From assembly GCA_048939995.1 (NCBI GenBank), contig JBHLOY010000002.1, positions 416,001 to 480,000 on the forward strand: DNA of 64,000 nucleotides. Direction: 5' to 3'. The stretch comes from Promethearchaeota archaeon. GTDB taxonomy: Archaea > Asgardarchaeota > Lokiarchaeia > Sigyniarchaeales > SOKP01. Both the position numbers and the translations under genes were made by a program. The stretch's first letter is position 1. The number at the start of each line of letters is the position of its first letter. The notes under the pieces are model-generated. The model searched no databases. It was given only the letters and a program-made list of their open reading frames with translations, and was not told the origin of the DNA. Shown here piece by piece: positions 1 to 64,000 of this stretch.

Positions 1-49
1 CTAATGAAAAAATAATTGCTATTATTGCTATAATCTTCGCTTTTTTCAA
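1..49 (-). CDS. 5' fragment of a membrane-anchored protein running off the window edge, possibly CcmE
   Basis: TTG at 49 opens MKKAKIIAIIAIIFSL (basic residues then a hydrophobic stretch), 19 nt after the ccmD-like stop. CcmE is inferred from gene order only. Confidence 0.35.
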   Translation of the reverse strand, partial: MKKAKIIAIIAIIFSL

Positions 50-68
50 TTTAATCTCTTGCTATTTG

Positions 69-206
69 TTATTTTTCTAATTTATTAATTCTTTTTTTTA
101 TTTTTCTTATACGTAATTTTGGATATAAGATTAAAATAACAATAATAGTCCAAAACAAGGCATAACTGATAGCCATTGTAATAGAATCTAAAACAACCTC
201 GGACAT
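69..206 (-). CDS. ccmD: CcmD-like small membrane protein, 45 aa, not in the ORF track
   Basis: Hand translation MSEVVLDSITMAISYALFWTIIVILILYPKLRIRKIKKRINKLEK: a Tyr-containing TM helix and a basic amphipathic tail. Starts 5 nt after the ccmC stop. Confidence 0.65.
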   Translation of the reverse strand: MSEVVLDSITMAISYALFWTIIVILILYPKLRIRKIKKRINKLEK

Positions 207-211
207 TACTT

Positions 212-922
212 TTAATCATCTCGTAACTTATTTTGAATAATTTCATTTAATTTTTGTTTATTTTTATCTAGTTCAACTAAATTTCTTACCACATAAACGA
301 AAAAGAGAGTCATCGCTATCAAGTTAAGAAATAATATAAGAAGTTTCATAAAATCCCAATAAATATAACCTGATTCACTTGGATTTGGAGTTATTAATGG
401 ATGTAAACTTGTAAAAATGATTGCAGAAAGATAACTTAAAGGCACTGTTGGAAAAAAAATAATTCCTAAAATTGAAGTTAATTTAGCTCTCCTTTCTCTA
501 TCTTCAATCATAGTCCCAAAAATTAAATAAGATAAATATGAGAGAAACAAGACTAAAGTCATAGTTTGTCGCGGGTCACTCCACTGCCAATAAACATTAT
601 TATAAAGTCCCGAAGTAGCATTATACCAGAGTGATCCTGTGATAAGTGTTACTGCACAAAAAAATACACCTACGACAATACTATTCTTTCCTATACTATT
701 CCAGAATAGTTTTCTTTGTATGAGGTATAATATATGACAAATAAGACTTACTCCAAATGAAAAGTAGGAAAGCCAAGCTGATGAAACATGATAAAAAAAA
801 ATCATATACACAATGCGGCTAAAATTTGTCAATAAAAAAATCAAAAATAAGTTAATGATGAGGAATGAAATTGAAATGATAAGTAAATAATCTTTTTTTA
901 CCCAACTTCTGATGTCTTTCAT
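212..922 (-). CDS. ccmC: Cytochrome c biogenesis heme chaperone CcmC (likely start ATG 922; ORF is open to 1012)
   Basis: FFYHVSSAW, TGSLW, Trp-rich YWQWSDPRQT and SLHP motifs; about 6 TM helices. Confidence 0.85.
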   Translation of the reverse strand: MKDIRSWVKKDYLLIISISFLIINLFLIFLLTNFSRIVYMIFFYHVSSAWLSYFSFGVSLICHILYLIQRKLFWNSIGKNSIVVGVFFCAVTLITGSLWYNATSGLYNNVYWQWSDPRQTMTLVLFLSYLSYLIFGTMIEDRERRAKLTSILGIIFFPTVPLSYLSAIIFTSLHPLITPNPSESGYIYWDFMKLLILFLNLIAMTLFFVYVVRNLVELDKNKQKLNEIIQNKLRDD

Positions 923-1124
923 CTTAATTCTCAAATAAATATAAAATTTTGTATTGAGTGAGTTATAATTAATATTATTGCTGTTAATACTTTCAATATT
1001 AAAAAAGATCAAAAAAGTCTTTTAATCCTTATAATTGGAAGTTATTTTAATTCATTTTTAAAATTTGTTCTTATGGAATAATGGTTATTTCAAAAAAAAA
1101 AAAAAATGATAGATTTAAATTGAA

Positions 1125-1778
1125 CTATTTAGAAGCTTTACGTTTCTTTCGATATACTAATACGACTATAAGTGAGGCAGTTGTAATGGCAAGTACTCCA
1201 ACCAAAGTATAAATTTCAAATCCAGGAATAGCTCCACCGCTAACAGTCAAAACTACATTGCCTGAAGCATAAATAATACTCAGAGCAGAGCCATCAGTGT
1301 GATTTGCGGCAGTTAAAACGTCAACAACTAGGTTATAAGTACCATCTGTAGATGGAGCTAGTAAATCAAAAGAAACTGAAACATTAGCATCTCCATTAAC
1401 ATCTAAAGTAATTCCTCCTAATCTTATTGGTTCACTTAATTTTTTGCCAAATTGAGCATTATCACCACGAGTAGAAGCGACTGCCACACTCACTTGACTA
1501 TCTCTATCTATAGTTAATGCTTCAGTAAAATTTGTAATTACTACATTTACAGTAAACTCTTGGCCTGCTGTTAGTGATGTACCCTGAATGGAGACAACGG
1601 TTACTGCAGCGCCAGCGCTTTCTGTAGTAGGACCATCCCCAACATGACATCCAGCATGTGAACCACCAAGAAAGCTTTCAATGGAAGATGGGTAGGCAAC
1701 CGCACCACCAACTAAAACTAGAAGAAAAGCAAATACGGCAATAAGAGGGATTATTTTTCTTTTCATTTGATTAGCCAC
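1125..1778 (-). CDS. Secreted, surface-anchored protein with an HAGCH heme-like motif and an IPGF-TM-basic (PGF/Loki-CTERM-like) sorting tail
   Basis: Signal peptide, SHAGCH, a beta-rich domain, C-terminal AIPGFEIY-TM-RKKRK. Confidence 0.65.
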   Translation of the reverse strand: MANQMKRKIIPLIAVFAFLLVLVGGAVAYPSSIESFLGGSHAGCHVGDGPTTESAGAAVTVVSIQGTSLTAGQEFTVNVVITNFTEALTIDRDSQVSVAVASTRGDNAQFGKKLSEPIRLGGITLDVNGDANVSVSFDLLAPSTDGTYNLVVDVLTAANHTDGSALSIIYASGNVVLTVSGGAIPGFEIYTLVGVLAITTASLIVVLVYRKKRKASK

Positions 1779-1939
1779 GTTTTTTTTTGTTTTTTGATAT
1801 TTTTTTTAAGAAGCTAATACATTTTGCAATTTTTTTTAAGAGTATAGCTTAAATTTAAAACTAATTACTATATTTTAAGGTTTACTAAATCTGGATAATT
1901 TAAACAATATTATGATTGATAGTTTAAATTTTCTCTAAT

Positions 1940-1972
1940 ATCTTGGTTTAAGTTTAAAAATTAAACCAAGAT
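1940..1972. promoter_or_regulatory. 12-bp perfect inverted repeat in a divergent promoter, candidate operator
   Basis: ATCTTGGTTTAA-gtttaaaaa-TTAAACCAAGAT. Confidence 0.45.
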
Positions 1973-2205
1973 TTTGAGTGATTCTAGACTTAATAGTCAA
2001 AAACTTCTATTTAAATATCTTTTTTATAATTTATTTAAAATTAAAAAGGAATTAAGCTTAAAGTCAATTTTTTAATCAAATTGATTACAATAACTAAATT
2101 AATCAAATTTCTAATTTTGTATAAAAATTCAAATTTTTTATAATCGACAAATTTTAAAAAGTGGAAATAAAGAATATATTAAATATATTTTATTATTGAA
2201 GAATT

Positions 2206-2769
2206 ATGCAATTAGATAATATTGATAAACAAATACTAAACGCCTTATTCAAAAATGGACGAGAAAGCTTAACTAGTTTAGAGAAAATAATAATTAAATC
2301 TGATACAGAAACTATGAGTCATACTGGTATTGCTAAAAGGATAACAAAATTAGAAGATAATGATCTTATTAAAGTTCAAGCTAATACTAATTTAAATAAA
2401 CTCCAATATAAAGGCCTATTTTTGTTAATGGAAATGGTTAATTTTGAGGAAGTTCAAAATATTATTAAAGCATACAGCGATTGCCCTAGAGTATTTTTAA
2501 TGGCGCCTGTAACTGGACAATACAATTTAATTTTAGGTGTCGTAGGGCAAAATCTTGATATTTTACACCGATATTTAAATTATTGTGGTCCCACGAATAA
2601 AAAAGGGATTTTGCATTCTGCTGTGATGTTTACTACAGATCTTATTAAACCAAAATATGTTCCCATTGACTTATTCAGCCAAGAAAGCCATGAGATTGAT
2701 TGTGGGAATGTGTGTAAAAATTGTGCTGCTTATCTTGATGGAAAATGTAATGGTTGCGGAAATTTTTAA
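2206..2769 (+). CDS. Lrp/AsnC-family regulator with a C-terminal Cys cluster
   Basis: LDNIDKQIL...R HTH start, RAM-like domain (PVTGQYNL), tail CGNVCKNCAAYLDGKCNGC. Confidence 0.8.
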   Translation: MQLDNIDKQILNALFKNGRESLTSLEKIIIKSDTETMSHTGIAKRITKLEDNDLIKVQANTNLNKLQYKGLFLLMEMVNFEEVQNIIKAYSDCPRVFLMAPVTGQYNLILGVVGQNLDILHRYLNYCGPTNKKGILHSAVMFTTDLIKPKYVPIDLFSQESHEIDCGNVCKNCAAYLDGKCNGCGNF

Positions 2770-2833
2770 AATTATGCAAAAGCTAAAAAATCAACTTTAA
2801 ATTTGCAAATAATTCTCTATTACAATTTTATAA

Positions 2834-2852
2834 AAGTTACATTTTGAAACTT
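2834..2852. promoter_or_regulatory. Imperfect palindrome beside a TATA-like element upstream of vhuG
   Basis: AAGTTACA-TTT-TGAAACTT (1 mismatch), overlapping the 3' end of TTTTATAAAA. Confidence 0.3.
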
Positions 2853-2975
2853 ATGTCTAAGACAATTTCAATATAACAAAAATTTTTTAATAACATACAC
2901 CATAAAGTTAAACATTGAATTTTTTTAAAAAATAATTCGATAATTTATTAAAAATAATAATAAGATGAAGAAAAA

Positions 2976-4289
2976 ATGGCAGTAAAAGTCGCATTTTACC
3001 AATGTTCAGATTGCTGGGGCTGTCATCAATCCTTAATAAACGCTCATCTAGGGTTGTTGCCAGTATTACCAGCACTAGATATTGTGTACTGGCCGGCAGT
3101 GATTGATATGAAATATGATTCTTTAAAATCTAGACCAGACGGAGATATCTTAGTAGGTTTCATTGAAGGAAGTCTTAGAACAAATGATGACGTAGAAAGT
3201 GCTAAATTAATGAGGGCTAAATGCAAACTTATCATATCATTTGGTTCTTGTGCATGTTATGGTAATGTACATGGATTAGCAAATCAATGGGATATCCAAG
3301 AGTTAATTAATCGGAAATTTGGTGAAGTGGAAAGCATTACTAATGAATCACCACATGAACCAAAAGAACATGTCCCTGGGTTCGCCGCTAAAATTGTACC
3401 GTTAGATGAAATTATTCAGGTTGATGCGTATATTTCAGGATGCCCACCTAAACCAGAAGCTATTATTAGTGCAGTACAGTTCCTACTTGGTCAAAAGCCA
3501 TTCCCTTCCAATGAAATACCATTCTGTAATGATTGTGCTATAAAAAATGAATGTCTATTAGATTCAGGAACGCTATGTTTTGGACCAATTACTAGTACCG
3601 GATGTAATTTAAAGTGTACTAGTGACAGAAACCCATGTGTAGGTTGTTATGGACCATCTAAAACGATAGATATGAGAGCAGAAAAATTAAATACAATGAC
3701 AAAAAGTCTATATACACCCAATACAGGAGATAAAAAAAGTTTTCATGAATTTTTAACGCTATTTCTAAATATCCCATTAATGGCAGGTTTTGATCTTTCT
3801 GGAGATCTTTTAAAGCAGATCAAGAAACGAGGATTTGTTCAATCCCCATTAGCAAATTTACCTTCAACTACGGAAGAAATTGCATCTAATTTAATGAAAT
3901 ATATGGCTAATAATCCAGATTTTCACGAGATCTCGAATGTGTGTGATACATGTCCTAGAATTATTGGTAGTAAATCAACAATGACAAAAGTAAAAAGAGA
4001 TTATGAAGGACTCCCTAATATGGAAGATTGCTTCATTGAACAAGGATACATTTGTATGGGACCTGTGACTAAAGCTGGTTGCGGTGGTTTATGCATAAAG
4101 GTTAACGCACCTTGTACTGGTTGCTTTGGGCAGACCAAATGGGGTGTTAATCAAGCAGAGAGATTTGCTGATACTGTAATTAAGGGTTTCAATGTGAGTT
4201 TATCTAAAGAAGAGCTACTTGCTCAGGTAAAAGATCATATTGGTACTTTTGAAAAATTTACATTTGCATCAAGAAAAGGAGGTATATAA
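2976..4289 (+). CDS. vhuG: F420-non-reducing (group 3c) [NiFe]-hydrogenase small subunit with a duplicated Fe-S domain
   Basis: CSDCWGC, EGS, GSCACYG, GCPP; two copies of C..C...LC/IC.GP.T..GC...C.....PC.GC.G. Confidence 0.85.
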   Translation: MAVKVAFYQCSDCWGCHQSLINAHLGLLPVLPALDIVYWPAVIDMKYDSLKSRPDGDILVGFIEGSLRTNDDVESAKLMRAKCKLIISFGSCACYGNVHGLANQWDIQELINRKFGEVESITNESPHEPKEHVPGFAAKIVPLDEIIQVDAYISGCPPKPEAIISAVQFLLGQKPFPSNEIPFCNDCAIKNECLLDSGTLCFGPITSTGCNLKCTSDRNPCVGCYGPSKTIDMRAEKLNTMTKSLYTPNTGDKKSFHEFLTLFLNIPLMAGFDLSGDLLKQIKKRGFVQSPLANLPSTTEEIASNLMKYMANNPDFHEISNVCDTCPRIIGSKSTMTKVKRDYEGLPNMEDCFIEQGYICMGPVTKAGCGGLCIKVNAPCTGCFGQTKWGVNQAERFADTVIKGFNVSLSKEELLAQVKDHIGTFEKFTFASRKGGI

Positions 4290-4292
4290 AAT

Positions 4293-5597
4293 ATGACAAA
4301 AGAAATAGATGTAGAGCCTGTAACTCGATTAGAAGGGCATGGAGGGTTGCGATTGGTTTTAGGAGATGATGGAACAGTACAAGATGTGCAATTTAACATC
4401 ACATCGACAAGATTTTTTGAGAAATTTTTAGAAGGTCGTTACTGCGAGCATATAAACCGGATTACGCCTCGGATTTGTGGAATTTGTCCCATTCCTCATC
4501 ATTTATCACCAACGAAAGCTGTAGAAGATGCTTGGGGTGTTGAAATTCCCACACCAGCCTTAAAATTACGAAAGTTGCTCATTAATGCAAAGCAATACTC
4601 CTCTCATGCTTTACATTTCTATGCATTGGCAGCACCAGATTTCTTATTAGGACCTATGGCAGATCCTGCATTAAGAAATGTGGTTCATGTAATCAATAAA
4701 ATGCCAGATGTTGGAGCTATGGCTCTAAAAATGATGGATTTTGGTCAAAAATTATGCGCGGCTATTGGGGGTAAGTCTGTGCATCCTATTTCAGCTATTG
4801 TTGGTGGGATGAAAAAAGCAATGGATGAAGATGCTCGAGATTTATTCTTAAAGCAAATTGGAGATCAAGTTGAATGGACGAAAAAGACAGTAGATATCGG
4901 ATTGAAAGTTGTCGAGGATTACTGGGATGTTGTTGCAAACGTAGGAGTTGTACCTACATACTATGCTGGGATGACTAAAAATGGAGTTCATGATATTTAT
5001 GAAGGAGATCTTAGGATTGTATCTCCTGATGGACAGAAATTTGATTATCCGCCTCAAAAATATTTAGAGGTATTAGGTGAATATATTCCTGAACATTCAT
5101 ATGCTACCCATATGTATTACAAGCCTGCTGGATACCCTGAAGGGATTTATCGGGCGAATACATTGGCTATGATTAATGCCGCTGATAGAATGGCAACTCC
5201 TTTAGCTGATGAAGCATTAAGGGCAATGAGAGATAAGGTTGGTGCTATTTCGCATCACACATTTGCTTATCATTGGGCAAGATTAATTGAATTAGTAGAA
5301 TCTATTGAGATGATTGCTACATTACTTCAAGATCCAGATATACTCAATCCAGATTGTAAAACATTAGATGTACAACCTAGAGAGGCTGACGGAGTCGGTT
5401 TAGTAGAAGCACCTCGTGGTCTATTACTATATCATATTTGGTCAGATGCTGATGGTCTATGTAAAAAGGCTAACCTTTTAGTAGCTACCAATCATAATAT
5501 TGCAGGAATTGAAAAAACTTTAAAATTCGTAGCGAAGCAAGTATTTGAACAAAACGCTTTGGCCGGATTAAAATTACCAGACCCTTGGATAAAATAA
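4293..5597 (+). CDS. vhuA: [NiFeSe]-hydrogenase large subunit, N-terminal part of a split gene
   Basis: PVTRLEGHG, RICGIC (L1), EAPRG, LVAT; no C-terminal DPCxxC motif. Confidence 0.9.
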   Translation: MTKEIDVEPVTRLEGHGGLRLVLGDDGTVQDVQFNITSTRFFEKFLEGRYCEHINRITPRICGICPIPHHLSPTKAVEDAWGVEIPTPALKLRKLLINAKQYSSHALHFYALAAPDFLLGPMADPALRNVVHVINKMPDVGAMALKMMDFGQKLCAAIGGKSVHPISAIVGGMKKAMDEDARDLFLKQIGDQVEWTKKTVDIGLKVVEDYWDVVANVGVVPTYYAGMTKNGVHDIYEGDLRIVSPDGQKFDYPPQKYLEVLGEYIPEHSYATHMYYKPAGYPEGIYRANTLAMINAADRMATPLADEALRAMRDKVGAISHHTFAYHWARLIELVESIEMIATLLQDPDILNPDCKTLDVQPREADGVGLVEAPRGLLLYHIWSDADGLCKKANLLVATNHNIAGIEKTLKFVAKQVFEQNALAGLKLPDPWIK

Positions 5598-5629
5598 AAT
5601 TAAAAAGATATAAAGGCGATATAAAAGAA

Positions 5630-5782
5630 ATGAGTGAAGAAATACCAGAAGGAGTAGTAAATCTTTTAGAAATGGTAGTTCGCTGTTTTGATTGCTGACT
5701 ATCGTGTGCCGCACACATCACCGTTGTTGATGAAAAAGGCTCTGAGATTTACTCTCGCGAGTTAAATGTTGGCTTAGGATGA
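5630..5782 (+). CDS. vhuU: Selenoprotein VhuU, the C-terminal peptide of the hydrogenase large subunit; TGA 5696-5698 = Sec23
   Basis: Hand translation MSEEIPEGVVNLLEMVVRCFDC(U)LSCAAHITVVDEKGSEIYSRELNVGLG; the in-frame TGA sits at the first Ni-ligand position of the L2 motif. Confidence 0.92.
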
Positions 5783-5839
5783 ATATCCAATATAAACAAT
5801 AGATTGGATACAACTGCCCATGCACGGGTTAAAGCCAAC
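5768..5839 (+). ncRNA. Structured cis RNA element over the vhuU stop codon, candidate atypical SECIS
   Basis: P1 GTTGGCTT(5768-75)/AAGCCAAC(5832-39); P2 TATCCAATATA(5784-94)/TAGATTGGATA(5800-10) with loop AACAA, preceded by ATGAA; P3 GCCC/GGGT. Confidence 0.5.
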
Positions 5840-5876
5840 CAAAATATAAAATAAAAAAGAAAGAAGAAACGGAATA

Positions 5877-6404
5877 GTGAAAAAAATGACTATAAATTTT
5901 GAATTTAGAAAGCAAGTTATGGATTACCATATAGGGTCTGATTTAATAAAATATTGTTACCAATGTAGCAGATGTGCTGATAACTGTCCAGTCACCAAAG
6001 TGACAACAGATTTCTATTCGACAACGGGGTATAATCCACGTAGTAATATCCTAAATGCTCTATTGGGGTATAAGGATGTTATATTTTCAGCTGATCCCTT
6101 AACTATTTGGGGATGTACTGTATGTGACACTTGTGACGAAGTTTGTCCTCAGAAAATTGAGCTTACTGAAATCTTTACATTCTTAAAAAATGAATCGGTA
6201 GAGCAAGGTAAAGCTCCTGAACATATATATGCTCAAGCACAAACAATCTTTGAAAATGCTAAAGCAATTCCACCACAACCTGCAATTGAGAGAAGAAGAG
6301 AACAATTAGGATTACCTACAATAATAACACCAGACATAAATGAGCTCCAAACATTATTAAGAAATATAGGAGCAGATAAAAAACTTACTAAGAGGGAGGA
6401 TTAA
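5877..6404 (+). CDS. hdrC: Heterodisulfide reductase subunit C
   Basis: CYQCSRCADNCP and WGCTVCDTCDEVCP. Confidence 0.9.
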   Translation: MKKMTINFEFRKQVMDYHIGSDLIKYCYQCSRCADNCPVTKVTTDFYSTTGYNPRSNILNALLGYKDVIFSADPLTIWGCTVCDTCDEVCPQKIELTEIFTFLKNESVEQGKAPEHIYAQAQTIFENAKAIPPQPAIERRREQLGLPTIITPDINELQTLLRNIGADKKLTKRED

Positions 6405-7262
6405 ATGACAGAATATAAGATGTTTGAAGGTTGTACTATAGGGAATCGTATTCCCTTTATAGAAGCTGCTTCGAGAAAAGTGTTTCAAAAAGTAGGAATT
6501 GAAACTTCTGAGGCGCCATTTAGTTGCTGTCCAGATCCCACAGGGATGAAAAGTTTTGATAATGATTCATGGTTAGTTATTGGAGCTCGAAACCTTAGTC
6601 TTGCTGAAGCTGAAGGTAAGAATATTATATCTTTATGTAATGGATGCGCGAATACTCTCAGAGGAGTACAACATCAATTGAAACATGATTCCTTAAAACG
6701 ACAAAAAGTTAATAAACAGTTAGCTAAAATTGGTAAAAGTTATCATGGTAACATAGATATAAAGCATTTTGTTGATGTATTAAAAGATAATCTTGATAAA
6801 GTTAGAGAATCAATTACAAAACCATTAAGCGGGTTAAAAGTAGCTGTTCATCCTGGTTGTCATTACATGAGACCAGCAGAGTGGATGGAGAATGATGATC
6901 CAATGCATCCGCAAAACCTAAAGAAAGTAGTTGCTGCTACTGGTGCAACTGTTGTAGATTATGAAGAGTTAGCTTTATGCTGTGGTTCAGCTGTTACTAA
7001 TGCTTACGAAGAGCATGGTTTAGCAAATCTAAAAATTAAAATGGATAGTATTAAAAAAGCTGGAGCAGATGTAATTTGTGTTAATTGTCCTTCGTGTTTT
7101 CAGCAATTTGATACCCGTCAAAGAGATTTAGGTAAAAAATATGAATCTGAGTACGATATACCAGTGTTATATATAACTGAATTGTTAGCTTTAGCAATGG
7201 GAATCACTCCTGAAGAAATAGGGCTTAAGTTTCATAGAACTCGAATGAAGACCCAAATATAG
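6405..7262 (+). CDS. hdrB: Heterodisulfide reductase subunit B
   Basis: GC, SCCP, CNGC, HPGCH, CCG and CPSCFQQFD motifs; abuts hdrC. Confidence 0.9.
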   Translation: MTEYKMFEGCTIGNRIPFIEAASRKVFQKVGIETSEAPFSCCPDPTGMKSFDNDSWLVIGARNLSLAEAEGKNIISLCNGCANTLRGVQHQLKHDSLKRQKVNKQLAKIGKSYHGNIDIKHFVDVLKDNLDKVRESITKPLSGLKVAVHPGCHYMRPAEWMENDDPMHPQNLKKVVAATGATVVDYEELALCCGSAVTNAYEEHGLANLKIKMDSIKKAGADVICVNCPSCFQQFDTRQRDLGKKYESEYDIPVLYITELLALAMGITPEEIGLKFHRTRMKTQI

Positions 7263-7285
7263 TTGATTTAAACATTTTTATAATA

Positions 7286-7294
7286 TTTTTTTTT
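7286..7294 (+). terminator. Oligo-T archaeal terminator candidate after hdrB
   Basis: T9 run just downstream of the stop; weak evidence in AT-rich DNA. Confidence 0.3.
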
Positions 7295-7441
7295 ATTGTC
7301 TCATTTTTCTGCGATGAACTCATTGCTGTAAAATTTAAATAACAAGAAATTCAAAATATTTATATTAATAAAATATACTAATACGTTAAGAAGGGTATAG
7401 AAAATTCCTTAATTTTAACTAGATCAAAATAGGTATAAAGA

Positions 7442-8230
7442 ATGACTCCAACTAATTTAGTGCGCCAACCACCATGGTTTTTTCCATATATTGAAAATTA
7501 TTCTCACATTTTATTGGATATCAAATTTCTTAAGTGTGAAGGCATTAGTGAGAAATTAGATTTCTTAATAGAAACGGATCTTAGAGGTTTTGAAGGATTA
7601 TTATTTTATATATATAAACCAAATCATAATATCATAAAATTCGATATAATTAACCATAAAGAGGATTCTATTCATAAATTAGAGAATTTATTTTACGAGA
7701 TTAAAAAGGGTACCTCTATTCAAGGATTGGATTTTATTTTTATACCTTTTGGGCATTTTACCGAAGATAACAAATTTACACCAAAAATTAAGGCACGATA
7801 TGCAGAAATTACATATCAAGTATTTACTTGGTCTCCATCTTTATTATTTAAGAAAGTTAAATCCATTATCAAGATCGATAACAAATACAATGAATTAATC
7901 CCAATTGATGATGTTCAAGGATATTATTATAATTTAGATATTTCATTTAAGGGAAACAAAACTGAATATTTATTTAACTTAATAAATCTTCTATGTAGTT
8001 TCGACAATTCTCCTCAGTATGAATCAATCGTTAATGAAATCAAGTCATTAATATCGAAAACAAATGAATTTTTGTTTGAACTCTCGATGTCAGACATTCC
8101 TATTGAGATGCAAAATCTATTAAAAGAATTAGAACGGTTGAAATTTAATATTGACAATCTTAATAAAGAAGAGATATTTAATTGGCTTGATGATTTAATT
8201 GATTTTTACTCAAGGCGGACTCAAAAATAA
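7442..8230 (+). CDS. Hypothetical protein
   Basis: 262-aa ORF, no motif recognised. Confidence 0.6.
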   Translation: MTPTNLVRQPPWFFPYIENYSHILLDIKFLKCEGISEKLDFLIETDLRGFEGLLFYIYKPNHNIIKFDIINHKEDSIHKLENLFYEIKKGTSIQGLDFIFIPFGHFTEDNKFTPKIKARYAEITYQVFTWSPSLLFKKVKSIIKIDNKYNELIPIDDVQGYYYNLDISFKGNKTEYLFNLINLLCSFDNSPQYESIVNEIKSLISKTNEFLFELSMSDIPIEMQNLLKELERLKFNIDNLNKEEIFNWLDDLIDFYSRRTQK

Positions 8231-8301
8231 TTAATAACCGCAATTTTTTTTTAAAAGAAACCATTACACCCCTTAAGAAGAAAATTTTTTATTTCATTGT
8301 T

Positions 8302-8550
8302 ATGTGTCTAGCAATTCCTGGAAAAATAATAAAATTCAATGAAGATAGAACAACTGCACAAGTCGATTTTGATGGAATAATTCAAAGTGTAGTTATAGCC
8401 TTAATTTCAGATCCTAAAGTTGGAAATTATGTGATCGTACATGCAGGATATGCGATCGAACAAATGAATGAAAATGAAGCTTTAGAAGCAATTGAACAAT
8501 GGAAAGAAATAGCTGAGGATCAGGATTTAAATCTATCTGATATGTTATAA
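8302..8550 (+). CDS. hypC: Hydrogenase maturation chaperone HypC
   Basis: MCLAIPG...VG.YVIVHAGYAI. Confidence 0.95.
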   Translation: MCLAIPGKIIKFNEDRTTAQVDFDGIIQSVVIALISDPKVGNYVIVHAGYAIEQMNENEALEAIEQWKEIAEDQDLNLSDML

Positions 8551-8578
8551 TTATCTTTTTCTTAAAAAAATTTAACTT

Positions 8579-8767
8579 CTATTTTGATTTTCGGCTCTTC
8601 TTATCTATGGAATTAACGACGAGATATTGAGCATTAGAGAATATAGAGATACCAATAAAGATTATTATGATAATGTTCAGTATAGTATTATTGTTTCCTA
8701 AAGTTTCTAATGCTAAAGCTATACAAAGAGAAATCATACCTAATACAATTAAATTTTCCTTTTTCAT
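8579..8767 (-). CDS. Small 2-TM membrane protein
   Basis: Two hydrophobic segments and a basic tail; GAGGAG upstream. Confidence 0.55.
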   Translation of the reverse strand: MKKENLIVLGMISLCIALALETLGNNNTILNIIIIIFIGISIFSNAQYLVVNSIDKKSRKSK

Positions 8768-8867
8768 ATCTAACTTAATCTCCTCTCTATTTCTATTAAT
8801 ATTATGGATTTCTCCAATAAAACTACTTTAAATTAGATATAAAAAGCTTTTCTATATAGATTGTAGT

Positions 8868-9671
8868 TTATAAATCAAATAATTCTTCTTTTAATTTTTT
8901 CAACTTCCTATAGAGGATATTTATTGAATTAATTGCATCAGAGTTTGAGTTAAAATCGAGAGGTGAAATTCCATTTAGATCTGCTTTCCCAATCTCTGAA
9001 TCAAATGGAATGGTGTGATAAAGAGGAATCTCCCAATTATCAATTATTCTGCGGATAGTATCGATTTGAGTATCATCTATAACTTTATTAGCTATTAAAT
9101 AAATGTTTATAACACCCAATTTTTTTGATAGGCTAATAATTTTAGAACATAAATCTAATGATTTTTGCGAAGGTTCAGTTATGACTAACATTACATCAAT
9201 CCCTTTTGCTGTGCCTCTCCCTAAATGTTCCAAACCCGCCTCAAAGTCAACAATAATAACCTCATCTCGTTTAACAAATAGATTGTAGAGTAATGTCCTA
9301 ATTAAAGCATTTTCAGGACATAGACATCCAGTAGCGGGTTCTTCGATACCTCCCAAAACTAATAATTGTAAGCCATCTGGACCAGAAACTTTAAACCTAT
9401 CTGGTATGTCAGAAACTTCGGGATTAATATTATAAACTCCAGGACCTGCTCCGGGAACAATGGTTCGTTCTTCTATCATTTGTTTCATTTCAGAGATCGG
9501 CACGATGTTCTTTTTAGTCTCTAAATCTATCCCTAATGTCATTGATAAATTCATCGCTGAATCATTATCAATTGCTAAAACTTTATACCCGTCTTTTGCA
9601 AATAACCGTGCCAGGGTTCCCGCAACTAAAGTCTTTCCTACTCCTCCTTTTCCAGAAACTGCGATCTTCAT
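8868..9671 (-). CDS. cooC: CooC/AcsF-type nickel-insertion ATPase
   Basis: GKGGVGKT, GCLCP, DFEAGLEHLGRG. Confidence 0.88.
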   Translation of the reverse strand: MKIAVSGKGGVGKTLVAGTLARLFAKDGYKVLAIDNDSAMNLSMTLGIDLETKKNIVPISEMKQMIEERTIVPGAGPGVYNINPEVSDIPDRFKVSGPDGLQLLVLGGIEEPATGCLCPENALIRTLLYNLFVKRDEVIIVDFEAGLEHLGRGTAKGIDVMLVITEPSQKSLDLCSKIISLSKKLGVINIYLIANKVIDDTQIDTIRRIIDNWEIPLYHTIPFDSEIGKADLNGISPLDFNSNSDAINSINILYRKLKKLKEELFDL

Positions 9672-9788
9672 TTGATTTAATAATTGAATGAGTAATATTA
9701 AATATTTAGTTTACAATTTTTAAAGAAAAACTAAATTCATTCTAAATATTAATAAGAATTTTCTATGTTCATTTATAAGATATTAAAT

Positions 9789-10049
9789 TTAATCGTTTCT
9801 ACCCATAGACTGCATACGCTTAGAGATTTTTACCATCTTGTTAAAAATTCTATCATTTTCCGAGGGATCTTTGCATGCTACTAATTTATCATTCAAAAGT
9901 TTGATCTCATAGGTTAGATCTATAAATTCTTTTGGAGGATTTAATTGATAGTAAAATTTTTTATTTCCATCTTGAGTCAATTCAATATAAACCCATTTTT
10001 CATCCATTTGAGACCAATTCCATCTATTTGGAGTTAATTGTCTAACCAT
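9789..10049 (-). CDS. Hypothetical protein
   Basis: 86-aa ORF filling an intergenic gap. Confidence 0.55.
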   Translation of the reverse strand: MVRQLTPNRWNWSQMDEKWVYIELTQDGNKKFYYQLNPPKEFIDLTYEIKLLNDKLVACKDPSENDRIFNKMVKISKRMQSMGRND

Positions 10050-10162
10050 AATTCACTTTAACTATTTTGTAGATTTGAAGGACAAACACCTGTTATTGTT
10101 TCTATTACATGAAAAACAGTATTTAATTCTTTTATTAAAAATATATTAACAGGTTATTATAA

Positions 10163-11587
10163 TTAAGATTCGCTAGCAAAAAGCTCGTTAAAAGCCTTTT
10201 TTGCAGTTTCGCGAACATCAACATCTTTATCTATTCTTAATTCATTTAACAAATCCTTTATCTCTATGGGATTATATTTCATTAAAGCTTTTATAAGATA
10301 TAATTTTACTATCCAATCGTTATCGTTAATCAGTCTTTTGAATGCTCCAAAAACTTTAGGACCTCCAATCATACTTAAATGCTTTATTGCTGCTGTCTTT
10401 TTTGCTCTTTGAGGATCATTTAAATTATTAATTAACAAATCTGTAATTTGATCTTGAGAATTTCTATCTAATAAATTAAACATATTCGCAAAAAGTTGGG
10501 GGTTGATCTGTTCTAAATTTAGTTTTTGCTGCATTAAATGAATTTTATTTTTAGTTAACGCTTCTTCTTCTTGTTCTTTCAATTTTATTAACATTTCATT
10601 TAGTTGTTTATTTTCATTTTGAATTTTTTCTAATTTAATATTGACAAGTTCTAATTCTTCTTCTTTCTGGCTCATAAGTTTCCTGTATTCACTTTCTTTA
10701 CTAATTTCAAGAGTCTTTATTCGATTTAACTCATTTTCAAGTTCATCATTGTGAAATTTTAAATTATCTGATATTGATGTATTTGTTAGTAAGGCATTTC
10801 TTAAATGTTCTTTTTCAGTTTCTAAATTATTTATTTTATCTAATAATTCAGATTTTTCACTAGGAGAAAAACTAGTTTGATTTGAGCCTTCTGTTTCAAT
10901 TTTTTGGTTTTCTTTTATTAAATTCTTATGAGCGATGTTAAGATCCTCTAATTCCTTACTAATACTCTGTTTGAGGTATTCAGATTCCTCCAGTTTAATT
11001 TTAAATTCTTGTAATTCAGCTTTTAATGCTTCTATTTTTACTCTATTTATCCCATTCTCCTCAGTAAGTTGAAAGATCACCTTTTTTGCATCAATTAGTT
11101 GTTGGGCCTTATCATCTAATTCAATTTGTTCTAAGCGTTTCATTTTTTCTTGAAAAAGTTCTAATTTTTCTTCCAAATCATTAATTATTGCTTTTTTCTG
11201 TTCGTTCTCCTCAGTTAATTGAACTACAACCTTATTGGTGTATATTAATTCTTCACTCTCTTCATTATAATTTTTAGCTTTCTCCAACTCAATAGTTATA
11301 TCTTCTAACGTTTGTTCTAAAATTTCGATATCTTTATCTTTTTTTATTAAATCTTGTTTTTGATTGGAAATCATTTCTTTTAATGTTTCGATATCTGCTG
11401 GTAAATCATTTTCATGAATCTCCTTAAGTTTTGCACGTTGATTTTGGATTATTCTTTTTTGCTCATTCACGGTAAATGTTAATCTCTGTACTTCTTCTTT
11501 TAAGTAACGAATGATTCTTTCTAAATCAGAGTGCGCACGATTCGCAGAGTCTATGGATTCAATTATATCTTTTAAATTTTTGCTCAT
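10163..11587 (-). CDS. Long coiled-coil protein with C-terminal HEAT-like repeats
   Basis: About 340 aa of E/K/L heptads, then L.DNDWIVK..IKAL and DKDVDVRETA..A. Confidence 0.7.
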   Translation of the reverse strand: MSKNLKDIIESIDSANRAHSDLERIIRYLKEEVQRLTFTVNEQKRIIQNQRAKLKEIHENDLPADIETLKEMISNQKQDLIKKDKDIEILEQTLEDITIELEKAKNYNEESEELIYTNKVVVQLTEENEQKKAIINDLEEKLELFQEKMKRLEQIELDDKAQQLIDAKKVIFQLTEENGINRVKIEALKAELQEFKIKLEESEYLKQSISKELEDLNIAHKNLIKENQKIETEGSNQTSFSPSEKSELLDKINNLETEKEHLRNALLTNTSISDNLKFHNDELENELNRIKTLEISKESEYRKLMSQKEEELELVNIKLEKIQNENKQLNEMLIKLKEQEEEALTKNKIHLMQQKLNLEQINPQLFANMFNLLDRNSQDQITDLLINNLNDPQRAKKTAAIKHLSMIGGPKVFGAFKRLINDNDWIVKLYLIKALMKYNPIEIKDLLNELRIDKDVDVRETAKKAFNELFASES

Positions 11588-11795
11588 ATTTTAAAAATTT
11601 ATTTTATAAAAGTTAAAAAAGTTTGAATTAAAAAATATTCACATTTTATAATCAGTTGATAGTATGTGAAGGTAAAAAACGTAAATGCCTCAAGACAGAG
11701 TAAATAGTAATATTTAAAAATATGTTTAAAATTTATTTCATTAGAAAATTATTTAAGATTTTAAAACTTCACTGCAAAAAGCTGGAGGTATATAT

Positions 11796-11996
11796 ATGAC
11801 AAATGAAGAAGTTCCTGATTTTGATATAAACCTTAGAGAGGATGAGGACGATTGGGACGATGAGGATGATTGGGATGAAGATGAGGAAGAAGATTTGGAT
11901 GATTACAATGATGGTGAGTGGGATGATGATTTTGAATATGATGACGATGATGACGATGATGACGATGATGATGACGATGATGATGATTATGACTAA
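11796..11996 (+). CDS. Hyperacidic 66-aa protein (46/66 Asp/Glu)
   Basis: GGAGGT Shine-Dalgarno upstream; mixed GAT/GAC codons keep the frame. Confidence 0.6.
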   Translation: MTNEEVPDFDINLREDEDDWDDEDDWDEDEEEDLDDYNDGEWDDDFEYDDDDDDDDDDDDDDDDYD

Positions 11997-12044
11997 TGAG
12001 GCTTAAATAAGAAAAAATTATTCATTTTTTTTAACTACATTTTT

Positions 12045-12521
12045 TTAAAGAATTTTAATCTCTCTGATAATATCTCCTTGAATAATTGAATCTACAACCT
12101 TTTGATCTTCTGGACCTGCTACTTGGCCAAATATAGTATGCTTATTATTCAAATGGGGTGTAGGGACGTGAGTAATGAAGAATTGACTGCCATTCGTATT
12201 AGGACCTGCGTTGGCCATTGCTAGCAATCCTGGTTTATCAAATCTCTTATTGGATTGAAATTCGTCGACAAAAGGATATTTAATTTGTTGCCCTTGATGT
12301 AGAAAAGAATCAATTCCTTTAGATCTGGGACTCCCAGTGCCATTTCCAAGAGGATCCCCACCTTGGATCATGAAATTTTTTATTACTCGATGGAATTTTA
12401 GATTATTGTAAAATCTTCTTCTTGCTAAAAAAAGAAAGCTAGCCACTGTTAATGGTGCCTCATTATCAAACAAATTCAGATTGATATTCCCCTTATCAGT
12501 TACAATAATTATTTTGGTCAT
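12045..12521 (-). CDS. Cyclophilin-type peptidyl-prolyl isomerase
   Basis: FHRVIKNFMIQGGDP, AMANAGPNTNGSQFFIT, HTIFGQV. Confidence 0.95.
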   Translation of the reverse strand: MTKIIIVTDKGNINLNLFDNEAPLTVASFLFLARRRFYNNLKFHRVIKNFMIQGGDPLGNGTGSPRSKGIDSFLHQGQQIKYPFVDEFQSNKRFDKPGLLAMANAGPNTNGSQFFITHVPTPHLNNKHTIFGQVAGPEDQKVVDSIIQGDIIREIKIL

Positions 12522-12657
12522 AGGTATTCTAAAATATCTTTTAATTAAAATTATGCTTCTATCTTGTTAATGCAAAATTAATTTATAAAAAATTTAAAGT
12601 TAATATAAATAAAGTATTTTCATAGATATATTAAATTCATTCAAATAAAGATTTAGT

Positions 12658-14829
12658 ATGACAGTCGATCACGATCTCTCTTACTTTTTTAGTCCAAAGA
12701 GTATTGCAGTAGTTGGAACAAGTCCTACTCCGGGGAAAGTTGGCTATAATGTATTAAAAAATATAATAGACTCAGGATATTCAGGGAAGATTTACCCTAT
12801 TCATCCTATAGCAAAAGATATTCTTAGTTGTAAGTCTTATAAAAGTGTATTAGAAGTTCCAAACGAGATTGATATTGCTATTATAGTAATTCCAGCTAAA
12901 AATGTCATTTCTGTTGCTAAAGAGTGTGGAAAGAAAAAGATTAAGGGTTTGGTAATAATATCTGCCGGTTTTAAAGAGATTGGAGGAGAAGGTATTCAGA
13001 GAGAACGAGATCTTATCGATATTGCAGTAAAATATAAAATGAGAATTATTGGTCCTAACTGTTTAGGCTTCATTGGAACTCAATATAATGGGTCTTTTGC
13101 ATCTAATACTCCCAAAAAAGGACATATTGCGATGATATCTCAATCTGGTGCCATGTTAACTGGGATGATGGATTATTCTATGGATCAAGCTTTTGGATTC
13201 TCATGCAATATAAGCTTAGGAAATAAAGCAGATCTTGATGAAGTCGACTTTATCGAGTATTTAGCGGAAGACCCTGATACAAAAGTTATTTTATGTTATT
13301 TAGAAAGCGTAGAAGATGGAGAAAAATTCCTTAAAGTGGTTTCTAAAGCTTCAAGAAAGAAGCCAATAATTATTCTGAAAGCAGGTATAAGTGAAGCAGG
13401 GGCAAGAGCTGCATCAAGTCATACTGGTGCTCTTGCGGGATCTGATATAGCTTATACTCTCGCATTTGAAAAGTGTGGGGTTTTACGAGCAAAAACAATA
13501 GAAGATCTATTCGATTATGGAGAAATTTTTTTATACCAACCCATACCAAAAAAGAATTCGTTTGCGATTATCACAAATGCAGGAGGTCCTGGTATTGTAG
13601 CTACTGATGCATTCGAACGTGAGAATTTGAAATTTGCTCAGTTTGCAGAACCTATTTTGCACCAATTACGAGATAAATTACCACCAGAGGCTGCTATATT
13701 CAATCCCGTTGATATCATTGGAGACGCAACACCAGAAAGATATAATTTTACACTAAAAACGATATTTGGTCTAAATTCAGAAATGAATTCAATAAAAATA
13801 GATCAAGAGGATATTACTACTTATGGAGCGTTAATTATTATGTCTCCTCAAGCACAGACTAAACCTGATGATGTTGCAAAAATTATACACAATTTATCTA
13901 AAGAGTATCTAACAGAAAAGCCAATAATTTGTTCCTTTATAGGGGGAGTTTCAGTCAATAAGGCTGTAAAATATTTAAAGCAACATCACATTCCATGTTA
14001 TCCCTTCCCTGAGCAAGGAGCACAATCTCTTAAAGTAATGGTTGATTACGGTGAGTATTTACAAAGTATACCTATAGACCAATTTAATGTCCCTCAATTT
14101 GATGTAAATAAAGATAGAGTTAAAGAAATTTTTCATAATGTTAGAAATGATGGCAGAACAGTTCTTTTAAGTCATGAGTCAAGTGAAGTATTCGAATGCT
14201 ATGGTATTAAATCACCAAAGTCAAAATTAGCCCAAACTCCCCGTGAAGCAATGAAATTACAAGAAGAGCTGGGATTAGCAGTAATGAAAATAGTTTCTCC
14301 CCAGATAATCCACAAAAGTGATATAGGAGGGATAATATTAAATATAGCATCCCCAGAACAAGCATTTGAGGCTTATATTCAAATTATTGATAACTCAAAG
14401 CGATTTGGCCCTCAGAATGCGAAAGTGTATGGTGTTGAAGTGCAAGAAATGATTGATTACAAAAAGCAAAAAAAGGTAAATGAATTAATTATTGGAATGT
14501 CACGAGACCCCCAATTTGGTGCTCTACTAATGGTTGGTTCTGGAGGAATTTATGCTAATTTTCTAAAAGACGTATCATTTGCTCTATCATATAAATTTAC
14601 TTCTGAAGATGCTAAAAAGATGCTTTATAACACTAAAATATTTAGTTTATTACAAGGAGTTAGAGGTGAAAGTCCTTCAGATACAGATGCAATAATTGAA
14701 GTTCTGTTAAAGCTTTCTCAACTAGTTAATGATTTCCCAGATATCATGGAATTGGATATTAATCCTCTTTTAAGTTTTATCCAAGGTTATTCTGCTGTTG
14801 ATATTAAAATTACAATCTCTCGTGAATGA
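12658..14829 (+). CDS. ADP-forming acetate/acyl-CoA ligase, fused alpha-beta
   Basis: CoA-binding N-terminus, GPNCLG, SQSG, SHTGALAG phospho-His, ATP-grasp HKSDIGG and ELDINP. Confidence 0.92.
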   Translation: MTVDHDLSYFFSPKSIAVVGTSPTPGKVGYNVLKNIIDSGYSGKIYPIHPIAKDILSCKSYKSVLEVPNEIDIAIIVIPAKNVISVAKECGKKKIKGLVIISAGFKEIGGEGIQRERDLIDIAVKYKMRIIGPNCLGFIGTQYNGSFASNTPKKGHIAMISQSGAMLTGMMDYSMDQAFGFSCNISLGNKADLDEVDFIEYLAEDPDTKVILCYLESVEDGEKFLKVVSKASRKKPIIILKAGISEAGARAASSHTGALAGSDIAYTLAFEKCGVLRAKTIEDLFDYGEIFLYQPIPKKNSFAIITNAGGPGIVATDAFERENLKFAQFAEPILHQLRDKLPPEAAIFNPVDIIGDATPERYNFTLKTIFGLNSEMNSIKIDQEDITTYGALIIMSPQAQTKPDDVAKIIHNLSKEYLTEKPIICSFIGGVSVNKAVKYLKQHHIPCYPFPEQGAQSLKVMVDYGEYLQSIPIDQFNVPQFDVNKDRVKEIFHNVRNDGRTVLLSHESSEVFECYGIKSPKSKLAQTPREAMKLQEELGLAVMKIVSPQIIHKSDIGGIILNIASPEQAFEAYIQIIDNSKRFGPQNAKVYGVEVQEMIDYKKQKKVNELIIGMSRDPQFGALLMVGSGGIYANFLKDVSFALSYKFTSEDAKKMLYNTKIFSLLQGVRGESPSDTDAIIEVLLKLSQLVNDFPDIMELDINPLLSFIQGYSAVDIKITISRE

Positions 14830-14893
14830 ATTAAGAAAATATAAAATATTAGATATATTTAATTAAAATGATAAAAGAAAGAAGGAATGAGTT

Positions 14894-15958
14894 ATGGCAA
14901 AGACAATATATTTATGCTCCTTAGCTGAGCATGTGGGAAAAAGTTTAATCTCAATAGGGATAATGTTAAAGCTACAAGAAGAAGGGAAGAAAGTAGCTTA
15001 TTTTAAACCTATCGGTATTCCTCGAGGAGCCTACTCAAATAAAGCTGATCGTGATGTAGGATTCATACAAGCTACTGTATTTAGAACCACATTACCCTAT
15101 GACATTATTAGCCCTGTTTCGATTCCAGATTGCTATTACGTCGATTTAATTGATGCAACAAAAAAAGAAGATTATTTAGATAATATAAAGAAGGCTTATG
15201 ATGAATTAATTAAAGAATATGAATATATCATTATTGAAGGAGCTCCAAGCATCAAAAAATATATTCGTGTTGGATTAGACGATTTAACTGTAGCTCAAAA
15301 ATTAGGGTTAAATGAGCTTGTATTTATACAAGCGGAATCATCAGATAAGTGTATTGACAACTTATTTTTCACTAAAAAATATTTCGAATTTAGAAATATG
15401 AAATTTAAAGGAATAATATTTAACAAAATTGATTACGATTATAAAGCTCGAATTGAAGAATTGCAGGAAAACCATATTAATCGTTATGAAATCCCAGTAA
15501 TTGGGTTAATTGAAAAAACCTTAGAATTATTAAGCCCCAGAGTCTCTGAAATTCAATTTGCAATAGGCGCTGAATTACTTAATGAACCTGCGAGAGGAAA
15601 TTTAAATCAAATGGTCGAAACGTATATTATTGCTGCTATGAATGTTCAAGCAGCTTTAAAATATCTAAGATCTGTTAAGAAGGCAGCAGTAATAACAGGA
15701 GGTGATAGGATTGATGTTGTGCTTGCAGCATTAAAGGAAGATGTAGTTGCCTTAGTCTTAACAGGATTTATTCAACCAGACGCAGCTGTGATAAGTGCTG
15801 CAAATGAAAAAAAGGTACCAATCCTATTAAGTCCCAGTGATACGTATACTACAATAAGAAATATGGAGCGAGTAAAACCGGGAATTCAAGAAGAAGAGAT
15901 TAATCTAGTGAAAGATTTAGTCAAGAGTAAATTGAATTGGGATTTATTATTGAAGTAA
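14894..15958 (+). CDS. BioD-like/DRTGG-domain protein (phosphotransacetylase N-terminal-like)
   Basis: VGKS, YFKPIG, IIEG, ITGGDR, LVLTG. Confidence 0.85.
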   Translation: MAKTIYLCSLAEHVGKSLISIGIMLKLQEEGKKVAYFKPIGIPRGAYSNKADRDVGFIQATVFRTTLPYDIISPVSIPDCYYVDLIDATKKEDYLDNIKKAYDELIKEYEYIIIEGAPSIKKYIRVGLDDLTVAQKLGLNELVFIQAESSDKCIDNLFFTKKYFEFRNMKFKGIIFNKIDYDYKARIEELQENHINRYEIPVIGLIEKTLELLSPRVSEIQFAIGAELLNEPARGNLNQMVETYIIAAMNVQAALKYLRSVKKAAVITGGDRIDVVLAALKEDVVALVLTGFIQPDAAVISAANEKKVPILLSPSDTYTTIRNMERVKPGIQEEEINLVKDLVKSKLNWDLLLK

Positions 15959-16023
15959 TTAATCTAATTTTTTAAAAAGTAAAAAAAAAGTAATTAAAAA
16001 TTAATTTTTCAAGTTATATTTCT

Positions 16024-16350
16024 TTAAGGAAACATCATCCATCCAAATCCAAGCAAGCCAAGAATAAAAGCACCTAAAAATACTATGATTATGATGCTTA
16101 ATAAAAGTCCGATTATTCCTAAGACTAATCCTGCTATTCCTAATCCCTTTGAGTCATCTTTTGCAATTCCTATTCCTCCAAAAATGATTCCTAGTGCACC
16201 AAAAGGAATACCTAAAAAGAATAACCAACATAGTACAAGGGATAAGATACCAAATATTAATCCAAGAATTCCAAAAACTTTTCCCATTGAACTCACACTA
16301 TATTTTTTTATACTCATTTCTAGTTGAAACGATGTTATTAATAATTGCAC
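16024..16350 (-). CDS. Small Gly-rich membrane protein (DUF4190-like)
   Basis: GLIFGILSL, GIIFGGIG, GIAGLVLGIIG. Confidence 0.65.
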   Translation of the reverse strand: MQLLITSFQLEMSIKKYSVSSMGKVFGILGLIFGILSLVLCWLFFLGIPFGALGIIFGGIGIAKDDSKGLGIAGLVLGIIGLLLSIIIIVFLGAFILGLLGFGWMMFP

Positions 16351-16379
16351 TAATACTATTTAAATATTTATGTTAACGG

Positions 16380-16393
16380 GGGAAATATTTCCC
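16380..16393. promoter_or_regulatory. Perfect 14-bp palindrome in a divergent intergenic region
   Basis: GGGAAATATTTCCC. Confidence 0.35.
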
Positions 16394-16508
16394 TCAAAAA
16401 AACCTTTCAAAAATTAAAATTGGCTAAAATTATTGACTCTTTTACCTATTCGACAAAAAAGTAAATTATAGTTTTAAATAGTTACACGTAGTTAATCAAT
16501 ATATACAT

Positions 16509-18077
16509 TTGGTGGTAATTTTGGAAAAGAATAGAGAAAATAAAAGTTTAATTGTTATTGGTGGAGGAATTACAGGTTTAAGCACCGCTTTAACATGGGC
16601 ACTTAATCATGATGTGAAAAAAGAACATGTTCTTTTAATCGAGAAAGAACCTAAAACTGGTGGTTATGTCACTTCATATGAAAGGGATGGATTCCTATTC
16701 GATACATGTCAAATGATTCCTAACTTATCTGACATCTTAAATTATCTCGGGATAAAAATTGACCTCAAAGCATTCACAGGTTATTATATGAGGATTTTCT
16801 TGGTGAATCCCAAGACTCAGGAAAGAAAAGTTCTTGAATTACCTTCCGGAGTAGAATTTTTTAAAAAAGAATTAATGCGAAAATATCCCAATAATGCAGA
16901 GCAAATAGAAAAATTCTTAGATTATTCAAGAGCAATGTATCTTGAATTATTTGACTTAAAAGTTGAACCAACTATTGGCGAAATCTTTAAGACTTTAATA
17001 AAATGTCCAAAAATCGTTAAAAACGGTTCTAAAACTTTTAAGAGTTATTTTGAAAAATTTGGTATAACTGAACCCGAAGTGATTGAAATATTTAATGTTT
17101 TTGCAGAATTTAGCGCCCTTCCAGCGGAGCAAGTAACATCGATTGTACCGATTTCTGCTATGAATTCATTATTAGATGGAGTTTTTCGTCCAACAAAAGG
17201 TTTCATCGAATTACCTAAGCAATTAGAAAAAAGATATCTTAGTTTAGGGGGTGAATTGCGTGTAAACACCAAAGTAAAAAATATTATTATTGAAAAGGGA
17301 ACTGTCAAAGGAGTTAAATTAGAAAATAATGAGGAACTTGAAGCTAATTATGTTGTAAGTACCATTGATCCTAAAGTCGCTATGAGAGATATGGTTGGAT
17401 TAGATTTAATTAGGCAATTAGATAAAAAATATGCAGATAAAGTCGAAGAGGTGAAGATGTCTTGTTCTTCAATAAATTTAAGCATTGGTTTGGATGACGA
17501 AGTCGATTTAGCGGCATTAGGTATGGATTGTGGCTATAATGTGATAACAACGGGAGAAGATACGTATGACCGATTGTTTGAGTATTATGAACGAGGGGAA
17601 ATCGGGTTTTCTGATACAAGATTTCATCTTGGAGTAGTTTGCCCTTCTTTAACCACTGGAGGAAAACCTAATATAACTGTTCGAATAACACCCGTAGCTT
17701 TAGCTGATTGGCAAGAATTAAGAGGAAAAAATCCCGAAGAGTATAAAAAACGAAAAGAAGAATGGGCCGATTTCTTTATTGATAAAGTAGAGAAGTATTT
17801 AATTCCAAATTTACGAGAGCATCTAAGAGTGCTTGATATATCTACTCCTGCTACTTATGCTCGTTACTCTGGATCTCCCACTGGCGCTATTTATGATATG
17901 GCTCCATATACCAATAACTTCGGTAGAACACGATTGAAAATGCGAACCCCTATAAAAGGATTATTTCAGCCTAAATTTGTTCACGGAGTTTTCGGGTGCC
18001 TCCTTGCAGGTTTACAAGTAAATGATATGATTCTAAATAGAAAAATTATGGATGGAAATGCTCGTTATAGAGCATAA
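16509..18077 (+). CDS. Phytoene desaturase/retinol saturase-family FAD oxidoreductase
   Basis: IGGGITGL, EK...GGY..S..RDGFLFD, STPAT..RY....GAIY. Confidence 0.85.
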   Translation: MVVILEKNRENKSLIVIGGGITGLSTALTWALNHDVKKEHVLLIEKEPKTGGYVTSYERDGFLFDTCQMIPNLSDILNYLGIKIDLKAFTGYYMRIFLVNPKTQERKVLELPSGVEFFKKELMRKYPNNAEQIEKFLDYSRAMYLELFDLKVEPTIGEIFKTLIKCPKIVKNGSKTFKSYFEKFGITEPEVIEIFNVFAEFSALPAEQVTSIVPISAMNSLLDGVFRPTKGFIELPKQLEKRYLSLGGELRVNTKVKNIIIEKGTVKGVKLENNEELEANYVVSTIDPKVAMRDMVGLDLIRQLDKKYADKVEEVKMSCSSINLSIGLDDEVDLAALGMDCGYNVITTGEDTYDRLFEYYERGEIGFSDTRFHLGVVCPSLTTGGKPNITVRITPVALADWQELRGKNPEEYKKRKEEWADFFIDKVEKYLIPNLREHLRVLDISTPATYARYSGSPTGAIYDMAPYTNNFGRTRLKMRTPIKGLFQPKFVHGVFGCLLAGLQVNDMILNRKIMDGNARYRA

Positions 18078-18095
18078 ATATATTGAATGGTAAAT

Positions 18096-18311
18096 TTACC
18101 ATGCAGAATGCCGTAGAATGGCATTAGTAGGACAAACTCCATCACATGCCAGACAATCCGTGCATTCTCCAATATTATCTGCCACAACTTTTCCATCTTC
18201 CAATCTATAGACTTCAACGGGACAAACATCTATACAATCCGCAGCACCAATGCATAAATCCAAATCAACTTCGACCCAATGGTCGTTATCCTCCCATTTT
18301 TTAATATTCAT
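18096..18311 (-). CDS. Dicluster ferredoxin
   Basis: CIGAADCIDVCP and CTDCLACDGVCP. Confidence 0.88.
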   Translation of the reverse strand: MNIKKWEDNDHWVEVDLDLCIGAADCIDVCPVEVYRLEDGKVVADNIGECTDCLACDGVCPTNAILRHSAW

Positions 18312-18456
18312 AATTCCATCTATAAAAGGAGATTATTTAAAGATTTCTCTTAAGTTTTCATTGATCTCATGAAAACAATTTAACAGCATTTAAATAAAAA
18401 GATGTGTAAATTAATATTAATAATCCAACTTTTAAAATTTAAGAGGGCATAAACCT

Positions 18457-19566
18457 ATGTTAGAACCTTTTTGCACAAAATTAGCGAATTTGGCAATCAA
18501 TTATTCTATTAACGTAAAGAAGGGAGATAGAATTGTTATATTGGGACCAGTATTCGCAAAAGACTTATTTTTAGCATTACAAGTTGAAATTTTAAAAGCA
18601 GGTGGGCATCCTCTTTTAATTCCTCAATTAGATGGAGAGGATGAGTTATTTTTTAAATATGCTACTGATGAGCAATTATGTTATTTTGATAATATTTTTG
18701 TTACCATGGCAAAAGAATTCGATGGTTTGGTACAAATATTTGCTGATTATAATAGTAAAAAACTAACTTTAGTTGATCCAAAGAAATTGAGCAAAAATCG
18801 AAGCGCAGCAAAAAGATTTGAAATGTTGAAAATTTTTAATGAAAGAGAAGCGAAGGGAGAAGTTAGTTGGGTGGGGATTCCTTATCCATACCACTCAGCC
18901 GCCCAAGAGGCATGTATGGACTTATTTTCTTATTATGATTTCGTAGAGAAAGCTTTATTTTTAGATAAAGAGGATCCTGTACAAGAATGGAAAACCCTTA
19001 AAAGAAAACAGGATGTTATTGTATCTTTTTTAAATGGTATAAAAAAGATGCAAGTATTAGGCGAAGACACTGATTTAACATTATCAGTAGAAGGAAGAAC
19101 TTGGGATAATTGTAGTGGTAAAGTAAATTTACCTGACGGTGAAGTATACACAGGTCCTATTGAAGATTCGGTAAATGGTCATATTAGATTTACCTATCCT
19201 GGAATTTACTTAGGTCAAGAAATTGAAAATATATTCCTAGAATTTAAAGATGGGAAAGTAATTAAAGGAACTGCAGATAAAGGGGAAGAACTTCTACAAG
19301 AGATAATGAAAATTAGGAATGCAAATAAATTAGGTGAGTTTGCTGTTGGAACCAATTATGGAATTACTCAATTTACTAAAAACATGTTATTTGATGAAAA
19401 AATGGGAGGAACCCTTCACTGCGCTTTAGGGTTAGGATTTCCTAAAACTGGTTCGAAAAATTTTAGTGTTATCCATTGGGACATCTTAAAAGATATGAAG
19501 TTACCTGGTTCAAAGATTATAGCGGATGAAAAGGTTATTTATGAAGAGGGTAGATGGAAAATCTAA
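18457..19566 (+). CDS. ampS: M29 (AmpS/aminopeptidase II) metallopeptidase, copy 1
   Basis: NLPDGEVYT, LGEFAVG, LFDEKMGGT.H.ALG, S.IHWD. Confidence 0.9.
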   Translation: MLEPFCTKLANLAINYSINVKKGDRIVILGPVFAKDLFLALQVEILKAGGHPLLIPQLDGEDELFFKYATDEQLCYFDNIFVTMAKEFDGLVQIFADYNSKKLTLVDPKKLSKNRSAAKRFEMLKIFNEREAKGEVSWVGIPYPYHSAAQEACMDLFSYYDFVEKALFLDKEDPVQEWKTLKRKQDVIVSFLNGIKKMQVLGEDTDLTLSVEGRTWDNCSGKVNLPDGEVYTGPIEDSVNGHIRFTYPGIYLGQEIENIFLEFKDGKVIKGTADKGEELLQEIMKIRNANKLGEFAVGTNYGITQFTKNMLFDEKMGGTLHCALGLGFPKTGSKNFSVIHWDILKDMKLPGSKIIADEKVIYEEGRWKI

Positions 19567-19624
19567 AATTATTATTGTTTTCCTTTACTTTATTACTAAA
19601 ATTTTTAAAAAATAGTGAGTTAAA

Positions 19625-20734
19625 ATGATCAACCCCATGTATGAGAAATTAGCAAATATTGTTGTAAATTATTCTCTCGAAGTCAAAAAAGGACATAGAG
19701 TAGCTATAACTGGGCCTGCTTTTGCAAAGGAGCTATTCCAGGCATTATATGCTGAAACAATTAAGAGCGGAGCTCATCCTTTAGCAATACCTCAAATTGA
19801 AGGCTTAAACGAACTTCTTTTTCAATTAGCTTCTGAAGAACAACTAGGTTATGTGGATGATGCAATTAAACACATTATGAGTAATTTTAACAGCTATATA
19901 CAAATCAGAGCAGATTATAATACTCAGAAATTAACAACAATAGATCCTAAAAAGATTGCTAAAAACCAGGGCTCTCCACAATATAAAGAAATTATGAAAA
20001 TCTTAATGGAGAGGTCTGCTAGTGAAGAGTTGAAATGGATTATTGTACCCTTTCCATGTCAGGCGTATGCTCAAGAAGCAAAAATGGATATTTTTTCTTA
20101 TAGTGAATTTGTAAATGAAGCATTATTATTAGATAAAGAAAACCCTCTTGAAGAGTGGAAGAAGATTCAGATTAAACAAGAAAATATTGTTGAAAAATTA
20201 AATCAAGCAGATAAAATTCGCGTTATTGGTGCAGATACTGAATTAGTTTTATCAGTAAAAGACAGAATTTGGAAAAATTGCTGTGGTAAGAATAATTTGC
20301 CCGATGGAGAGGTTTATACTGGTCCTATTGAGGATTCAGTAAATGGTAATATTCGATTTACCTATCCAGGAATTTATCAGGGAAGAGAAATTGAAAATAT
20401 ATATTTGGAATTTAAAGATGGTAGAGTAATAAAAGCAACAGCAGATAAAGGACAAGAATTACTCAATGAAATTCTAAAGATTGAAAATGCCGATAGATTG
20501 GGAGAATTCGCAATAGGAACAAATTATGGAATTACTCAGTTTACTAAAAACATGCTATTTGACGAAAAAATGGGTGGAACTATTCACTGCGCTTTAGGGT
20601 TAGGAATGGCTGAAACGGGATCGAAAAATGTGAGTGCTATTCATTGGGATATACTAAAAGATATGAAAGTTCCTGGTTCCAAAATATTTGTTGGTGAACA
20701 AATAATTTATGAAGAAGGGAAATGGAAAATCTAA
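19625..20734 (+). CDS. ampS: M29 (AmpS/aminopeptidase II) metallopeptidase, copy 2
   Basis: Same motifs and same length (369 aa); tandem paralogue. Confidence 0.9.
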   Translation: MINPMYEKLANIVVNYSLEVKKGHRVAITGPAFAKELFQALYAETIKSGAHPLAIPQIEGLNELLFQLASEEQLGYVDDAIKHIMSNFNSYIQIRADYNTQKLTTIDPKKIAKNQGSPQYKEIMKILMERSASEELKWIIVPFPCQAYAQEAKMDIFSYSEFVNEALLLDKENPLEEWKKIQIKQENIVEKLNQADKIRVIGADTELVLSVKDRIWKNCCGKNNLPDGEVYTGPIEDSVNGNIRFTYPGIYQGREIENIYLEFKDGRVIKATADKGQELLNEILKIENADRLGEFAIGTNYGITQFTKNMLFDEKMGGTIHCALGLGMAETGSKNVSAIHWDILKDMKVPGSKIFVGEQIIYEEGKWKI

Positions 20735-20846
20735 TTTTTAATTTTTTTATAACAAATTTTGACATAAAGATTTTTTTTATATAAACTTTAAAAAACTAAT
20801 TTACTTAATTGTTTTCTAGTAAGCTGATTTCCAACTAGAAATTAAA

Positions 20847-21167
20847 TTGGTGACAAGCATAACTGAATTGGAAAAACGTTTTCTTATTTTCGAAATAAAT
20901 GAGGATCTGGAAGACTTTCAAAAGTTGGATATAGAAGAGGGTCCTATGTACAATATTTTAAAACCAGATTCCATATTTCTATTTCTCGATGAAGATAATA
21001 AGCAAATTTGGCTTTGGCATGGACGACATGCTGAAATTAGAAAAAAATTTATAGCTACTCAATCTGTTCCAAAAATTAGAGATCAATATGGAATAGATTA
21101 TAAAATAACCGCTGTTGACGATGGGAAAGAAGATATTATGTTTAAAGTATTCTTAGGTTTAGAATAA
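20847..21167 (+). CDS. Single-domain gelsolin-like protein
   Basis: L.PDSIFLFLD...IWLWHG......KKFIA and VDDGKE...F. Confidence 0.75.
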   Translation: MVTSITELEKRFLIFEINEDLEDFQKLDIEEGPMYNILKPDSIFLFLDEDNKQIWLWHGRHAEIRKKFIATQSVPKIRDQYGIDYKITAVDDGKEDIMFKVFLGLE

Positions 21168-21283
21168 TTACCATCTTTTACTTAATTATTAGAATAATGA
21201 GAGTTCTGTTGTTACATACATACTAAATTATCTTGAAATTTTTAAACTCCTCCTTTTTAATCTAATTAAGGTGGATTTATTTT

Positions 21284-21541
21284 ATGGAAAGTAATGATTC
21301 TATTTTTAATTCAACAAAAAGAGCTATTATTAATTTTGAAAACATCAAAGAAGCTATTCAAGGAATTTATGAAATTTTGAAAATTGTAATACCAAATGAA
21401 AATATTTATTTCAAGATGGGACAAGATAACATCGAAGCAATTTGTCAAAATTTGATAGAGCTATTAGTTAATGAACTTGGTGCAAAGGAATTTATGAAAA
21501 AAATTCAACGTGCAGAGATAGATTTAAATATGCCCCTTTAA
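21284..21541 (+). CDS. Hypothetical helical protein
   Basis: 85-aa ORF with AGGTGG upstream. Confidence 0.55.
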   Translation: MESNDSIFNSTKRAIINFENIKEAIQGIYEILKIVIPNENIYFKMGQDNIEAICQNLIELLVNELGAKEFMKKIQRAEIDLNMPL

Positions 21542-21557
21542 ATTAAATAAAAGTTTG

Positions 21558-22181
21558 CTATTTCAGAATTTTTCCAGTTTCCAAAAACCATAAATAAAGA
21601 TCTAATTCAGCTAAACTCAGATCAAGCTTATTTGCGATATTTTTTAAAATAATTTCAATTTCAATATATTTTTGTTTTGACATTGATTTCGGTTTTTCAA
21701 TCAGGTTATATTCAACTAGTAAGTCAACAATATGAAAATCTACAATAGCATAGTCATTAAATCCTATATTTCTTAAAAAGTGACTTGCTTCTTTATACCC
21801 GAATCCTTTAATATTTTTTATTAACCATTCTCTTAATTCATCATTAGAATCAAGTTTAATTTTTTCTTCTAAATCAATTTTAAAATCCCTAGCTTGAATG
21901 ATATATTGGGATCTAATATTAGGGAATCGATATCCATACTTTTTAAACATCTTGGTTAGGTCAGTTTGAGATAAGAAATTAAATTTCTCTCCAATTTTTT
22001 CATGAATTTCAATACATTTTTCAGCGGCGCAATTCGCAGTCATAATGCAGAAGCAAAGCTCCTTAAAGATGGTATCTCCATCCAAATCCCTAATCTCTGA
22101 AAATTCATTGATACGGGACTTTATAACTTCTGAAATTTCAGAACTTTTAAGTCTATTTATACTGTCGATTAAATCTTGCAT
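21558..22181 (-). CDS. ogg: 8-oxoguanine DNA glycosylase/AP lyase (archaeal Ogg2 type)
   Basis: FKELCFCIMTAN, GYRFPN.R, KGFGYKEASHFLRNIG, AIVD.HI. Confidence 0.92.
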   Translation of the reverse strand: MQDLIDSINRLKSSEISEVIKSRINEFSEIRDLDGDTIFKELCFCIMTANCAAEKCIEIHEKIGEKFNFLSQTDLTKMFKKYGYRFPNIRSQYIIQARDFKIDLEEKIKLDSNDELREWLIKNIKGFGYKEASHFLRNIGFNDYAIVDFHIVDLLVEYNLIEKPKSMSKQKYIEIEIILKNIANKLDLSLAELDLYLWFLETGKILK

Positions 22182-22433
22182 TAATGAATAAATACTATTA
22201 TAGGTGCTTTATATTATAATCTCTTTATATTGATAAGTGGATATCATCCTTACAGTAATATCTAAATATCATAATAGATAATTAGAGAACCCAAAAAATC
22301 CATCATTTGACTTCTGTGTTTTTTTATATTCAGAATAGTACGGAATAGAATCACATAAAAGTAAAATTCTAAATCAATTTAAAAATCAAGTCTTAAATTA
22401 ACATATTAGAAATAAGGGATTTCTATAACTAAA

Positions 22434-22739
22434 ATGTCTACTACCAATAATGACCTTGAAATGGATTTTTATATTAAAATTATTAATTTTTTCAAGAATC
22501 AACCATCAACTGATGAAACAATCGAAATCTGGAAAGATAACTCCCTTATTGAATTAATGAAAGTTCTTGAAAGAACAGAAAATAAAAAAATTATTCAAAA
22601 TGCAATTATATTATTAATCTCTTTATTTGAGCAAATTCCACCTGATCTGTATAATAACAAGGGTAGAAATTCAAAATTAATAGATGAAAAAGAAAAAAAA
22701 GCATATCTAAACCTAATGAAATCAGAATTTTTGGACTGA
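22434..22739 (+). CDS. Hypothetical protein
   Basis: 101-aa ORF. Confidence 0.55.
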   Translation: MSTTNNDLEMDFYIKIINFFKNQPSTDETIEIWKDNSLIELMKVLERTENKKIIQNAIILLISLFEQIPPDLYNNKGRNSKLIDEKEKKAYLNLMKSEFLD

Positions 22740-22960
22740 AACGCTTTTAAAGTGAGCTGCTTTCTCGGATTTTTTTATTGACTAATAAAGAAGTAAACTT
22801 AAAAAAGATTTTTTTAAATAAGTTCACTTGAAAATATAATTTTTTTCCAAATTGGAAAACTTTATATATGCAATAATTAACTATAAAGAAAAATTTTTTA
22901 ATCTGGCTAAAATTTCACAAAAGTAATCAGATAAAATAATAAAATTCTAACCGTTTCACT

Positions 22961-24349
22961 ATGGTGGAATCCACTAAAATCCTTTCTGATGAAAATAGAT
23001 TTCATAAACATCTTGGGAAATTTAGTTGCTTGATGATAGGAATCGGAGGGTTAATTGGTGGAGGAATATTTAGTGTAATTGGAGTAATATCTATTTATAC
23101 AGGTCCCTATGCTTACATTTCTTATTTGATAACAGCTATTATAACTTTAATAACTGTTTATTCTTACCAAAAGTTAAATTTTAAATGGTATGGACCAGGA
23201 GGAGAATACTCTGTGGTTCAAGGGGCTTTTGTAAACACCAAATTTCATAACCTAGGATTATTTGTAGGATTACTACTCTGTTTCGGCTATATTTCCTCAA
23301 TGGCCTTATATGCGTACACCTTTAGTGTATACTTTCTATTTTTATTCAATATTCAAAATAATTATTTTTTAATTTCAATTATTATTACAATCTTATTTTT
23401 AATTTTCACCCTTTTAAATTTAAAAGGAGTTAAAGAATCAGCGAGACTACAAAATATTCTTGTAATAATTAAAGTTATTATTTTGATTCTATTCAGCATC
23501 CTGGGAATATCTTATGCCTTGAACTCCCCGGCTCAGATGCTGTCAAATGTTGGTTTAGATATTGATTCCTTAAGAAATCTGTCATTTTTAGGTATAATTA
23601 TTGGGAGTTCTTCTATTGTCGTATCATATCAGGGATTTCAATTAATCGCCTATGGTTCAGCAGAAATGAAAGATACTAGGGGAGGATTAAAGATGATGCG
23701 ATGGTCAATTATAATTTCAATGATCATTTATTGCCTAGTAGGTTTTACGGCTATTGCCATTTTAGGTATCTCAGGATTAGTTGAAGGAGGTGTTCAATAT
23801 GCAGAAGTTGCTATCGCTAATGCAGCCTTAAACTTTATGGGACCATTTGGTATGGTAATTGTTATATTCGGAGCTCTTTTATCAACTGCTAGCGCTTTAA
23901 ATGCAACTATTTTAGGTTCTTCCCGTTTGATTTATTTACTCGCAAAAGAGAAAATTTTTCCAAAGAAGTTTTCATATTTAAGTAATAATAAAGTTCCTCA
24001 TAATGCTATCTTATTTATAAGCATTTTAAGTGTAATACTTACAATCATTACTGGAGGGGCCTTATCAATTGCTAAAGTAGCAGCCTTTATCTTCACCCAA
24101 GTATTTTTTATCATGAATTTTACAAACTATAAAGTACATAAAAAAACAGAAAGTAAAAAATTATTGCCACTAATAGGAATGATTTTAACAGGAGCTTTAT
24201 TTTTGATTTTACTAATATTTAATATTGTTAACATAGCAACTGAATTTATTTCATTTATATCCTTTGTTTGTATGCAAATTGTAATCTTATTTTTAATAAC
24301 TCATATTAAAAATAATAAAAACAATCACAAACATAAATTTATTAGCTAA
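22961..24349 (+). CDS. APC-superfamily amino acid permease
   Basis: IG.LIGGGIF, GG.Y, SYQGFQLI, about 12 TM. Confidence 0.88.
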   Translation: MVESTKILSDENRFHKHLGKFSCLMIGIGGLIGGGIFSVIGVISIYTGPYAYISYLITAIITLITVYSYQKLNFKWYGPGGEYSVVQGAFVNTKFHNLGLFVGLLLCFGYISSMALYAYTFSVYFLFLFNIQNNYFLISIIITILFLIFTLLNLKGVKESARLQNILVIIKVIILILFSILGISYALNSPAQMLSNVGLDIDSLRNLSFLGIIIGSSSIVVSYQGFQLIAYGSAEMKDTRGGLKMMRWSIIISMIIYCLVGFTAIAILGISGLVEGGVQYAEVAIANAALNFMGPFGMVIVIFGALLSTASALNATILGSSRLIYLLAKEKIFPKKFSYLSNNKVPHNAILFISILSVILTIITGGALSIAKVAAFIFTQVFFIMNFTNYKVHKKTESKKLLPLIGMILTGALFLILLIFNIVNIATEFISFISFVCMQIVILFLITHIKNNKNNHKHKFIS

Positions 24350-24400
24350 TTCTTTCATATTTTTGTTAAATTTAAGCATTGTTCATAACAGGGTTCTAGC

Positions 24401-27400
24401 ATGTATAAACATTTCAAACTATATAATTATTATAAAAAAAGATATCTTGGAAAAATCTTAATATTAGGGTTAATTGCATTAGGATTTCTTTTAACCTCAA
24501 ATTTGAATCTCTTTGGGTTCAAGATTAATCATTTGAATGAAAATTCCTATAAAAACTTAAATACTGCTAATGGTAACTCAAATTTATTTGAAGGGACATT
24601 AAGTCCATTAAATATTACGGAGTATGGTAATTTATACAACATGAGCCAAGAAATATCGTTAACCAATCAAGAAGAAATAAATCTAAAGTACTATCTCGAT
24701 GATTATCATAGTTGGGAGGTTTCCCAAATTAATAATTCAATAGATACTGTACAGGATACAAGGGATTGGATTAATAATAGTGACTTTTTACCCATAACAA
24801 CTTATACAGTTTACGAAGATCATCAAAGTCCCCATGAATATCAACCCAATAGAGGAAGGGCACAAACATTAGATTCAATCAGCCAATCTGGAGCAATAGC
24901 TATGAGAGTTCACTTTGTTAATTTAAGTTTTGAAGATAGTTATGATAATTTTTTAATGGAAAATGAAAATAATACATTATGTTATATTGATACTGGGTTT
25001 AAATTAGACTTTTTCTCACCTTGGATTTTAGGTAGCACTTTATACTTCTATTTTGAATCTGATGGTTCAATTCAAGAATGGGGTTATGAAATTGATTATT
25101 ATGAATTTATAAATGGATCTTCAAATATTTATCGAAATGCTCGATCTTGGGGATTTAATCAATTCTCATACACTAAAACTGGGTATGGCGCTGGTCAGGC
25201 TGATGGTGAAGATAGCATGTATTTAGCTCTTTATTCAGAAATATCCTCAGAATATCCTCCTCAATATGATGCAACCTATTATGAGGGTAATTTTGTTGAA
25301 TTATACCAAAATATTTCGATTCCACGAGGAAAAGTAATTGATGGATATATTAGCTTTGATTATTACCCAGAATTTGCAATGGAATCAAATGAAAATTTTA
25401 TCTATTGCGAGATCAATAATCAGAAAATATATTCCAAAGGTTTAGGAGATATTGTTAAAAGCGGAAGACGTACGTGGCATCATACTGGAAAGATTTATTT
25501 AGGTTTATGGTCAAACTCGTCAAATATTTTTGGAGGCATACAAAATAATCAAGAATTTAATATTTCTGTAGGAATCATGAGTGGAGCCTCAGTGATGTAT
25601 ACCGGTTTTGAAGATCAATGTCAACAAATATTTTGGTTTGATAATCTTTCATTAGTTCTTACGACGATAGCAAATTGTAGTCAAGAGGGAATAAATTTAA
25701 AACTAAATTCATTAGATTTAACTCAAGGGGACGAATGGGGAACAGCTAATATCTTATTTAATGGAAATTGGGATTCAAATCCTATAATTATTACTGTTAA
25801 TACCACTTCACCTAATTTAAAGTTTAATTTGGATACAATTTTAGCTGGATATCATAAAGGTACATCAAAAATTAATCAACAAAATGAGGAGGGTATTTCA
25901 TATACTATTCTAAATAATGGAACTGTGTATTGGGAATTCTTGCATAACTTTTACATGCCCTCATTTTATTCTGAATTTGAGTTTATTGTAAGTAAACCAA
26001 GCGATTGGCAAATAATTTCAGTTTTTGATCCTACATATTTACCAGTTATCTATGAAGGAGGAAATTATGGTGATGCGTATATTAAGATTAATAGAACACA
26101 AGCAAAGTTTCCTGGTTGGTGGAAATTTAAGGCAATTTCACCTAATTTTATTGAGGAAGAAAACACAATTACTTCGAGGAATGGACAATGGGGATATAAT
26201 GAGTTTTATTCTGGAGATTTTGCTGAAATAAAGACCCAAATTAATTATTCTAATATTATCCCTTCTGGATTGGATCAGACAACAGTAAAACTTACCATTT
26301 ATAATCCACAAGGGGGTATTTGGCATCAAGAAACAAAAGTTCCCCAACTTGATGGAACATTAATTTTTTCAAAATTTTGGTTCTCATCGTCCAATACTAC
26401 TGGAGGAATCTACAATTTTACATTATTTTGGAATAATGGTACTGCTCTAGGAGGGTTAAGTTCATCTTTTACGGTGATACATCAGAGTTATATTACATTA
26501 TTAAAACCAGATGATGCAAGAGAGGATCTTACAACTGGTGGTACTTTAGGAGATATTATTCCATTAAGAGTGTTTGGAAGAGATTTTGAAAATAATAATA
26601 GTATAACTAATGCAATAGTTTCCTACAATTGGAGCTCTGGAACACAGATTATGACTGAAGCTGCTCTCGGTATCTATGAAACTATACTAGACACAGGAGA
26701 TTTAGGATCCTTAGGGCTTTACAAAATATCAATACAAATAAATAAAACTGGCTTTACTGTTAGTAACATTACGTTTACTATCAATTTAGGAGAAGATACC
26801 GTTTTACAAAGATTAGATTCGGATTCAGAAATAATTCTAAATGCAAATAGTACAATAAAGTTTTATTATTATTCTGATTTCGATGAAGATGGAATAGTTG
26901 GAGCGATTGTTACAGTCAATATTTCTAATCCTAGCTATTATAAGGTTAATGATCTCTTAGATGGAAATTATGAAATAACATTTAACACAGCTTTTATTGC
27001 AATACCTGGGGTATATAGGTTACAATTTACGTTTTATGCTCCCGGATATGAAGAACAAGTTCATATTTATCAATTCCGAATAATTAATCCTCCAATAGAC
27101 AATCCTGGTCCAGATCTTTTATTTTTAATTATAATATTATTAGCTGCAATTATTATTATTGGCGTATTAGCATCATTAAGTATAAGATCATATGTAATGA
27201 TACCTAGAAGACGGAAAAGAGAATCTGAATTATTAGCAAGAACTCAAAGATTCAAAGATCTTTCGAATATCCAAGCTATTGTAGTGATTAATAAGACGAG
27301 TGGAATTCCAATTTTCTCGAAAACGTATTCAATCCTTGAAAAACATAAAAAAGAATTATTTTCTGGCTTCATACAAGCAATAACCACCATTGGAGAGGAG

Positions 27401-27934
27401 ATCGTTGGAAGAGAAGTAGCTACGGAAGATGTTAAACCAGAATCAAAATCATCCTTAAAGGAAAGGCTTTTAGAATTAGATTTCAAATACTTTTATTGCC
27501 TGATAAATGATAAAGAAGATATTCGGATAGTTTTTATACTTAAGGAAAAAGCATCACAGAGATTAAAAGAACAAATAATGCATCTTTCTTTAGCATTAAC
27601 GTTACATTTAAGTGAAATTTTTGAAAAGTGGGATGGTTCTTTAGATCAATTTGATGATTTAGTACCACCCATATTAAATGATTATATTGAATTATATTAT
27701 AAAGAGTCATTTATAATTGGAAGAACAGAACATATTGCCAAATTAAGAAAGGATAGCGAATTAAACTCTATGGAAACAAGAATTCTTAACGTTATCTATT
27801 CAATTGCTAAAAGTAAAAGCGAATTTGATTTGGATTATATTATAACCTCTGTACATGAAACAAATAAAGATAAAGTTATTGATGCATTAGAAACACTAAT
27901 TCAGAAGAAAATTATTATCCCTAAAACCAGTTAA
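24401..27934 (+). CDS. Large receptor-like membrane protein: CUB-like and Ig-like ectodomain, TM, cytoplasmic longin and winged-helix-like end
   Basis: SPHEYQPN...MRVHF....E..YD...FESDGS....GYEIDYY (CUB-like); TM followed by RRRKR; IVVINKTSGIPIFS...LFSGFIQAITT (longin). Confidence 0.7.
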   Translation: MYKHFKLYNYYKKRYLGKILILGLIALGFLLTSNLNLFGFKINHLNENSYKNLNTANGNSNLFEGTLSPLNITEYGNLYNMSQEISLTNQEEINLKYYLDDYHSWEVSQINNSIDTVQDTRDWINNSDFLPITTYTVYEDHQSPHEYQPNRGRAQTLDSISQSGAIAMRVHFVNLSFEDSYDNFLMENENNTLCYIDTGFKLDFFSPWILGSTLYFYFESDGSIQEWGYEIDYYEFINGSSNIYRNARSWGFNQFSYTKTGYGAGQADGEDSMYLALYSEISSEYPPQYDATYYEGNFVELYQNISIPRGKVIDGYISFDYYPEFAMESNENFIYCEINNQKIYSKGLGDIVKSGRRTWHHTGKIYLGLWSNSSNIFGGIQNNQEFNISVGIMSGASVMYTGFEDQCQQIFWFDNLSLVLTTIANCSQEGINLKLNSLDLTQGDEWGTANILFNGNWDSNPIIITVNTTSPNLKFNLDTILAGYHKGTSKINQQNEEGISYTILNNGTVYWEFLHNFYMPSFYSEFEFIVSKPSDWQIISVFDPTYLPVIYEGGNYGDAYIKINRTQAKFPGWWKFKAISPNFIEEENTITSRNGQWGYNEFYSGDFAEIKTQINYSNIIPSGLDQTTVKLTIYNPQGGIWHQETKVPQLDGTLIFSKFWFSSSNTTGGIYNFTLFWNNGTALGGLSSSFTVIHQSYITLLKPDDAREDLTTGGTLGDIIPLRVFGRDFENNNSITNAIVSYNWSSGTQIMTEAALGIYETILDTGDLGSLGLYKISIQINKTGFTVSNITFTINLGEDTVLQRLDSDSEIILNANSTIKFYYYSDFDEDGIVGAIVTVNISNPSYYKVNDLLDGNYEITFNTAFIAIPGVYRLQFTFYAPGYEEQVHIYQFRIINPPIDNPGPDLLFLIIILLAAIIIIGVLASLSIRSYVMIPRRRKRESELLARTQRFKDLSNIQAIVVINKTSGIPIFSKTYSILEKHKKELFSGFIQAITTIGEEIVGREVATEDVKPESKSSLKERLLELDFKYFYCLINDKEDIRIVFILKEKASQRLKEQIMHLSLALTLHLSEIFEKWDGSLDQFDDLVPPILNDYIELYYKESFIIGRTEHIAKLRKDSELNSMETRILNVIYSIAKSKSEFDLDYIITSVHETNKDKVIDALETLIQKKIIIPKTS

Positions 27935-27969
27935 TTTAATTATTTACTTTTTATTTTTTTATTTTAGGC

Positions 27970-28593
27970 ATGGCTTTATCACAAGAATTTAAATTTGAGT
28001 GTATTAGATGTGGTAACTGTTGCACAGATCCTAATACTATTGTAAATACTAGTTATTTTGATATTGTAAGAATTAAAAATGGATTAAATTTAACTTTAGA
28101 TGAATTAATCTACATTTTAGGTTTTTATATTTTTGAAAGGAACATTTCTGGGAAAACCCGTAAAAAATTAGTAATTTCTCCCGTAATTGTGGAAAAGGGA
28201 CCTGCCTTTGTAGGATTATTTAAGAAGAAAAATGGTGAATGCTATTTCTATAATAATAAAAATAAAGAGTGTTCTATTTATAATCTAAGACCAATGTTTT
28301 GTAGAACTTTTCCCTTCTCTTTTCAGAAAATAGGTAAATATACTAAAGAATCTTCTGGTAAAATTAAGATATTTTTAAGTAGTAAAGGAATTGACTATTG
28401 TCCAGGTATAAGTAGTGACTCCCCAGTTATTAACGTTGAAGAATGGTTAAAATTAGGGAGTAAAACCCTAAAAGAAATCGGAGAGAATGAAAAATTGATA
28501 TATAAATATAACTCTCTTGTCAAAGAAAAAAAGCTTCAACCTACAGTAAAGAATTTTCTAACTTTTTTAATAGATTCAGGTTTGAAATTCTGA
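27970..28593 (+). CDS. YkgJ/CxxCxxCC Fe-S or Zn cluster protein
   Basis: CIRCGNCC, C.F, CSIY..RP.FCRTFPF, CPG. Confidence 0.85.
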   Translation: MALSQEFKFECIRCGNCCTDPNTIVNTSYFDIVRIKNGLNLTLDELIYILGFYIFERNISGKTRKKLVISPVIVEKGPAFVGLFKKKNGECYFYNNKNKECSIYNLRPMFCRTFPFSFQKIGKYTKESSGKIKIFLSSKGIDYCPGISSDSPVINVEEWLKLGSKTLKEIGENEKLIYKYNSLVKEKKLQPTVKNFLTFLIDSGLKF

Positions 28594-30192
28594 ATATTGT
28601 AAAGAAGCTAACAAGGTCCAAAAAAGCATTCTTAATTCTACTTGAAATGCAAGCTTATTATTTTTCCAATTAAAATCTTCTTCTAAATTTTCATTACTGA
28701 AAAAGTTAGCATAACGAATAATATTACGAAATAAATTGTTTACTGTAATAAATTCCTCATCTTTAAAATCAAGTAAATCATATATTAATAAAGCTCGTGA
28801 TGTATCAGTTAAATTATTATTGATAAGTCCTTGAGGAGAGATAAGCTTTTTTATTTCAGTGTTATAGACGTTTTTAAAAATATTAAAATTGATATCTTTA
28901 TCAATAATTTTTAGAATTCCCAGATGATAAAAAATATCCATTGGAAGATTTTTATTTTCTAATAGCATTAAATCTAAATCAATTAAAGGCTTAATTAAAT
29001 GATTTTTATTGGAGATAACTCCCCCATTTCTTTCTAAGATCTTTAACGATAATAAACTATAGAAATTGAAAGATAGTTTTTCAGGTAAAAAATTTTTCAA
29101 TTCTTTTTCTAAAAACATTTCAATCTCGAACATATCTATCATTTCAGTTTTATCTAGTAAATTTAATTCAGATAAAATGGATAAACCAAAAAGATTACTT
29201 ATAGGATTGGGTTTATGGTACATCCCTGTACTAAATACTTTCCCGCTAACAAAATTTTTCAGTAAATTTAATATTTCTCCGGAATTAAAGGGTAATCCTC
29301 TTCCGATTATTTTTAAATTTGAGATAAAATAAAATAAATTCTCTAAATCAAGAAACGTAACATCATTTTCAACAGAATTTATAAGATTCTCTATGTTAAT
29401 ACTCAATTTCTCTAGCATTTTAGTATCCAATAGGGGAAACTTGCCAAAATAGTCAAGAAAACTAACTTTCTTATCAATAATATCAAAAAATTTGTCAGGA
29501 GGACCACTTTTTAATAGAGTTGGTTTTCCTAAAACCTCAATATTATCTTTTTTTGCCTTTTCTAATTGTCTTAATATTTCATTATTAGAATCGTCTTTGA
29601 TATTTTTGACTAATGAATGATACTTCTCTTTATCAATTATAAAATTGTTAACATCATAAAATGAATCAATCTTGTTGATAATTTGTTGAATATAAGGTTT
29701 CTCTTCTAAAGCAAAAATTTCTTGTTGTTTAAATTGATTTAATTTTTTGAGAAATTTTTTTGGTAATAAATCAAAGAGATCAAGATTTTGAATTTTTTTC
29801 TCATCAATTCTTAAGATATATTCAAGAATTATTGCAAGAAGATATTTATTAATATAAGTTTTTAAACTAGATTTAATAAAGCTATTGAAATCTACATATG
29901 ATTTTCTTTTATTTTTGAATATATTATTAAAGATTTCTTTTTCTAGACTTAATTCTTCAATAGGAATCCCAATTGTATTTAAAGCTGAATTCGTAGCAGA
30001 AATAATTGCATAGATACCCTTTTCAATTTCTCTTTCAGTAGTTTCAGAGATTTTTGTTGTAATATCGATGTTCTTGTAAGAATATAAGTCTTTTATATAG
30101 AAAAAGCATTTTTCGTAATAATCTAGGATTTCATTCTGAAGTGATTTTTTTAATTCTGTTAATAAATTAGGTAAATCCATTTCAATACTCAA
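28576..30192 (-). CDS. Hypothetical helical protein; C-terminal half possibly a degenerate prenyltransferase-like alpha/alpha repeat
   Basis: 538-aa ORF with repeated helix pairs (e.g. PNPISNLFGLSIL, LTDTSRALLI). Confidence 0.5.
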   Translation of the reverse strand: MSIEMDLPNLLTELKKSLQNEILDYYEKCFFYIKDLYSYKNIDITTKISETTEREIEKGIYAIISATNSALNTIGIPIEELSLEKEIFNNIFKNKRKSYVDFNSFIKSSLKTYINKYLLAIILEYILRIDEKKIQNLDLFDLLPKKFLKKLNQFKQQEIFALEEKPYIQQIINKIDSFYDVNNFIIDKEKYHSLVKNIKDDSNNEILRQLEKAKKDNIEVLGKPTLLKSGPPDKFFDIIDKKVSFLDYFGKFPLLDTKMLEKLSINIENLINSVENDVTFLDLENLFYFISNLKIIGRGLPFNSGEILNLLKNFVSGKVFSTGMYHKPNPISNLFGLSILSELNLLDKTEMIDMFEIEMFLEKELKNFLPEKLSFNFYSLLSLKILERNGGVISNKNHLIKPLIDLDLMLLENKNLPMDIFYHLGILKIIDKDINFNIFKNVYNTEIKKLISPQGLINNNLTDTSRALLIYDLLDFKDEEFITVNNLFRNIIRYANFFSNENLEEDFNWKNNKLAFQVELRMLFWTLLASLQYSEFQT

Positions 30193-30291
30193 ATTATAGA
30201 GTGAGCTATAAAATTAAAATCTTATAGACTTTAATTATTTTTAATACTTTAGTTAAATTAACTTTAATTCTCTGCATCATTAGATGGTTAG

Positions 30292-31035
30292 ATGCCCAAG
30301 GAAAAATTTTCTTATGATTTTATAGCAAAAGATTATAATTTAAAGAGAAAAAAGCCATGGAAGGATCTAAAATATTTTATAATATATCTTGAACTTCGGA
30401 ACTATCGTTTCTTTGGGTATACATGCGATTTAGGATGTGCAAATGGCAGAAATTTTGAAATTTTTAGTAATTTTTCTGATAGAATAATAGGTATAGACAA
30501 TTCTCTTGAACTTCTAAAAATTGCTAAGAATCGAATCAACAATGTAAATTCAAGCGTATATAAGAGTATACCTCAATTAATCTTGAGTGATATAAGATTC
30601 ATTCCAATTAGATCTAACGTGATTCATAATATATTTTCAATTGCAACAATACATCACATTGAATTAAGGTCTGATAGAAAGGAAGTTCTTTCTCAAATTC
30701 GCAAAATTTTAAAATTAAATGGTTATTGTTGCCTTACATTATGGAGAAAATTTCAGAAAAAATATCGTAGCTACTTTATATCAGATTGGTTTAAAAGACT
30801 ATTTAATCGTAAATATAAATCTAAACAAATCGAAATGAGGTTATCTAATTTCGGTGATAAACTTGTTTCTTGGAGAAATTCAACTTATCAGGAAATTTAT
30901 CATAGATTTTATCATTTTTTTTCCAGAAAGGAGGTAAATGAACTTATTAAAGAATTTAAAATCAAGGAAATTAAAAAACTAGGAGGCCCAAACAAAAAAG
31001 ACAACTTTTTTTTATTAATTCAAAAAATAGATTAG
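30292..31035 (+). CDS. Trm9/ALKBH8-like SAM-dependent tRNA methyltransferase
   Basis: YD.IA..Y...R.KPW, DLGCANGR, SIATIHH, RFYHFF...E. Confidence 0.75.
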   Translation: MPKEKFSYDFIAKDYNLKRKKPWKDLKYFIIYLELRNYRFFGYTCDLGCANGRNFEIFSNFSDRIIGIDNSLELLKIAKNRINNVNSSVYKSIPQLILSDIRFIPIRSNVIHNIFSIATIHHIELRSDRKEVLSQIRKILKLNGYCCLTLWRKFQKKYRSYFISDWFKRLFNRKYKSKQIEMRLSNFGDKLVSWRNSTYQEIYHRFYHFFSRKEVNELIKEFKIKEIKKLGGPNKKDNFFLLIQKID

Positions 31036-31042
31036 GAAGTAT

Positions 31043-31534
31043 TCAATGACAAACTATATTATTATAACATTTAAGAATAAATGGTTTGAAATTATCATAA
31101 AGACTATCAATAATCGCACAGTGAAAGTTGATTAAGCGGTTCGTGTTATCACAATAAAAAATAGCATGAATGCTTTTTTCATTATAATATCTTTTTCTAA
31201 TCATTTTAGCTCTTCGACCATACCAAAAAGTAATATTGTGACTCAATAGGTAAGATTCTTCTTTTGAAGTAATAACTAATCCTATCCTACTATAAATATC
31301 AATCGATTTCTGAATTTCTTTTGCATAAAATAAATTTTCAGGCTGTTTTTTTTCCCAGAAAATCTCCATTTTAGCATCAGAACCCCAAATCTCATCATAA
31401 TCATTTTGAGAGTGAAGTAAAATAGTTCCCTCGTCGTTATCTCCTTCCCACTTAACTTCTTTAAACCAAATGGGCATTTTATTTATTACAAGATTACATT
31501 CTGATTTTTCATAGACATAATAATTGTATTCCAT
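31043..31534 (-). CDS. Hypothetical protein
   Basis: 163-aa ORF ending in C-H, with an FYCD..NR motif. Confidence 0.6.
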   Translation of the reverse strand: MEYNYYVYEKSECNLVINKMPIWFKEVKWEGDNDEGTILLHSQNDYDEIWGSDAKMEIFWEKKQPENLFYAKEIQKSIDIYSRIGLVITSKEESYLLSHNITFWYGRRAKMIRKRYYNEKSIHAIFYCDNTNRLINFHCAIIDSLYDNFKPFILKCYNNIVCH

Positions 31535-31647
31535 TTTTAAAACGCTAATAAATAATTATAATCACGATATAATTTACTTCTAAAATAAATTGAAGCCTTA
31601 AAAATCTTTATAAAGAGAAATTATAATTATAATAAAATGAAATTCAA

Positions 31648-32259
31648 TTATGATTCTGTCAATTTCTTTGCTTCTTCAATCCATTTCTGAATTCGCTCTT
31701 CTGAAACTCCTTTTATTAAAGTAGATAGTTCTTGAGGATCTTCTTTCAATAAATCTTCTACATTGTTTACTCCTAATTCGACAAATTTTTTCTCTGTTGA
31801 AAGCCCCAATCCTGATAACAATGTTAAGGGGCTACCCTTTACTTCAACTTTCTCTTTTTTTACTTTTTCTACCTTAGCTACTTTCTCTACCTTTTCCTTC
31901 TTAACGGGTTTTACTTTCTTTTTAGGAGTCACCTTTTTAGCAGCTACTTCCTTTTTAACTATCCTCTTTACAGGTTTTTTTGATACTGGTTTAAATGGCG
32001 TGCGCTTCTTCTCTTTAAAAACGTATGGTTTCCTCTTCTTTCCTTTTTTCTCTGAAATCTTTAACTTTTCTAATTTTTCAACATTTTCTTTATGCGTAGA
32101 TTGCCTAATATAATCAATTGGAATATTTAGCTTCTTTAATAATTGAACTGTTTTCCCAGCTTCTCTAATTTCAGCTAACGAAAAGCCCTTCCCTTTTCTT
32201 AAATTATGAGCTTTTGATGGTGAATATACTATTGCATTTGCAGTATCTTTAGTTTCCAT
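31648..32259 (-). CDS. rpl13e: Ribosomal protein L13e with a Lys-rich linker and C-terminal helix-hairpin-helix domain
   Basis: RKGKGFSLAEIREAG...IPID..R.S.H.ENV; C-terminal LSGLG......F.ELGV..VEDL...IKGVS. Confidence 0.85.
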   Translation of the reverse strand: METKDTANAIVYSPSKAHNLRKGKGFSLAEIREAGKTVQLLKKLNIPIDYIRQSTHKENVEKLEKLKISEKKGKKRKPYVFKEKKRTPFKPVSKKPVKRIVKKEVAAKKVTPKKKVKPVKKEKVEKVAKVEKVKKEKVEVKGSPLTLLSGLGLSTEKKFVELGVNNVEDLLKEDPQELSTLIKGVSEERIQKWIEEAKKLTES

Positions 32260-32377
32260 AATAAAAACATCTTACTTAGCTTAGTTGTAGGTAGGATAAC
32301 TCTTGCAAGTTTTTATTTTTTTCTATTTAATATAGGAAAAACTCAAAAAAACATTAATGTATACTATTTAAACAACC

Positions 32378-33028
32378 TTACATTTTAATAATGTCTAATT
32401 CTGCTAATTTTTTCAGAATTTCATTAATTTCTGTTCGTGTTTTGTTAAAATATCTTGAGATTTTAAGCGGAGAATTTTTTTCTTTTTCTCCTGTACATTT
32501 CAAGGCCACTTTAAAATCGAAATCATTAATCATACCCATAGACAATATTTTTTCTAAAACTTTTTTTGCAATTAATAAGGTAGGAAAAACCTCAGCAATT
32601 TTACCGCCAAATGTTAAATTTTCAATATCAGTGTTAATCGTCTGAAATCTGCTCCTTTCAGTTGTCGTTCGGAATATCTTTATATCTGATTGATGCTTTT
32701 TCCAAAATCTATTAGCAATCTTATGAATCACCTCAATCAATTTGTCTGTATTATCATCAGAATCAGAAATAGAACAAAATAATATTCTAGAAGTTGGATG
32801 ATAATAAATCACAATTGTAGAGTCTTCAGATTCAACGGTTCTTATTATTTCATCACTTCTTTTTCCTTTTGCCATCGCATCTTGAATATTATCAATAATT
32901 TGGTTTATTTCTTTAAAAAAACCTGGTATTACTTCATTTCCAATTTTACTTTTTTGAAACTCTTTAAAAGTGGTTTCTAATATTGAAATCCCGTTATCCC
33001 CATCAATTAGATAGATTTTATAGATCAA
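32378..33028 (-). CDS. Longin-domain protein with a C-terminal winged-HTH-like segment
   Basis: IYLIDGDNGISIL...IPGFFKEI; tail SPLKISRYFNKTRTEINEILKKLAELDII. Confidence 0.6.
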   Translation of the reverse strand: MIYKIYLIDGDNGISILETTFKEFQKSKIGNEVIPGFFKEINQIIDNIQDAMAKGKRSDEIIRTVESEDSTIVIYYHPTSRILFCSISDSDDNTDKLIEVIHKIANRFWKKHQSDIKIFRTTTERSRFQTINTDIENLTFGGKIAEVFPTLLIAKKVLEKILSMGMINDFDFKVALKCTGEKEKNSPLKISRYFNKTRTEINEILKKLAELDIIKM

Positions 33029-33102
33029 TGTTCAAAATAAGAAATACAGTTTTATTATCAAAATAATAATACTATTTTCTTAAGAATCTTTACATTCCAC
33101 TT

Positions 33103-34437
33103 TTGTCATGGTTAAAAATAAAAAGAGAGTTTTTTATATATCTTTTAAAATTATTGATAGTAAATTTTACAATGAAAGTAAAGAAATTATCTTTGTTTTT
33201 TGGTGTAATTATATTCTCATTGCTTTCAATAAATACAAATCATTTTATTTACAGCGGAATTCCTAGCCCTAAATCATCCGATACGGGAGTTTCAGGTTAT
33301 ACTATAACAGGGAGTATTACATACCAAGTTGAAATAAATTTTACACTTACTCATAATAATTTAAACGGTTTCCTAGTATCCAGTGATTATAATTTCAAAT
33401 TTGCAAGATTAAATAATCGTCATCCTAATTCTTCCTTAACGCATTATACACCACCATACCAAGAAAGCTTATTACTATACCATAAAATAATTGGTAGCGA
33501 TTACGTCCCCTATTTTTCGCAAGATAAATTCAATAATACATATGACATCTTCAATGCTACGCTATCACCTTCACAATCGATTATTTTAAATCAAAAATAT
33601 AATATTACATTAAATGCGATTTCCTTTCCGAATATCGAACCTTCATCGATTGGTATATACGACACTTCCGATGATATTTTTGATTTATATTGCAATAAGT
33701 CAGAAATCTATTATGAGAAAAATGATCCTGTATTAAATGCCACCTCTTTTAGTATTGTAGATCCAAGTGATAATCCTGTGGAAAAAGCTCAAAAGATTTA
33801 CAATTGGGTATCAAGTTATCTTACCTATGATGGAACCCTTCCTGGTCAAGAGAAAGGGGCGTTATGGGCTCTCAATAATAGCAAAGGAGATTGTAGTGAA
33901 TATTCATCTTTAATGATTACACTATTGAGATGTCAAGGAATACCTGCACGTAAAGTTACTGGTTATGTATTTTCCAATAATCCAAATATTCAGCCAACTC
34001 TTGGAGAACAGAAAACTTTTTATATCAGCAGAACCGGAGGGAGCTCCTCGACTAACTTTTTAGGACATGCGTGGGTCGAATATTATGTCCCAAATATTGG
34101 ATGGATCGCTTGCGACCCTACATGGAATAACGGAGCAAATTATTTCAATCGAATCGATTCTCTCAGATTTGCTTCCAATATAGGAGCATGGTTCACAATT
34201 CCATTATTACCAGAAATCAGTGAATTTCCAAATCCATGCATAGTTTACGATACAGATGCTGATTTTAACTATGATTATAATGTAGTAATAACTGTAATAG
34301 AATCAAGTAAATTACCACTCGATCCCTTAACAATAATTATAACTGTGGGAACAATCGCTGCAATTGTGTCTGTTATCATATTGATAATAGTAATTAGTAA
34401 TAAGAGAAAAAAGAGAGCAAAAGAGGGATATTATTAA
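33103..34437 (+). CDS. Membrane-anchored transglutaminase-like protein
   Basis: GDCSEY, GIPAR.V.G, HAWVEYY...GWI..DPT catalytic triad; C-terminal TM with basic tail. Confidence 0.85.
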   Translation: MSWLKIKREFFIYLLKLLIVNFTMKVKKLSLFFGVIIFSLLSINTNHFIYSGIPSPKSSDTGVSGYTITGSITYQVEINFTLTHNNLNGFLVSSDYNFKFARLNNRHPNSSLTHYTPPYQESLLLYHKIIGSDYVPYFSQDKFNNTYDIFNATLSPSQSIILNQKYNITLNAISFPNIEPSSIGIYDTSDDIFDLYCNKSEIYYEKNDPVLNATSFSIVDPSDNPVEKAQKIYNWVSSYLTYDGTLPGQEKGALWALNNSKGDCSEYSSLMITLLRCQGIPARKVTGYVFSNNPNIQPTLGEQKTFYISRTGGSSSTNFLGHAWVEYYVPNIGWIACDPTWNNGANYFNRIDSLRFASNIGAWFTIPLLPEISEFPNPCIVYDTDADFNYDYNVVITVIESSKLPLDPLTIIITVGTIAAIVSVIILIIVISNKRKKRAKEGYY

Positions 34438-34476
34438 AAATATTTTTTTTTATTTTAAAATAAGTGAAAATAAATT

Positions 34477-35889
34477 TTAGATATAAGTTTTGATTAAATC
34501 TTTTATATTTTTAGTGAATTTCGGTAGCTGCTTCTCGATTTTCTGAATATTCTCAAATTTTTCCATAAATAAAAGTAAATATAAATTATATTTATCTACT
34601 TCAATTTTTTTAAATATTATTTTCTTTTCTTCCTCAGTTATGCCTGAGGTAACAATAAAATCTTGTTTTAGTAATTTAAATTCTTTAAAAGTTTTGTAGA
34701 GCGTTTGGAAGTGAGGGGCTGATATTTCAAATACCTTTTCAGATATTTCTGAATGAGAATAATTGGATAAGATTATACCATTGTCATTTAATAATAATAC
34801 TGCATCAGATTCTGTTTTATTAGCCAAAAACTTAAGTTGATTTTCGAATAATTCCCGGTTTGGGCTGAGTTGTGAAAGTCCATAGGAATAAGCTGAGATT
34901 AATGAATAATGATCGAAGATAGAGGTATGAAATATTTTAAGAAAGAAATTTGCGGCTGTTCCTGCAATTTCTTGTTCAAGAAATTTTATATTCTTTTTAA
35001 TATCCTTTGATTTTTTTAAATCAGGATCAAACTTGTTTAAACAAACTACTATGGGTGGAAACTCATCTAACTCCCTTAGAGAATTTAAGATTTTTTTGAA
35101 TAATTCAATAGCTTCTTCGTTCCTTTTAACATCTTGGATATCAATGAAGTAAAATAAAAGATCAACATTATAAAGGTAGACTTTGCTTTGTTCAAGATAC
35201 TTTTCTCGATACTTTTGTTGACCCCCTAAATCCCATATTGATATAGTTGAGTTCTGTTCTTCAAATATTTTTTCCTCAGTTCTTGCAACTCCCTTAGTAG
35301 GCAATGCTTTAATGATCTCAGAATATTTTTTCTTAACACCTAGTAAAAAACTGCTTTTACCTGCTCGATCTAATCCTACAAAAAGAATTTTTAATACTTT
35401 TTTAGTTGTTATTGAATCTTTTATTTCACTGCTAAAATCAAATAATTCTTTCTTTAAATGTTCTAAAATTAATTTACTTTTCTCCACATTTTGTGAAACT
35501 TGTACCTTAGAAGCTGCTCTATCGATAATTATTCTTAAATATTTCATATTTTCATAAAAGAATACTTTATTTTGCTCATCAATTAGGACAGAAATAGTTG
35601 CAGCTGTAGCATTTCCACGAGCATTTGCATCAGGTATCAAAAAAAAATAAGTTAATCCATTCATTTTTAAATCAGGAAATGGTAATATACCAAAATAGTT
35701 GACCCCTTCTATATCAGTTCCATCTTGATACACAGCATCACCCATTAAAAGACTAATTGTTTTCATGGCAATTAGTAAACGAGCAGACTCTTCCATATCA
35801 TAAGGCCAATAAAATTTTGCAGTCGGTCCTTCCTCGTCAAAAAAACTCAAAACGACAGCTTTTATGATATTTGCACTAGGACTATTCAT
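34477..35889 (-). CDS. uDENN/longin + Rag/Arf-like GTPase + roadblock-like C-terminal domain
   Basis: FFDEEGP...WP and DANARG; GLDRAGKS, PTKG, WDLGGQ, NKFD, TSIFD; LSPNRELFENQLKFLA...DAVLLL. Confidence 0.8.
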   Translation of the reverse strand: MNSPSANIIKAVVLSFFDEEGPTAKFYWPYDMEESARLLIAMKTISLLMGDAVYQDGTDIEGVNYFGILPFPDLKMNGLTYFFLIPDANARGNATAATISVLIDEQNKVFFYENMKYLRIIIDRAASKVQVSQNVEKSKLILEHLKKELFDFSSEIKDSITTKKVLKILFVGLDRAGKSSFLLGVKKKYSEIIKALPTKGVARTEEKIFEEQNSTISIWDLGGQQKYREKYLEQSKVYLYNVDLLFYFIDIQDVKRNEEAIELFKKILNSLRELDEFPPIVVCLNKFDPDLKKSKDIKKNIKFLEQEIAGTAANFFLKIFHTSIFDHYSLISAYSYGLSQLSPNRELFENQLKFLANKTESDAVLLLNDNGIILSNYSHSEISEKVFEISAPHFQTLYKTFKEFKLLKQDFIVTSGITEEEKKIIFKKIEVDKYNLYLLLFMEKFENIQKIEKQLPKFTKNIKDLIKTYI

Positions 35890-35951
35890 TTTACGATTCC
35901 TAATTCTTCTAATATATCAAAAATAGTTTACGTACTTATAAATCTTTTAAC

Positions 35952-37802
35952 CTATTCAGTAATTTTTATATAATACATTTGGGACGATTCACAGATTCTT
36001 TTAAGAAAATCGTATATTTGCTGAGCATTGCTTAATTCTTTATTATGCTTGCTAAGAGATATCTGTTCAATAGCATTATTTTGAATTATTGAATGAAATA
36101 TGCCATGACTTTTAATACGCTCCAGCAATGGCATATTAAGGTTTACGGCAAGATGGTACGATTCAGTATAATGAGGATATTTATCATCATTGCGAGTAAT
36201 TGCATCGTTACTAAAATGCTTTTTATCTAATCGAGTAAAACGGCTTAAAGCTTTATTTGATGAACTTCCAGTCAAACAAAAAGGGAAATTTAATTGAGTT
36301 GATTTTTCTTCGCAAAACTCCTTCATTTCAAGTATTATCTTTTGTGCCAATTTGATTGAATCTAATATTTCAGAAAAATCTAAATTTGTTAAGCTTTTTA
36401 GGGTTTCACTTAAACCCACAAATCCTATGCATAATTTCTGATTTCTTAAATCAAATAAATTATCCTTATTTAAATTACTACAAAGTGGAAGATGATTTGT
36501 TTTTAATCTTTTTTCAATCACTTCCACTTTTTTTATCAAGATTCTAACAACTATTTCCATTAAATCAATTAAACTTTCAAGAAATTTATCCTCATCTTTC
36601 TTTTGATAAGCTATTCGCGGCAGATTTAAAGAGATTTTTTGAAGTATTCCATAATTATTGCAAGCATTACTATGATATTCAAAATGCCTTTCTTTGACCC
36701 AATTGAGGCATGAGTTAATAAAGTAAAGCTTTTTAGTTCTTAGAGATTCATTAATAACTCGAAAATATGATTCCTCATACTTCCGTAATAGTTCCTCATC
36801 AAAGAATACAATATGATTAGGATATAAGAGAGATTTGCTGTTATAATCTCCTTTCGTGAAAATAGAAGTTAAAATTTCAAAGATTTTAAGGCATTCCTGT
36901 TTATAATCGCCATAAACTCCTGATCCTTCTCCATTTGGAGTTATGGCGGAAAGATTTAAAAGCTTTTGGGATATAGTTGGAGTGCAGGAAATTGAAGTCT
37001 TTAAAGAATTTTTAGCAGTAATCATCGCTAATTGATTAATTTTATAAATAAAATTTCTTAATATATTTTCAATTTCATTGTTTGATAAGCCTCTGACATA
37101 CGGAGCTAAAAATACTGTTATATGTTCAAGTTTCTGCTCATCGCTAAATTCACTTTGGATGAAACCTAACCACTGAGCGAGTTGATAGGTCGCATCCAAT
37201 AAATTTTTTGGCGGACCTAATTTAGAACCAAAATTCCAGTGTTTCACGGGGGGCAATCCAAACTTTAAAATCATTCGCGGATCCCATACTTCTGAGTACA
37301 TTCTTAAATCAAAATATTTTAGTTGATGAATGTGAATATCACCATATAAGTGTGCATGAGCCTCTTCATCTGATAAGATTCTTAACAGTGAATATTCTTC
37401 TGCCAACTGATTAGCTGCTAAATGATGAATTTTTTCTGGATTAATAACCTTTTCTCGGGTATGCTTAAAATTAGTTTCAAGAATTTCTTCATAATCCATC
37501 AATGGCATTCCAATTCGGGTATATAATTTACGTTCCTCTTCATAGTGCTGTTCAGATAGAATAGAACATACGATTTCTCTTATATGAGGCCCAGAAAGAA
37601 ATTTTATACTAGAAGATATAATCCTTCTCACTACTAATTCTGTTATTTTTCCAGCAACAGTTTGATTTAATCCAGTTTCCTTTATTATACTTAACTCAAT
37701 TTTAGTAGGATCAAAAGGTACAACATCTCCTTCTGTCCTAAAAACTTTTGGCATTAATTTCTTTAAATAAGATTTTTCTTTTTGACTCATTTCCAATTCC
37801 AA
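35952..37802 (-). CDS. ATP-cone + class III ribonucleotide reductase (NrdD)-like protein lacking the Zn/glycyl-radical domain
   Basis: ATP cone (VFRTEG...FD..KI), AHLYGDIHIH, SLNLPR, IGFVGL.E, YT.S.H; no CxxC..CxxC or RxxGY. Confidence 0.75.
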   Translation of the reverse strand: MELEMSQKEKSYLKKLMPKVFRTEGDVVPFDPTKIELSIIKETGLNQTVAGKITELVVRRIISSSIKFLSGPHIREIVCSILSEQHYEEERKLYTRIGMPLMDYEEILETNFKHTREKVINPEKIHHLAANQLAEEYSLLRILSDEEAHAHLYGDIHIHQLKYFDLRMYSEVWDPRMILKFGLPPVKHWNFGSKLGPPKNLLDATYQLAQWLGFIQSEFSDEQKLEHITVFLAPYVRGLSNNEIENILRNFIYKINQLAMITAKNSLKTSISCTPTISQKLLNLSAITPNGEGSGVYGDYKQECLKIFEILTSIFTKGDYNSKSLLYPNHIVFFDEELLRKYEESYFRVINESLRTKKLYFINSCLNWVKERHFEYHSNACNNYGILQKISLNLPRIAYQKKDEDKFLESLIDLMEIVVRILIKKVEVIEKRLKTNHLPLCSNLNKDNLFDLRNQKLCIGFVGLSETLKSLTNLDFSEILDSIKLAQKIILEMKEFCEEKSTQLNFPFCLTGSSSNKALSRFTRLDKKHFSNDAITRNDDKYPHYTESYHLAVNLNMPLLERIKSHGIFHSIIQNNAIEQISLSKHNKELSNAQQIYDFLKRICESSQMYYIKITE

Positions 37803-37918
37803 TTATACCTAAGAGAATGAATTTATTATAATTTAATTAAATTATGTAAGATTTAAATTTAAAATCATTATTCCTATAGCCTCTTATATTTATTTTACTT
37901 TAAAAAAGAAAAATATGT

Positions 37919-38734
37919 ATGTTAAATGAATCTATTTATTTATCTTTAAAACACTTCTTTACTGAAATTTATCATATCCTCCTTAAATCTACTAAGGATG
38001 CAACTGAAATCTGGTGTGAAACATACGAAATTGACTTCCTAGCTACTTTGGATAAAGAAAGCATTAATGATCTCATCAATAAGTTTGAATTTATCTCACG
38101 AAAAAAAGGGAGCTACACATACTTTTATTCAATAAATAAAATCTCATTTATCATAGAAGCACTACAAGTACTAGAATTTGACATTAAAGAGTTATCAAAC
38201 TTAATTAACTTTAGTGGTTTTGAACAGTTGATTCAAGAAATTCTTGTAAAAAATGGGCATTACACCATAAAGAATTTTAGATTTTCAGATAGATCATATT
38301 ACAGAAAAACAACAAAACAAACTAAATACGAGATTGATGTGATCGGATGGAAGGAGCAATTTTTGCTCCTTATTGACGCGAAGCAATGGAATAAAAGAGA
38401 TGCATTTAGTGCACTTAATAAAGCAGCAAATTTACAATACCAGAGAGCTTTAACTCTTCAAAAAAACTCTGAAATCCTTTCAGATCTAATCCAATCTCTT
38501 ATTGGACCTAAAAATTTTTTAAAAATCAAATTACCTATAATAATAATCCCAATAATAGTTACCCTCGAAGAGAATAGGGCACTCATAAATGAAAATATGG
38601 TCCCATTAGTCTCAATCTATAAAATAAATTCTTTTCTGCAGGAATTAAAATTAAACTTATCCTATTTTAAAACTCTTAAAATAAATAAAATATCTATACA
38701 AAAACAAATATTTAATTCATTTTGCGAATCCTAA
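37919..38734 (+). CDS. PD-(D/E)xK Mrr-like restriction endonuclease-fold protein
   Basis: FEQLIQEIL..NG, YEIDVIG, LIDAKQW. Confidence 0.7.
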   Translation: MLNESIYLSLKHFFTEIYHILLKSTKDATEIWCETYEIDFLATLDKESINDLINKFEFISRKKGSYTYFYSINKISFIIEALQVLEFDIKELSNLINFSGFEQLIQEILVKNGHYTIKNFRFSDRSYYRKTTKQTKYEIDVIGWKEQFLLLIDAKQWNKRDAFSALNKAANLQYQRALTLQKNSEILSDLIQSLIGPKNFLKIKLPIIIIPIIVTLEENRALINENMVPLVSIYKINSFLQELKLNLSYFKTLKINKISIQKQIFNSFCES

Positions 38735-39646
38735 ATAATCTTTAATTTGTTTTTTGACTATATTTGCGGCAAAATGAATAATCCCGCTCTTAACTTTTGG
38801 ATTAGAAAGTATTACTAAAATCATATCATTAAATTGAGGGATCTTATTATCTATGGGAGCCAAATCTAAAACTCCATGGGTGCCCCTTACTGATATATTT
38901 AAAAGTTTACCTGCGCTTAAGCTCTCAATTATATCTAAACCTATCAAAGAAAGACTTTGACCTATAGTCGCAAATAGAGAGTCAGATATTCTGGAAGAAA
39001 TAGCTGAAGCTAGAATCGTTCCATCTTTTTTTATTATTGCTGATGCTTCGATATGGAGATCTAATTTCAATAGTTCTTTCAAAATTTCATTCATACTTGA
39101 GGGCGATATGGCTTCTTTTTGCTTTTTTCCTTCTCTTTTCTTCTCTGTTGGTAATTTTTCAACAGTTACCTTTTTAGAAAGAAATTTGAGAACTTTTGTC
39201 ATATCTTCTTCTAATTGTTTCTGCTTAATTAGAGTAGATTCCAAATCTTGGTTGTTCTCAATTAAAACTTTTTTTTGTTTCTTCGGAGTAGGGGTTCCAA
39301 ATATTGCTTTTGAGGCTATTATAGATCCTTTAAAAGGTCTAGGAGTGATTTCTTTTAGAATTTCCTTATTTTCTCCGATTTCTGCTTTAACCGCATCAAC
39401 TTGAGAATCATCCATCTCAGGATCAGTATATTCTTTTGGAATCTCTTGAAGTTCTAGTAGTGAGGGCTTTATGAGATCTTCTCCTTTAATCGATGCTCGT
39501 TTTGATTTAGTTGGCTTACTAGATTTTTTTTCGACACCAATCTTCATTCGTGGAGCTTTACTTGAAATTGGTAAGAGAGCTCCGCATGTCCTGCAGATAC
39601 GTTCATTTGAAGGATTTGTCGTTCCACAATTCGAACAAATTATCAT
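38717..39646 (-). CDS. Zinc ribbon + disordered linker + roadblock/LAMTOR-like domain
   Basis: CSNCG...ICRTCGA; ILKEL....IEASAIIKKDGTILAS, ISVRGTHG, G.IHF. Confidence 0.75.
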   Translation of the reverse strand: MIICSNCGTTNPSNERICRTCGALLPISSKAPRMKIGVEKKSSKPTKSKRASIKGEDLIKPSLLELQEIPKEYTDPEMDDSQVDAVKAEIGENKEILKEITPRPFKGSIIASKAIFGTPTPKKQKKVLIENNQDLESTLIKQKQLEEDMTKVLKFLSKKVTVEKLPTEKKREGKKQKEAISPSSMNEILKELLKLDLHIEASAIIKKDGTILASAISSRISDSLFATIGQSLSLIGLDIIESLSAGKLLNISVRGTHGVLDLAPIDNKIPQFNDMILVILSNPKVKSGIIHFAANIVKKQIKDYLGFAK

Positions 39647-39730
39647 TAACCGAATATATATTTTTTGATACTATGTAATATAATAATAAAAATTCAATCT
39701 AATTAACGTTTAGAATTTTAAAAAATAAAT

Positions 39731-40693
39731 TTATTTATAAAGAAGTTCTTTTAGGAGATTGGAAAAAGTATCAAAATCTTCCCGAGAGATATTAGGATCT
39801 TGATTTAACATTATTAAATAATATGGGGGGCCTCCTTCCTTTAGTGATAATTGTTTAAAAATAAAATTTCTCCCAAATCTCTGAATTACCATTTTACTCT
39901 CATCATATTCCTTCCCAGGTAACACTTGTGTGAACTGTAAATTATCATTCAAAGCTAAAAAATAGGGTGTGGAAGCTGAAAGTAAGTTATGAGCTTCTTG
40001 AGTTTTATAATATGCTCCCAATACTAAAGAATTATCATCAAGGATTACAACTCCTTCTGAATTTACCTTTTCTGCAAATTGATTCATAGTTTTTTCAATT
40101 AAATCTGCTTTTGGGTAAAGATTCAGTAAAATTTCGGACATTGCCTTGATTATTGAAGGTAAATCGTATATGGACGTTTTGTAATAAAAAACTTTCTTAT
40201 AATCAACTACATTTTTTATTTTTTCTTTTATTTCTAGTTCTAAAGACTTTAGTTCATTTGGAGCATTACGTTTTAATGCTGGATCATACTTGTGGAGGAA
40301 TATGTAAATGGGTGGACTTATCCCTAATCTGCCGAATTGTTCTATAACATCTTTAAAATAACTTATAGATTCTGGAAGTCTACTCTTTGCTTGAATATCT
40401 ATTACATATATCGCGACCTCAGTGCCCTCAAAATACTTACCAGGATTCTTTAAGTAAGCAATTCGATAACTTACTTGCCCTCCAAGATCCCATTCAGCGA
40501 TATCCCTGCCCAAGAATTCGAAGATACGTCTCTGTGCTCCCCTTGTTGGCTTAAGCAATGCAATCTTTGAGAACTCTCGCTGAAGTCCTAAAATTATAGT
40601 TGTTTTGCCTGCAAAATCAAGACCAGTGAAAAGTATCTTAGAAGGTTCAACTGGCTTTTCATCCTTTTTCTTAGTTAAATATTGGATTGACAA
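39731..40693 (-). CDS. Rag-like small GTPase with a roadblock-like C-terminal domain
   Basis: GLDFAGKT, PTRG, WDLGGQ, HKYD, TSIYD..SI.KAMS. Confidence 0.8.
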   Translation of the reverse strand: MSIQYLTKKKDEKPVEPSKILFTGLDFAGKTTIILGLQREFSKIALLKPTRGAQRRIFEFLGRDIAEWDLGGQVSYRIAYLKNPGKYFEGTEVAIYVIDIQAKSRLPESISYFKDVIEQFGRLGISPPIYIFLHKYDPALKRNAPNELKSLELEIKEKIKNVVDYKKVFYYKTSIYDLPSIIKAMSEILLNLYPKADLIEKTMNQFAEKVNSEGVVILDDNSLVLGAYYKTQEAHNLLSASTPYFLALNDNLQFTQVLPGKEYDESKMVIQRFGRNFIFKQLSLKEGGPPYYLIMLNQDPNISREDFDTFSNLLKELLYK

Positions 40694-40915
40694 ACAAAAT
40701 CACCTATCTAAGCATTGAGATAACAAAAATAAAATATAAATATATTCTTTTATAAAAAAAAAGATTATCTTATGCTATAAATTTCTTTCGCAAAAAAATT
40801 CTTAAAACGGTAATATTTTTTATTATTTCTGATTCTAGAACTTCTTTTTTATTATAAATAATATCCAAAATTTCAAATCTGTCTCTGAAATTTTTGGTAA
40901 AACATCACTTCCTTA

Positions 40916-41173
40916 TTATAGCTCGAATCCTTTTCCAAAAAATTCAGTAATATCAAAATAAACTAACTTTCTTATACCGTTTTCCAATTGGATCTCTAGC
41001 AAGTCATAATTTTTTTCATCCTTTTCTATTAAACTTTGTTTTATGAGTTTGTAATTACCAAACCTTCTTCTTAACTCTATGTACTCCTGGTCTACTCCCT
41101 CAAAATGAGAGCAATTGGTAATCACAATCGCATTTTCATAGGATGTTCCATTACCACCTGAGATTCTTACCAT
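40916..41173 (-). CDS. Small hypothetical protein
   Basis: GGNGTS.ENAIVI...EY...YD.L.I...YFDIT.FFG pattern looks like a conserved domain. Confidence 0.6.
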   Translation of the reverse strand: MVRISGGNGTSYENAIVITNCSHFEGVDQEYIELRRRFGNYKLIKQSLIEKDEKNYDLLEIQLENGIRKLVYFDITEFFGKGFEL

Positions 41174-41203
41174 TTACACTCTTACCTTTTCCATATAAAC
41201 CAA

Positions 41204-41773
41204 TTAAAATTTATTTTTTACATTTTGATTAAGTTTTATGTTTGAGTCAAATAATTCATCAATTTTCTCAATCACTTGTCCAGGAGTTTCAAGACCATAA
41301 ATTTTATCTGATCTTCTATCATCAAGCTTCTGGTTGGAAACTTTTGATGACCAACCTTGAATATTTGACAAAGCAATAATAGGTTTTTGATATATCCATG
41401 CAAAACAGAGTTCAGACAGTGTCCCTGCTTTTCCTCCAATTGCCACACATACATCACCTGTTAAAACCACTACAATATTTCGTGCTTGTGAAAATGGGAC
41501 AGGTATTACTATATCAACATATCTGTTTGCAGCAGATTTCTCTATAAAAGGAATAACGCCAATAGTTAAACCACCGTTTTCTTTCACACCTCTACAGATT
41601 GATTCCATTACTCCAGTTAATCCCCCACAAACTATTGCATACTTATTTTCTGCCAATAATCTTCCCAATTCAATTGTAAGTTTTTCAGTTTTATTATCAA
41701 TTTCGCTAGCACCTATAATCGAGATTATTCCCTTAAAATTATCTTTAAAATTAAATTCCATAATAATTCTCAT
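41204..41773 (-). CDS. LOG/TIGR00725-family nucleotide-binding protein
   Basis: CGGLTGVME, GGLTIGVIP, ARN, GGKAGTLSE. Confidence 0.85.
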   Translation of the reverse strand: MRIIMEFNFKDNFKGIISIIGASEIDNKTEKLTIELGRLLAENKYAIVCGGLTGVMESICRGVKENGGLTIGVIPFIEKSAANRYVDIVIPVPFSQARNIVVVLTGDVCVAIGGKAGTLSELCFAWIYQKPIIALSNIQGWSSKVSNQKLDDRRSDKIYGLETPGQVIEKIDELFDSNIKLNQNVKNKF

Positions 41774-41798
41774 CCACTATGTTTTTATAATATCTTAT

Positions 41799-42761
41799 TT
41801 AATATCTCATAACAGTTAACGAATCCTTACCATTATTTATTTTTAATTGATCTCCTTTTATTATTTTCCCAATTATCTTAGAAAATAACCCATATTGTAA
41901 AAAAGTTTCCAAAATTTTCTCTGAATTTTGTTCCGAGGCAGTTAGGATATATGAAGTAGTAAGATACATTTTTAAATATTTTTCCAAAGAATAATTCTGG
42001 TCTCTTAAAATTGGAGGTATCTCTATATTATTAATATTTACATTTGCTCCTACTTTAGAATATCGAATTAACTGCAATAAGGTTCCAAAAATGCCCCCAT
42101 TAGAGATATCTTTTGAAGAATTAGCTAAATGTTGTTTAGCGATTTGATGCATTGATTTTCTTTTGTGAAGAACTTGAGCAGTGCTTTTAAACGTCACAGT
42201 ATCCCAATAATACTCACTTGCTTTACCAATTTTTCCATCAAAATCAACAGATAAAATAATATCGTCGTTAAATTGTGCATTTAAAGCAGAGATATAATTT
42301 TTTTTCTCTATCTCACCAATTATAGTAGAACTAAGTTCATAATAATTACTCTTAGGCTTAGTATGCCCTCGTATAACGGGTATTTGAAACTTTTGAGATG
42401 CTTCGCATATCCCTTCAATAATTTTATGGCCAATATTTATCTCCTTATAAGAGATAATAATACTGGCGGCCAGAGGTGTTCCTCCACAACAATAAATATC
42501 ATCTACACCAACTAATAAAGAACTAAAACCTGCTCCATATGGATGATTCTCAACAAATTCTGTCTTAATTCGATCAGTAGTTAATAAGATATATTTATTA
42601 TTATCTTTAATAGCAGCGGAGTCTTCCCCTATATCTGAATAAATACGTTCATTTTTATATGAATTTTTATGAATAAATTGAACGAAAGGATTAATGTCTT
42701 TCTTTTCAATAACGTTTTTATTATTTCTTATGCTATTTGCTATAGTTTCTAACATATACAA
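41799..42761 (-). CDS. AIR synthase/PurM-fold protein (sll0787/methanogenesis marker 2-like)
   Basis: GEDSAAI, V.DI...GG.P, GHT, KDISNGG. Confidence 0.8.
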   Translation of the reverse strand: MYMLETIANSIRNNKNVIEKKDINPFVQFIHKNSYKNERIYSDIGEDSAAIKDNNKYILLTTDRIKTEFVENHPYGAGFSSLLVGVDDIYCCGGTPLAASIIISYKEINIGHKIIEGICEASQKFQIPVIRGHTKPKSNYYELSSTIIGEIEKKNYISALNAQFNDDIILSVDFDGKIGKASEYYWDTVTFKSTAQVLHKRKSMHQIAKQHLANSSKDISNGGIFGTLLQLIRYSKVGANVNINNIEIPPILRDQNYSLEKYLKMYLTTSYILTASEQNSEKILETFLQYGLFSKIIGKIIKGDQLKINNGKDSLTVMRY

Positions 42762-42828
42762 ATCTATTATATAAGGAATTTTAAAAATAGTATAATTACT
42801 CAGTTTATACTATTTAGTTCCAAAGTTA

Positions 42829-44535
42829 TTGTACTTAATAATAATTATAAGTTTACCATATTTATATTTAAAGAAGATGAAATCATCAATTAGATTCAAA
42901 TTATTAAAGTTAATTGCTATTATTATATTCGCAATTATATTTTTATTGCCCTTTTTTACAATTTCTAAATTTAAATTTAATTTTGAGTATGAAATTAAGT
43001 TATCTCAAGTTATATATCCAGAAATACTTTCATTTTCAAATGATAGATGTTTATCTATTGACGATAGTATTTTTCCTCATCATGTAGGAGTATCAATGGC
43101 AATAAGTGATAAGGGAATAATATTCGTAGGATGGAAGAACTCAGAAAGTCATAATGGAGGAGGAGCAAGAGTAAGTTTTGTAAGATCTCTTGATGGAGGA
43201 GAAACATGGACATATCCATACGACATGCCAATGTTTGAAGGGCACTCTACTAGACAGACACATCCATGGCTCTATTGGTTCAATGATACAACATATTATG
43301 CTTATACAGAGCATGAAGAAGGGTATTTAACACAAATTACAGTTGCTAAAAGTGATAATAATGGCGAAACATGGACACCTGTTAAAGCAACCAATGGAAG
43401 TTATTTTGCAAATAAGGAAACATTTATAGTCAGTAAAAATAATACCATTTATGTCGTTTATGGTGATTCAGATATGGAAACCAATTATACAACTATAAGA
43501 TTGAGTCGTTCAATAAATAGAGGGGCTTCATACCAAGAAATCAAAAATTTGGGGGGAGATGTTGACTTCATTGGTCCATACGTGACTTTAAATAGGACGG
43601 GGGATATCTTTATTGCGTGGACTTGGGTTCCTGAGTCAGGAGGAAATCTTTATTTTACCAAAAGTTCAGATGGTGGCCAAAATTTTGATCCTCCAAAGCT
43701 AATAAATCAAGATGGTAATTACTGCATGTTTGAGGAAATTAATTATGAACCTAGCAAAATCTCTTTACCTGTTCTTGAATTTGATCAAAATGATCGGCTT
43801 TATATAGTATGGGCTGATAAATTCGATCAGCAAGGAGATACTTGGGATGTTTTTTTAAGATATTCAGATGATTTTGGTTCAACTTGGAGTAACCGAATAA
43901 GAATTAATCCTTCAATTATAGGGCATCAATGGAACCCTGATGTGGCAATTGATAAATCAGGCAGGCTTCATATTGTTTATTACAGTGAAGATGAAGATAG
44001 ATACAAGCCTTATTATCGGACTCTAAATTTTACGGGACCCAATCGCAATATAACAGTATTTTCTGAAGAAATTGCGATTGCACGGGGTTTTACCTCCAGT
44101 ATATTTACTAGGCCTGGTGAATATTTTGCCATTCAACTTGATAGTAATAATATTCCGCACATAGCTTGGTCTGAAGGAAGAAATTATGATATGGATATTT
44201 ACTATTCCCATGGACTCACTTATGAGACCCCTTATCCATATCCGAATGAAATAATAACTGTTATAATAGTTATACTTATCGCTGGTATTATTTCTATGGT
44301 CATAATTTTTTATATCAAACATAAACATAGATTAATTGAGACAAATCATAAAATCTCATATAAGGGATTAGATAGCAAGGCAAAAAATTACATGAAAACC
44401 TTTGTATATATTTGTAGTAATTGTCATAAATTTTCCCATACTTTGAGAGAGTATTGTGAGAGTTGTGGTGCTAAAAATACTCTTAAACATGCTTCTAAAG
44501 AAGATTATCTCAATTATTTGCCAGATTTAAAATAA
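42829..44535 (+). CDS. Asp-box (BNR) beta-propeller membrane protein with a cytoplasmic zinc ribbon
   Basis: SLDGGETW, SDNNGETW, SSDGGQNF, SDDFGSTW; TM; CSNC...CESCG. Confidence 0.78.
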   Translation: MYLIIIISLPYLYLKKMKSSIRFKLLKLIAIIIFAIIFLLPFFTISKFKFNFEYEIKLSQVIYPEILSFSNDRCLSIDDSIFPHHVGVSMAISDKGIIFVGWKNSESHNGGGARVSFVRSLDGGETWTYPYDMPMFEGHSTRQTHPWLYWFNDTTYYAYTEHEEGYLTQITVAKSDNNGETWTPVKATNGSYFANKETFIVSKNNTIYVVYGDSDMETNYTTIRLSRSINRGASYQEIKNLGGDVDFIGPYVTLNRTGDIFIAWTWVPESGGNLYFTKSSDGGQNFDPPKLINQDGNYCMFEEINYEPSKISLPVLEFDQNDRLYIVWADKFDQQGDTWDVFLRYSDDFGSTWSNRIRINPSIIGHQWNPDVAIDKSGRLHIVYYSEDEDRYKPYYRTLNFTGPNRNITVFSEEIAIARGFTSSIFTRPGEYFAIQLDSNNIPHIAWSEGRNYDMDIYYSHGLTYETPYPYPNEIITVIIVILIAGIISMVIIFYIKHKHRLIETNHKISYKGLDSKAKNYMKTFVYICSNCHKFSHTLREYCESCGAKNTLKHASKEDYLNYLPDLK

Positions 44536-44657
44536 ATCTTTTAATATTGACATTTCTTTAATACTTAATTAGAATAGAAAAATGAAGTAAACTTTTTTAA
44601 TACTTATCCTAAAAAATAATATAACTATAATTTTAAATTAATCATAAGTTTTAGGGA

Positions 44658-46151
44658 ATGGAAAAATTACTTAACACTTCAATAATAAAGGGATTTGTTT
44701 TTAGTGCCTATGAAAAATTAGGACCTCAGCCTATTTTCATGTTTCCAGAACCAATCGACCAGAATGACATAAAAGATGAAAAGAGCTCAATAGAAGAGAC
44801 TTTCAATTTAACTCTACGAGATTACACACAAATCTCTATAAAAAATTTAAGTCTTTTGATAGGAGATGGCACAATCCTAGATAATGTTGATGTTGAGAAA
44901 TACCAGTATTTTGGAATAATTCCCTTTCCGGATTTTAATTTAACCTCTTTAACTTTTTTTCATTTTGTAAACGTGAGATTTTCTGAGAAACCGCTAGCGA
45001 CAGCATTCTCATTACTTGTAGATGAAAACAAAAGAAGTTTTTTGTATAATAATATTAATAGATTGAAAAATATAGTTTTGGATTTCTTCCAATTATTTGA
45101 TAAGGAATTGATTGATGGATATAAGCCATACAAAGAGGTAGAACATCTATTCAAAAGCCTTTTGGAAAATGTGGTTAAAATTGAGGAAACCCCTACAACT
45201 CCGTTTACTACTCAGAGAAAAATGAAAATTATATTTGCGGGTTTAGATGATTCAGGTAAAACTTCATTCTTGTTATCAATAGACCGGAAATTTTCTAAAT
45301 TGATGGGATTAAAACCAACTATTGGAGCTCAAGTTAGCTCTATTAACGCATTTGGAGCGAATATATTCTTATGGGATCTTGGGGGTCAAGTAAATTTGAG
45401 AAAAAGTTACCTTGACAGAGCACAAATTTATTTATATGAAGCAGATTTAATGTTTTATTTCATTGATATTAAGAATAAAAGTAGATTTGATGAAAGTATT
45501 GATTACCTCCAAGAAGTAAATAAAATCATAAATAACTTTAATCAAGTAACTCCTATCATATATATTTTATCAAAAGGTGATCCTGACATTATTGAATCGA
45601 AAGAGATTCAAGAAAATCTGCAAATAATTAAAGAAAAATTGAATAATATTGAACAGTTACAAGAGATTCATGTAACTACAATATTCCAAATCTATTCTAT
45701 TTTAAGGGCTTTTTCTTCTGGATTATCAAAATTAAGTCCTAATAAAGATTTGATTGATCATAATCTGAAAACTTTTTCGATGGAAACAGCTGCTTATTTA
45801 ACCTTGATTCTAAGTAGTGATGGATTAGTTTTGGCTGAAGATTATTTGCCTGAGGCAGTCTCTTTGACAAAGATCCCTCATTCTGCAGAATTATTAAACA
45901 TATTTGAAGTTACAGCACCTCAATTTGCAATATTGTTCAAAATATTCTCCAAGTATAAAGCACTTAGAGAAAATGAAGCTATATTTAAAGTAGCAGATTC
46001 CACAATACTTTTTAAAAGAATAAATGTCTATAGGTATGAGATGTATATTCTCTTTCTCTTAGATGATGAATCTAAAAAAGAGAAAATAAATCAATTATTA
46101 CCAGCGTTTCTTAAACGTACACAGGATTTATTAATTAGGTATATTTCTTAG
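44658..46151 (+). CDS. uDENN/longin + Rag/Arf-like GTPase + roadblock-like domain (paralogue of 34477)
   Basis: YEKLGPQP..FP, YFGIIPFPD; GLDDSGKT, PTIG, WDLGGQ, SKGD, TTIF; LSPN, FEVTAP.F. Confidence 0.8.
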   Translation: MEKLLNTSIIKGFVFSAYEKLGPQPIFMFPEPIDQNDIKDEKSSIEETFNLTLRDYTQISIKNLSLLIGDGTILDNVDVEKYQYFGIIPFPDFNLTSLTFFHFVNVRFSEKPLATAFSLLVDENKRSFLYNNINRLKNIVLDFFQLFDKELIDGYKPYKEVEHLFKSLLENVVKIEETPTTPFTTQRKMKIIFAGLDDSGKTSFLLSIDRKFSKLMGLKPTIGAQVSSINAFGANIFLWDLGGQVNLRKSYLDRAQIYLYEADLMFYFIDIKNKSRFDESIDYLQEVNKIINNFNQVTPIIYILSKGDPDIIESKEIQENLQIIKEKLNNIEQLQEIHVTTIFQIYSILRAFSSGLSKLSPNKDLIDHNLKTFSMETAAYLTLILSSDGLVLAEDYLPEAVSLTKIPHSAELLNIFEVTAPQFAILFKIFSKYKALRENEAIFKVADSTILFKRINVYRYEMYILFLLDDESKKEKINQLLPAFLKRTQDLLIRYIS

Positions 46152-47050
46152 AAGATTTTCTTTAAGGGTGTTAAATCTGAGATATTTTTTCTTAATACCC
46201 TTTTTCTATAATATGAGTTTATGCCTGAAATTAAGGATAATGCAGGAACAATGCATTTTGTAAATTTTATAGGACCAAATAAGACAAAATCACTTCCACT
46301 ATTTAGACAGTAAGCCATTATTGATGCGATTGCACCACACCTAGCACTTTCTCCAAATTTCTTTATAAAATTCCACCCATATATAGCATTTGCTGGTGCA
46401 AATCCAGTTGGAACACCAAGCTCATTTTTTACTAATCTTGTGGTCTCAACATTAATTCCTATAGAGGGTAAATCTAATACAGCTGTATCAACAATATAGT
46501 TTTCAATATTCGCTTTTTTAGCTTTAGGAATAAGGTTATTTTTTAAAAATTCAATTTTTTGATGTGGAAAAATATATTTTGTCCCAAAAGTTAATAAAAC
46601 AGCACATTTAACTCCAATATCTCTTAATTTAGATAGATTTTCTTCAGAAGTATTTTCATCAATACTATTCAATATTGCTTTATCTAACAAACCAATTTCT
46701 TTTAAAGTTTCCATAGCGGGGATACGAGACTCATCGTTTAAACCATCAACTAAAAAGGGATAATCAACAATCTCAGACACAACCTCACATTCTTTTACAA
46801 GTGCCTCTGAATATGCACCCACGATATCTATAATCCCTTGCATATTTGTATCTTCAATTATTTCAGAAAACTCATTTAACTCTTTCTCTAAAAGTACTTT
46901 ATCAATTTTTCCAATTTTTTCATCTAATAAAGCCGCATGTTTTGCATAAAAAACTGTACCGATCATTACAGTAGGATTCTCCCCTGGCTCTCCTCCAAGT
47001 TTCACATTACCTATTTCAATAACCTTTTGATCTTTCTCATATGTTAACAT
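46148..47050 (-). CDS. mtrH: MtrH-family pterin methyltransferase (stand-alone)
   Basis: GG.PGENPTV..GTVFY..H, ILNSI, G.PTG.AP.N, G.DFVLFGP. Confidence 0.8.
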   Translation of the reverse strand: MLTYEKDQKVIEIGNVKLGGEPGENPTVMIGTVFYAKHAALLDEKIGKIDKVLLEKELNEFSEIIEDTNMQGIIDIVGAYSEALVKECEVVSEIVDYPFLVDGLNDESRIPAMETLKEIGLLDKAILNSIDENTSEENLSKLRDIGVKCAVLLTFGTKYIFPHQKIEFLKNNLIPKAKKANIENYIVDTAVLDLPSIGINVETTRLVKNELGVPTGFAPANAIYGWNFIKKFGESARCGAIASIMAYCLNSGSDFVLFGPIKFTKCIVPALSLISGINSYYRKRVLRKNISDLTPLKKIF

Positions 47051-47077
47051 ATCGATTCACTTTTTTCGCTTAATTAT

Positions 47078-48127
47078 CTAATCTGGAATTTTTTCTTTTA
47101 CTTTACTTTTCTTTCCAAATCTTTTCTTAAATAATGTTCCAGTATAAATTATACTTATGATAAATTCTGGTATCCATTTATGAAGTAATAAGATTATTAT
47201 CGCAGCGATAAATGAAGAAGCTGCACTTATCGATACATGGATTGACTCCCATGGATACCCGATATTATATAATTCTATTTGAATCAGCATACGAATAATG
47301 TTGACAATATAAAAGATAAGTGAGGAAATTACAAGTGACTTTGCTTTTCTCCAGATTATGTCTCTGTTAGTTCTTTTATCTTTAGAATGAGGAATGAATA
47401 AAATAATACCTGCAAATACACAGATTGCCTGAATCCCCGTACAAAATGTCTCAAAGGATATACCATTTGAAAATGCCCATTCATGAATGCCGCCAGGTGT
47501 ATAAACTGCGCTTACATCCATATTGAAGAATAGATTTAAGAAAAATGCAGTTTGTTTGACTGTTATCTCATGAAGCCAATACATTGCTGGCTGGTCAAAA
47601 AAGAAGTATATCCCTAAAGCCAATAGAGGTGCTCCAATACCAAGAAAAATTAAAGATCGAATAGAAAATATATACTTTTTTCCTTCAAACTCGATAACTG
47701 GTTGACTAAATACCTGAGTATCTATCTCCTTTAATTTTGGGTTTCTAATATATTTTAAATCTTTAAAATATTTGTCAATAATTACTAATTCTAAAATTAT
47801 TAATAACGGAAGCATCAGGAACGCAAAATTGTACTTACTCTCAGTTTGTAGCTGGGGAGTTGTAAATCCGATAACAAAAGAAAATATTGAATTTAAAATA
47901 ATCATTACTATAGCCCAAATTTTTTTACGAATGGGTAAACCAGCTATAAGAGATCTGATAATAATTAAAGAATGAAATAATAGTAGAATAATTGCTGCTC
48001 CAATTAAGAGTAAGTTGATTATTATAGAAAAATTTAGTGATATAATTAATCCTATAAAGAATTCAGCAATCAAAATAATTGATTGCATCGACCATATAAA
48101 ATATTTATTTAACTCTGAAAATTTCAT
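47078..48127 (-). CDS. Archaeosortase/exosortase with an extra N-terminal membrane domain
   Basis: Catalytic triad motifs FCTGIQ, VNIIR, IH; multi-TM. Confidence 0.8.
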   Translation of the reverse strand: MKFSELNKYFIWSMQSIILIAEFFIGLIISLNFSIIINLLLIGAAIILLLFHSLIIIRSLIAGLPIRKKIWAIVMIILNSIFSFVIGFTTPQLQTESKYNFAFLMLPLLIILELVIIDKYFKDLKYIRNPKLKEIDTQVFSQPVIEFEGKKYIFSIRSLIFLGIGAPLLALGIYFFFDQPAMYWLHEITVKQTAFFLNLFFNMDVSAVYTPGGIHEWAFSNGISFETFCTGIQAICVFAGIILFIPHSKDKRTNRDIIWRKAKSLVISSLIFYIVNIIRMLIQIELYNIGYPWESIHVSISAASSFIAAIIILLLHKWIPEFIISIIYTGTLFKKRFGKKSKVKEKIPD

Positions 48128-48342
48128 GGTGAGTTTAAAAAAATCTAATAATAACGAAGTTAATATAAGAATTGTAAAAAGCTTTATGACATGAAATCAC
48201 TATTAAAGTGTAATTTCTAGTTTTAAAATATAACTTCAATTTTAAAAAAGTTCTTTACTTGTTAAAATTAAGAATAAATTTTTTTTTCTATTATAAATTT
48301 AGATGGTTAGATTAAAAATTACTAAATAAGGGAAGAATAGTA

Positions 48343-49080
48343 ATGCCAGAAAATGATAAAAATTCTCAAGATATAGAAAAAGAGGAGGAAGTAAGCACTG
48401 CCAATTCTGATGAAGTTATATCAGAAGAAAAAGAAGAAGAAACCCCTAAAACTAAATTTACTTTCAAATGCACACGAGATGATAAATGCTGCCTTGAACG
48501 TGGCCCAATCCCTATCACATTTTGGGATTTAGAATTATGGGCGCGAAACGGAGTAATTGCCAACTTTCTGCCTTACTTAGATGTCTATAATAAACCAAAT
48601 GGTACTGTAGATCTAATATTAAAACCAATACCTCCAAAACCCGAAGAAGGAGAAGAGGATGCTCAAAAAAGTCCTTTCGAAACTCCATCGATTGATGAAT
48701 TATTAGAAGTGAAATGTCCTTTATATAATAAAGATGACAAGAAATGTTTAGTTTATGAACACCGCCCTTTAAGCTGTAGGGTTTATCCACTTGAGTTTGA
48801 TGGGAAAAACTTTAGTATTGTTGACGTTGATTGCCCAGGAATTGGAGAGGAAGGGATGACAAAGGAAGAACTTAAAGAAATGCGTGATTCGGCTAAAATG
48901 ATGTACTATGAACTAACAAGGATGCGGATTGCATTACCTGTATTAAATCAAGTACTCTCCCAAAAAATAATGATGGATTTAATGCGTCAAAATCTAGAGG
49001 TTATGAGTAAAATAAGTGATGAAGATAGAGAAAAATTAGATGAAATCTTTAAAAAAACAAAACCAGAACCAACTGAATAA
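48343..49080 (+). CDS. YkgJ-family Cys-cluster protein
   Basis: CTRDDKCC, CPLY, CLVY..RP.SCR.YP, CPG. Confidence 0.8.
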   Translation: MPENDKNSQDIEKEEEVSTANSDEVISEEKEEETPKTKFTFKCTRDDKCCLERGPIPITFWDLELWARNGVIANFLPYLDVYNKPNGTVDLILKPIPPKPEEGEEDAQKSPFETPSIDELLEVKCPLYNKDDKKCLVYEHRPLSCRVYPLEFDGKNFSIVDVDCPGIGEEGMTKEELKEMRDSAKMMYYELTRMRIALPVLNQVLSQKIMMDLMRQNLEVMSKISDEDREKLDEIFKKTKPEPTE

Positions 49081-49114
49081 TTTCTATACATTTTAATTAC
49101 CTTTTTTATTAAAT

Positions 49115-49636
49115 ATGAAAGAACTAAAAGTTGGAAATTCGGAAATTAAGTTGATTCAGGGAGATATTACCGAAATGAACACTGATGTAATCGTAAATGC
49201 AGCAAATTCCCAGCTAATTTTAGGAGGGGGTGTTGCTGGTGCAATACGAAAAAAGGGAGGACCAAAAATTCAAGAAGAATGCAGCAAGATCGGTAGCACT
49301 TATGTTGGTGGAGCAGTCATAACCACAGGTGGCAATTTGAAAGTGAAATACGTAATTCATGCAGTTGGTCCACGTATGGGCGAAGGCTCAGAGGATGAGA
49401 AACTAAAGAATGCCACTTTGAATAGTCTCAAATTAATGGATGAAAAACAATTGCATACTATCGCATTTCCAGCAATTTCCACAGGAATATTTGGCTACCC
49501 TATAGATAGATGTGCAAAAATAATGATATCGACCACTAAAGAATACTTAAATTCAATAAAAAGCCAGATTAAAACTGTGATATTTTGTCTGTATACACAA
49601 TCTGATTTTGCAGTTTTTGAAAAAGAATTAAGGTAA
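49115..49636 (+). CDS. Macrodomain ADP-ribose hydrolase (MacroD/YmdB type)
   Basis: GDIT, VNAAN..L..GGGVAGAI, VIHAVGP, FPAISTGIFGYP. Confidence 0.93.
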   Translation: MKELKVGNSEIKLIQGDITEMNTDVIVNAANSQLILGGGVAGAIRKKGGPKIQEECSKIGSTYVGGAVITTGGNLKVKYVIHAVGPRMGEGSEDEKLKNATLNSLKLMDEKQLHTIAFPAISTGIFGYPIDRCAKIMISTTKEYLNSIKSQIKTVIFCLYTQSDFAVFEKELR

Positions 49637-49750
49637 ATTACAAAAGATTTGACAATTGAGTATAAGAGACTTATCAGTAAGATTTTTTAAACTTGACTTC
49701 CAAAAGAAAAATGATACCAAAAAATTAAAAATTTGAGGCTATAATATTCA

Positions 49751-50383
49751 ATGGGAGAATCTTCTAAAGCAAAAGATCTAATCGAAAAGATAAAGGTATT
49801 TTTAAAAAAAGAAAAACCACATATTAAACTCTTTGACGAAAGAATAAAAAGATTGTTTCAAATAGCAGGTTGGGGTATTTTTATTGGATGTGTCATTTAT
49901 TGGATTTTTTATATGTTCATTGCCCAAGATTTTACAGCAGTTTTAGCTACTACTTATTTTACAGTAGTTTTAATTAGTTTGACTTGTATTTTCAAGCTTG
50001 AATCTGTTTTTCTGAATACTATCACCTGTTTAACCTTTTATGGTTTTTTAAACATTACAATAGCCTTCATTCCACAGGTTGATGACTTTTTTACCTTGAT
50101 GGTGGCGCCTCTCTTACATGGAATAATCGCAGGGTTTCAACTCTTCCTTATATTTCACCCAAAAGTCCCTATAAGTAAAAAATATCTACTATGGGGTGTG
50201 CTATTTTTCTCTATTTTTATGGTCGCTTATGATGATTACGGTCGATTTAGTTATATAACAGGTTTAAGTGAATTAATTCCTTTTGCAGCTGAATTTATGA
50301 AAGCTTATGCATTTTATGCTCTAATTTTTTCAGCAATCGGTATTTATATTTATAAAAGACTATTTGGGATACTTGTCAACTAA
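49751..50383 (+). CDS. Multi-pass membrane protein
   Basis: About 6 hydrophobic segments. Confidence 0.65.
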   Translation: MGESSKAKDLIEKIKVFLKKEKPHIKLFDERIKRLFQIAGWGIFIGCVIYWIFYMFIAQDFTAVLATTYFTVVLISLTCIFKLESVFLNTITCLTFYGFLNITIAFIPQVDDFFTLMVAPLLHGIIAGFQLFLIFHPKVPISKKYLLWGVLFFSIFMVAYDDYGRFSYITGLSELIPFAAEFMKAYAFYALIFSAIGIYIYKRLFGILVN

Positions 50384-50534
50384 TAACTTGAATCTAAAGT
50401 TATCAACTTATCTTTAATTTAGGATAAAGTTTACAGAAAATTAGGGTAAATTATATTTACTCCTTCCTTATAAAATAAATTAAAATCAAAAAGAAATAAA
50501 AATTAATTTTAACTAGTCAAAAACTAATCTTATT

Positions 50535-53447
50535 ATGACTGAGTACGAGTATAACTATATAAAATTTTTCGACGATGTTAGATCGTATGATGTAGGACTT
50601 GTAGGTGGGAAAAATAGCTCATTAGGTGAACTGCTTTCCTTTGGTATTCCTTGTCCTCTTGGTTTTGCCGTAACTGCGAAAGGGTATGATTATATATTAG
50701 AAACTAATTACTATAGAATAAAGGATGAGGAAATTTCACTTAAAGAATACATTAAAAGAAATATAGAAAAAATTTCTGACGAGTTAAAGAAAGAAGATAT
50801 TAAATCAATTAAAACAGTAGATAAATTTTGTGCGGATATTAGATATTCCATAGAACAAGCAAAAATTCCAGATAGCCTTGCAGATGAGATTTTAGATGCA
50901 TACCATAAACTTATTGAACGTATAGGAGAGGAAACTACGTTCGCAGTGAGAAGTTCCGCAACTGCTGAAGACTTGCCTGATGCTTCTTTTGCTGGTCAAC
51001 AAGACACTCATTTGAACATCTCAGGCGAAAATCAAATATTGGAATATATACTAAAAGACATGGCTTCTGTTTTTACAACTCGAGCCACCATGTATCGAGA
51101 AAGAGCCAATTTCGATCATTTTTCAGTTAAATTGAGTGTAGGAGTTCAGGAGATGGCTGGAGGGCTAGATGGCGTTAAAGCATCAGGAGTTATGTTTACA
51201 GAAGATCCAGATTCCGGAAATCCGAATGTAGTAGTAATAAGAGGTACTTTTGGTCTTGGAGAACTTATTGTACAGGGTGTTGAGAAAGGGGATGAATTTA
51301 TTGTATTTAAGCATGGTCCAAGATTAAGAATCATTAGTCGTAGTTTAGTTAAAAAAGAAAAAATGATGGTTTTTGATAAAGATAAGGGTGGCACTCTAAC
51401 TGTTCCAATTGAGAAAGAACAGCAAGAGAAATTTTGTTTAAATGATGAACAAATCAGAATTCTGGCAGAGTTTGCAATTAAAATCCGTAACCATTATGAA
51501 ACACCAATGGATATTGAGTGGGCTCTTGGAAATAATGGAAAAGTATACATTGTCCAAGCAAGACCAGAAACCGTTCATTCTCAGAAGGGAGATATAGAGG
51601 AAATTTTCTACTTATTAGAAGACCCCCAAAAATTGATTAATGATGGATATTTAATAGAAAATTCTGGGACTGCTATTGGGCGTAGAATTGGTTATGGTCA
51701 GATAAAAGTTATTGAATCAATAGATCAGGCACATAAATTGGAAGAAGGAGATATCTTGATTACCACTGAAACTAATCCTGACTGGACAAGTTATATGGCT
51801 AATTTAGGAGGGGTTCTTACTGAGAGGGGTGGCCCAACCTGCCATGCGGCAATAGTTTCGAGGGAATTAAATATTGCATCAATTGTGGGAGCAGATAATA
51901 TTATAGAAGTAATTAAAGAAATAAAACGTGAAAAATCACTAGATACTGTTACGATAGACTGTAGTGAAGGCACTCCAAGAATTTGGACTAAAGAAGTTGA
52001 ATACGATTTTGATATCATCGAATTTGCAAAACTTCCTCACACGAAAACCCAAGTATTAGTAAATTTAGGGATTCCTAAAGGAGCATTGTCCTCTGGGAAA
52101 TATCCAGATGGAACAGGATTAGCTAGATTAGAGTTTATTATTAATGATGAAATTCAAATTCATCCAAATGCTCTTATAGACTTTGATAGTCTAATAATGA
52201 GATATGATATCCTTTTAGAGCAACGAAAAAGGATTGAAAGTATTAAAAAGAGTGATCTCCATCATAAGGATGCATTTAATCAACAAATCAAACGTTTAAA
52301 AGAAACTCTTGAAAAAATTAGAGTTTTAACAATTGGTTATGATGATAAAGAAGAATTTTATATTGAAAAATTAGCAGAAGGAATTGCCACGATTGCAGCG
52401 GGAGTATGGAAAACTCTTCCAGATGGCACTATAGCACCCTGCATTGTAAGGCTCTCTGATTTCAAAACTAATGAATACCAAAATTTGCTCGGCGGGTGGA
52501 TTTATGAGAGTGAAGAAAACAATCCTATGCTTGGATTCCGCGGAGCATCACGTTACGTTTCAAATGACTTTCAAAATGCTTTTATCTTAGAATTAAAAGC
52601 AATCTTAAAAGCACGTGAATGGGGGTTAATAAATATTATTCCAATGATACCTTTTTGTAGAAGTCCTGAAGAAGCCAAAAAGATTCAAGAAATAATGATT
52701 AAAGAAGGATTTGAAAGAAAAAAAGACGGACTCCAGATTTACTGCATGGCTGAAATACCTTCGAATATTTTTTGTGCTGATATTTTTTGTAAATATTATG
52801 ATGGATTTTCTATAGGCTCCAATGACTTAACCCAATTAATTTATGGTGTTGGAAGAGATAATGAAAAATTAATTCCATTATCTAAAGAATATAATTATGA
52901 GACAAATAGTGAAGCAATAAGAAGAGCCATAAGTCATCTAATTAAAGTTGCTCATCAAAATGGTAAAAAGGTTGGAATTTGTGGTCAAGCTCCCAGTGAT
53001 GATCCTGACTTTCTAAGATTTTTAGTACGAGAGAACATTGATTCTATTTCTTTAAATTTTGATACATATGCGCGGGGGAGAATAAATACTTATAGAACAG
53101 AGATAATAGAATCAAAATTAAAATCAGAAGATAAAGCAAAAGCTTATGATTTACTAGATGCATCTGATAAATTAATCGAAAACCTTAGAATACCTCGAGG
53201 AAAATTAAGGAATATGGTTCGGAAGCAACTTAAAGATGTAAATGTTGAACTTCAAGAAACTACCACTAAATTTGATCAAATTTTTAAAGATTTATCCGAC
53301 ATTTCAAATGATTTCATTAATGAGATCAATAAAGAGCAAATCGATAATTTTGGTAATATTTATGAACATTATTATCTCAAGATTAAAGAACTTGAAGTTT
53401 TAATACCTAATCTTAACAAGAAGATAAGAATTTTTGGTATCTTTTAA
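50535..53447 (+). CDS. ppsA: Phosphoenolpyruvate synthase
   Basis: VGGKN.SLGE, AVRSSATAEDLPDASFAGQQDT, DIEWA, TCHAAIVSRE, ENNPMLGFRG, FSIGSNDLTQ, GICGQAPSD. Confidence 0.95.
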   Translation: MTEYEYNYIKFFDDVRSYDVGLVGGKNSSLGELLSFGIPCPLGFAVTAKGYDYILETNYYRIKDEEISLKEYIKRNIEKISDELKKEDIKSIKTVDKFCADIRYSIEQAKIPDSLADEILDAYHKLIERIGEETTFAVRSSATAEDLPDASFAGQQDTHLNISGENQILEYILKDMASVFTTRATMYRERANFDHFSVKLSVGVQEMAGGLDGVKASGVMFTEDPDSGNPNVVVIRGTFGLGELIVQGVEKGDEFIVFKHGPRLRIISRSLVKKEKMMVFDKDKGGTLTVPIEKEQQEKFCLNDEQIRILAEFAIKIRNHYETPMDIEWALGNNGKVYIVQARPETVHSQKGDIEEIFYLLEDPQKLINDGYLIENSGTAIGRRIGYGQIKVIESIDQAHKLEEGDILITTETNPDWTSYMANLGGVLTERGGPTCHAAIVSRELNIASIVGADNIIEVIKEIKREKSLDTVTIDCSEGTPRIWTKEVEYDFDIIEFAKLPHTKTQVLVNLGIPKGALSSGKYPDGTGLARLEFIINDEIQIHPNALIDFDSLIMRYDILLEQRKRIESIKKSDLHHKDAFNQQIKRLKETLEKIRVLTIGYDDKEEFYIEKLAEGIATIAAGVWKTLPDGTIAPCIVRLSDFKTNEYQNLLGGWIYESEENNPMLGFRGASRYVSNDFQNAFILELKAILKAREWGLINIIPMIPFCRSPEEAKKIQEIMIKEGFERKKDGLQIYCMAEIPSNIFCADIFCKYYDGFSIGSNDLTQLIYGVGRDNEKLIPLSKEYNYETNSEAIRRAISHLIKVAHQNGKKVGICGQAPSDDPDFLRFLVRENIDSISLNFDTYARGRINTYRTEIIESKLKSEDKAKAYDLLDASDKLIENLRIPRGKLRNMVRKQLKDVNVELQETTTKFDQIFKDLSDISNDFINEINKEQIDNFGNIYEHYYLKIKELEVLIPNLNKKIRIFGIF

Positions 53448-53473
53448 ATAAAGTTTAATTAGTTGTATTTTTA

Positions 53474-53770
53474 TTATACATCCTTTATCTTTTCTAAGAT
53501 CGAAAGAATTCTATAGATTGTGGTCCGACTGTGAAAGGGAAGATTCGGATCGAGAGTCAGATCGTCAAACCAATACATAAGATTACTCGCAATTACTGCA
53601 GGTGATTCGTCTTCTCGTGTCAACTCCCCAATACCTCTCTGAGCAATCCTTTTAATATTTCTAGGGACAGCTCTATCACCCAACATACCTTCAAGCAATT
53701 TTATGACATTATTAAAAGCCTTCTGAACTTCCTCATTCACTTTCTTTTTGGACAAGGGGAATTTCACCAT
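53474..53770 (-). CDS. UPF0147-family archaeal protein
   Basis: D..VPRNI+R.A and DPNLP.H.RT.I. Confidence 0.85.
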   Translation of the reverse strand: MVKFPLSKKKVNEEVQKAFNNVIKLLEGMLGDRAVPRNIKRIAQRGIGELTREDESPAVIASNLMYWFDDLTLDPNLPFHSRTTIYRILSILEKIKDV

Positions 53771-53966
53771 TCCAATGATTCTAGTTATAAAAAAATAAAA
53801 TTAGACTATGTTTTGTTAAAATTATAATAAAATTTAATTTTTCCGATTCTAAACCTTTTTTAAGATTAAGAGAGTTTATTATTTTATAGGTTAAAATTTA
53901 AATGATTAATAAATATTATTAATACGATTTTGATATAATAAAGCTGTAAAAATTTCAGAATTAAGT

Positions 53967-55016
53967 ATGACAGAACAAATTATTTCAATAATATTATATG
54001 CCCAACTTGATGACGAATTGGGACCAAACCCTTTAGTTTGGTTGCCGGAAGCGTATGCACCAAATGAGATAATGCATATCGTAATTAAGGTAATTACTGT
54101 ACTTTCTGGTGAACAAGGTTTAATTCCCGAATCACTAGTTATTCTTCCCTTTCCATCTTTAAGGTTAAAAGGATTAATCAAATACCTTAAATGGAATGAT
54201 GAAAGTAGGCGAGGTGGGATAGGGCAATCGGCAATAGCATTACTATTTAAAGAAATGGATGATGTTATTTTTTATAAATATATGGATCAACTTAATTCTC
54301 CTTTCAATGATATCGCTCTCAAATTAGTTGATTTTGAAACAAATAAAGCCTCTAAAGAGAATTATACAGAGTTGTTAAAAACTTTTAATACAGATTTGAC
54401 AAATTTATTAGAAGAGCTTAAAAGTAAAGAACTTTCACAAGTTAAAGAAAAAGAATTCCCAGAACAAAAATTGAAAGAAGCAGGACTTATTGATTATAAG
54501 TTTAAAATTGCGATTGTTGGAGATCCTGGAGTTGGTAAAACATCTCTTATTCTAAGGTATACAAATAATGCATTCAGGAGACAATATCTCCCAACATTAG
54601 GTGTGGTAGTCTCAGATAAAGTTTTTAATGTAGAGGATTCAACAATCCAATTAGTTTTATGGGATATTGCTGGTCAGGTGAAATTTGAAACAATGCGACA
54701 ACAATTTTATCTTGGATCTGATGCTATCTTGTTAGTTTTTGACTTAACTAATAGAAAATCTTTTGAGAATATATCTGACTGGTATTTGGATATTAAGAAA
54801 CAATTAAAAACATCTAGAGATTTGATTGGTTTTATTGTTGGAAATAAAAATGATTTAGTAAATGATATAAAAATTGATTCAAGTAAAGCTAAGGAATTAG
54901 CTGCTTTTCGCAATTTAGATTATATTGAAACTAGTGCTCTGAGTGGTGAGAATGTTGATCTTGCATTTAATAAACTTGCCGAAAGGCTTTATGAAAAATT
55001 TAAAATCTTAAAATAA
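53967..55016 (+). CDS. uDENN/longin + Rab-like GTPase
   Basis: LDDELGPNP..W.P, DESRRG; GDPGVGKT, PTLG, WDIAGQ, GNKND, ETSAL. Confidence 0.85.
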   Translation: MTEQIISIILYAQLDDELGPNPLVWLPEAYAPNEIMHIVIKVITVLSGEQGLIPESLVILPFPSLRLKGLIKYLKWNDESRRGGIGQSAIALLFKEMDDVIFYKYMDQLNSPFNDIALKLVDFETNKASKENYTELLKTFNTDLTNLLEELKSKELSQVKEKEFPEQKLKEAGLIDYKFKIAIVGDPGVGKTSLILRYTNNAFRRQYLPTLGVVVSDKVFNVEDSTIQLVLWDIAGQVKFETMRQQFYLGSDAILLVFDLTNRKSFENISDWYLDIKKQLKTSRDLIGFIVGNKNDLVNDIKIDSSKAKELAAFRNLDYIETSALSGENVDLAFNKLAERLYEKFKILK

Positions 55017-55103
55017 TTAAGAAAATGTTCAGATTCTCGGAAATTTTAAAAATTTCTCAATCTTTATCAAAATAATTTTAGAAATGATGAAACAACTTTT
55101 AAA

Positions 55104-56351
55104 ATGAAAAAAAAACTCATTATTATTGCACTAATTATTACAATTATCGTAATTTCAGCAGGGGTAACCTCTTTTTTAATCATTAATTATCTATATCATA
55201 AATCTTCATTCGATTCAAGAATCCAAAATCTTATGTCAGAATATAATATTCCCTCATTAATGGGAGGTATAGTTGTGAATGATAGTCTTATATGGGTCTC
55301 TGGATATGGAGAGCAACCATCCATAGACACGGTATATATGATTGGATCAATAACTAAAACATTTACCGCTACAGCCATACTACAACTTAATGAAAGCGGT
55401 TTTCTTAATTTAAATAATGATATTAACAATTATTTACCTTTTAATGTAAGAAATCCAGATTACCCAAGTAGAGTTATAACTCCATATATGCTTTTAACAC
55501 ATACAGCAGGGTTACCAAGAAATTTATATTGGTCTCTTGAATTTTACTTTGATAATCAAACAATTGATTGGATTAACGAGAATTTAGATTTAGGAGGGGG
55601 GGACATAATTAAATTTGATGATCGCCCTTCATTAGGGGAGTTCTTAAATGAAAGTTTAAATCTCAATGGAGATTATTATGATTCACTTAACTGGCAAAGT
55701 AGACCTGGATCAGAATTTTGGTATTCAAATGCAGGTTTTCAATTACTTGGGTATTTGATTGAAGAGATTTCAAATCAATCCTATATAGATTATATTCAAG
55801 AAAATATCTGCGAGCCGTTAAACATGACCAATACTGGAGAATATTACACAGATTTTGGTGAAAACAATGCGATACCTTATGAACGACATAATGGTACAAA
55901 CATGGAGTATCTTATTTACAATATTAACGTTACTGGAGCTGGTAATTTAAGGAGTACAATTAAAGATATGACAAATTATTTAATTACATTTATGAATGAT
56001 GGAAGATTTAATGGGAACCAGATACTAAGTGCTCAATCAGTTAATTTGATGCATTATAATCACATTCCACTCAGTGGAACTTCAACAGAAGGATTTGCTA
56101 TTAATGGCTATGGATTTGGATGGTCTCTTTTCTCTGATAATATTAAAGGTCATAATGGAGCTATTCCTGGCTTTAGTGCTAATATGTATTTTAAAGAAAC
56201 TGATGAAGGTTCATTTGGGGTAATTTTGATGTTTAATCGAGGCTCTGCTTTTGTATCTGACAATGAATTAATAAACAGCTTTATACCACAAATTAATGCC
56301 CTTTTTTTTGAAGAAGCGGAGAACTTATTTCAAGAAAGTCTTTCCTATTGA
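55104..56351 (+). CDS. Membrane-anchored beta-lactamase-family (AmpC-like) serine hydrolase
   Basis: SITK, LLTHTAG, YSN, GHNG. Confidence 0.88.
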   Translation: MKKKLIIIALIITIIVISAGVTSFLIINYLYHKSSFDSRIQNLMSEYNIPSLMGGIVVNDSLIWVSGYGEQPSIDTVYMIGSITKTFTATAILQLNESGFLNLNNDINNYLPFNVRNPDYPSRVITPYMLLTHTAGLPRNLYWSLEFYFDNQTIDWINENLDLGGGDIIKFDDRPSLGEFLNESLNLNGDYYDSLNWQSRPGSEFWYSNAGFQLLGYLIEEISNQSYIDYIQENICEPLNMTNTGEYYTDFGENNAIPYERHNGTNMEYLIYNINVTGAGNLRSTIKDMTNYLITFMNDGRFNGNQILSAQSVNLMHYNHIPLSGTSTEGFAINGYGFGWSLFSDNIKGHNGAIPGFSANMYFKETDEGSFGVILMFNRGSAFVSDNELINSFIPQINALFFEEAENLFQESLSY

Positions 56352-56355
56352 ATCA

Positions 56356-56404
56356 TTCTTCAAATTTATTTGAAGAAATCTTCGTGAAAGCTGAGTTTCA
56401 CGAA
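56356..56404. repeat. Two adjacent inverted repeats
   Basis: TTCTTCAAAT-tt-ATTTGAAGAA (56356-77) and TTCGTGAAA-gctgag-TTTCACGAA (56381-404). Confidence 0.55.
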
Positions 56405-56548
56405 TTATTATATATAGTAGAGAATGATTCAACCAGTTAATATACTTCATAGTTTAATTCTTGATTTCTTTTTACCCAAATATAAATAATCAAAACATTT
56501 TATGTATTTATTAGTTAAATTAACCCAAACATTTCACTTTGGAAAGTA

Positions 56549-57625
56549 ATGTCAAATAAAGAGTTTATAAATGCAATTATTTATACAGATATACACGATG
56601 AACTGGGACCGAACCCTGTTCATTGGTATCCTGCTGATCTCTCTGAAAATATACGCATGTTGGTTAGCATTAAGGCTGTTACATTACTTTCTGGAAGCTA
56701 TGGGTATGTACCTGACTCTTTAATCATCTTCCCATTCCCTTCTATTAAACTAAAAGGGATTGTAAAATATATTGAGAGAGCAAATGATAGGAGAAGAGGA
56801 AAGTCAGCTCGATCAGCAATCACCTTCTTATTTAAAGAAGTAGATGATTTACTTTTCTATAAGTATATAAGTTATCTTGAGACTTTGTTTACAAATGCAT
56901 CGAGAAAAATTATTGATCTAGAGAAATCCAATGCAGATGTTTTTCAAATTGATCGAGAGATTTTTCAAGAAATCGATCATCTAAGAGGAAATATACTTGA
57001 ATTACTTGAAGAATTACGAAAAAAGGAATTAAGATTAGAAGAGTTTCCCGACGCAGCCAAAGAGAAGGAAATTAAAGCGGATTATAAATTTAAATTAGTT
57101 GTGGTAGGAGACCCAGGTGTAGGTAAAACATCAACCATCTTAAGATTTACTGATAATGCGTTCAGTAGAGTGTATCTTGCAACGGCAGGTACCAATATAT
57201 CTGATAAAAGTTTTCAAGTTGATAGGAATTTCGTAGAATTGATTATATGGGATATAGCAGGTCAAGCTAAATTCGGTACAATGAGGAAACACTTTTATCA
57301 AGGCGCTAATGGTGTTATCTTAATTTATGATCTAACTAATCCTAAAAGTTTCGAAAGTATCTCCGCATGGTATAAGGATATAAGAAATCATGTAGGTAAA
57401 AAAGCATCTTTAGTAGGATATATATTTGGAAATAAGCTTGATCTAATAGAAGAGAGAAAAGTAAAAACTAAAACCGCTCAAAAACTAGCAAACGCTTTAA
57501 ATCTTAATTATATTGAAATTTCTGCTCTAACGGGGCAAAATGTTGAGAATTCATTTTACAACATGGCTAAAAGATTAATACAACTAAAGAAAAATCATTC
57601 TAACGAGATACTCTTTCCTTCTTGA
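56549..57625 (+). CDS. uDENN/longin + Rab-like GTPase (paralogue of 53967)
   Basis: HDELGPNP..W.P, NDRRRG; GDPGVGKT, WDIAGQ, GNKLD, EISAL. Confidence 0.85.
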   Translation: MSNKEFINAIIYTDIHDELGPNPVHWYPADLSENIRMLVSIKAVTLLSGSYGYVPDSLIIFPFPSIKLKGIVKYIERANDRRRGKSARSAITFLFKEVDDLLFYKYISYLETLFTNASRKIIDLEKSNADVFQIDREIFQEIDHLRGNILELLEELRKKELRLEEFPDAAKEKEIKADYKFKLVVVGDPGVGKTSTILRFTDNAFSRVYLATAGTNISDKSFQVDRNFVELIIWDIAGQAKFGTMRKHFYQGANGVILIYDLTNPKSFESISAWYKDIRNHVGKKASLVGYIFGNKLDLIEERKVKTKTAQKLANALNLNYIEISALTGQNVENSFYNMAKRLIQLKKNHSNEILFPS

Positions 57626-58194
57626 TATCCAATTCCTATTGATTTGCCAATCGTATAATATTTGTTATCTAAGGCATAGATTATTGGATCTAATTTGATC
57701 ATGTCAGCTATACTTTTACGTCCCTCATTTTCAATAACAAATTCTTGATTTACATAAGTTTGTATAACATCTCCAATAAAAATTTGGCGATGCTGTATCG
57801 AAAATTCTTTTACTACTTTGCATTCTAAATTGACTGGACATTCTTTAATCAAGGGAACTGTATCCAGTTCTCCAAAAAACACTTCAAAAAGCAATGATTT
57901 ATCTACTTCTGAACCAGATACAATTCCACAATAGTCTACTTTAGCAAGCAGACTTGTTGATGGAAAATTAATACTAAATGCCCCATGTTCGATAATGCCT
58001 TGATTTGTAAAATGATCTTGACCAGAAGATACATAAACTAAAGGTGGATTTATTCCCATAATTCCAACATCTCCAAGAGTTTCAAAATTAGGTTTTCCTT
58101 TAACAATAGATCCTACCAATACAATAGGGATGGGATATATTAACGGATATTTTCCTAATTTTACTTTCTTTATTTCTATATTTTTAGATTTCAT
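57595..58194 (-). CDS. Flavin reductase-like protein (flavoredoxin family)
   Basis: P.PIVLVG, CG.VSG..VDK, PLIKECPVNLEC. Confidence 0.88.
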   Translation of the reverse strand: MKSKNIEIKKVKLGKYPLIYPIPIVLVGSIVKGKPNFETLGDVGIMGINPPLVYVSSGQDHFTNQGIIEHGAFSINFPSTSLLAKVDYCGIVSGSEVDKSLLFEVFFGELDTVPLIKECPVNLECKVVKEFSIQHRQIFIGDVIQTYVNQEFVIENEGRKSIADMIKLDPIIYALDNKYYTIGKSIGIGYQEGKSISLE

Positions 58195-58339
58195 TAGAAT
58201 AACTTAATTATTTTGTAGCTATGAATTTCTGAAAATTTATAAATATTTCAAATCGCAATAGCATTTAAACTGAATCAAATTCGAATAAGAGGATTTATTG
58301 ATTTTTAGATGAAATAATTTTATGACTCTTAATTTTAAC

Positions 58340-59641
58340 TTATACTTTCTTTTTTTTTCTTTTATACCTTATAAGAAATACAGATACGACTATTAACACG
58401 TTTAAAGCTAAAAGAACAGTAATTAGAATGATTAAATTATAGTAAATCGGAATACATAAGCCTTCAAATGTTTTAGGGTTTTTCATTAAAATAGCATCAG
58501 ACAGGGGCTTCATGCTACCAAGCTCAAAAAGCACATATCCTGAAAGATATATGTTTCCTACAGAATCTATTGCTATGTCAGAACAAGAGGCAAAAACACA
58601 TCCGGTACACCGTTTTTCCCACATAAAATCTCCAGATGAATTTACTTTCTCTAAATAAATTGCACTAGCCCAACCACAACCACCAAACAAAGTATTATCA
58701 TAACACGGAATTTCTCTATTTTCAGCTATATATATATTGTTTAGAGAATCTATACTAAGTCCAGGTGTATTTACTGAATTTGAAGGTAATGTAAAATTCC
58801 ATAAAGAAAAACCATTAGGATTCAATTTTAATAACTTATTTCCACTCGCAACAAGAATATTTCCATTAAAATCTAATGTTAAATCATGCTTATAATAGGC
58901 TTTCCAGGTATAATTCCATTCACAATATCCAGTAGAGTTAAATTTAATCAATATAGAATTATAATTATTAAACCCTGTGACATATATATAATCGTTAGAG
59001 TCAATAGTAATAGCGGTATATTCATATGACTTATTCTCTCCCCATGTATGGTTCCATAATATTGATCCAGAATTATTAAGTTTTACAAGGCGAGAATTCT
59101 CTTTGAAACCTACTAGGTAAAGGTTACCTAATGAATCACTATCCATATCATAACTTTTTTGCCCTTCAGAGTCTTTTAAAGTTTTATTCCAAATTTGATT
59201 TCCAATAGGATCGTACTTTAAAAGAGTAATATTTAAATATGGAATTCCCAGAATAGTAAAGGTTCCTAATAGATAGATATCATTATAAGCATCAATTTTT
59301 ATTTTCTGATAACCATCCCAAGCTATACCATTATAATTCAAAGGGACTTCCCATTCTAGGCTTCCTGAGTTATTAAGTTTCGTAAGAAAATAATCATAGC
59401 TAAGATTTTTTGAATCAAATATATCTCTTAATATGTAAATTTTATTGAATTGGTCAGTAGCAATACTATTAACTGATGCCATATTATTAACTGAACCTAT
59501 GTTTCCTTCCCAGAATTTTGTCCATGGAGGTTCTTCACTAATATAATCATCAGAAGAGAAAACTGGGTTAAATAATGATATAAAATTAGTTAGAAACAAT
59601 TGGAGGATTATTATTGAAGATGCAGTTTTCCGAAATTTCAT
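58340..59641 (-). CDS. Secreted beta-propeller (SBBP-like repeats) with a C-terminal TM anchor
   Basis: Repeated ID..(G/N)NIY..G and L.K.N.SG...W motifs; TM with basic tail. Confidence 0.75.
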   Translation of the reverse strand: MKFRKTASSIIILQLFLTNFISLFNPVFSSDDYISEEPPWTKFWEGNIGSVNNMASVNSIATDQFNKIYILRDIFDSKNLSYDYFLTKLNNSGSLEWEVPLNYNGIAWDGYQKIKIDAYNDIYLLGTFTILGIPYLNITLLKYDPIGNQIWNKTLKDSEGQKSYDMDSDSLGNLYLVGFKENSRLVKLNNSGSILWNHTWGENKSYEYTAITIDSNDYIYVTGFNNYNSILIKFNSTGYCEWNYTWKAYYKHDLTLDFNGNILVASGNKLLKLNPNGFSLWNFTLPSNSVNTPGLSIDSLNNIYIAENREIPCYDNTLFGGCGWASAIYLEKVNSSGDFMWEKRCTGCVFASCSDIAIDSVGNIYLSGYVLFELGSMKPLSDAILMKNPKTFEGLCIPIYYNLIILITVLLALNVLIVVSVFLIRYKRKKKKV

Positions 59642-59765
59642 ATTTTTATCTTTTATGACTATTTATCTAAAGATCAACTATTATTATGAAATTTATATAT
59701 CTTTGGAGAGAATTATTTGTAAATAGTGAAATTATTTAAAATATACAATTGCTTATATTAATAAG

Positions 59766-60335
59766 ATGGAAATTGAAAAAGCGATATATTCAAGACGAAC
59801 TATCCGTCGATTTAAACAAGATCCAATTCCAATAGAACTTTTAAAGAAATTAATTGATTATGCGAGACTAGCTCCAGCAGGTATGAATATTCAAGGTTTG
59901 GAATACATAATTATATCTGACACAGAGATGAGAAATAAGTTATTTCCTTTATTAAGATGGGCAGCTTTATTACCTGAAGATGATCGAACCCCAGAAGTTG
60001 GAAGACGACCCACTGCTTATATTATAGTTCTTGGAAATACTAAAATTAAAAGAAATGTAGATATCGATGTTGGTGCTGCTATTGAGAACATTTTATTGGG
60101 AGCCCTAAATTATGGTATAGGAAGCTGCTGGATGGGTTCAATAGACAGGGATAAAATTCGTGAACTATTTAATGTTCCGGATCAATATCTAATCAAATAT
60201 GTAATTAGCCTAGGATTTTCCGATGAAGAATCTGTTACTGAACCTTTTACTGGTAGCTTTAAATATTGGAAAGAACAGAATACAATGCATATCCCTAAAA
60301 GGGATTTAGACAAAATAATATTCAAAATTTTTTGA
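59766..60335 (+). CDS. Nitroreductase-family protein
   Basis: RRTIRRF, AP.G.N.Q, GIGSCW. Confidence 0.9.
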   Translation: MEIEKAIYSRRTIRRFKQDPIPIELLKKLIDYARLAPAGMNIQGLEYIIISDTEMRNKLFPLLRWAALLPEDDRTPEVGRRPTAYIIVLGNTKIKRNVDIDVGAAIENILLGALNYGIGSCWMGSIDRDKIRELFNVPDQYLIKYVISLGFSDEESVTEPFTGSFKYWKEQNTMHIPKRDLDKIIFKIF

Positions 60336-60363
60336 GAGAAAGATCTTGGCTCTTATTTCTCTC
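60334..60363 (+). terminator. Hairpin at the nitroreductase stop
   Basis: GAGAGAAA...TTTCTCTC 8-bp stem. Confidence 0.3.
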
Positions 60364-60433
60364 TAAACCTTTATAAGTAAATAAATCGATATTTTTACTA
60401 TTAGTTATAAACGAATTCCATAGGTGATATTAT

Positions 60434-61660
60434 ATGGTTGAATTTTCTTTCGATGATTGGCTAATAGGTATTTCTACGTTTGGTATTCTCTTATTTGGAT
60501 ATACTATTGGCTCTTTTTTTTTTTACAAGTCTAGGAAATTAAAAGTAAATCTTCTAACGTTTTATAGTTTAGCTACTATATTTGTTACATTTGGATGGTT
60601 GCCAATTATCATAGATTTCTTGATTGTACTCATATCAGAAAGTCATATAAACCTCCTATTATATATTTCAATAATGTGGATTCAACTACCTTTAACCGTT
60701 ATTCTCCAGCAATATATTACAGCAGAGCTTTTAATTCCCAAAAAGAAATGGTATATAATTATCGGATTAGTATTATTAGGTTTTTGTTTTTATATGGTGC
60801 TCTTTCTTGATCCTTTTGGATCTGTAATCATTATCGGTCCACCTATTAAAGCATTTTACCATAAAGCGGGATTGAATCCTTCTACCTTAACAGGTTTAAT
60901 TGGAACAATCTTTATCTTTTTCGGTTTAATCTTTGCAGGATTAGGCTTTTTAATTAAATCAATCAAATCTAAAGGTGATATAAGAAGAAAATTCTTGTAT
61001 TTAGCGATAGCAATGATTTTAGGCTACACATTTGGTCTTTTAGATAGTTTCACTGAAAGTTTTACTCTCGTTCTAGTAAGAATCGGATTTATTAGCAGCA
61101 ATTGGTTTGCTTATTTTGGATTAAAAACGAGAAAACCAAAAGAAATAAAGAAAAAAATGCCTACTGAAAAAGAAATCGAATTAGTTTCATATATGCTAGG
61201 AAAATCAGAAGATATAGACTTATCCAAAGAAATTACCTCAATTTGCAAAAATTTTACGGATGAAGTGTTAGTGTTTGTTAGTTATGCAACTAAGGATGCC
61301 AAGACCTTTAAAATTAAGCAAATTGCAGAAAAATTAACTACATACCAAGAAATAAAAGATGTGTTGTACTGGCAAGAAGATCTAGACGACAATATTTTCG
61401 AGTATATGAATGATAATCTGGGTAAATGCAATATTATGGTTTTATTTTGTTCTAAAGCTGCATTAAGTTCAGTACCAGTTAAAAAAGAATGGACTGCTGC
61501 GGATGCTTTGGGAATACCGATTATACCTGTATTTATTAATCCAGATCATATCCCACCCCTTTTAAAATCTAGATTAGGATTTGAATATGATTTTTATGAT
61601 TTTCAAAAAAATGTTGATATGCTACGCTATTTAATATTAAAAAAGTGTAGCAATAAATGA
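60434..61660 (+). CDS. 7-TM membrane protein with a C-terminal TIR domain
   Basis: Seven hydrophobic helices; VFVSYATKD, VLFCS...L.S..VKKEW..A, IIPV, IPPLL. Confidence 0.82.
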   Translation: MVEFSFDDWLIGISTFGILLFGYTIGSFFFYKSRKLKVNLLTFYSLATIFVTFGWLPIIIDFLIVLISESHINLLLYISIMWIQLPLTVILQQYITAELLIPKKKWYIIIGLVLLGFCFYMVLFLDPFGSVIIIGPPIKAFYHKAGLNPSTLTGLIGTIFIFFGLIFAGLGFLIKSIKSKGDIRRKFLYLAIAMILGYTFGLLDSFTESFTLVLVRIGFISSNWFAYFGLKTRKPKEIKKKMPTEKEIELVSYMLGKSEDIDLSKEITSICKNFTDEVLVFVSYATKDAKTFKIKQIAEKLTTYQEIKDVLYWQEDLDDNIFEYMNDNLGKCNIMVLFCSKAALSSVPVKKEWTAADALGIPIIPVFINPDHIPPLLKSRLGFEYDFYDFQKNVDMLRYLILKKCSNK

Positions 61661-61684
61661 AAATAAGTTAAAAATTAAAAAAAA

Positions 61685-62257
61685 TTATTTTACTTCAATC
61701 TTTTTCTTTTCTTTCTTTTCCTCTTCAATTTTAGGTAGATTCAGTTTCAAAATGCCTTTTTCTAATTTAGCTTCGATCTTATCTTCATCGATATTTTCTG
61801 GCAATTTAAAGGTTCTATAATAACTGGAACTGCTGTATTCCTTTCGTACATAGCCTTCTTTCTTTTCCTCAAGTTCATTCTTTTGTTCTCCTTTAATTTC
61901 TAAGTTTCCATTCCGAACTGTAATTTCAATATCCCCTTTCTCTAATCCGGGTAATTCAGCAGTAATCGCAAAATGGTCTTTCTCATCAACTATGTTAGTT
62001 AGTGGACTTCTAAAGAACTTCTCATCATCAATGTTCCATTTAAAGGGTTCAAAATCCCAGAAACGAGAGGGTCTCCAAAAATCTAAGAAAAATCTGTCAA
62101 TATCGTCAAAAAAGCGATCAATATTCCCAAATAAGGATAATGGCCTATAATTTCGTCTCAGTTGAATTTCGTTCTTCTCTTCTTTCTTGGCAGTAGAATC
62201 TTCTTTTTCTTCAGTTGTTTTGACATCTACCTTTTTTTCTTCTTCTATATCGGACAT
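61685..62257 (-). CDS. Small heat-shock protein Hsp20
   Basis: AELPG..K.DI.I, Y.R.F.LP, A....GIL.L.LPK; GGAGGT SD upstream. Confidence 0.93.
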   Translation of the reverse strand: MSDIEEEKKVDVKTTEEKEDSTAKKEEKNEIQLRRNYRPLSLFGNIDRFFDDIDRFFLDFWRPSRFWDFEPFKWNIDDEKFFRSPLTNIVDEKDHFAITAELPGLEKGDIEITVRNGNLEIKGEQKNELEEKKEGYVRKEYSSSSYYRTFKLPENIDEDKIEAKLEKGILKLNLPKIEEEKKEKKKIEVK

Positions 62258-62477
62258 ACTTTTAACCTCCTTTAATTAATTTTTGTTTTAAATTGGTCTT
62301 TGTCAACCATTAATTGTCAATATATATATGTTCAAAAAATTATTTAAATGTTTCGATTGTATAAAATAAGAATTCCAAGGGTATACAATGTGTTTATAAT
62401 GCTTTTAAGAATTTAAAATAAATTTTAAAAAGTTTTCTAATTTCCTAAAAGAATTTAGTTATTGGAAGAGATTTTAC

Positions 62478-63749
62478 TTAAATATATGACTCAAAAAAAC
62501 TCGTTTTCTTTGGAAACATGGTCTCAATCAGAGATCTTGATGAAGTGTTAACTAAAGCATCTTTAATAATATAATTTATTTCACTAATAGTTCTATCACC
62601 CAGTAATAATTTAAATAATAGAGCTCCTGGTATTCTGAGGTCCGTTGTTTGAGGTTTAGGATAGCTTTTTTCAACTTCGATAGTCTCAATTTTTCCATTA
62701 TTGAAGTTTAATTTAACCGTTTCTTGATAATTACTTATAACCACAGGTTTAGTTAATTTTCTAAATTTAGATCTTTCTAATCTTTCTTCTAATATCTTCT
62801 TGATTAATTGAAAAAATCGAGTTAGATTTGGTATTTTTACTTGCCACCCATAAGAATAGAACGGAATACCACCTAAAGATTTAATGTGGTTAAAAAGCAA
62901 GGAACTTTCACTTATACTGAGAATCAATGTATCATCTTTCGAAAAGTTTCCAAGATTAATAACAAATTGAAGTAGAGCATTCATATATTTTTCATTTAAA
63001 TCTGGACAGATTATTTCATAATTCTCATTGTCATAACTCATTCCAAGTGAAAAATAATTTTTTGTTTCACCATCTTCTTCAATTATATAGGTTAATCTGA
63101 TTTCAGTGTTAAATTCCTCATTAAGATACTTAAACTTAAAACATTCTGGGTCAAATTTATTAAAAATATAGAAATTCTGATGAAATTTATTATATTTAGG
63201 TTCAATGAAATGTAAATCATTTGAATCCGCTTTTCTAATTTTAATTTTTTTATTGGAAATATGAGGAATATTAGATACTGGAATCTTTATTCTTTCATCA
63301 AGGGAAGAAATATATTCATACCCAAGATTACGATAAAAGTATGGTATGCCTCTAATCACGGAAATAATATAGCTATTTTGTTCCATTATGTTTTCATACA
63401 AGTCATTTAAGATTTTTATAAAGTTATTGCCTCGATATTCCTCAAGAGTGCCTACAAATTCCATTTCACATACTGGAAGCGTAATGTCCTGAATTTGCCA
63501 TTCTGAGGGAAATAAACAAATAGTGGAAACCAATTTATCATTTTTGTAATCTTTGATATATAGCCATAGAATATCATTTTTACGGGGATGTTTTAAAAAG
63601 ATACGATGGATAAAAGTTTCTAATAGCTCATCTTTATGGATAGATATATTCAAATCGACTAAGGTTTTTAGCTCTTCTTCTGTATCTCCAGCAATATGGA
63701 TACTAAATTGATCATCAATTATAGAGCTATAACCTTTTTCAAATCTCAT
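62478..63749 (-). CDS. Eis-like GNAT acetyltransferase
   Basis: VGTLEEYRG, GIPYFYRNLGYEY, SCP2-like C-terminal domain. Confidence 0.8.
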   Translation of the reverse strand: MRFEKGYSSIIDDQFSIHIAGDTEEELKTLVDLNISIHKDELLETFIHRIFLKHPRKNDILWLYIKDYKNDKLVSTICLFPSEWQIQDITLPVCEMEFVGTLEEYRGNNFIKILNDLYENIMEQNSYIISVIRGIPYFYRNLGYEYISSLDERIKIPVSNIPHISNKKIKIRKADSNDLHFIEPKYNKFHQNFYIFNKFDPECFKFKYLNEEFNTEIRLTYIIEEDGETKNYFSLGMSYDNENYEIICPDLNEKYMNALLQFVINLGNFSKDDTLILSISESSLLFNHIKSLGGIPFYSYGWQVKIPNLTRFFQLIKKILEERLERSKFRKLTKPVVISNYQETVKLNFNNGKIETIEVEKSYPKPQTTDLRIPGALLFKLLLGDRTISEINYIIKDALVNTSSRSLIETMFPKKTSFFESYI

Positions 63750-64000
63750 AAGGTTAAAAATTTTCAGCTTTATTTCAATCTTGCTTTAATCATAAATTAT
63801 TCTTGTTCAACCTTAGTTTCCTGTATAAAAAACTTATAAGTTTTCTTGAAATAATTTCTAACCATCTAAAAAAATTTTTTATCAAATTATAGATCATGAG
63901 ATTAATAAATACATTTTGTATTAAAAGGAAGAAAATCATAACATTTTTGCTCACCCTTTTATTTATTGTTTCTGTTTTAAATTATTCTTATTCAGCATCA

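Follow-up and report, generated by a model that had tools for sequence, protein, structure and literature searches.

Within the 64,000-nucleotide stretch of Promethearchaeota archaeon DNA that was analysed as a whole (the window; contig JBHLOY010000002.1), the following features were assigned to gene A and to two further genes, B and C:

34477-35889, minus strand: gene A (P0001), uninterrupted open reading frame for a 470-aa longin-GTPase-roadblock (LGR) protein
35422-35868, minus strand: longin (u-DENN) domain of A, FLCN/SMCR8/NPRL2-type, residues ~8-156 (AF2 model, fold matches and a sub-threshold match to Pfam Folliculin)
35824-35829, minus strand: GP motif of A, G21-P22, in the β1-β2 turn before strand 2 (120/120 homologues)
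35614-35631, minus strand: DANARG loop of A in the β4-β5 hairpin, with the candidate arginine finger R91 at 35617-35619 (model and alignments)
34873-35397, minus strand: Rag/Arf-like G domain of A, residues ~165-339, G1-G5 intact including Thr198 and Gln224 (Pfam, alignments, fold matches)
34483-34857, minus strand: C-terminal roadblock domain of A, residues ~345-469 (secondary structure of the model, Foldseek matches to Rag chains)
44658-46151, plus strand: gene B, sister LGR paralogue of 497 aa, GP kept, Arg finger absent, G4 atypical (SKGD) (orthologue alignments)
39731-40693, minus strand: gene C, stand-alone Rag-like GTPase plus roadblock, 320 aa, orthologue of LokiRagO (phmmer E 3e-88 to 8YL2)

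Analysis of gene A confirmed the three-part protein of the original prediction with all of its quoted motifs, including DANARG, and a frameshift or annotation artefact was ruled out by hundreds of full-length homologues named Promethearchaeota or Lokiarchaeota. The G domain, claimed to be intact, does carry all five motifs (G1 GLDRAGKS, G2 PT198, G3 WDLGGQ224, G4 NKFD and G5 TSIF), and residues 167-382 match Pfam Gtr1_RagA (PF04670) with an E-value of 8.6e-26 and 91 bits against a cut-off of 22, while the Arf profile also matches residues 156-324 with 72 bits. The full-length model (pLDDT 75) shows the domain order longin, G domain and roadblock, its top PDB matches being LokiRagO, LokiRagM and eukaryotic Rags. 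The C-terminus adopts the α-β-β-α-β-β-β-α topology of a roadblock domain in the model, and the G domain and roadblock together provide ~300 columns alignable to LokiRagO and eukaryotic Rags by Foldseek, in line with the RagA/RagC-like C-terminus that had been proposed. The linker between the last longin helix (135-155) and the first strand of the G domain (166) comprises only ~10 residues. Inspection of the sequences by eye gave no evident lipidation motif or membrane helix in A and B. Five residues past the switch I Thr, Arg203 (35281-35283, minus strand) is present in 120/120 sequences of A; the same position is also Arg in C and Val/Ile in B. A is a member of the LGR family; its anatomy is real, conserved and well supported, and its function is inferred.

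Directly upstream of A lies a class III ribonucleotide-reductase-like open reading frame (35952-37802, minus strand) with an ATP cone and an NRDD match reaching profile position 505 of 562; the corresponding site holds only a 145-aa N-terminal piece in one related genome (G147), and other relatives are devoid of the frame. Two more genes recur in the vicinity of A and C in several relatives: one (38717-39646, minus strand) encodes a zinc ribbon plus a roadblock-like part, the other (32378-33028, minus strand) a winged-helix-like part at its C-terminus. The latter has a profile probability of 0.8% for the GAP-longin family and is therefore not counted as a member. Further genes encode an N-terminus resembling ribosomal protein L13e joined to a helix-hairpin-helix domain (31648-32259, minus strand) and a multi-pass membrane protein ending in a TIR_2 domain (60434-61660, plus strand; E 1.9e-12).

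Modelling of the N-terminal domain of A alone with AF2 (pLDDT 90.7, pTM 0.87) gave the secondary structure β-β-α-β-β-β-α-α of the longin/u-DENN fold. Structural comparison (VIA Z) ranked 8YQG first (18.5), followed by Lst4 (13.1), C9orf72 (12.7), FLCN (12.0), NPRL2 (11.1), FNIP2 (10.9), DENND1A (10.7) and SMCR8 (10.4), while TRAPP, SNARE and adaptin longins scored lower (Z 9.6 or less). With Z-values of 10-13 to eukaryotic GAP longins, the assignment to an FLCN/SMCR8/NPRL2-type longin is borne out; because of the ranking, the modelled domain is placed in the u-DENN/GAP-longin class as such and is no closer to FLCN than to FLCN's relatives. A was rejected as a folliculin/SMCR8 orthologue because the DENN module is absent and the longin runs straight into the G domain and roadblock. 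At the level of sequence, the Pfam Folliculin profile matches residues 79-138, a segment spanning the finger, with an E-value of 0.0036-0.0099, which is below its cut-off, and matches 26/84 family members with a best E-value of 1e-5. The family profile aligns the GP motif of A to sefseqvGPqP of SMCR8, albeit weakly (E 0.24), and the finger segment stayed unaligned to eukaryotic chains in three PDB sequence searches using family profiles or single members. In the model of A, R91 is located between strands 76-86 and 94-104. The arginine finger of eukaryotic GAP longins is located in this same β4-β5 hairpin, the respective residues being FLCN R164, SMCR8 R147 and NPRL2 R78.

Both A90-R91-G92 and G21-P22 are present in 120/120 close homologues, with the flanking loop residues 88-89 varying freely; finger and GP are also invariant in 20 diverse A orthologues and in a 46-row set reaching down to 33% identity. 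Among distant family representatives R91 is retained in 96/139, or in 95/112 without the B clade, in line with the expected conservation of the Arg in the hairpin. The DANARG string was dropped as stand-alone evidence: as the D..ARG pattern is not rare in the source genome, occurring in 6/2,812 open reading frames of 150 aa or more, the hexapeptide alone proves little. The longin fold, the position in the hairpin and the conservation together lift Arg91 above chance.

The finger is less new than had been implied, since the same finger is carried by Rab-fused longins in the window. A profile search returned five longins of the A family in the genome, four of them within the window. Besides A and B, these four include two longin-Rab fusions (53967-55016 and 56549-57625, both plus strand) with GP and an RRG finger loop, and in a third longin-Rab copy (G000:C35:6175-7212) both GP and the Arg are gone; across representatives of the Rab-fused longins, the Arg is kept in 41/49. 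The finger was also found on longins without any GTPase. Open frames of 570 to 3,100 aa in another genome (G241; L033, L037, L039 and L042) carry a longin with GP and ARGG. The MK-D1 roadblock-longin solved as 8YQG (L032, G307:C1:1540442-1540813) has no Arg, and ARG is present in its roadblock-longin relatives L023, P0327 and P0370.

These distributions bear on the question of whether Arg91 is catalytic at all. The longin could instead be a binding platform, a GEF-like module or a small-ligand sensor, with Arg91 being structural or binding a phosphate or a partner, a reading that we regard as unlikely. It would fit the facts that most longins are GEF or adaptor platforms, that comparable longins occur as fusions with domains other than GTPases, that 8YQG of MK-D1 lost an Arg kept by its relatives and that DENND1 GEF domains score close to GAP longins (Z 10.7). 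However, the combination of GP and a hairpin Arg is, according to a recent report (PMC12290439), the mark of GAP longins and does not occur in those of DENND, TRAPP or adaptin proteins, and Arg-Gly is invariant in a loop with variable neighbours.

Gene B lies 9 kb from A, with C located between the two; A and B are divergently oriented and form no operon. In B orthologues GP is present in 120/120 and ARG in 0/120. In a tree comprising no eukaryotic sequences, A and B form two deep sister clades across the order (100/100 support), with the Arg in 20/20 A rows and the RG motif in 0/23 B rows. Both genes occur in 95/106 family genomes; five genomes have only A, four only B and two neither, the absences falling mostly in fragmented assemblies and one B-only genome having an assembly gap right at the start of B. 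The distance between A and B has a median of about 10 kb (22 same-contig cases) and extends to 80 kb in one genome (G210), and in relatives C is located close to A, B or both. In MK-D1, A is orthologous to WP_147663355.1 (42% identity, syntenic) and B to WP_147663364.1 (34% identity, syntenic), and A, C and B of the MK-D1-matching genome G307 agree with WP_147663355, WP_147663357 and WP_147663364 of a published supplement (PMC10933270). B is a candidate non-catalytic partner of A, and C a candidate target or partner; as each Lokiarchaeia genome contains 12-25 matches to PF04670, other Rag-like GTPases of these organisms could also be target or partner.

The divergent orientation of A and B and their distance of 80 kb in G210 speak against a pairing, and their co-occurrence is weak evidence for binding because the genomes are kin with conserved synteny. 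Complex prediction for A:B yielded an ipSAE of 0.45 compared to 0.01 for the best control, with a contact agreement of at least 84% between runs and a partner pLDDT of at least 77. In the benchmark, the ipSAE mark was reached by 58/80 solved and 2/110 mismatched pairs; as those reaching it at 0.60 or under comprised few of the solved pairs (7/80) and both mismatched ones, the A:B score lends weak support, and it may reflect the likeness of the model to solved Rag dimers.

A lineage with decayed G domains allowed action on the own chain to be weighed against action on another. In four A-clade proteins (P0249, P0253, P0274 and that of G165), switch I and G3 have decayed but the finger persists. 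In G165 (G165:C11 and G165:C27; L003/L014, L028), A retains ARG and has lost the switch I Thr and G3 (WDYKPK), B has a destroyed P-loop (GLKHSEIN), and C is intact, co-oriented and located two genes upstream of A. As the tree unites the decayed members in a single group on long branches (94/83), the decay counts as one event. On the strength of these sequences, retention of the finger after decay of the own G domain favours trans over cis, and the finger does not have to act on the chain that carries it. Strong conservation of the G domain in typical A members, on the other hand, would fit a role of that domain as the target.

A self-inactivating switch, in which Arg91 turns off the G domain of its own single chain, is the reading to which we give the least credence. 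It would accord with the stability of the longin-GTPase fusion across the order, with the usually canonical G domain of Arg-bearing A (PT, DxxGQ) compared to the more frequently drifting one of Arg-less B (WDIPGKK in MK-D1), and with the lack of an intrinsic switch-I Arg in MK-D1 longin-GTPases, which were proposed to need GAPs (PMC10933270). Against it stands the survival of the finger after loss of its own switch. In the longin fold, the last helix lies opposite the face of the GTPase-binding α1 helix, which together with the short linker would make the reach of Arg91 to its own active site doubtful. In addition, the eukaryotic pocket needs two longins (PMC8213707). Of the two modes of action offered by the original prediction, in cis or across a dimer, the across-chain part is therefore favoured and the cis part disfavoured. 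Similarly, its notion of one polypeptide holding both GTPase and GAP stands as far as the longin/GTPase fusion is concerned, but as a self-contained unit it is probably incomplete, because eukaryotic longin GAPs are asymmetric dimers and a conserved Arg-less sister exists.

Alternatively, Arg91 could be a genuine GAP finger in a protein that works without B, either as a homodimer acting on the other chain or with a different longin partner, possibly from the roadblock-longin family of 8YQG. 8YQG is a homodimeric longin of the same family, LokiRagO is a homotetramer, AF2 homodimers of MK-D1 longin-GTPases have been published (Tran et al., PMC10933270), and the Rab-fused relatives mostly keep their Arg with no obligate Arg-less partner being evident. 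Nevertheless, A and B have been kept together throughout the order, even where both G domains decayed together, and as this suggests a linked function of A and B, we consider independence from B improbable.

Taken together, A most likely works like a longin GAP, and our best explanation, albeit one put forward tentatively, is that A and B form a longin GAP which acts in trans on a Rag-like G domain. In this view A would be a GTP switch of the Rag-like kind, and its N-terminal longin would supply the catalytic side of a GAP with an arginine finger. The analysis shows that this domain is a longin of the GAP type carrying GP and a conserved Arg in the hairpin, and that the neighbouring sister B, with GP but lacking the Arg, has been retained throughout the order. 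Rags dimerise via their roadblock domains. A and B may likewise pair through roadblock-roadblock and longin-longin contacts, such that two chains would build what eukaryotes build from four, namely an SMCR8/FLCN-like and a C9orf72/FNIP-like longin and two Rag G domains. The longin pair would then cup a Rag-like G domain, with Arg91 and the G3 Gln completing the active site. In the weakest step of this proposal, the target would reside on another chain, which might be the G domain of B, another A or C. The more specific claim that A and B together are the archaeal, two-chain equivalent of the longin-GAP/Rag assembly of eukaryotes, in which Arg91 serves as a functional GAP finger towards a Rag-like G domain, appears possible though somewhat doubtful. 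If true, the control of Rag-like switches by the arginine finger of an asymmetric longin pair would predate eukaryotes, and the asymmetry shared by A/B and eukaryotes would have arisen by descent or by parallel duplication.

In A, a Rag-type switch is combined with an off-switch-like domain which in eukaryotes resides on proteins distinct from the switch (folliculin, GATOR1, SMCR8). FLCN, GATOR1 and C9orf72-SMCR8 are disease genes that control mTORC1 signalling and trafficking. The presence of a candidate GAP fused to a Rag-like GTPase, its Arg-less twin and an adjoining orthologue of the crystallised LokiRagO, with A carrying the Arg and its sister lacking it, offers a concrete test of the origin of nutrient-signalling machinery; as A, B and C have orthologues in cultured MK-D1, the question of the GAP target can be reduced to a three-protein assay.

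Regarding novelty, the architecture and Asgard finger longins are each known. The LGR architecture was published for Promethearchaeum syntrophicum MK-D1 (Tran et al. 2024, PMC10933270) in a study that compared the G domains only, modelled longin-GTPases as homodimers, suggested that LGR proteins may need GAPs and called the matching of Asgard GTPases to GAPs hard. Its LGR proteins are orthologous to A and B and have the same longin-G-roadblock order, although neither a finger nor an Arg-plus/Arg-minus pair is described. Asgard longins with GP and an arginine finger, 15 sequences with the same motifs and fold as A, were likewise published with a proposed GAP activity (Traffic 2025, PMC12290439); the available part of that paper leaves their partners open, naming ArfR or Rag proteins, and does not mention GTPase fusions. 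NPRL2-like Asgard longins appear in bioRxiv 2020.10.19.343400 with no mention of the arginine. In the literature searched, with subscription papers lying outside, no paper unites the LGR architecture with an arginine finger or tests its activity, and no working prokaryotic arginine-finger longin GAP has been demonstrated. The putative built-in GAP finger appears new as a union within one protein, as far as this literature extends, its two components having been published separately.

The closest solved structure is 8YQG, a dimeric Lokiarchaeal roadblock-longin domain (profile E 7e-19, Z 18.5) which shares GP with A but has neither the Arg nor a GTPase fusion. Rag/Gtr proteins (RagA/B-RagC/D, Gtr1-Gtr2) and LokiRagO/LokiRagM (8YL2, 8ZLA, 9M28) combine a G domain with a roadblock and a TSI-type G5 as A does, whereas A has an additional N-terminal longin, an Arf-like G1 and NKFD as G4. 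In eukaryotic longin GAPs, asymmetric longin dimers hold the GTPase in a two-longin bowl to which one longin gives the Arg (PMC8213707; PMC9473554), and C9orf72:SMCR8 (Arf GAP), FLCN:FNIP2 (RagC/D GAP) and NPRL2:NPRL3 in GATOR1 (RagA/B GAP) share longin, GP and hairpin Arg with A. In contrast to these, A and B are devoid of DENN domains, WDR41 and DEPDC5, have their longins fused to GTPases and operate in a setting with no lysosome or TORC1. In C9orf72, GP is present and the finger absent, according to PMC12290439, and the catalytic/non-catalytic asymmetry predicted for A and B accordingly comes closest to that of SMCR8, bearing GP and Arg, with C9orf72, bearing GP only.
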